Origin: Eledone cirrhosa
Lineage: Eukaryota
Assembly: GCA_964016885.1 (NCBI GenBank)
Contig: OZ024740.1
Coordinates: 425,196,001-425,260,000, forward strand
Direction: 5' to 3'
DNA: 64,000 bases
Under the pieces are notes generated by a model. That model searched no databases, had not been told where the DNA came from, and saw only the letters and a list, made by a program, of their open reading frames with translations. Each line of letters begins with the position of its first letter. Positions within the stretch are counted from its first letter, which is position 1. This document shows positions 1-64,000 of this stretch, piece after piece. The translations under genes and the position numbers were made by a program.

Positions 1-15221: not shown

Positions 15222-15705
15222 CAAGAAAACGAAAAATCAGTGATGCATCTGGACTTAGTTTATTTCGTGTTCCAAATGTTTCGCCGGCATGTAGCTCGAG
15301 TCATGGTCCTTGTATGGATCTGGCTGATTCTACTTCTGCGGGTTCTTTCAGACACGGGTGTTATGTCCGGAGCAAATTTTATCACTGTTTTATTCGGGAG
15401 AAATCATCAGGAAACAGTTCTAGTCCTGTAGAAGCCTTACTATATTATATATTTATACACTTCTTTGTATTGAGTACCTTTCTTACTGTGGTTACCCCCC
15501 GATTGAACCCGGGTTAAACTTATATATATATATAGTTGAAAATAGCAAACTTGACGGTCACCACTGAATATGAACCTGAAGTTGGCGAAAGCATAAAAGT
15601 ACTTGTTCAATTAACATTTAACATTTAATACTCTACCATACTATTTCATTATAATATCATTATAATGTTAAATGAGTAAATCAGACAAAGTTGGAATTCC
15701 TTTTA

Positions 15706-15748
<43 letters not shown>

Positions 15749-15880
15749 GTTAAACAAGATTCAATGAGTATATCAAAGAATGAGTTTTACAGTAGATTGG
15801 AAGCACTCTATGAAAAATAATTTTCCAGAGTTATTAATATTAAAATACAAATATTAATAAAATAGATGTTCTTTTGATGA

Positions 15881-15943
15881 ATTACATTTTATTATACATA
15901 TTTCGGACGTACAACAGTACGTCCTCATCAGACAAAATATAAT
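15881..15943 (-). ncRNA. Type I hammerhead ribozyme motif (mirror of 16047-16109)
   Basis: Reverse complement of the plus-strand motif. Confidence 0.85.
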
Positions 15944-16046
15944 GATACATGACTACCCTGAGATGTTAAATGGTTAAGATTTAATGAAGGTAGGACTACC
16001 TTCATTAAATCTTAACCATTTAACATCTCAGGGTATGTCATGTATC

Positions 16047-16109
16047 ATTATATTTTGTCTGATGAGGACGTACTGTTGTACGTCCGAAATATGTATAATA
16101 AAATGTAAT
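16047..16109 (+). ncRNA. Type I hammerhead ribozyme motif, canonical core
   Basis: ATTATATTTTGT-CTGATGA-GGACGTAC(TGTT)GTACGTCC-GAAA-TATGTA-TA-ATAAAATGTAAT: 12-bp stem I (2 GU), 8-bp stem II, short near-palindromic stem III, AUA site. Confidence 0.85.
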
Positions 16110-16164
16110 TCATCAAAAGAACATCTATTTTATTAATATTTGTATTTAAATATATATATATATA

Positions 16165-16235
16165 TATGGAAAAATACTGGAAGGATTGTTATCAAATTTG
16201 TCGTTGAGATCTACAGCGGTCTGTAAACTGGAAGT
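16165..16235 (+). mobile_element. Tiny CR1/L2-like LINE fragment
   Basis: Translates with a frameshift to about YIWKILEGL..NF, similar to VIYMWKILEGLAPNF in the LINE at 19771-21207. Confidence 0.4.
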
Positions 16236-16422
16236 CATACTTTAGCGTCAGAGATTCTACCCCTCCTATCTAGAGTTAGAACGATATACTGAAATAGTTG
16301 ATAGTTCAAAGGCTTACTGATTTTCAATATCCACATCAAAATGGTAAGTTCTACACGGACATGTTGTAAAGGGACACACACGCACATATGTATATATATG
16401 CGCGTGTGTATGTGGGTATCTG

Positions 16423-16500
<78 letters not shown>

Positions 16501-16540
16501 TAAATAACAGTCAAATAATTAAAATTTAGCTTCGTTTATT

Positions 16541-16595
16541 ACTGCTATATATATTTCAGTGACAGCCATCTTTGGCTGTGACCTCTTCAGGCAGT
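16541..16595 (-). ncRNA. Type I hammerhead ribozyme motif within the (TA)n-flanked insert 16497-16720
   Basis: Minus strand: ACTGC-CTGAAGA-GGTCACAGCCA(AAGA)TGGCTGTCACT-GAAA-TATATA-TA-GCAGT; perfect 5-bp stem I, long stem II. Confidence 0.8.
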
Positions 16596-16717
16596 TTGAA
16601 TTAGTATGGTATAGACAAGTACATATGTTGTTTAGGTGTATAATATTGTCAATACTCTGATATGCCCAGTTCCTTGTTGGGTTGTTATTTCACTGAGGAA
16701 CTGATATGACTCCAGTT

Positions 16718-16759
<42 letters not shown>

Positions 16760-17102
16760 TACACATACACATACCTACATACCCACACACACATACATGT
16801 ATATGAAAGTATGTATGACCGTACATATTGGGGATTGATGGAGATGCCGGAAAAGTATGTATACAATTATGTAAGATACATTCTACTAAATCTTCATGTT
16901 ATATACATCAGTTACATACATTCTATTGCTGAGTGTATATTACATAACAACACGTATACACGTATACAGGCATACATACATGTATACACGTATACAAGCA
17001 TAGAGGCATAGATACATACACGTTTAAAGGCATACAAGTATACACGTATAAATCTTTGTATATGGATATATATATACATCTATATTATATATATATGTAC
17101 AC

Positions 17103-17215
<113 letters not shown>

Positions 17216-17234
17216 TATATATCTATCTATCTCT

Positions 17235-17870
17235 AAGGCGGGTAAAATTCCCGAGATCCATGGACGAGTTCTCTCCAGCGGTCTCTGACCCTCATTATCG
17301 CTGCCATGTTCTGCATCTCCAACAGACCAGTGTCTGTCCTTAGGGCATCAACATACGTTAACCTTGGTCTTCCTCTTCTAGTATGTCCATATAGGGGCTC
17401 CCACAGGAGCACTGAGTGCAATGTCAACACTGGGTGTCGGTGAGGATGTCCAGCTAACCTCAGTCTCCTCTGTGTCACTTTTTAGCTGACTTTAGGGATG
17501 CTCCCATACAGCTTTGAGTTGTTCATCCTCAGTGTATACTGATTAATGTTCAGAGCCATCCTCAGCATTCTCGTGTAGCACCTATCCACCATCTGAGTGA
17601 GTTTCTTGGTCAGTGTCCAAGTCTCAGACCCGTACAGCAACACAGACTCCACTACAGCAATGAAGAGGCGGATCTTCAGGTCTTTACGAAGGTCCGTCTT
17701 CCACACCTATCTCAAGCTGTGGCACGCCGCCCAGGCTTTGCTCTTCCTCTCAACCACATCATCCTCCGTATTCCCAATCTTTGCTCCCAAATACAGGAAG
17801 CCCTCAACCAATTCTAGCGGCTTCCCGCCTACATTAGTCATCCCCTCTGGCTTCTCAACATTCTCTACCA
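17235..17870 (-). mobile_element. RTE/RTEX-like LINE 3' fragment (RT C-terminus, frameshifted)
   Basis: KIRLFIAVVESVLLYGSETWTLTKK...YTRMLRMALNI...QRRLRLAGH...[13 protein letters not shown]. Confidence 0.85.
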
Positions 17871-17871
17871 T

Positions 17872-17991
<120 letters not shown>

Positions 17992-18080
17992 CTCGAAACC
18001 GTTCGGTAAAGGTAACCATAGCAGGTAGAGTGAATTTTTAAAAATATATTTAAAAACTTTTTCTTATTTGCTAAACCTTG

Positions 18081-18131
<51 letters not shown>

Positions 18132-18216
18132 ATTTATGTATTTATGTATGTATAAGGAAACAGAAACATAACAGGCATGTCCGCACACAGACACACACAC
18201 ATACATACACACACAG

Positions 18217-18249
<33 letters not shown>

Positions 18250-18339
18250 ATGTGTAAGCATGAGCATCTGGATATAGAAATGTGTGGAATTTATATTCGA
18301 CAAGGGATACGACATATGCGTCATATTTGTAAATATGTC

Positions 18340-19770
<1,431 letters not shown>

Positions 19771-19771
<1 letters not shown>

Positions 19772-21207
19772 CTCTTTTACTCTTTTACTCTTTTACCTGT
19801 TTCAGCCATCCGGCTGAGGCCATGCTGGGGCACCGCCCTTGCTGCTACACACTTTATCTCCAGCCTGTATAGGTTGGCCACTGGTGTAGGAGGGAGTTTG
19901 TTGCTGCTGCCCTTAGGTTTCCCTCGTGTCTTGCTGTGGGCTCATCCGGGATCCTGGATAACAAGGTGTCGAGATGTTTCTTAAAGACATCCACCTCCAC
20001 GTCATGCAAGTCTCGCAGATGCCTCGGCAGCCTGTTGAAGAGTTGAGGGCCCTTGAATCCCAGGCTATTGCAATACCTGCTCCTTATTCTAGATGTGGAA
20101 GACGGGACCTTTGGCACCACACAGTGACGTCCTGTTCGACGGTTGGTCCAGCTCCCAATGCCAAAGTTTGGTGCTAGTCCCTCCAGGATTTTCCACATGT
20201 AGATCACTGCGTATCTCTCCCGTCTTCGCTCCAAGGAGTAGAGGTTCAGTTCCTTCAGCCTCTCCCAGTAGCTTGTCTCCCTCATCTTGGCAATCCTCTT
20301 GGTGTAGCTTCGCTGGATTGCCTCAAGCTCTGTGGTTAGTTTGACACTATGGGGTGACCACAGCTGGGAGCAGTAGTCCAGGCGGCTTAGGACAAAAGTC
20401 CTCCACAGTGTCAACATGGTGTCTCGATCTCTTGTAAGGAAAGTCCTCAAGATCCAGCCAGCGAATCGTCTACATGCTGTCGCCACCTTCATGATGTGTG
20501 AAGAAAAAGATGCATCATCGCTCATGTCTATGCCCAGGTCTCGTATCGATTTTGACACGGGGATATCGGTCCCTCCTGGTCCTGTGTAGCTGTGTTCCGC
20601 TATATTTGTGTTTGTGTTTGCAGGTTTGTATTGTAGGGCTTGGAATTTGCCAGCATTAAACTGCATGTTGTTTTCTTCCGCCCATCTGTATATGGCATCC
20701 AGATCCTGCTGTAAGAGGGCAGTGTCAGCCGGGTTTTTGATTGCCTGTGCTACCTTAGTGTCATCAGCATAGCTAGTGAGGGATGTTGTTGCATGCACCA
20801 CAGAGGGCATGTCCGAGAGAGCCACCAAAAACAGTAGTGGTCCCAGGACTGTCCCCTGAGTCACCCCACTTGTTATCGGCGTTTCCCTCGAGAGAGCCCC
20901 ATTTGCTGCGACTGCCTGGCTTCTGTCCCTCAGGAAGCCATGCAGCCACTCACCTACTTTTCCAGTTATGCCGAGTCAGTGTAGTTTGTGACATATCATT
21001 CCGTGGTCGACCTTGTCAAAGGCCTTCGCAAAGTCAAGATATATCACGTCTACATGTGAGCTGTCTAGTAGCTGTCTCAGTACCCAGTCGTAGTGATGTA
21101 GCAGCTGTGTAAGGCAGCTTCTTCCTGGGCGGAAGCCATGTTGCGTGCTAGTCAGGCGGTCATTTTCTTCGAGGAAAGTGATTAGTTTCTTTCTGACGAC
21201 TCGCTCC
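19771..21207 (-). mobile_element. CR1/L2-superclade LINE: RT domain to 3' end with (AAAAGAGT)n tail; 5' part lost in the assembly gap
   Basis: QHGFRPGRSC, YLDFAKAFDKVDH, QGTVLGPLLF, YADDTK, LDYCSQLWSP, LYSLERRRER motifs; tail CTCTTTTA x3 on plus. Confidence 0.92.
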
Positions 21208-21407
21208 NNNNNNNNNNNNNNNNNNNNNNNNNNNNNNNNNNNNNNNNNNNNNNNNNNNNNNNNNNNNNNNNNNNNNNNNNNNNNNNNNNNNNNNNNNNNN
21301 NNNNNNNNNNNNNNNNNNNNNNNNNNNNNNNNNNNNNNNNNNNNNNNNNNNNNNNNNNNNNNNNNNNNNNNNNNNNNNNNNNNNNNNNNNNNNNNNNNNN
21401 NNNNNNN
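21208..21407. other. Assembly gap (200 N)
   Basis: Run of N. Confidence 1.
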
Positions 21408-27425
<6,018 letters not shown>

Positions 27426-27527
27426 GAATATAGACATAGAATATTCGAAAATATTCTGTATGTTTATAATAAACATTTTGAAGACCTAATCGCTATAGAA
27501 TAGAATACGTCACGTATTACAATTAGA

Positions 27528-27614
27528 TTCTCGATAAAAGCAAGGGAAGTAATCTACGCGTTTCATTCTAGTTAGAAATCATCAGGACTACATATCCAGT
27601 GCTTTTATCGAGAA
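27528..27614 (-). ncRNA. Type I hammerhead ribozyme motif (copy 1)
   Basis: Reverse complement of 28374-28460. Confidence 0.85.
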
Positions 27615-27837
27615 TGACACAGCTAGAGACTTATAGAATACTTAGCTGTGTACAGGAACTGGTTTGAAAGAGCGGTTGCCGGTCCGGCAGAAATTAGAAA
27701 TTGGAATAAATGCTCTGAAATAGCGATATATATGTGATTATAGACATAGAATATTCGAAAATATTCTGTATGTTTATAATAAACATTTTGAAGACCTAAT
27801 CGCTATAGAATAGAATACGTCACGTATTACAATTAGA

Positions 27838-27924
27838 TTCTCGATAAAAGCAAGGGAAGTAATCTACGCGTTTCATTCTAGTTAGAAATCATCAGGACTA
27901 CATATCCAGTGCTTTTATCGAGAA
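27838..27924 (-). ncRNA. Type I hammerhead ribozyme motif (copy 2)
   Basis: Identical to copy 1, offset +310. Confidence 0.85.
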
Positions 27925-28147
27925 TGACACAGCTAGAGACTTATAGAATACTTAGCTGTGTACAGGAACTGGTTTGAAAGAGCGGTTGCCGGTCCGGCAG
28001 AAATTAGAAATTGGAATAAATGCTCTGAAATAGCGATATATATGTGAATATAGACATAGAATATTCGAAAATATTCTGTATGTTTATAATAAACATTTTG
28101 AAGACCTAATCGCTATAGAATAGAATACGTCACGTATTACAATTAGA

Positions 28148-28234
28148 TTCTCGATAAAAGCAAGGGAAGTAATCTACGCGTTTCATTCTAGTTAGAAATC
28201 ATCAGGACTACATATCCAGTGCTTTTATCGAGAA
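28148..28234 (-). ncRNA. Type I hammerhead ribozyme motif (copy 3)
   Basis: Identical to copy 1, offset +620. Confidence 0.85.
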
Positions 28235-28373
28235 TATTCTATGTCTATATTCACATATATATCGCTATTTCAGAGCATTTATTCCAATTTCTAATTTCTG
28301 CCGGACCGGCAACCGCTCTTTCAAACCAGTTCCTGTACACAGCTAAGTATTCTATAAGTCTCTAGCTGTGTCA

Positions 28374-28460
28374 TTCTCGATAAAAGCACTGGATATGTAG
28401 TCCTGATGATTTCTAACTAGAATGAAACGCGTAGATTACTTCCCTTGCTTTTATCGAGAA
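28374..28460 (+). ncRNA. Type I hammerhead ribozyme motif (inverted copy)
   Basis: TTCTCGATAAAAGCA-ctggatat-GTAGTC-CTGATGA-T-TTCT(AACT)AGAA-T-GAAA-CGCG-TA-GATTAC-ttccct-TGCTTTTATCGAGAA: 6-bp proximal and 15-bp distal stem I, palindromic stem III ACGCGT, GUA site. Confidence 0.88.
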
Positions 28461-28597
28461 TCTAATTGTAATACGTGACGTATTCTATTCTATAGCGATT
28501 AGGTCTTCAAAATGTTTATTATAAACATACAGAATATTTTCGAATATTCTATGTCTATATTCACATATATATCGCTATTTCAGAGCATTTATTCCAA

Positions 28598-29420
<823 letters not shown>

Positions 29421-29628
29421 TGAGAAAAACCACAGACCCTCCATCTCAACTCACCTTTTGAAAGGCAGAAGAACTGCGAAACCGGTAAAGGAACGAAATA
29501 AATATATATATTTAAAAAAAAAATAAGACTTCAGTTGCATTTTCGATTTCATCTCTTTTTCTTTATACTTTCACTCGTGTAGGACACCTCGGTTATTTTT
29601 CATTTTGTAAAAAAAACCTCACTTTCTA
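29421..29628 (+). mobile_element. (TA)n-flanked ~208-bp element with a variant hammerhead (29454-29491); same family as 36121-36460
   Basis: CCTT-TTGAAAG-GCAG(AAGAA)CTGC-GAAA-CCGG-TA-AAGG; the 3' end CCTCACTTTCTA|(TA)n matches the copy at 36121. Confidence 0.75.
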
Positions 29629-29685
<57 letters not shown>

Positions 29686-29703
29686 GTTTATATATATATA
29701 TAT

Positions 29704-29734
<31 letters not shown>

Positions 29735-30188
29735 CCATATGTATATATATATATATAAATGTATGTATATATATACATATATATATATATATATACATAT
29801 ATACATACGCACTTAAGCATTCCTCCTCAGTACTATAGACATACACTCACAATTGTATGCACGGTGCAGCACACAATTGCATCAAAAGGAACATACTGTT
29901 TCGGTCACAGTATACCCACACGTGCATAAACACACACACTAACGTATACACACACACACACTCATCTAATCACACAAACATTTATTCACGCAGTCACCTA
30001 CAGAATCACATAAACCCATATAAAATTATACACAACACATTGAAAACTTATCTACACGCACGAAACATGCGTTCAAACGTTATATATATATATATATATA
30101 TGCGCATGATTGTATGTTTTTATGTATGCATGTGTGTGTGTGTGTGTATGTATGTATACATGTATGTATACATATATGTATATACGTA

Positions 30189-30247
<59 letters not shown>

Positions 30248-30796
30248 ATGTGTGTGTGTATGTATACATTTAAACATGAATATCTATACATACATATTAT
30301 ATATGTATATATGCATGAATGCATATATGTACGTATGCATATATGTATATATGTATGCATATATGTATATACGTATGTATTTATGTATATATGTATGAAT
30401 GTAAGCTTGTGTGTATGCATGTATGCATATATTTAAGTATGTATATATTTATGTATATATGTATATAGATGCATGCCTGCTTCTATGTATAATGTATATA
30501 TGTATATATTTATTTATGTATGTATATAGATGCATGCCTGTCTCTATGTATAATGTATACGTACTTCCTAACATGACAAAAGATCTTGTGTAGTTGCAAT
30601 TTGATTGACAGTTGCTTAGGTTTGTGACCAGTCTAGGTGAATGTATTCTGCCCACCCCCTTCACCAGACTTACCTATATGCCACAAAATTGTCAAAAGAC
30701 AGACAGATTGATTCACTCGAGGGAAAGTAGAAGTCAACACGTACAAAACAAATGGACAGTCCGTCTCCATAGCTCCCTCACTGAAACATAACAACA

Positions 30797-30797
30797 C

Positions 30798-30850
<53 letters not shown>

Positions 30851-30871
30851 ATATTTATAGTAGTAGTAGTT

Positions 30872-30922
<51 letters not shown>

Positions 30923-30985
30923 ATATTTATAGTAGTAGTAGTTGTAGTAGTAGTAGTAGAAGTAGTAGTGTTGCTGGTGGTGGTA
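30797..30985. repeat. (TAG)n microsatellite
   Basis: Direct. Confidence 0.95.
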
Positions 30986-31296
30986 AAAAAAATAATAATA
31001 ATAATTATGATTTCTTTTATTGGCCATAATAATGCTTTCTTTATTAACCATAATATCAGAATGTTGTTTTTTATTAGTCCTTGAGCTCCTGCATACCAAC
31101 AACAACAACAAATGTTAAACTATGGGGGTTACAAAATAACGTGGTGTCGTGGAGGGCTTGGTTAGATGTTATAAAAGTGATGGGAAGAGGTTATACAATG
31201 AACGCATCAAAAGTTTGATAAAATCACAGAATATATACGAAATTATATAAAACATACAATAACTAAAACAAGACATTTATAAACATAGAAAACATT

Positions 31297-31590
31297 GCGG
31301 AGATGGGTGGCTCAGCGGTAAGGGTGTGCGACTTGCGATCATAATGTCGTGGGTTCGATCCCTGAACCAGGTTGTGTATTACGTCCTTGAGCAAAACACT
31401 GCATTTCACGTTTCTCCACTATACTCGGTTGAATATGAATACCAGTAATAGCTGGGAGTTTAACCCTGTTACAGACTGGCGTCCTGTCCAGGGAGGAATT
31501 CTTGTACTCTCAATTGCTTCACGCCACAGAATCAGAGATAAACATCGCCCCCTGATGAGCAATCCGGGTTCAAGACAGATTTTGGACGTT
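31297..31590 (+). mobile_element. Second tRNA-derived SINE family (CORE-like centre)
   Basis: A box TGGCTCAGCGGT, B box GGTTCGATCCC, GTCCTTGAGCAAAACACT, GACTGGCGTCCTGTCCAGGG; paralogue at 58733-58985. Confidence 0.75.
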
Positions 31591-31616
31591 TTTTAATTTT
31601 TTAGAAAACATATAAG

Positions 31617-34189
31617 GGTACTCAGCCAGCTATGTTATGTTAGTACCTACCTATCTATGTGGACACTGGGTACATTGCTGCCCAGCCAGCTATGTTAGGC
31701 TAGTACCTAGGTATCTATGTGGACACTGGGTACATTGCTGCCCAGCCAACTATGTTAGGCTAGTACCTAGGTATCTACGAGGACACTGGGTACATTGCTG
31801 CCCAGCCAGCTATGTTATGTTAGTACCTAGGTATCTATGTGGACACTGGGTACATTGCTGCCCAGCCAACTATGTTAGGCTAGTACCTAGGTATCTACGA
31901 GGACACTGGGTACATTGCTGCCCAGCCAGCTATGTTAGGCTAGTACCTAGGTATCTATGTGGACACTGGGTACATTGCTGCCCAGCCAACTATGTTAGGC
32001 TAGTACCTAGGTATCTACGAGGACACTGGGTACATTGCTGCCCAGCCAGCTATGTTAGGCTAGTACCTAGGTATCTATGTGGACACTGGGTACATTGCTG
32101 CCCAGCCAACTATGTTAGGCTAGTACCTAGGTATCTATGTGGACACTGGGTACATTGCTGCCCAGCCAGCTATGTTAGGCTAGTACCTAGGTATCTATGT
32201 GGACACTGGGTACATTGCTGCCCAGCCAGCTATGTTAGGCTAGTACCTAGGTATCTATGTGGACACTGGGTACATTGCTGCCCAGCCAACTATGTTAGGC
32301 TAGTACCTAGGTATCTACGAGGACACTGGGTACATTGCTGCCCAGCCAGCTATGTTAGGCTAGTACCTAGGTATCTATGTGGACACTGGGTACATTGCTG
32401 CCCAGCCAACTATGTTAGGCTAGTACCTAGGTATCTATGTGGACACTGGGTACATTGCTGCCCAGCCAACTATGTTAGGCTAGTACCTAGGTATCTATGT
32501 GGACACTGGGTACATTGCTGCCCAGCCAACTATGTTAGGCTAGTACCTAGGTATCTACGAGGACACTGGGTACATTGCTGCCCAGCCAACTATGTTAGGC
32601 TAGTACCTAGGTATCTACGAGGACACTGGGTACATTGCTGCCCAGCCAACTATGTTAGGCTAGTACCTAGGTATCTATGTGGATACTGGGTACATTGCTG
32701 CCCAGCCAACTATGTTAGGCTAGTACCTAGGTATCTATGTGGATACTGGGTACATTGCTGCCCAGCCAACTATGTTAGGCTAGTACCTAGGTATCTATGT
32801 GGACACTGGGTACATTGCTGCCCAGCCAGCTATGTTAGGCTAGTACCTAGGTATCTATGTGGACACTGGGTACATTGCTGCCCAGCCAACTATGTTAGGC
32901 TAGTACCTAGGTATCTATGTGGATACTGGGTACATTGCTGCCCAGCCAACTATGTTAGGCTAGTACCTAGGTATCTACGTGGATACTGGGTACATTGCTG
33001 CCCAGCCAACTATGTTAGGCTAGTACCTAGGTATCTATGTGGATACTGGGTACATTGCTGCCCAGCCAACTATGTTAGGCTAGTACCTAGGTATCTATGT
33101 GGATACTGGGTACATTGCTGCCCAGCCAACTATGTTAGGCTAGTACCTAGGTATCTATGTGGATACTGGGTACATTGCTGCCCAGCCAACTATGTTAGGC
33201 TAGTACCTAGGTATCTACGAGGACACTGGGTACATTGCTGCCCAGCCAACTATGTTAGGCTAGTACCTAGGTATCTACGAGGACACTGGGTACATTGCTG
33301 CCCAGCCAACTATGTTAGGCTAGTACCTAGGTATCTATGTGGATACTGGGTACATTGCTGCCCAGCCAACTATGTTAGGCTAGTACCTAGGTATCTATGT
33401 GGACACTGGGTACATTGCTGCCCAGCCAGCTATGTTAGGCTAGTACCTAGGTATCTATGTGGACACTGGGTACATTGCTGCCCAGCCAACTATGTTAGGC
33501 TAGTACCTAGGTATCTATGTGGATACTGGGTACATTGCTGCCCAGCCAACTATGTTAGGCTAGTACCTAGGTATCTATGTGGATACTGGGTACATTGCTG
33601 CCCAGCCAACTATGTTAGGCTAGTACCTAGGTATCTACGAGGACACTGGGTACATTGCTGCCCAGCCAGCTATGTTAGGCTAGTACCTAGGTATCTATGT
33701 GGACACTGGGTACATTGCTGCCCAGCCAACTATGTTAGGCTAGTACCTAGGTATCTACGAGGACACTGGGTACATTGCTGCCCAGCCAACTATGTTAGGC
33801 TAGTACCTAGGTATCTACGAGGACACTGGGTACATTGCTGCCCAGCCAACTATGTTAGGCTAGTACCTAGGTATCTACGAGGACACTGGGTACATTGCTG
33901 CCCAGCCAACTATGTTAGGCTAGTACCTAGGTATCTACGAGGACACTGGGTACATTGCTGCCCAGCCAACTATGTTAGGCTAGTACCTAGGTATCTACGA
34001 GGACACTGGGTACATTGCTGCCCAGCCAACTATGTTAGGCTAGTACCTAGGTATCTATGTGGACACTGGGTACATTGCTGCCCAGCCAACTATGTTAGGC
34101 TAGTACCTAGGTATCTACGAGGACACTGGGTACATTGCTGCCCAGCCAACTATGTTAGGCTAGTACCTAGGTATCTACGAGGACACTGG
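31617..34189. repeat. 60-bp minisatellite, about 43 near-identical units
   Basis: Unit GGGTACATTGCTGCCCAGCCA(A/G)CTATGTTAGGCTAGTACCTAGGTATCTA(T/C)G(T/A)GGA(C/T)ACT; period exactly 60. Confidence 0.97.
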
Positions 34190-34659
34190 TATCTTGCTGC
34201 CCATTGAAATTGTTATAACCAAAGTGGCCCTTGAGCATCCCCGGGGCATTCTTGAAATTGTACTGTAATAATTAGTTCATAAACAGGTTTCAGCGTTTTA
34301 CTAGAATGTTCTCACTGATGTCATCCATAGAGAGTCCATCTTCTCAATAAATATACTCCTGCCTATTTCTTCTTCCTTCGGTTCTATAAATTCGACGTAA
34401 GGAAACATGGATTCTTCGGCTCACACTTTGTCTTATCTTGGATTTCTTCCCTTACTTATTTTCGGGCCCTTGCTTTCTTCCATGTTCCTTTTACTTTCCC
34501 TATAACCCTGTTCCACAATATATAAAAGATACACAAAAGAAGAGGTATGGTCTAAAACTTGATAGATCTGTTGGTTTGAGGTATATAATCACAACCGAAA
34601 GATGTTTACGGTGTAAGAATCTTCTGAATGTGTACAACCATAGTCCCATCTACTTTTAG

Positions 34660-35260
34660 GTTAAATTTAATGAAACAGCAAAGCTTTTCAGTTAGTTTGG
34701 ATAGAGAGAAACAGAAACAGAAATATCTGCATACTGCTGCTTATATATGACATTGATCGACGTTCAGACACCCTAAGGAGTTTGAGAAGTTTTCTGTCTA
34801 AAACGAATCTTGCACGTATCTTATCATGCAGATCCATGTCACACTTTGAGAAGTGTGTGTCTGCGACGAAATATGTATTGAAAAAAAACAAGAGCAAAGA
34901 ACAAAATCCTGTTCAACATCAACACTGACCTCAAAAAGCAGAGAATTCACTACTCACACAGAAGTTAGCCATTATTCCATCATGAAACGACTCAAAATAT
35001 GAAGAAAACTTTCTGTAGTAGATCGATTTTGTGTCGCCTAGCTTTTTACAGCAATTGTCAAACTTTAGAAATATATTCGTTGTGCATGGCTAGAAGTTGG
35101 CTTGAGATTCAGAAAGCCCTCTTGAAGCTATTCTGGGGAGGAAGAATAGTAAAAGGTTGTGAGCAAGTTATTTTTCCTGCACCATCTAAAACAGATATGC
35201 AAGTGTGGTGCAACGTATCAGCTTTTCTGTTACAGCATCAGAACCATCCATGAGGGTGTG
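34660..35260 (+). pseudogene. Possible highly degenerate L1/Tx1-like LINE fragment
   Basis: WLEIQKALLKLFWGGR resembles the L1/Tx1 'FxFxWxG' post-RT motif; heavily interrupted. Confidence 0.3.
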
Positions 35261-36120
35261 AACATTCTAGACATCAACAAAGATAATTCCATTATTTAGA
35301 TTGTTTTCAACTACATTGAGATGAATCCTGGACAAGTACAATAAACACACACATTGCCCCCCCCCCAACACACACACAGAGTCAGACAGACATGAGTTTT
35401 GTTTTCTAAATATGACGAGAGGAATAAAACTCCAATCAACCGAGGTTAATTTAACAATTTCCAGACCGACATATGATTCCTCCAGGGAAACTCATGTAAT
35501 GGAGGTCTAGCAAGGTAAAGTCTTGCTATAGTTTCCACTTATCGAAGTCTTTGTTATATAGTGCAAGGTAAACAATAAAAAAACAAAAAAAAACACTGAT
35601 AACTATTACCAAAATATACGTCGGACAACTTTCTTTGGGGTATAGAGTTACAGCCCATTACATTCTGAGTTCAAATCTCACCAAGATTACCCCAAAAATT
35701 GTTGGCACTCTGCCTAAGTTAGAGACCAGTGTTAGGTTGACGCTTGTGTAGGAAGGTAAAAAGAAGTGTCCTCAACGTATTGGACGTTTGTCCTTCTTCA
35801 GAAAAAGATGTGAGTGAAATTAGGAGACATAAGAGGCTGGAAGAGAAAATAATGAGAAAAAAGAAGGGGCGGGACTTGTAGGAAGGAGTGGAGTATAGGG
35901 TATATGTAGTCCTGGAGAAAAATGTCTATGCAGTAAGGGTAGCATAGTAACCGGGTCTACCAGTGGTGCTGATATGTATGGTGTATTGTGTGTGTCTCTC
36001 TGTACCACGTTCATGTAAGTCTGGGTGAATATTTGCAGCGTCAAGTGGGTGGTTGTTTGTGTTTCTACTGTATGATACATATATATATATATATATATAT
36101 GATACATATATATATATATT

Positions 36121-36460
36121 AGAAAGTGAGGTTTTGTTTTTTTACAAAATGAAAAATAACCGAGGTGTCCTACACGAGTGAAAGTATAAAGAAAAAAAGA
36201 TGAAATCGAAAATGCAACTGGAGTCTTATTTAAAAAAAATATATATATATTTATTTGGTTCCTTTACCGGTTTCGCAGTTCTTCGGCTTTTTAAAAGTAG
36301 AGTTGAGATGGAGGGTCTGTGGATTTTCTCAGACCCTCCATCTCAACTCTACTTTTAAAAAGCAGAAGAACTGCGAAACCGGTAAAGGAACCAAATAAAT
36401 ATATATATTTAAAAAAAAAATAAGACTCCAGTTGCATTTTCGATCTCATCTTTTTTTCTC
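36121..36460. mobile_element. Palindromic (full minus arm plus partial plus arm) copy of the 29421 family
   Basis: 36121-36330 is the reverse complement of 29421-29628; 36330-36460 repeats it forward; (TA)n on both sides. Confidence 0.85.
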
Positions 36461-36479
36461 TCTATATATATATATATAT

Positions 36480-37010
36480 CATCATCATCATCATCATCGT
36501 TTAACGTCCGTGTTCCACTCTTGCATGGGTTTGGACGGGAGTTTTCCCACTTGAGGCAAGAGTGATTGTCTTGCTCGCATAGGACTGTCTGGCGAGGTTT
36601 TCTACAGTTGGATGCCCTTCCTAACATCAACCACATTTACAGTGTGGGGCTGGGAGGTTTTACCGTGTTGCCTACACGGCCACATTACAGCGTGGACTGT
36701 GTGTTTTTTGTCGTGACACCTACACGATCTCATTTGTTTCGGCCTGGATGTTGTGGCACCAACATAACTTTACATTGAAAGGGGCGGTGTGGATGGGGTG
36801 GGGGTGGTGGGACGGGGGTGTATTTTGTTAGAGATGCCTACTGACTGTAGTAGGTTTTACTTTGTATTTAGGTAAGGCGGGTCTTCTCTATTACTGAGTA
36901 CCGCCAAAGGTCTCGGTCCAGTGACATTGTCTTGGAGAGGTGTAAGTGTGTGAGGTCGGAGTTTATCAGCTCGTCCCAGGTTTTTCTAGGTCTACCTATT
37001 CCGTGGCTAC

Positions 37011-37012
<2 letters not shown>
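36480..37012 (-). mobile_element. RTE-like LINE 3' end with (GAT)n tail
   Basis: [25 protein letters not shown] then 3' UTR ending ..ACGGACGTTAAACGATGATGATG. Confidence 0.75.
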
Positions 37013-37102
<90 letters not shown>

Positions 37103-37120
37103 GTGTATATATATATATAT

Positions 37121-37327
37121 AACGAAGGAAATGTGGTAAGGAACCAGGTGGACCATAACGCACCAAAGTACTCAATACTTGAGGTAGTAGAGTGGGTAAT
37201 AGGAACCAGTAAGATCCCGACAGCTGAGCTCAAGCCGTTTCGACGGCTAATTCTGGACTGCTAATTCTAGTCCAGAATTAGCCGTCGAAACGGCTTGAGC
37301 TCAGCTGTCGGGGTCTTACTGGTTCCT
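37121..37327. mobile_element. (TA)n-flanked fold-back element with a hammerhead 3' half on both arms
   Basis: Arms about 37200-37258 and 37268-37327; GTC-GAAA-CGGC(TTGAGCTCA)GCTG-TC (stem III plus GUC site); no CTGANGA upstream. Confidence 0.75.
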
Positions 37328-37518
37328 ATATATATATATATATAATGTATATATATATATATGTGTGTGTGTGTGTATATACACAGACACACACACACAT
37401 ATACACACATTTACATATATATATATATATATGTGTATGTATATATAAAATATATACATGAAGACACACACACATATATGTATTTATATACATAAGTGTG
37501 TATATGTGTGTGTCTATG

Positions 37519-37597
<79 letters not shown>

Positions 37598-38359
37598 ACA
37601 TATACGTATATATACTCCGCAAATTAATTGCTACCCGTCATCCTTCTACTACGTCAATTCACACGCAGATATATTCACATGTTCACACAGAGATTCACAC
37701 ACACTTCCACACACACATTCACACACACACTTCCACACACACATTCACACACACATTCACACACTTCCACACACACATTCACACACACTTTCACACACAC
37801 AAACATCATACACATGTACGTATATGATATAAAAACCCTACCTCAAGGACCACATTGTAACATGCATACATGTATAGAAACACCCCACACAAAGTTGAAG
37901 ACAATGCCAAGTTAAGATCGTGGACTGACATATCCATCATTCTCCTTATTTTAGTTTGTTTTTTGCTTCATTCCAACTTCCATTATCTTTTTCATTTCTT
38001 CCAACAAGTCTTTAGGGAATTTTTTGATATTAGCGTTGGTAATAGATGACAATAGAGACGTCGAAATGATTTTAGAATTCCTTTAAAAAATAGCCACCTG
38101 CAACCCCACAACCACCACCCGATTCTCATTCATCAAGATAACAGTCTTGTATCACCTTTTTGTCTCCTATTATACTGTTTCATGTGACGAGTTAAAAATC
38201 AAATTTTTTGGATTTTTATTCTTGGTGCAACACTATATGGTTAAGATGTTGGCTTCGCATTCACAAACTTCCAAGTTCGATCATTAACGTGCGAAACCTT
38301 GTGTATCTTTTCTTATAGACTCTGGTCTGGCCTATAAACATTATTTGTAAAAGGTTCGG

Positions 38360-38546
38360 TAGAGTGGCAGTTTCGGTAGAGGGTCGGACGCCATGCTTTG
38401 ATGCATAGAGTTACAGCCCTTTCCAATCTAAGTTCAAATCCTGCCAAGGTTAACTTTGCCTTTCATCCTTACGGGGTCGATAAAATAAAGTACCAGTAAT
38501 GCACTGGGTAATTGCTGGCCTTGTGCTAAAAGTAGAAACAATTATT
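38360..38546 (+). mobile_element. Meta-type SINE
   Basis: Consensus match. Confidence 0.85.
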
Positions 38547-38654
38547 AGTAAAATGTCGATGGTGTCAGTCTTATTTGACTATACCTTTTCGTTAGGTGAG
38601 AAGGTCCAGAACATAACACACATAGCAAATAAATCTCCCTACAATTCACCCCCC

Positions 38655-38912
38655 CCCCCTTCTAATATCATAAAGCATAGGAGGATCACATTAGCTGGAC
38701 ATGTGAAACATCACAATGAACCTGCTGGCAGTGTTTTTATTCTGGAAAACTGATGTGTGCAGATGATTTGGGAGAGCACAGATCACACTGAATGATGTTC
38801 TTAAATATGAGACCGAGTTAAAGGCAGGGAACATTCAGAGTACAATGCTGGACAAGGTGAGCTAGAGCAGAAACTTCCCCCTGGCACTGGTAACGGATGT
38901 ATAGAAGAAGAC
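38655..38912 (+). mobile_element. RTE-like LINE 3' fragment
   Basis: SNIIKHRRITLAGHVKHHNEPAGSVF; related to the RRLRLAGH motif at about 17460. Confidence 0.55.
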
Positions 38913-39659
38913 CTTTTCGTTAGTAATAGACTTAATCTGTAATATCACGATGTGACTCGTGGTGACCACACTGTGCAGCATTCTTATTAGTTCACAAGTC
39001 TGAAAATAAAGAATTTGATATCTTCATATTTCCCGCTGCAGCAACTAATGGGTCGTGTTTTCCCCCACCTTTTTCCCTTCACATCCCCGCTCATAGAGGC
39101 CACGCAAAGAACTCGTCATATAGGACCAAGAAAATATTGTTTCCATTGGTATTCCCATTACTGATACTATCTACCGATCGCAAATAGATATTTGATGAGA
39201 TGCTGGAAATGGAGAAAGACGTTGTTGCTTTTGGTGTTGTTGTTGACTTTGCTGCAATTGTTGTTGTTGTTGTTGTTGTTGTTGAACTCCAAGTAAACAT
39301 AGAATGAATGACCTATGATGAAAAGTATTTCAACCCTGACTATCTTTGTTGTTTCTCCCAAACACACAACACCAAGGACCACATTCCCGATCGTAACATC
39401 ACCTTATTGAAAAGTAAAGTTTTATTGTCACAAACATCAGGTAGATTTAATTTTAAAGCTGTAGTAATATATTTTATGTAGACTGTATACTGGATTGACA
39501 ATATATTATATAAACCTTCAATGTAATTACAAATATTAGATGTCTCACAATATCTGATGAACTTTCTTGATAACACTTCTAATACGAAATTTCTAAGACG
39601 CTTTCACAAAAACAGGGCTACATTTTTACCACCAAGAATTACACAACAATACTACATGT

Positions 39660-39966
39660 TTATTAACAATCCTACATCTGTGTTAACAATCCTACATCTT
39701 TGTTAACAATCTTACATCTGTGTTAGCAATCCTACATCTGTGTTCACAGTCCTACAACTTTGTTAACAATCCGACAACTTTGTACACAATCCTACATTTG
39801 TGTTACTACATCTGTGTTAACAATCCTATAACTATCTCCACAATCCTATATCTGTGTTAACAATCTTACATCTGTGTTAACAATCCTACATCTTTGTTAC
39901 TTCATCTGTGTTAACAATCCGACATCTGTGTTACTTCATCTGTGTTAACAATCCGACATCTGTGTT
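39660..39966. repeat. About 20-bp minisatellite (TGTGTTAACAATCCTACATC)
   Basis: About 15 degenerate units. Confidence 0.9.
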
Positions 39967-40537
39967 CACTCTTTACAAAGCTTAAGGACCACATTAGACT
40001 ATTGTTCATATATATAAAAGAAGGTTATTGTTGCACATTATAGATATATCTAAACACATCGAAAAGAAAACTATTCTAGTATGCTTATCTTCTGGAACAG
40101 TATGGCTGCTGGTGATCATAGACTCGGCCATTATAGTTAACATCCGACAAACTGAATTAAAAGCAAACATCATGTAACTATCATGGTTTGGCTCATTCCT
40201 CCAGTTTAGTTATAATAAAATACAAACCAAATCTCGACACACATGCAACACATGCGACTAGAAAAGGGGACTTGAAAGTGAAGGGTTTATTCGACAGATA
40301 CACAAAAATGTAACCAGTAATACATTCTAACCATTAACTCACAAATAGAATGTATTGTCTGTAAGCCTTTATTGTCGCTTCTAAACCCTTCCTTCTCAGC
40401 TCCTGAATTAGCTGATAATTGAATATATATTTATAATTTCAAATTTAATCTTAAGATTTTCCCCCAGTGATAGTTTCTTCCTACCATATAACAGTAAAGA
40501 TTCAATTTCATTCTTTTGATATATTTTCTTTGTTTTA

Positions 40538-41043
40538 TAGACAGCGAATTTACAGAAGAATCAGATTTTTGAACTGTGAATTTACAAAAGAGTTACACTT
40601 TTGAACTGTGAATTTACAAGAGTTAGACTTTTGAACAGCGAATTTACAGAAGAGTTAGACTTTTGAACTGTGAATTTACAGAAGAGTTAGATTTTTGAAC
40701 TGTGAATTTACAAAAGAGTTACACTTTTGAACTGTGAATTTACAAAAGAGTTAGACTTTTGAACTGTGAATTTACAAAAGAGTTAGACTTTTGAACTGTG
40801 AATTTACAAAAGAGTTAGACTTTTGAACTGTGAATTTACAAAAGAGTTAGACTTTTGAACTGTGAATTTACAAGAGTTAGACTTTTGAACAGCGAATTTA
40901 CAAGAGTTAGACTTTGAACAGTGAATTTACAGAAGAGTTAGACTTTTGAAATATGAATTTACAAGAGTTAGACTTTTGAACAGCGAATTTACAAGAGTTA
41001 GACATTTGAACAGTGAATTTACAGAAGAGTTAGACTTTTGAAC
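40538..41043. repeat. About 30-32-bp minisatellite (GAATTTACAAAAGAGTTAGACTTTTGAACTGT)
   Basis: About 16 units with small indels. Confidence 0.92.
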
Positions 41044-41963
41044 TAAATGAGTTATTGTATTTATACCTGTCTCTTCCATTCTATGTTCAAATTCTGTCCA
41101 TGTTAATTTTTATTTAGATCCTAGCTTCAATAAATAAATGCCAATATAGGGTGGTGGTCTGGTGTAATCGCTAGAGCATGTGATGAGGTACCTTGTGGTA
41201 TTTATTTGGACATTTTGCGTTTTGATCCCACATGCCGCATTTACCTTCTTAATCTATCACCCAGTTTAACAAAACCACCTGGCTATTGCTTGCATTTAGA
41301 AGAGTCCAATTTGTTGTAAGTATTTGGGTCAGAATTATACCTTCTTCCAGTCCTTCCAACCCTTCCAGCTCTTTTAAAAAAAGGTCACGAACAATGCTCT
41401 CTATTCTGTCAAAGCAATAAAGAATTAATTATTTACTTGCCTTTTCGAAGATCTATGGACATCTTTTTCATAAGAAAACTACATGTAGCAAGCTGTTTCT
41501 CATTTTATGAGCCCACTGTCTGTTTGTTAGTTAGTTCAAATTCTTCTCAAAGTAGATTTACCTCTTCAAACATTCATATTTTTCATGAATTTGTACATGA
41601 AATTAGAATACTCGTGTTTGTGTTCTAATGTATATTCTTAAACATCGCTTTAACCCAATTTATCTGCATATCAAAAACGTAATTTCTGAAGAGAACGAGA
41701 GAAAATTATATTATACCCTCAGGTATAATTGTTTTCGTTTATGAAAATTTAATTGTATTTCCAAAAATTAAACACACACAAATAATTTATCTAATCTTCC
41801 ACGCCGTATTCGCAGCTGAAAATTCCATAATGGAATTGACATAGCCATTATGGCTGATGCATAGTATGGTTTCAACATAATCTTCTCGTAAATATTTAAA
41901 CAGCAGATTTTTGTCAAGGATAACAGAATCATTGTGTGTCTTCTAACTAATGGCGTTCTTATA

Positions 41964-42043
41964 TCAGTAGTTAATAACGTAATCTGTAGTATGGAGTTGG
42001 CTTGTCAACTCTTCCGGCTCTGCGTCCTCGTTTCGAATCTCAC
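41964..42043 (-). CDS. Candidate terminal coding exon of an unidentified host gene
   Basis: Strong acceptor CTTTCATTTATTTTCCTGTGTTTACAG|G, then phase-1 frame xEIRNEDAEPEELTSQLHTTDYVINY*; locally GC-richer non-repetitive sequence; no upstream exon identified. Confidence 0.3.
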
Positions 42044-42609
42044 CTGTAAACACAGGAAAATAAATGAAAGTTTTATTTATTTATTATTTTTTTCTTTTTA
42101 AATGATCGTGAACATTTAGGGAACTATTGCTGTTATTTCTAGTAAGTAGAGCGACTGCATAGAGCCTTATTTCGTTTACTCTTTCTATCATCATTACATT
42201 TTTTGTGTGAATGAGTAATGTTGTGGCTTAGTGACTAAAGTTTTAGTTAAGATATTTTAAATCAGATCCCTAATATTTTAAAAGGCAGAGTTGTTAAAAC
42301 GTCGGATAGAATGCCTGGGAAAACCTTTTCTTCACTCATTTGGGTACAGTAAAAATAAGTACCAGTCATATATTTGGAAGGTGACGAATTAGCTAAAAGC
42401 GTTCGATATGTGAATTAGTGCACAATTTAGGGGGACAAATGTTCCGTTTCAAATTCTACTTGATTAGTCGTGGACCCTAGAAAAGTAGTTAGGTATAGAA
42501 TAGTCCTTAGGTATAGAATAGAGGTAAAGGAAATAGGAAATAAGCTAAGTTATCTGATTATCCTGTTGGAAAGTGACAATAGCATCTCCACTCACTACGA
42601 TGAAAACAT

Positions 42610-43650
42610 AGCCATCATTACTATGACTATCGTCATCATCATCATCATCATCACCACCACCATCAGCATCATCATCATTAACACCATCACCATTCTCATT
42701 ACCATCATCATACTCATCATAATCATCACCGCCACCAAAACCACCACCACCACCACCACCACCATCACCATCATCATCGTCATCATCATTCACCACTACC
42801 ATCACCACTACCACCACACACCACCACCAATCATCATTCATCACCATCATCAAAGCCCCCCCCCCCCACCATCATCATGTTTATCTCACCAACCACTATT
42901 ATCAAGACCACCTCTAAAAGCTCAGAAGCAAGGGAGATAATTCCAACGAAATCAAGCCCTTCTATATTCTCTGTTAGAACCTACAGCCAATGCCGCCATA
43001 TTAAGCGACTCTCCTCTAATTCAATTTACTGCTTCCATCTTGTTTCAACCATTTTCTTCCATTCCTTTCTCTCTTATTTTTATATAATTTCATTTTCTTA
43101 TTTGTTTTTCTTTCTTTACAATTCATTTCCATAAATTTAATTATTGGAAGAATTTGTCAACGTTATCATTGATTAACTTGATGTGGTTGTTGTTGTTGTT
43201 TTGAGCGGTCGCTGTAGTGGTGGTGGTGGTAGTGGTGGTGGTGGTGGTAGTGGCTTATGAATCTGTGTGTTACGGTGTTAGCTGCAGTTAGCTTGAAGTA
43301 GTAGTAGTAGTAGTAGTAGTAGTGTAGTTGCTGTTGTTGTTTTGTTGTTCTTAGTAGTAGGGGTAGAGGTGGTGGTGTTGTAGGAAAGTATTTGTGATGG
43401 AGTTGGCAGCGGTCAGCTTGAGGTAGTAATAGTATTAGTAGTAGTAGTGGTAGTAGTAGTAGTAGTTGAGATGGTGGTTGTGTTGGTCTTGTTAATGTTG
43501 GCGGTGTTAGTGTTGGTGGTGTGTGTGGCGGTGGTTTTGTTGGTTTTGGTGTTGTGGTGGTGTTGGTGTTGTAGGTGGTGGTGTTGAGGATGGTGGTAGT
43601 AATGGTAACAGTAAAGATGTTATGAGTAGTAGTAACATTAGTAACAATGA
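42610..43650. repeat. (CAT/CAC)n and (GTA/GGT/GTT)n trinucleotide low-complexity blocks
   Basis: Direct (42610-42880 and 43180-43650). Confidence 0.9.
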
Positions 43651-44429
43651 TATGCACAGGTTATAGTTCTAGTGGTAATACAAATAACTTTAGTTGTGGT
43701 TGTTGGAAACGTGATTTACTGGCAGTAGGGTAGGGACGTTTCACAGCTGTACTTCTGGGAACAACAACCAAAAACAAACATATTTATCACAAGGGTCGTA
43801 CATACAAAACCAAACGCCTTTCATGATCAGTCATGCTAAAAATAGCAGCCAGATCCGGAATAAATACCAGCTTACCGTTTAAAAAAAGTACGTATTCCAT
43901 AGATGTTCTCAATCCATTCTGACTTGGGTCTAAACCTCAACTACTGCAAATAAGGAACAGAAATGCGATGAACGCAACACCTTTGATCATACTTTTGCAC
44001 GTTCTTGGTTTTACAGGATCTTATACTAAGATTTAAGTAAGAATTGAACTCCGAAGGAGATAGGTTATAGAAAATTAAAGTATTTCGTCAGCTGCTTACC
44101 GTTTCTGACATTCTATTGAATTTTAATCCAAGAATCAATCACTATGCAAAGAAATGAGAATTCCAAAGGAAAACAATACGTGCAATGAATTACTTACAAT
44201 TTCCGATGCGTATTTTTATATTTCGGGTAACGCAATAGAAGTCGATTAATCCAAAGTTAGGAAGAGAAATATGGAATGGCAGTAAGAGACATAGAATCCC
44301 TCCCTCTCTGTCCCCCCCCTCTCTCTCTCTTTCAATCTTGTCTGTTGCTAAGTTAGCATTTGTATTGGTTAGGTTGCTTCAACCTCGGTGTCTTTTTTCC
44401 CTTTCGTTCTCTTTTCATATCCCCCCGTT

Positions 44430-44490
<61 letters not shown>

Positions 44491-44838
44491 TAGATAGATA
44501 GATAGATAGATAGATATATAATATGTAAGTGTATAAGTATGGTTGTGTTTTACATGTATAGAATAACATATACAAACTTATAAAAAGAGAACACTCCATT
44601 AATGACAAGCAATTTATACGAACTTGCATCGACATATTCGTATATTTAAATGAATAGGACAATGATGGTTGTGTAATTGAAGAGGGAGTTATGGGGGCAC
44701 CGTATTCAGATACAGCGTTTCAAGGGCATTTTAAAGTCCATCTCCTCTCCAGGTTTCTTCCAGAGAAGAATAGAATGTGAGAGAATGGAAGTAACAAAGA
44801 TATATATAGAGAAAGAAACGATCCCAATACTTAACTGC

Positions 44839-45119
44839 AAGGGCCTTGTTTCAGGGGGGTACCAAGGGACAAGTCAACCCCCCCCCCCCACTTTTTCAAA
44901 CGTCTTTATTTTATTTTTTGTTTATTTGATATAATAAATTCTTTTTAAGCTTATTTTTTTTATATCTGAACTTCATTTGAATATATAAAATGTAATTATC
45001 GTAAAATTTTACTTATGTGATAGGGTCCGGGAAAGGCACCATAAGCAATTTATGCTGCTTTAAGAATCACCAAATGTTGGTTTGTCCCCCTCACATTTTT
45101 AATGCAAACGAGGCCCCTG
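44839..45119. mobile_element. MITE-like element
   Basis: Imperfect TIRs CAAGGGCCTTGTTT / AAACGAGGCCCCTG; subterminal GGGACAA / TTGTCCC. Confidence 0.55.
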
Positions 45120-45729
45120 CTTGACTGGTACTTTTGTATCGACAGTGAAAGAGCTAAAATATAAAGTTGACGCCGGTGGGATTTGAACCCAGAGAAGAAA
45201 GAGTCGAAATGAATAACGGAACACATTCTATCCGACATTCTAACGACTTTCACAATTCCTCGCATTAATACGACGGACATTGTTTAAAATATAACAACTT
45301 TGGTGTGATTAAGCAGCGACAGAGTTAAAACAACCCAACACAGAATCTTCACTGATATTCGAACCTCTTCCTACCTTTTGAAGAAATGAGTGATTTTATC
45401 GACTCTTTAGGGAATTGTTTGTTAAAAAGGTGAGAGTGGTACGGGATATTGCAGTTTATTAAGTTTAATACTTCAGTAAGATAAATACATTTATAGTCAT
45501 TTTTTTACAGTGGGGTTACACTGAAAAAACATAAAATGACAACGAATACCCCTCTTCCTTATCCTCCCCCTCCTCCTCAAACCATTCCTCCCCCCGTCCT
45601 CCCCCCTCCCCTCCTCCATCACCACATCATCATCATATTCATTGTTGTCATCGACGACAAGAACAAAATTAACACCATCAGCTAAATCAACAAAGCCATC
45701 ACCATCATAAACAGCGTCCACACCCACTT

Positions 45730-46408
45730 TATGATGATGATGATGATGAAGACTATGATCATCATCATCAACATAGAGAGCAACACCATCGCTCAGTACC
45801 CCCCCCCCCCCCCCCCCCCCCCAACACCACTACCACCACCACCACCACTACCTCCCCTCCTTCACACCACCAACACCACCAACACTACCATCACCACCAC
45901 CACCAACACTACCACCTCCACCTCCACCACCACTACAACCACCACCACCACAAACACTACCACCACCACCACCACCAACACTACCATCACCACCATCACC
46001 ACCACCACCATCAACAACACTACCACCACCACCACCAACACTACCATCCCCACCACCACCACCACCAAGACCACCGCCACTAACAACAACACCATTCCCA
46101 CTACCACCAACTCCACCACCACTACCCCCCTAGCCCCCCACACCACCACCACCACCAACGATGACAACAACAACAACAACAACACCAACAACCAAACCAC
46201 ATATCTCTCCATTTGTCTTAGAGTTAGCATTCATCATATCTTAGAATAACAATATCTCCGATGACGGCTGAAGGCACCTGGTTACGTTGAATGTTAAACA
46301 TGCTGCATTCTAACACAACAACACACACACACACACCATCATACACACACACACACACCATCATACACACACTCACACACATACAGACACACACCATAAC
46401 ATACATCA

Positions 46409-46475
<67 letters not shown>

Positions 46476-47015
46476 ATCACACACACACACAGACACACAC
46501 TCACACATACAGACACACACACCATAACATACATCAGCACATACACACACACACACACCATCACACACACACAGAGACACACACTCACACACACACCATC
46601 ACATACATCAACACATGCACACACACACAAACACCATCATAAACACTACCACACACACCATCACATACATCAACACACGCACACACACACACCATCACAC
46701 ACACACAGACACACACACACCATCACACAAACACTCACCAACACACGCACACACACGCACACACACACACTCACACACACCATCACAAACACACACCAAC
46801 ACACATACACACGCAGACACACACCAACACGCACTCACACATACATGCATAGACACAGACACTCACACACCAACACATACACTCACACACACCAACTCAT
46901 ACAGACATATATAATATATGTCTATGTGTGTAAATATACCTACATATGTATACACCCAAACTATCTATCTTATTTCTCTTTCTCTTCCTATCTTTCTGTC
47001 TGTCTCTCTCTCTTT

Positions 47016-47106
<91 letters not shown>

Positions 47107-47162
47107 GTGAGAGAGAGAGAGAGAGAGAGAACGATTGAGAGAGAGAGAGAGAGAGAGAGAAC

Positions 47163-47254
<92 letters not shown>

Positions 47255-47285
47255 GTGAGAGTGAGAGAACGAGAGAGAGAGAGTG
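45730..47285. repeat. (CAC/AAC)n, (CA)n-rich, (TA)n and (GA)n compound low-complexity region
   Basis: Direct. Confidence 0.9.
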
Positions 47286-47640
47286 TGTATATGTGTGTGA
47301 GGTGTATAAATGTTAGTGTATAGAAAGTATTTTAATGAAAGAAACAGATAGAATAATTGTAGTTCGGTGTGTTTGACATGAGTTGTAAACATACCGTGAA
47401 ATGGTATATCACTTCTCTCTCTCTCTCTCTCTCTCACTCTCTCTCTCCCACTTTACCCCTTCTCTATTTTTCTTTCTCTGCATCTCTCTCCCAATATATA
47501 TATATATTAGAAAGGGGTCCGAGCCTTACGGCTGAACTCTTGCCGTTTCGACTCTTTCTAGTATAGTCACACTCTACCAGTCCAAATATCGAGTATTCTG
47601 TTGAATAATGGTCTTACTAGTTTAATACTAGTTGAATCCT

Positions 47641-47691
<51 letters not shown>

Positions 47692-47694
<3 letters not shown>

Positions 47695-49439
47695 AGCTGG
47701 CCCGTCCGGCTGGCGTCCGGCTAGTATACCGGCATTTTATCTTTTCAGGAATCTCCCTTCCACTCCAGTGCTAAGATACCACACGCCCTCTCAAGTCAGC
47801 GAGGGTGGGAGTAGGGGCGGGGTTAACGTGCTCTGATGTTGGTTTTGAATAGTTTTTAGGATTCCCCAGTTCAGCAGCCAGTAGATTAAAGAAAATTGAT
47901 AGTTACAACAATAAAAGCTGAACAGAGAACACATTTTTTAACAAACTTTACAATAATTTGTAAAACCATAATGAAAATTCCAAGTAACAGAAAATACATA
48001 AATTACATTGTGAGAGCTTCAGAGTATACACTATTTTTTTTTTCGGCCCTCGGGAGCAAAGATGAAGAGATTGTTTGGCGAGTTTACCCGAGAGCATCCT
48101 ATACACTATTGACCATGGGAGAAGCATGGTTTTCACAGATGAAGGCCAGCCACTTTTAGGGTTTGACTCTGAGCTTTGTTGATGGTAATCGCGAAGATTA
48201 GTCTCTCTGTTGCTCTAGTAACATTTTTGGGGTGTCATATCGGCAGTAACAATGACGATAAGCCGTCTGTGCTTTCGTGAAATAAATACATTTGTTTATA
48301 TTTTATTTTTGTGTATGCAAAAATATCTGTACACGAATATATAATATAATATATATATATAAAAATAACAGATTAAAGTTTAAGCAAAGAATCGCTGCTT
48401 TCATCCATAACAGGATCTGAAACTAAAAAAATCAATCTGTGAACGCAGAAGTAAATATTTCGATAAACGTTGCAACCGAAGGAAAACAGGAAGACGATAC
48501 TTTGGTTCGTGAAGACGTTCCCTGGCAATGAACGGAAAAAAGCGAAGATAATACGCCAGCAATGAGAACAATATTTGCTCTAGGTTTCTTATATATTTGA
48601 TATATATTTATCCTTATCGAGCCCTCTTTGGATTTTAGTCTTCACATTTATTATTATTTCTAATTAATTATTAATTCTAGTTAATCCCGCCGAGGTTAAC
48701 TTTGCCTTTCATCCTTCCGGGGTCGATAGAATAAAGTACCAGTAATGCATTGGGTAATTGCTGGCCTTGTGCCAAAAGTAGAAACAATTATTTCTAATTA
48801 TATTAATTATTGAGAGGGCGTGCGGTATCTTTGCACCCAATTAATTAAAGGTTGGTTAGAATCGAAGTCAATGCAGACAGACAGATATAAGCGTGCAACA
48901 TTGTAGCTATGTATCGAGGGCGATGGATTGGCAGTATCAGTAGAGGGTCGGACGCCATGCTTTGTAGCATAGAGTTACGGCTCTTTATGATCTGAGCTCA
49001 AATCCCGCCGAGGTTAACTTTGCCTTTCATCCTTATAGGGTCGATAAAATAAAGTACCAGTCACGCACTGGCGTATATCCCCCCAAATTACTGGCCTTGT
49101 GTCTATATAAGAAACCATTATAGCTATGTATCTAATGCAGACAGCCAGACATACAGAGACATATTATAAGGGCGTGACGTTCTAACTATGTAGCTATCTA
49201 AAACGACAGACTAAGAAAGAGAGAAGAATGTTGTATAACCGGAAGTGTTGACATTTGAAAATTTTAAAGAAGTGAATATTTAAAGAAACTATGAAATATA
49301 TTTAATCCTTTAACGAAATTTAGAAAACAAAAATACCCTCACTTTTTTACTTGGAAAAATTACATCTATGGTGCAGATATGGTGCTTTTTGGTCCAGCCG
49401 TTTGGCGAAAAGTTTCTTACATACATACGGCCGTCAGTT

Positions 49440-49450
<11 letters not shown>
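47692..49450 (-). mobile_element. Internally deleted Helitron with a Pif1-type helicase C-terminal remnant and nested SINEs
   Basis: 48005-48200 on minus reads FAITINKAQSQTLKVAGLHL*KPCFSHGQ*CIGCSRV..NLFIFAPEG..VYSEAL; GC-rich 3' end at 47692-47725; 5'-like TATATTATAAAA..GTATGTATGT at about 49450 (5' boundary inferred); SINEs at 48683-48792 and 48918-49120. Confidence 0.75.
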
Positions 49451-49489
<39 letters not shown>

Positions 49490-49490
<1 letters not shown>

Positions 49491-49678
49491 ATAATAATAA
49501 ATGTGAAGACTAAAATCCAAAGAAAGCTCGATAAGGATAAATATATACCAAATATATAAGAACCCTAGAGCAAATATTTATTAAAATAACAGATTCTTCA
49601 GAAGATCCCGTTAAGGGTGAAAGCAGCGATTCTTTGCCTAACCACCTTTAATCTGTTATTTTACTAAATAAATAAATA

Positions 49679-49680
<2 letters not shown>
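49490..49680. mobile_element. (TA)n-flanked element with a degenerate hammerhead; rearranged inverted relative at 48361-48660
   Basis: CAGAAGA-T-CCC(GTTAA)GGG-T-GAAA-GCA..TGC; blocks match 48361-48417 and 48570-48660 in reverse complement. Confidence 0.6.
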
Positions 49681-49713
<33 letters not shown>

Positions 49714-49925
49714 TTATATATATATTTATATATATGTATAATTACATAATAAACAACACAATATAATTATTCCATTACCAAAAGTTTCAAGAAACGATTC
49801 TTACAGAAACGTTCATCAGATAAAATGATTATATTTTGGATATAAATTTTAAAATTGATATCTCGATACAAAGAGCTCTCTTCTTTCCTGAACATTTTCT
49901 ACGGAAATACTTAACAAACACACAC

Positions 49926-49969
<44 letters not shown>

Positions 49970-50018
49970 AGGTAGTAGTAGTAGAAGAAGAAGAGGAAAC
50001 GGTATTATTATTATTATA

Positions 50019-50186
50019 GGGCGGTGGATTGGCAGTATCGGTAGAGGGTCGGACGCCATGTTTTGACGCATAGAGTTACGGCCCTTGCCATTCTGAGTTC
50101 AAATTCCGCCGGGGTTGATAAAATAAAGTACCAGTAATACACTGGGTTAATTGCTTGCCTTGTGCCAAAAGTAGAAACAAATATTA
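50019..50186 (+). mobile_element. Meta-type SINE (internal deletion)
   Basis: Consensus match lacking the GCCTTTCATCC segment. Confidence 0.85.
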
Positions 50187-50594
50187 TTATTGTTTGAATG
50201 TGAACCCTTCAATTAATCAATCGCTTCATGTTTCCCAGGAGCAATACACTTGAAATCGAACGATACTTGGTAAATATTTAAATATTCAAAATAATAAATA
50301 GGGGGCAAAATTAAAAAAAGAAGAAACTTACATAAAACACATATAGTAACAACTCATAGCGTCTGATCTAGCGAACTTATTAGTTACAAATCAGGAGAGT
50401 TCGTTATGTAAGATAACTATGAATTTAAATTATACTCCAGTGTTAGAGAGTCAATTTAGAAAGAAATTAGAAAGTCCATTTGTATTAATTAAAAATTAGA
50501 TATTAAGTGAAGGGTGATTAATTTCTGTTTAATCTACCTTTTGAAATCCCAAACACGTGTTACTATTAAAACCACTTCTATTTATACCGGTCGC

Positions 50595-50830
50595 TCTCCG
50601 ACAGGTTTGCGATTGTACCCTTGGCAGTGGAGTCTTCTGGTGTCCTCGGCCCTAGGGCTACCTCCCTACTCACCATCATAGGCGCTGTCTGGCCAGCCAC
50701 ATGTGTGAGCCTCGCGGGCTGGAATGGCTTTTCCAGCGCGTCTCCCTTGCCGTCCTCCCGGGAAACGCCTTCTCCATTCTGTCCGCCGGTGCTGTGGGGA
50801 GGCCACCAATATGATTGACTGACTTGTCAT
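50595..50830 (+). mobile_element. CRE-like (restriction-like endonuclease) non-LTR element 3' fragment
   Basis: FAIVPLAVESSGVLGPRATSLL..IG /frameshift/ LEWLFQRVSLAVLPGNAFSIL; GC-rich island. Confidence 0.7.
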
Positions 50831-51074
50831 TTTATCAGTCAGATGTTTTTAGACATTTATTTATAACAAATATTGAAAAATGTTTAAAACTTGAACAATA
50901 TATAACAATTCTAGGTTTTAATTTAATCCAAAACCAAATCCTTTGAAATTATGTTCTCGATTTATCTTCAAAGAACTGACACTGCTTCATGGTATTTAGA
51001 TTAGCTTAAACAAACATGTAATGAAAGATTGTAAAATTATATTCGAGATATTCATGATATTATTTAATGCGAGA

Positions 51075-51243
51075 AGATGCTATGAAAGAGTTTATAAGAT
51101 AGAGTGAAGAACCTTAAAAGACGGAAAAAGAAGCTGCCATTGCCAGAGGAATTGAACGCCATGTCTTCTAGCAGCCGATGACAGCTCCTTTTACCGTCTT
51201 TTAAGGGTTTTCATTCCATTTTATAAATCATGTTATAGCATCT
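51075..51243. mobile_element. Old fold-back/MITE-like palindrome
   Basis: AGATGCTAT/ATAGCATCT, CCTTAAAAGACGG/CCGTCTTTTAAGG and AGCTGCCAT/ATGACAGCT nested inverted matches. Confidence 0.6.
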
Positions 51244-51362
51244 ACGTGCATGGGCACATCATTTTTATATTTACTATATCTTCTCAGCCCTTTGTGGGAG
51301 TCTGAGAGACCGGCTAAGTATACATGATGTTTGAATGATATTTATTGTTATCATTTGGCAGT

Positions 51363-53612
51363 AAGCGGTGGTTGGGCAGTATCGCAAGAGGATCGGACGC
51401 CATGCTTTGCAGCATAGAGTTACGTCCCTTTACGGCCTGAGTTCAAATCCCGCTGACGTTAACTTTGCCTTTCATCCTTACGGGGTCGATAAAATAAAGT
51501 ACCAGTAACGTACTGATTTAATTGCTGGCCTTATGCCAAAAGTAGAACAAATTATTCTTCAGTGTCGTACATCAACATTTCGTAATAACTAAATTATAAT
51601 AATAACAATTCTTGTAAATAAATATTAATATAACGACCTGTCCAGACGGAAATCTTGTGCTTTCAGTCGTTTAACGCCAAGGAAACCGTGTTAAAGACCA
51701 TCCCGAGGTCCCTCCAGGCTCGAGACAGACTTTAAACATCTCTAATGTTGAGGTACCCATCTATCAAAACCGGTTTGATTTGAAATAATAGCGAAAGAAA
51801 CTAGAAACAAAATGCGTTAAATTCGAAAGCTGTACAAATTTTGTCATAGAGAAATATCTGTGTTCACTCGACGTACTAGAAATAGCAATCAAATCCTCAA
51901 AATATTACTCTAACGTCTTAAAGAACACATCAGATAAATCAGTACAAGACACTGCCTTTGAATAAAAGACATGGAGCTTGTGAACATAAATCCTTTAATT
52001 ATAAAGTTTATAAAGTTTATTCAATCTTATGCCTGGAGAGTTTAACATTACGATAGACTGGCGTCATGTCAAGGGGAATTTAGACTATTGACGCAACTCT
52101 GGTTATACAATATTTACAAATACTAGAAAAAAACACGTATTAAATTATTTTTAGAAACATAAAATCACGAGTGTGCTTTTAAAGAAGAGCTTCTAATAAT
52201 TTGTTACTTATTGGGTCCAGACATCTGTTTTTAATGTTCTCTAAATCATTATAAAACATTCAACTTGATTTATTAAATGTGTTTTAATTTTCTAACTGTA
52301 ATGTACAGGAAACATAAAAATTGATGTTTTGCAGAGAATTATAAGTAGAGTTGTTATCTGTTTTTATAATTAGGGTGGTGGATTGGCAGCATTGGTAGAG
52401 CATCGGAAAATATGATTTGCGACATGTAGTTACGTCCTTTTGCGTTCTAAGATAAAGTCCTGCCGAGGATTTCTTTGCCTTTCATCCTCACGGGGTCGAT
52501 CAAATAAAATACCAGTAACGCACTTGGGTCGATTTAATCGACTTTCTCCCCACCCCAAATTGTTGGTCTTGTGCCTAAATCAGAAACCATTATCTGATAT
52601 TATAGTGTGTTATTTTGACAGTATCCTGGCCATTACATACTTGCAAATATTTCCTTGAATTTTAATGTGCGAAACGTATATGTTTATTTCTACAAGGAAT
52701 TTGTGTTACGTATAATTAATAAATGTTTCTACTTTTGGCACAAGGCCAGCAATTATCCCAGTGTATTACTGGTACTTTATTTTATCGACCCCGTAAGGTT
52801 GAAAGGCAAAGTTAACCCCGGCGGGATTTGAACTCAGATCGTAAAGGGCCGTAACTCTATGCTGCAAAGCATGGCGTCCGACCCTCTACCGATACTGCCA
52901 ATCCGACCCTATAATTAATAATACTAGAAATATATCAGAAAGTAAACATCTGATTATTTTTGATACTCAGATTCGTACATTATCCTCTTGCTTATTTGTG
53001 TATGGTTTGCCTAACTGATTATAATCAGTACAGTATAGCTGCAATATTTTCATCTAATATTTACATGTTTACGCCACTTAAAACTTGTCAGTATATTACA
53101 GAAATATAAGTTACGAGTGATAATAATATTTTAGTTTCTAATGGGAAGTTTCCTCGGAATCTTAATGGTTTTTGATTTAGGCACCAGACCAACCATTTTG
53201 GCGGAGGGGAAAGTCAATTAAATAGATCCCAATGCAGTACTGGTGCTTTAATTTATCAACCACGAATGGATGAAAGGCAAAGCTTAATACGGCAGAATTT
53301 GAACTCAGAACGTAATGTAGTGTAACTATATGCCGTAAAGCATATAGACCGGCGCTCTACCGACACTGCCATTACACCGCTCTCAGAACATTATTAATAA
53401 TGATTTCTAGTATAGGCACAATGCCAGTAATTTGGGGAGGGGAAAATCGATTAAATCGACCCCAGTGCATGACTGGTACTTTATTTTATCGACCTCGTGA
53501 GGATGAAAGGCAAAGATAACCTCGGTGGGATTTGAACTCAGAATGTAAAGGATCGTAACTCTATGCTGCACAGCATGGTACCTGATTCTCTACCGATACT
53601 GCCAATCCACCG
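51363..53612. mobile_element. Five dispersed Meta-type SINEs (51363-51555 +, 52372-52592 +, 52720-52910 -, 53165-53382 -, 53398-53612 -)
   Basis: Consensus matches. Confidence 0.85.
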
Positions 53613-53639
53613 CTCTCAGAACATTATTAATAATAGAAG

Positions 53640-54017
53640 TATTCTCGAATAATCATCTCCCCAGCCCGCTTATTCATTTTTCAGATTTTTTTCCAACCCC
53701 ACCACTGTTATTCCATCCCACCTGCTTATTAAATGTTGTTAATCTATCTCCACCGAAATGTTATTTTTAGTGGTAGCATCCCTGTGACAATTAATTTTCT
53801 TTATGCATTAAAAAACATTATACATAACCAAAAAAGAACATTAGAAGATATCTCATACGTTATAAAATAAATAGTAAGGGTTGGGGTCTCAATATGTAAA
53901 GTAAATTACTAATTCTGGTTTTAAGAACATCAAGAGAGACAACCTACAAAAATTACCAATTTTCCACCTTCCCACTTATTCTACCTCTGCCCCCCTAATA
54001 TTTGGGATCCGAGAGTA
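53640..54017. mobile_element. MITE-like remnant with TA ends
   Basis: TATTCTCG.. / ..CGAGAGTA termini with repeated CCC..CTTATT subterminal motifs. Confidence 0.4.
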
Positions 54018-55112
54018 CCTCAAAGAGTCTTACTTTACCTTATAAAACAATATACAATACTTATATCAATGGAGTTCAATGAAGAGAGCATCTTCAGATT
54101 ATCCAAGTAGATATTATTTGCTATAATAAGATCCATGCAATATAAATAATATCTGAAGTATAAAAGTATATTTCCATACTCTATCGGAATGTGAAGCTTG
54201 CGACACCCTTTGCGAGAAGTTAGCCAGGATGGAATAACAAGATATTTATTGGTATTTTTTTAAAAAGCAAATATCACTATAACTAGCGAATAATGACTAC
54301 GATATATCGATTTTTATAATATACTAAATAGTAATTACAATCAATACTAATATTATGTGGTTATCGAATATTATTTTTTAAAGCTTTGATTATAGGTATA
54401 TCAATTAAATTGATTCTAACTAATGGTGCCATTTCGCTGCAATTAAACCGAGATTGTTTTGGGGGTAGTAATAAATTAAATTCAAAATGTTTACATGATA
54501 TGCTGAGACCTGTAGAGACATGTTTGCAATCCAGATTGCACGGCCCTTAATAAGTACTGCACTTGTCTTACTCTGATATTGTTTGTGGGAAAAAAAAGTT
54601 TCCCGATTGTTTAATTTTGTAGCTTTTCAGCTAAATAATTTAGTACAATATCGCTAGTTGTGGCTGGGATTATGAGTGAGGAGATATAGGGTTTATTTTA
54701 GTCACTAAATATATTTATATTTAGAGGTAGAAGTCTGTGCTCAAAATTCTTGCAAAACTCTCTGAGTTATTGGGTTAAAACGAAGGCTTCTGGTGAAATA
54801 ATTCCAACGTGTTCCAAGGTGTTGAATATAAAAACTAAGCGCTCTTTCATAAATATAACCATTATAGACTCAATAAAATACACGGTCCACGCGTTCAGTA
54901 AACCCAATTTGCATTGATAGTTTGTCAAACAAATATATATATGAATGTTACTGAACCTTAGTTGGAAATTATCATTAAACGGAAAATATGAGAAAGAAAA
55001 CTTTGAAACTTTAATCAAGTTTGGGAAATTGTGAAAAATGAATAGTAATAAATATATAAATATAAAAAGATTCAAATTAATAAAAATGCTATAATGACAT
55101 CAGAGGTTCACT

Positions 55113-55365
55113 CTTCTTCTTTTTCTTCTTCTTCTTCTTCTTCTTCTTGAGAGAGTTGTGGGGGCAGAGCCCTGTAACAGTCCTTCCAGCGGGTCCTGTC
55201 AGAAGCAACCATCTCCAGGTGATCCAGCTGGATCTCCAAGCAAGACCAGCCTCGATTAAGGATGTTATCCCACCATCTTGCATGGGGTCTACCCCTGGGT
55301 CTCCGGCCGGTTGGGTTTGCCCATAAAATTTGTCCAGATTCTTTCCTGAGTCATTCTAACTACAT
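55113..55365 (-). mobile_element. RTE LINE 3' end with (AAG)n tail
   Basis: WAKPTGRRPRGRP motif on minus; (CTT)n on plus at 55113-55148. Confidence 0.75.
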
Positions 55366-55555
55366 GTCCATAATATCGGATATATAAATATATATATATA
55401 TAGTATTAAGGATACTATTGATGGTTATGTATATACTAAAACTTGTTATAGTTATAGTATTAAGGATACTATTGATGGTTATGTATATACTAAAACTTGT
55501 TATAGTTATATATATTTTAAACCCTAAACAGTGAAAGAGCACCAATACTAATTCC

Positions 55556-55631
<76 letters not shown>

Positions 55632-55914
55632 AAAGTTCCATTTAAAATTGTTGGGATACAACAAGTAAATATTTTATAACTGATATAAAGCACTCGACAA
55701 GTTTTTGGAGTAGATATACGATATTAAATAAATTTAAAAAATGGAAATATTGTGAAATAATTATGACAGAAAATGTAAAAAATAGATTGGCTTGTGTCAT
55801 TTTTCCTTTTATTTCTTCTTCGCTGTTAGTGTTTACTTGAAATGAGAAAACCATAAAACGCTCGCACACGTGTGTGTATGTGTGTTACTGTATTTTTAGT
55901 GTATATGTATGTTA

Positions 55915-55952
55915 TATATATATATATATATATACATTTATATATATATGTA

Positions 55953-56002
<50 letters not shown>

Positions 56003-56247
56003 ATATATATATTATATATATATATATATTATATATATATTATATATATATATATATATTATATATATATATTATATATATATATATTATATATATATAT
56101 ATATTATATATATATATTATATATATATATATTATATATTATATATATATATATATTATATATATTATATATATATATATTATATATATATATTATATAT
56201 ATTATATATATATATATTATATATATATATTATATATATTATATATA

Positions 56248-56293
<46 letters not shown>

Positions 56294-56480
56294 TATATAT
56301 AATATATATATATATTATATATATATATATTATATATATATATATTATATATATTATATATATATATATATTATATATATATATATATTATATATATATA
56401 TTATATATATATATATTATATATATATATTATATATATATATTATATATATATATATTATATATATATATATTATATATA

Positions 56481-56555
<75 letters not shown>

Positions 56556-56560
56556 TATAT
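55915..56560. repeat. (TA)n array with TT interruptions
   Basis: Direct. Confidence 0.95.
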
Positions 56561-56720
56561 ATGTATATGTACATTTATATATGTCTGTGTGTGGGTGTTA
56601 TATACATGTATATCTTTTACAAGGCACATGCAGGCATTTATAGAATTGTTTTCATTTGAAAAATATGGAAAGATAGACACTTGTATGTATGTATGTATGT
56701 ATGTATGTATATATATATAT

Positions 56721-56987
56721 ATATCAGAGTTTTCCTTCTCCTAGAATTCTGCCTTGACAAAGGCGAAGGGGTCATCTCTCCCGGTGATTTTTGGATGGCC
56801 ATTGTCTCTTAAGAGCTCCTTTGCCCTTTGACAGGTTTTGGTTTTAGTCCTGCATGATGTTCAAAGTCACCCTCCTCACCAAGAAACCTTGGTGGGGTTG
56901 CCAATTTAGTCGCCAACGACCCGACCATGAGACAGGTTGTACTGGCATACATGTTACCAGTAGCACCAACTGGTAACCTGACATACA

Positions 56988-57021
<34 letters not shown>

Positions 57022-58081
57022 CATATATATATACATATACATATATATATATACATATATATATACATATATATATATACATATATATATACATATATAT
57101 ATACATATACATATATATATATACACACATATATGGTGGCTGCCAACTTGTTTTCGAGTAAGGCCACTACTTTATATCCATGTAGGAGAATCCCTACCGA
57201 TGCGCTGAACAAGTGTGACTTTTTAGTCCAGCCAGCGACTTGAAAACTCTGGTACAAATGCTACACTTGTGACAATTATTGACACATAGTGCTGGGCTCA
57301 TGGTACCATGTGATGACAAGTGCAGAGAGATCTCCAGATATAAAGCAATGCTTGTGCCGTGAAGCTTTTATAGTGAGCAAAGGCATTGCACAAAGCCAAT
57401 ACCACTCTCTTAACCAAGATGATTTTTACCAAAAAGAAGAACAAGTCAACATCATTGGATACCATCAGGTTTGCAGGTGTTATATCAGAGTTTTCCTTCT
57501 CCTAGAATCCGGCCTTGACAAAGGCTAAGGGGTCATCTCTCCCGCTGATTTTGGATGGCCATTGACTCTTAAGAGCTTCTTTGCTCTTTGACAGGTTTTG
57601 ATTTTAGTCCTGCAGGATGTCCAAAGTCACCCTCCTCACCAAGAAACCTTGGTGGGGTTGCCAGTTTAGTCGCCAACGACCCGACCATGAGCCAGGTTGT
57701 ACTGGGATACATGTTACCAGTAGCACCAACTGATGACCTGACATACTCTGATGGTATCCAATGATGTTGACTTGTTCTTCTTTTTGGTAAATATCATCTT
57801 GGTTAAGAGAGTGGGACTGGCTTTGTGCAGTGCCTTTGCTCACTATAAAAGCTTCACGGCACAGGCATTGCTTTATATCTGGAGATCTCTCTGCACTTGT
57901 CGTCACATGGTACCATGGGCCCAGCACTATGTGTCAATAATTGTCACAAGTGTAGTGTTTGTACCAGAGTTTTCAAGTCGCTGGCTGGACTAAAAAGCCA
58001 CACTCGTTCAGCGCATCGGTAGGAGTTCTCCTACATGGATATAAAGTAGTGGCCATACTCGAAAACGAGTTGGCAGCCACC

Positions 58082-58083
<2 letters not shown>
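56721..58083. mobile_element. Non-coding ~615-bp element (57130-57745, minus) with an inverted 3'-half copy (57747-58083) and a second 5'-half copy (56721-56985); RTE-5'UTR-like
   Basis: Internal direct and inverted matches visible; the minus strand contains CTAGGAGAAGGAAAACTCTGA and TAAACTGGCAACCCCAC, which I recall from RTE 5' leaders. Confidence 0.7.
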
Positions 58084-58127
<44 letters not shown>

Positions 58128-58131
58128 ATGT

Positions 58132-58165
<34 letters not shown>

Positions 58166-58732
58166 TCATACATACATATATATGCCCATACGTACACTCA
58201 TCTATATAAATTTATGCATATATGCCGGGGGTAGAGGTGACATGATATGGATGTAGAGTATTTAAAATGGATAGGTTCTAAACATATATGAGACACATTA
58301 AAGAAGCAGCTGCTATCTTAGAAGCAACAATGTGAACAAACTCATTCATGCTTCAAAAGAACGTTTTGCTATTGAAAATAGTTACGGAGATTTACGAATA
58401 TTTTCTTGACGGGAACAGATCACTTTCGTTCTCCCCGTTTCCTCATTCTTTCCCTTCTATTTTTCTCAATCTCATTTTTCTTTCGTATATTTTTGTGTCG
58501 TTAATATGAGTATTACATTATATCATTATATTCCTTGACTAGCAACACCCGAAGCCATTTCACCTGCTATGAGGTTTCTTATTTCTATTCTGGTGCATAC
58601 ATTTATAGGGTTTTATTATCTTGTTAATAATTTCTTTCGTTAGCTGTTTGTTGAAAGTATAACACTCAAATTGTTTCATTTCTTTAAAGATTTTGATTGT
58701 TTTTCCTTAATTTAGTTCTCTAATTAAGTGTT

Positions 58733-58985
58733 GTGGAGGCGCGTGGCCTAGTGGTAAGGGTGTTGGTCATAGGATCATAATGTGGTGGGTTCTAGACTGG
58801 GTTGTGAGTCGTGTTCTTGAGCAAACCACTTCATTTCGCGCTGCGCCGGTATACTCAGCTGAAACTGAGTACTGCGGTGGACTGGCGTCCTGTTCAGTGG
58901 GAAGTCTGGCACACTCAGTCGCTTCACGGCACGAAACAGGGATAAGCATCGGCCTGGTGTGCTTTCTGGCTTAAGACAGACTTTT
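58733..58985 (+). mobile_element. Second SINE family copy (CORE-like)
   Basis: TGGCCTAGTGGTAAG A box; TTCTTGAGCAAACCACTT; GACTGGCGTCCTGTTCAG; paralogue of 31297. Confidence 0.7.
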
Positions 58986-59924
58986 AGATCTTAATTAAGC
59001 GATACTAGGAGCGTGCTCAAAGCCCCCTACCAAAAAAGCAGGAGAATATGCTAGCAACATTTTACTATTTCACGTCTATAATTCGGGGTATACCGATCTT
59101 TATTGTCTAGCTCTTTACACTTATTGCTAACTAAACTCTTACTTTAACAACCATTTTAATTATTCACCTCTAAGTTAACTGAAATTTCAATCTTAATGAG
59201 GATAAATGTCATTAACGTTAATAAAAATGTATTCTCAGTGGAGGCAAGGGAGAGAACCGTCGCATTGCAATCAGCTATAAATTAATTTCCAATTCAAGGA
59301 AGATGGGACAATGATTCTGAACTTTGGCAGGTATGGTGAAATTTGCGGATGCATTTTGATCCCGTTGGGTCTCATCAGCAACGCATGAGCCACTAATAGT
59401 GACCATGGGCTTAATAGAAGTAATTTTTTCTAAGAGTCCCTTTTGCGTGATTAACATATAATTATGTGCAGACAACCATACTAGGGTTTTTGAGAAGTGA
59501 ATAAGTTTTATTTCATCTAAATAACAGCTTTCGAGAGAAAAATATTACTAGTGCTAAGAAAAATAAATTATCACAAAGCGCATGGGGAGATAACTCCTGG
59601 AACATGCTCAGACAATTATTCTAAAATGTAAAAGGCAAAGAAAAAGTGTGTCTGTGGGTGCTGGGTACTAAAAACAATTTGTAATTAACTGAAATTAATG
59701 CCTCAAATGATAAAATAAAGTCATTAGCGGTATTAAAATGCAGAATATACCTTTGGGAATGTTTCTAATGCTTTTTTTTGTTAATTTGCCAATTTTATTA
59801 GACACTCTTAAATATTGGTGACCCTCGATGGACCATATTTCACTGAAGAATCCTAAGGTTCAAGCTCAAACCTCGACCCTCTGTAATCGGTAAGATTATA
59901 TTTAAGATTATATTTAGGTACAGT

Positions 59925-60190
59925 TGCTACTATTCCGAATTGAGATATCACAGCTCTGATATTACGGACATGTGGTTAAATGTGTCAGGAAAGAATCACT
60001 GGGTAGATTTAAGAAATCACAGCACCGATATTACGGACGTGGTTAGAATGTATAAGGAAATAATCACTGGATTGATTTTACGGGCAAAACCAGCCGACAG
60101 GAGACCCAGGGGTGGATTCCGAAGAAATTGGCTGTTTAATTTTCACTGGCTCAGCTGGTCTCACTTGAAGATCCATGCGGATCAGTTGGA
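59925..60190 (+). mobile_element. RTE LINE 3' fragment (internal duplication)
   Basis: Homologous to 10170-10410; RAKPADRRPRG. Confidence 0.65.
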
Positions 60191-60479
60191 TACGGTTGCT
60201 TTTGACCTACCCATCGAAAACTTTAGATTGATTTTAGTAGATCATATCCCTACTGAAGACAGGTATATTACATATTCTCTATTCAAAGTATCACACGATA
60301 ATAATCTGCTGCCCACTCCCGTCCACTTCTCTAACACGAAACATCAAATTCTTTGCAATTGTCTTGATCAAAATGTTCACCTCCGTGTTAGAAGCTGGAC
60401 ATTGTCAATCATGTCAATTTTTAAGTTCTGTTTCAAACATTCCCCCCATAACTCGGCTAAAACAGTTAGGAAGGTCCCA

Positions 60480-60915
60480 AGATTGTTGCCAACATCTATG
60501 TAAAAATAAAGTATTTCGTGACTTTACGTACTTGTCATTTCTCTTATTGGAATTTGCTGCACTGAAAGGTGTCTGTAAACATTTCTGTGTTAGATGAGAC
60601 AAAAAACATCGACTATCTCACGTCCATCAATGTTATGATAGACAATCTGTGTGATCAATACAATCGGTCGTTCGAATATCTCTACCTATTTCCTCCATCT
60701 TATTCATTATTACACTTTAATATACAAATGTCGGTCGAAAAGTTCATAGTCCGATTATGGAAGAGTGATGCTAGAGCTGCGAAATTCTGCATGCACTATC
60801 TTCAATTCTTATAAATAACTGCATTGTTTCTTTCCATGAACTAGTTTGAAAAGTAAACCTCATTTGGTCATTCCATGAGAGTATCTTGGTCAGCCTATAA
60901 ACTTTTCAGCCTATT
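60480..60915 (-). mobile_element. Mariner-like remnant
   Basis: Terminal region matches 12505-12545 inverted; left boundary uncertain. Confidence 0.4.
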
Positions 60916-61207
60916 TAAACTATTCATATTAATAACTTAATTGTTCCTTTCCAGGGACTATGTTGAAAAATAAAGCACATTAAGTCGTTTCTAGAGAGTA
61001 TCTGGGTCAGACATGAACTTTTTAGTCGACCCTGGTATTCTCTGGAGCGGCTATATATACGGTTGTGTGTGTAGGTATCTTTCATTATCCAGCCTCTGCT
61101 TATATTTCCAAAATTTTAACAAAATTTTCTTCACAAATCTTGGTGTCGTATATACCACTCCCCCATTTAGGGGTAGTACCTCTTATTGCTTCACCAGGCA
61201 AAGAAAT

Positions 61208-61277
<70 letters not shown>

Positions 61278-61280
<3 letters not shown>

Positions 61281-62840
61281 CAGTGAGAGCAATGTTGAAT
61301 TCCGTGGGATTGATACCAGTGAGCTGGAACTCCTACTTAAACTTACCTATAGTAATAATGATCTAGATACATATGGCCTTAGCTACCTGTGCCCTACAAG
61401 ACCAGCAAAAGGCAGACCACGTACCATTACCTCAATGGCCAAGAAAACCCACACAGATAGATGGAACGGGTGGACTAGAGCCCTACGGACCCCCGAAAAT
61501 CACGATGAACTAAAGAAAATGATTGCACATGCGGTGGGGGCCAGCATAAAATTAACCCTTAAGGAACATATGTTCAAATTTAATGGAAAAACATATGTCC
61601 AAGATGAGGGAGCAGCCATTGGTGTTAGCATTGCAGGCGACATAGCTAACCTATTCATTGTATGGTGGGACAGTAGACTTAAACTTAAACTTAAAGAACA
61701 ATTAGAAGACCCCTTAACCCTGATAATGTACTCCCGCTACGTTGATGATATAAACATCGTAGTTAAAACACCCCCACTAGAGAACAGTCAGGAACTAGAG
61801 AAAAACACAATGGAAAGCATCCAGCAAATAGCTAACTCCATCCACCAGAGTATTAGAGTTACTATAGACTACCCAAGCAAACATCCCAACCATCGATTAC
61901 CTGTACTAGACACAGAGCTGTGGTTAGATACCATCAATAACAAAAAACAAATCCTCCATTCCCATTATGCCAAACCCATGACTTCCAAATATCTGATCCA
62001 CCGAAACTCAGCTCTTTCGGACCATACCAAAATCAACATACTGATTGCGGATTTGGTACGGGTGATGAGAAACGTGTCCCGAATGTGCAACCCCGAAGAA
62101 CTAGAGAGACACATACAACACTTCATCCACCGTATGCAGTTCTCTGGTTACAATCAGAGAGATAAAATCAGAGTATATAGAGGAGCCAGAACCAAATGGG
62201 AAAAAATGGTAAATAACGACACAAATGGGACCTGCCCCTTGTATAGGAGCAAATTTTGGAATAGAATAGAAAGAACTAGGAATAAAGCTAATAGAATAAA
62301 CTCATGGTATGATAGCAATAAATACCAGAGTGTAATGTTCATCGATACAACCCCTAGAGGTGAATTAGCTTACAAATTTAGAAGGGCCCTAGATAAATAT
62401 AAACTCAATATTAAGATAGTAGAAAGACCAGGTACCTCCATAAAAACACTTATTAGCAATACATATCCTTTTCAAAGACCTCCCTGTATAGATAAGAAAT
62501 GTATAATCTGTAAATTAAGCCCCCATATTAACTGTAAAACTAGAAATGTAGTATATAGCATAAGATGTACTGAAGGACAATGTAGAGATACAAATATAGT
62601 GTACATAGGTGAGACAGCTCGTAGTATAGGGGAACGGATAAATGAACACTGGCGAGACCTTCAAGATAGTAAAGAATCATCTGTACTCTACCAACATGCT
62701 AAAGTGAACATAAGAGTAAATTAGAGAACATAGAAATAAAAATAGAATCCACACACAGAAAAGACGCAATATTTAGAAAAATCACAAAGGCAATAAACAT
62801 AAATGAACTCCAACCAAAATTAAATAGAAAACATGAGTAG
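61278..62840 (+). pseudogene. Penelope-like RT + Cys-rich linker + C-terminal GIY-YIG endonuclease (5'-truncated; one frameshift at about 62707)
   Basis: FKFNGKTYVQDEGAAIG, YSRYVDDI, LPVLD, HYAKP, CIDKKCIIC..CKTRNVVYSIRC...YIGETARSIGERINEH; the shifted frame continues ..ITKAININELQPKLNRKHE*. Confidence 0.9.
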
Positions 62841-63068
62841 AACAGCAACATCACAACTTATAATTAAGGACAAAATGAAAACACACACGCACATAGAAAA
62901 AACAACCAACCAGTAACATGTAAATAAACAAATAAATAAACGAATATAAACACACACAGACACCCGGATGTAACACATGCGCAAACTAAGCACACAACAC
63001 ACACTCAAAGACGAGATGGCGTAGGACAGAACAAAGGAGAGGCACAAAAACAAAGAAAATAATCCCCA

Positions 63069-63111
63069 GTCACTGAAGAGGTCACATAATGTGTGACGAA
63101 AGAACTTTGAC
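63069..63111 (+). ncRNA. Variant minimal hammerhead in the Penelope 3' region
   Basis: GTCA-CTGAAGA-G-GTCACA(TAATG)TGTGAC-GAAA-GAAC-TT-TGAC. Confidence 0.6.
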
Positions 63112-63333
63112 AATATATAAACAATCATCTGGTTGTGGAACCAACCAACCAGCCAGAAATTTATAAATTCCTAAGTTTATTAATTTATAATTTATAAATT
63201 TATTATAATAAATTGAAGTGAAACAACTGGTGCGTGTGTTTCTTATTGGCAGCATGACCCTCCCAAAGTATAACAATATCGGTTTCAACACACGTTTTCA
63301 GATAAAGAATCTTGCTAAACAAATTCAGAAACG

Positions 63334-63386
<53 letters not shown>

Positions 63387-63782
63387 AAGAGTGAAGAATA
63401 ACATGGTGGGTTTTATTTACAGTATTAACATTTGTTTCCTTGATCACAGGTGAGTCTAAAGGCCAGTAATCACTCGAAGTTGCGTCACTTGACCTTAAAT
63501 ACAGTGTGTGTCTCTGATCAAATCATCGGAATATATGTATATATGTATACTGGTATATATATATATATATATATATATTGTTATACTTGGGGAGGGTCAT
63601 ATTTGTGTAATATTGCCAGAATTAATAACAGAACACACTCACTGTTTGGTTGGTTTTCGCTTTTCGCTTCTGTGTCTTTTATATCGGTAATCTAATTTAT
63701 TCGGTCCTCAATGTTGCCATTGACTGACCAACGGTCAAAAATCATACAGATACAATATAGACACACACACATATATATAGTT

Positions 63783-64000
63783 TATCAAAGTTCTTTCGTT
63801 GCACATCTGCAACATCGTCAGTGGTGCTATAGATTCCTCCCGTTGCATTGTATTTCTACGCCAACTTTATTTAGTCTGTTTATATATTTATTTATTTGTT
63901 TGTTTGTTTATTTTATTTTGTCTTCTTTGCGCATGCGTTTGCGTGTGTGTATAGTGTTTTGTTTGATGTGTGTTCGTGATTGGGTGACTGTGTATTGGTT
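63783..64000 (-). mobile_element. 3' region of a related Penelope-like element in opposite orientation, with a variant hammerhead at 63783-63826
   Basis: Minus strand: CTGACGA-T-GTTGCA(GATG)TGCAAC-GAAA-GAACTTTGA, same downstream 13-mer as 63069; CA-rich upstream sequence like 62880-63060. Confidence 0.55.

Follow-up and report, generated by a model that had tools for sequence, protein, structure and literature searches.

A 310-nt hammerhead-bearing unit in the genome of Eledone cirrhosa is inserted mainly as back-to-back arrays, in which one arm ends at a fixed site A of the unit and the other arm at a fixed site B, in 104 of the 104 loci where both ends are visible. This is the outcome of the comparison of start and end registers across genomic copies that the initial annotation of the region had proposed. 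We propose that the copies probably arise when a Penelope-like reverse transcriptase-endonuclease primes both DNA ends on one RNA, which would usually be a circle. In some thousands of nearly unmutated and internally barcoded insertions, the family combines a strict rule of one end per site with a template shared by the two arms and synthesis over many laps, and these insertions record the Penelope integration reaction unusually clearly. They bear on how, and by which enzyme, retrozyme circles become genomic arrays, and on how Penelope-like elements (PLEs) make their inverted repeats and one-sided tail; they would show how this poorly understood class of transposons inserts.

The locus in the window: arms, ribozyme and fold

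The window is the whole stretch of 64,000 nucleotides that was analysed (contig OZ024740.1, positions 425,196,001 to 425,260,000). Its locus consists of 2.6 minus-strand units placed head-to-head with 1.2 plus-strand units and embedded in (AT)n, into which both arms pass directly; three of its four ribozymes are on the minus strand, the fourth on the plus strand. We number the unit from the base following the predicted cleavage site, which is position 1. The features of the locus, in window coordinates, are:

27425..28235, minus strand: left arm, 2.62 units, RNA-sense 3' end outward, stopping at unit position 130 (site A), with a private difference at 27738
28232..28598, plus strand: right arm, 1.18 units, RNA-sense 3' end outward, stopping at unit position 165 (site B)
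28232..28235, no strand: head-to-head inversion junction, a 4-nt microhomology GAAT at unit positions 250 and 109
28373..28461, plus strand: type I hammerhead with helix I extension, core at 28403-28433, predicted GUA cleavage after 28433
28175..28205, minus strand: hammerhead core, the left-arm copy closest to the junction
27865..27895, minus strand: hammerhead core, middle copy of the left arm
27555..27585, minus strand: hammerhead core, outer copy of the left arm
28564..28598, plus strand: the 35-nt stretch from A to B, present only at the right-arm end, equivalent to the Penelope 'tail' (as described in PMC11167929 and in passages of PMC8557442)
21408..27425, no strand: (AT)n microsatellite target, left portion
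28597..29421, no strand: (AT)n microsatellite target, right portion

The initial annotation described near-identical tandem copies with an exact 310-bp period and a single difference between units. In the window sequence the period is exact across 27425-28235, and 27738 is the sole internal difference there. The plain tandem that was assumed is in fact a pair of opposite arms overlapping by the 4-nt GAAT, and the features absent from that first reading, two fixed outer end sites (at which we place the priming) and an inverted two-arm build, are the most informative ones of the locus.

Each unit has one hammerhead, as had been described, and from its sequence we classify it as a canonical type I ribozyme with a predicted cleavage site. 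In order, it presents CUGAUGA, a 4-pair helix II closed by U.U and not by G-C, GAAA, the palindromic helix III read as ACGCGU, and the GUA after 28433. The bipartite helix I also stands, with 6 bp followed by an extension of 15-16 bp; in the computed ensemble the pair probabilities are 0.85-1.0 for the 6-bp helix and 0.97-1.0 for 14 of the 16 extension pairs. With its long helix I and weak helix III, the ribozyme is not of the minimal PLE type that the earlier description implied. In the computed monomer ensemble, helices II and III hardly form (0.1 and 0.0). Axolotl ribozymes described in passages of PMC7229834, one with a one-pair helix III and a palindromic tetraloop and one with a U.U-closed helix II, resemble the unit's ribozyme in these features and are weak as monomers, with 6% and 22% cleavage.

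The circular minimum free energy (MFE) fold of the unit has -67.8 kcal/mol (z = -4.4), and none of 200 dinucleotide shuffles folds as low. Most of the hairpins noted by eye are present in it, namely the UUCG, AATACG, ACACAGCTA, TGCCG and ATAGCGAT helices; the ATGTTTA hairpin falls outside the MFE fold and has a probability of about 0.4. The opposite strand of the unit folds equally well (z = -4.5), so folding by itself does not identify the strand. The unit has a GC content of 34% and, in agreement with the earlier description, no protein-coding ORF, the longest stop-free frame being 59 codons. With Rfam, no hammerhead reaches the gathering score in the window, nor E<=10 in the locus; a MIR8562 match in that search was rejected, being the inverted junction folded back on itself.

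Two other features of the window are recorded here. At 31623-34203 there are 43 copies of a 60-bp unit matching at 97%, with one frame open throughout for 863 codons that would read as a repeated Cys/His-rich 20-mer. At 19854-21413 (minus strand), fragments of a LINE-type reverse transcriptase lie beside an assembly gap. A retrotransposon protein in the window has its closest named relatives in Octopus species, which points to a probable octopod host.

End sites, templates and junctions across the family

Searching the 3.0-Gb genome with a 33-place pattern gives 18,060 intact ribozyme cores, which amount to about 5.6 Mb; the reversed-pattern control gives 0. Judging by the laps per locus, these would belong to roughly 2,000-3,000 insertions. 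The forward strand alone has 779 site-B ends that pass into (AT)n; matches on the reverse strand are multiply counted. We read 118 loci, obtained by four sampling routes: 20 from the unit search, among the matches listed (150 of 258); 52 that are the first B-anchored loci on contig C1; 40 A-anchored loci outside the B-anchored set; and 6 ribozyme-bearing loci from the first 31 Mb of C1 (17 such loci in all) that had escaped end-anchoring. All but the unit-search set come from the single contig C1.

Two arms are present at 105 of the 118 loci. The A+B pairing is seen in 17/17 two-arm loci from the unit search (among the matches listed), in 49/49 partners of B-anchored ends, in 36/36 visible partners of A-anchored ends and in 2/2 further two-arm loci from the ribozyme-anchored check; no A+A or B+B pair appears among the 118 loci read. 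The first 112 loci include 103 that are two-armed and head-to-head, of which the 102 with both ends visible are all A+B; the remainder are seven single-armed loci, one cut by an assembly gap, and one that extends beyond the 10 kb read and has at least 29 laps. The six extra loci that are ribozyme-anchored comprise two A+B pairs, one further locus with a probable short partner arm and three single arms. Since end-anchoring missed six of the 17 loci, the two-arm share given above is overstated, and the ribozyme-anchored count over the first 31 Mb of C1, with two arms at 12-13 of 17 loci and a single arm at 3 of 17, is less biased.

Site A ranges over unit positions 115-140, mostly 130 or 139, and site B over 150-175, mostly 165-172. 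Site B thus lies 26-42 nt downstream of A, an offset of about 35 nt like that of the Penelope tail. The outer flanks are (AT)n-like in 201 of 205 cases. The (AT)n target is able to pair with ATATATAT at unit positions 132-139, at site A; site B, in a loop rich in pyrimidines, shares 1-2 nt of homology with the target. At most loci any target-site duplication is masked by the (AT)n itself; at L337 a stretch of about 30 nt is repeated on either flank. There is no LTR structure at any of the loci read.

The two arms of a locus come from the same template. Both arms carry a matching set of all-lap variants at 67 of the 71 anchored loci in which each arm has at least one lap (25 haplotypes; permutation mean 9.6, maximum 21 in 50,000). 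Two of the four non-matching loci are probably insertion calls at alignment edges, and the other two, L094 and L209, are real mosaics. Of the 33 all-lap variants, 16 are private to one locus, a pattern that requires amplification of a single unit into every lap of both arms. Variants confined to one lap number 158 in 340,791 bases (0.046%), and for 50 of the 54 open to comparison the corresponding lap of the other arm lacks the variant.

The variants reflect selection on the RNA fold. A helix is broken by 1 of the 30 all-lap substitutions but by 41 of the 127 one-lap substitutions (p = 5e-4), and no all-lap substitution strikes the invariant ribozyme core; the all-lap substitutions concentrate in loop II, N7 and position 10.1, where a pair is regained in one case. 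Changes of the A>G type account for 9 of the 30 all-lap and 10 of the 127 one-lap substitutions, an excess that could come from G.U tolerance or from RNA editing, either being sufficient.

A minority of loci, up to 11 of 112, are mosaic. At L209 both arms run through two laps of a common haplotype before changing to a second one; at L074 and L198 a variant is found in the first lap only, in both arms; and at L033 a one-lap variant is common to both arms with an offset of one lap. Patterns of this kind call for a multimeric template, a template switch made jointly by the two arms, or conversion of one arm by the other at a later time. In a few long arms, linked variants return at irregular laps (6 of 29 laps at L101; laps 6 and 13 at L086), which suggests some later rearrangement at the DNA level. 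Periodic variants of the kind that mark n-mer circles are limited to one ambiguous case, L086.

In contrast to the fixed outer ends, the inner ends fall all over the unit and show no preference for the cleavage site: 5 of 204 lie 5 nt or less from it, and 6.6 would be expected. The 102 junctions are overlapping (57), blunt (12) or have filler (33), and of the 69 ungapped junctions, 40 overlap by at least 2 nt, where chance would give 18.5%. Across the 66 loci tested, each inner junction is unique to its locus. At the 103 two-arm loci the arms are joined directly, with a gap of at most 54 nt, except for one 272-nt insert; in that case (L061) the 272 nt are unrelated GC-rich sequence captured between the arms. 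Arms reach at least 29 laps, and multi-lap arms are the rule at dispersed loci. The longer arm may be on the A or the B side, hence neither arm is a copy of the other, and arm lengths are uncorrelated (rho 0.20, p 0.17, n = 48), which indicates that the two reverse transcriptions do not run in lockstep.

Related units are also present in the genome. An older sister family with a unit of 321 nt is about 70% identical to the 310-nt unit and has 1,200 candidate genome places (for instance L053:900-1410 and L102-L131). It keeps the long helix I and other helices through compensatory changes, its hammerhead core has U3-A8 instead of C3-G8, its palindromic helix III is longer, and its head-to-head loci use the two end sites of the 310-nt unit. 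A 312-nt sub-variant (L335 and L336) has more than 12 all-lap differences, some of them at site B, and retains both end sites.

We also find the unit in other sequencing runs. Run X1, of unknown kind, has the unit at a very high summed depth, for which the roughly 18,000 genomic copies could account. None of the runs listed with the unit is an RNA run, which counts neither for nor against transcription. Three runs labelled as three other organisms (X2-X4) each contain a 99% identical unit as one closed 340-nt contig; a tandem array or a circle would look alike in such contigs, and close relatives, host DNA in a mixed sample and transfer are indistinguishable as sources.

Proposed mechanism, alternatives and known systems

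We envisage the following series of steps. Arrays would be transcribed, the RNA would self-cleave at GUA, perhaps as dimers, and the products would be ligated to 310-nt circles. The enzyme, probably a dimer, would bind near unit positions 130-200 and nick both strands of the (AT)n target. One DNA end would then be primed at site A, where ATATATAT (132-139) offers a pairing partner for (AT)n. The other would be primed at site B, which lies 26-42 nt further downstream and has no more than 1-2 nt of homology; the ends themselves are observed at these sites, and we suggest that they are where synthesis starts. Each reverse transcription would lap the template for one to 29 or more rounds; the laps and the sameness of the template are seen directly, and the template topology is presumed circular. 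Finally, the two cDNAs would join through the microhomology or short filler seen at the junctions and copy each other. The retrozyme with rolling reverse transcription of a circle that the initial annotation suggested gains indirect support, from all-lap variants common to both arms, many laps, inner ends that lie off the cleavage site and a spared fold; the patterns at L209, L074 and L198 mean that some loci do not come from a monomer circle.

The same twin priming could operate on a template that is usually a long linear concatemer, either uncut read-through RNA or the product of RNA-to-RNA rolling, with circles as an occasional bottleneck. The ordered haplotype switch at L209, identical in both arms, and the single-lap variants that both arms have in common at L074, L198 and L033 point in this direction, as do the weak helices II and III, the insertion without need for ribozyme cleavage and with uncut RNA as main substrate in PMC11167929, and the eight of nine Xenopus retrozymes that stay uncleaved in vitro (10.64898/2026.07.22.740005). 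We nevertheless consider a concatemer unlikely as the usual template. It does not sit well with the 50 of 54 one-lap variants unshared between arms, with the 16 locus-private variants fixed across all laps or with all-lap variants that spare the catalytic core; no inherited source junction was found at the loci compared, and the copying of linear arrays alone would shorten the arrays every generation.

Much less probable still is a satellite-like history, in which short Penelope-type inserts were later expanded or homogenised in DNA by unequal exchange, gene conversion or rolling of DNA circles. Local amplification of pLTRs by unequal crossover has been proposed (10.64898/2026.07.22.740005), and the irregular linked variants in the long arms of L101 and L086 fit such growth, but a one-lap divergence of just 0.046% leaves little time for it, private variants occupy every lap of both inverted arms, the selection on variants tracks the RNA fold of one strand, and multi-lap arms are usual at dispersed loci. 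The idea that the arrays are remnants of the pLTRs of a single autonomous Penelope element, or else assembly artefacts of the fold-back kind, is hardly credible and largely refuted. The ribozyme core does resemble that of a Hydra-type pLTR (below), and inverted arrays in microsatellites are described in passages of PMC8557442 as hard to assemble. Yet no array that we read is joined to an RT-GIY-YIG ORF, attachment of all copies to such an ORF being what the initial annotation said would make the unit simply a pLTR; the PLE ORFs found in the loci by tblastn are separate neighbours in the same microsatellites, and the 103 two-arm loci have direct arm joins. The artefact that the annotation also raised is implausible given fixed A and B ends, locus haplotypes and unique junctions, which are unlike random chimeras, and given an independent sequencing run that contains the unit with ends passing into (AT)n.

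Judged by its features (a type I hammerhead in each unit, a unit of 310 bp within the range of 150-450 bp, GC below 50% and no ORF), the family would be a new and very young non-LTR retrozyme, in a class of elements that is itself known. The animal non-LTR retrozymes described in passages of PMC7229834 and 10.64898/2026.07.22.740005 likewise have non-coding tandem units of about 300 nt with low GC and a type I hammerhead. In those passages they are head-to-tail tandems only, whereas our loci are mostly inverted and two-armed, with fixed A and B ends and arms from the same template; and circles are demonstrated there, whereas those of the 310-nt unit are predicted. Rolling reverse transcription of retrozyme circles by PLEs has been proposed (PMC7229834, PMC7761336, 10.64898/2026.07.22.740005), in the portions of these sources considered here without insertion-level evidence.

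With EN+ PLEs, as reported in PMC11167929 and in portions of PMC8557442 and PMC3846280, the family has in common head-to-head inverted copies, a one-ended tail of 30-40 nt and (TA)n targets; our loci present an inverted 5'-truncated copy adjacent at the 5' end, a tail at one end and a (TA)n or AT-rich target. In the in vitro work of PMC11167929, a purified PLE protein with a predicted dimeric structure nicks AT-rich DNA on both strands and extends both, and it begins reverse transcription inside the RNA, at two neighbouring sites that delimit the tail, a further likeness to our loci; the bulk assay gives no strand difference in start site, and later steps are unvalidated there. According to PMC8557442, the PLE tail is confined to one end, and how the inverted repeats and the tail originate is undefined. 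Differently from these PLEs, the 310-nt unit has no ORF and both of its arms are multi-lap, and the strict pairing of one A with one B and the shared template are measured here. Head-to-head junctions were explained in 2013 by self-priming on antisense RNA (PMC3846280, in the part relevant here), to which the unit's junctions, being scattered and mostly non-palindromic, are a poor fit. In the literature searched, subscription papers and supplements being outside its reach, we found no published account of PLE twin priming or of inverted two-arm retrozyme arrays.

The nearest analogue is L1 twin priming, in which a single RNA is the template for priming from both target ends and an inversion results when the cDNAs are joined through microhomology. 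In L1 the two sites are the poly(A) end and a variable internal site of a linear RNA, the parts copied are largely non-overlapping, and such inserts are a minority. For the 310-nt unit, by contrast, both sites are fixed and internal, the arms cover the template repeatedly, and this is the main route.

Candidate enzymes and other Penelope-like elements

The autonomous PLEs of the genome display the two-end pattern too. Among them, a young and intact Hydra-clade element is the most likely driver of the arrays, although we give this identification only about an even chance. Its ORF is open in 5/5 translated copies, four of 713 aa that are 98.5-99.7% identical and one of 714 aa at 97%; intact copies are found at L331-L334 and L323. 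The motifs DKT, the CxCX5C linker, and CxxC and CxH in EN agree with the Hydra clade as described in passages of PMC8557442, as do the canonical hammerhead and the (TA)n insertions, with RWR at the RWK position. Its pLTR has the hammerhead directly upstream of the ORF, and two 3' ends. The pLTR ribozyme core and that of the unit agree at 26 of 28 positions, among them the U.U closure (score 45 versus a shuffle maximum of 35 in 500). The A+B pattern of this element comes from three short two-arm loci only, 4 of 14 intact copies having been read at 6 kb. Its end sites are about 65-75 nt apart versus about 35 in the unit, and beyond the ribozyme core the similarity is one 8-nt AT-rich word near site A, the rest being unaligned. 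As its tail has about double the length of the unit's and most of its pLTR does not align, the element is a candidate driver or ribozyme donor rather than an established parent. In the window itself, a Hydra-type pLTR fragment with a U.U-closed hammerhead lies at 1462-1518 (minus strand).

Tentatively, and with somewhat more doubt than belief, we put forward a fuller picture in which a Hydra-clade dimer loads one ribozyme-made circle and writes both ends of the break, one subunit per fixed site, rolling for kilobases. Penelope tails and inverted repeats in general might originate in this way, and the circles might form an RNA population selected for its fold, possibly with an A-to-I signature, with every insertion preserving the state of a single circle. 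Because the genome supplies both the 310-nt substrate and an intact candidate enzyme, the mechanism is directly testable in vitro, and the young intact Hydra-clade PLE is a ready candidate for the biochemistry of its clade.

Two Neptune-type families also target (AT)n. The clade labels Hydra and Neptune are putative assignments from motifs, the latter because the CX2-5CxxC linker described in passages of PMC8557442 is present. The older Neptune-type family has a 5'-truncated copy in the window at 61279-63338 (plus strand), with RT and GIY-YIG, in (AT)n, and with a minimal hammerhead from 63073; against Pfam, the window PLE ORF gives a weak RVT_1 match alone. The 3' ends of that family are 59 nt apart, in head-to-head pairs. 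The young Neptune-type family has many copies that are 99-100% identical. No similarity to the unit was found in the pLTR or 3'-UTR of the older family (30 loci), in the young family (20 loci) or in six other 3' regions.

A second small element of the window was considered as a linear control and dropped, several of its copies reaching further 5'. Finally, the 3' fragment of another PLE-type family is present at 29421-29632 and 36116-36459, head-to-head with ends about 63 nt apart; some copies of this family continue further in the 5' direction, and several fold back at one short palindrome.
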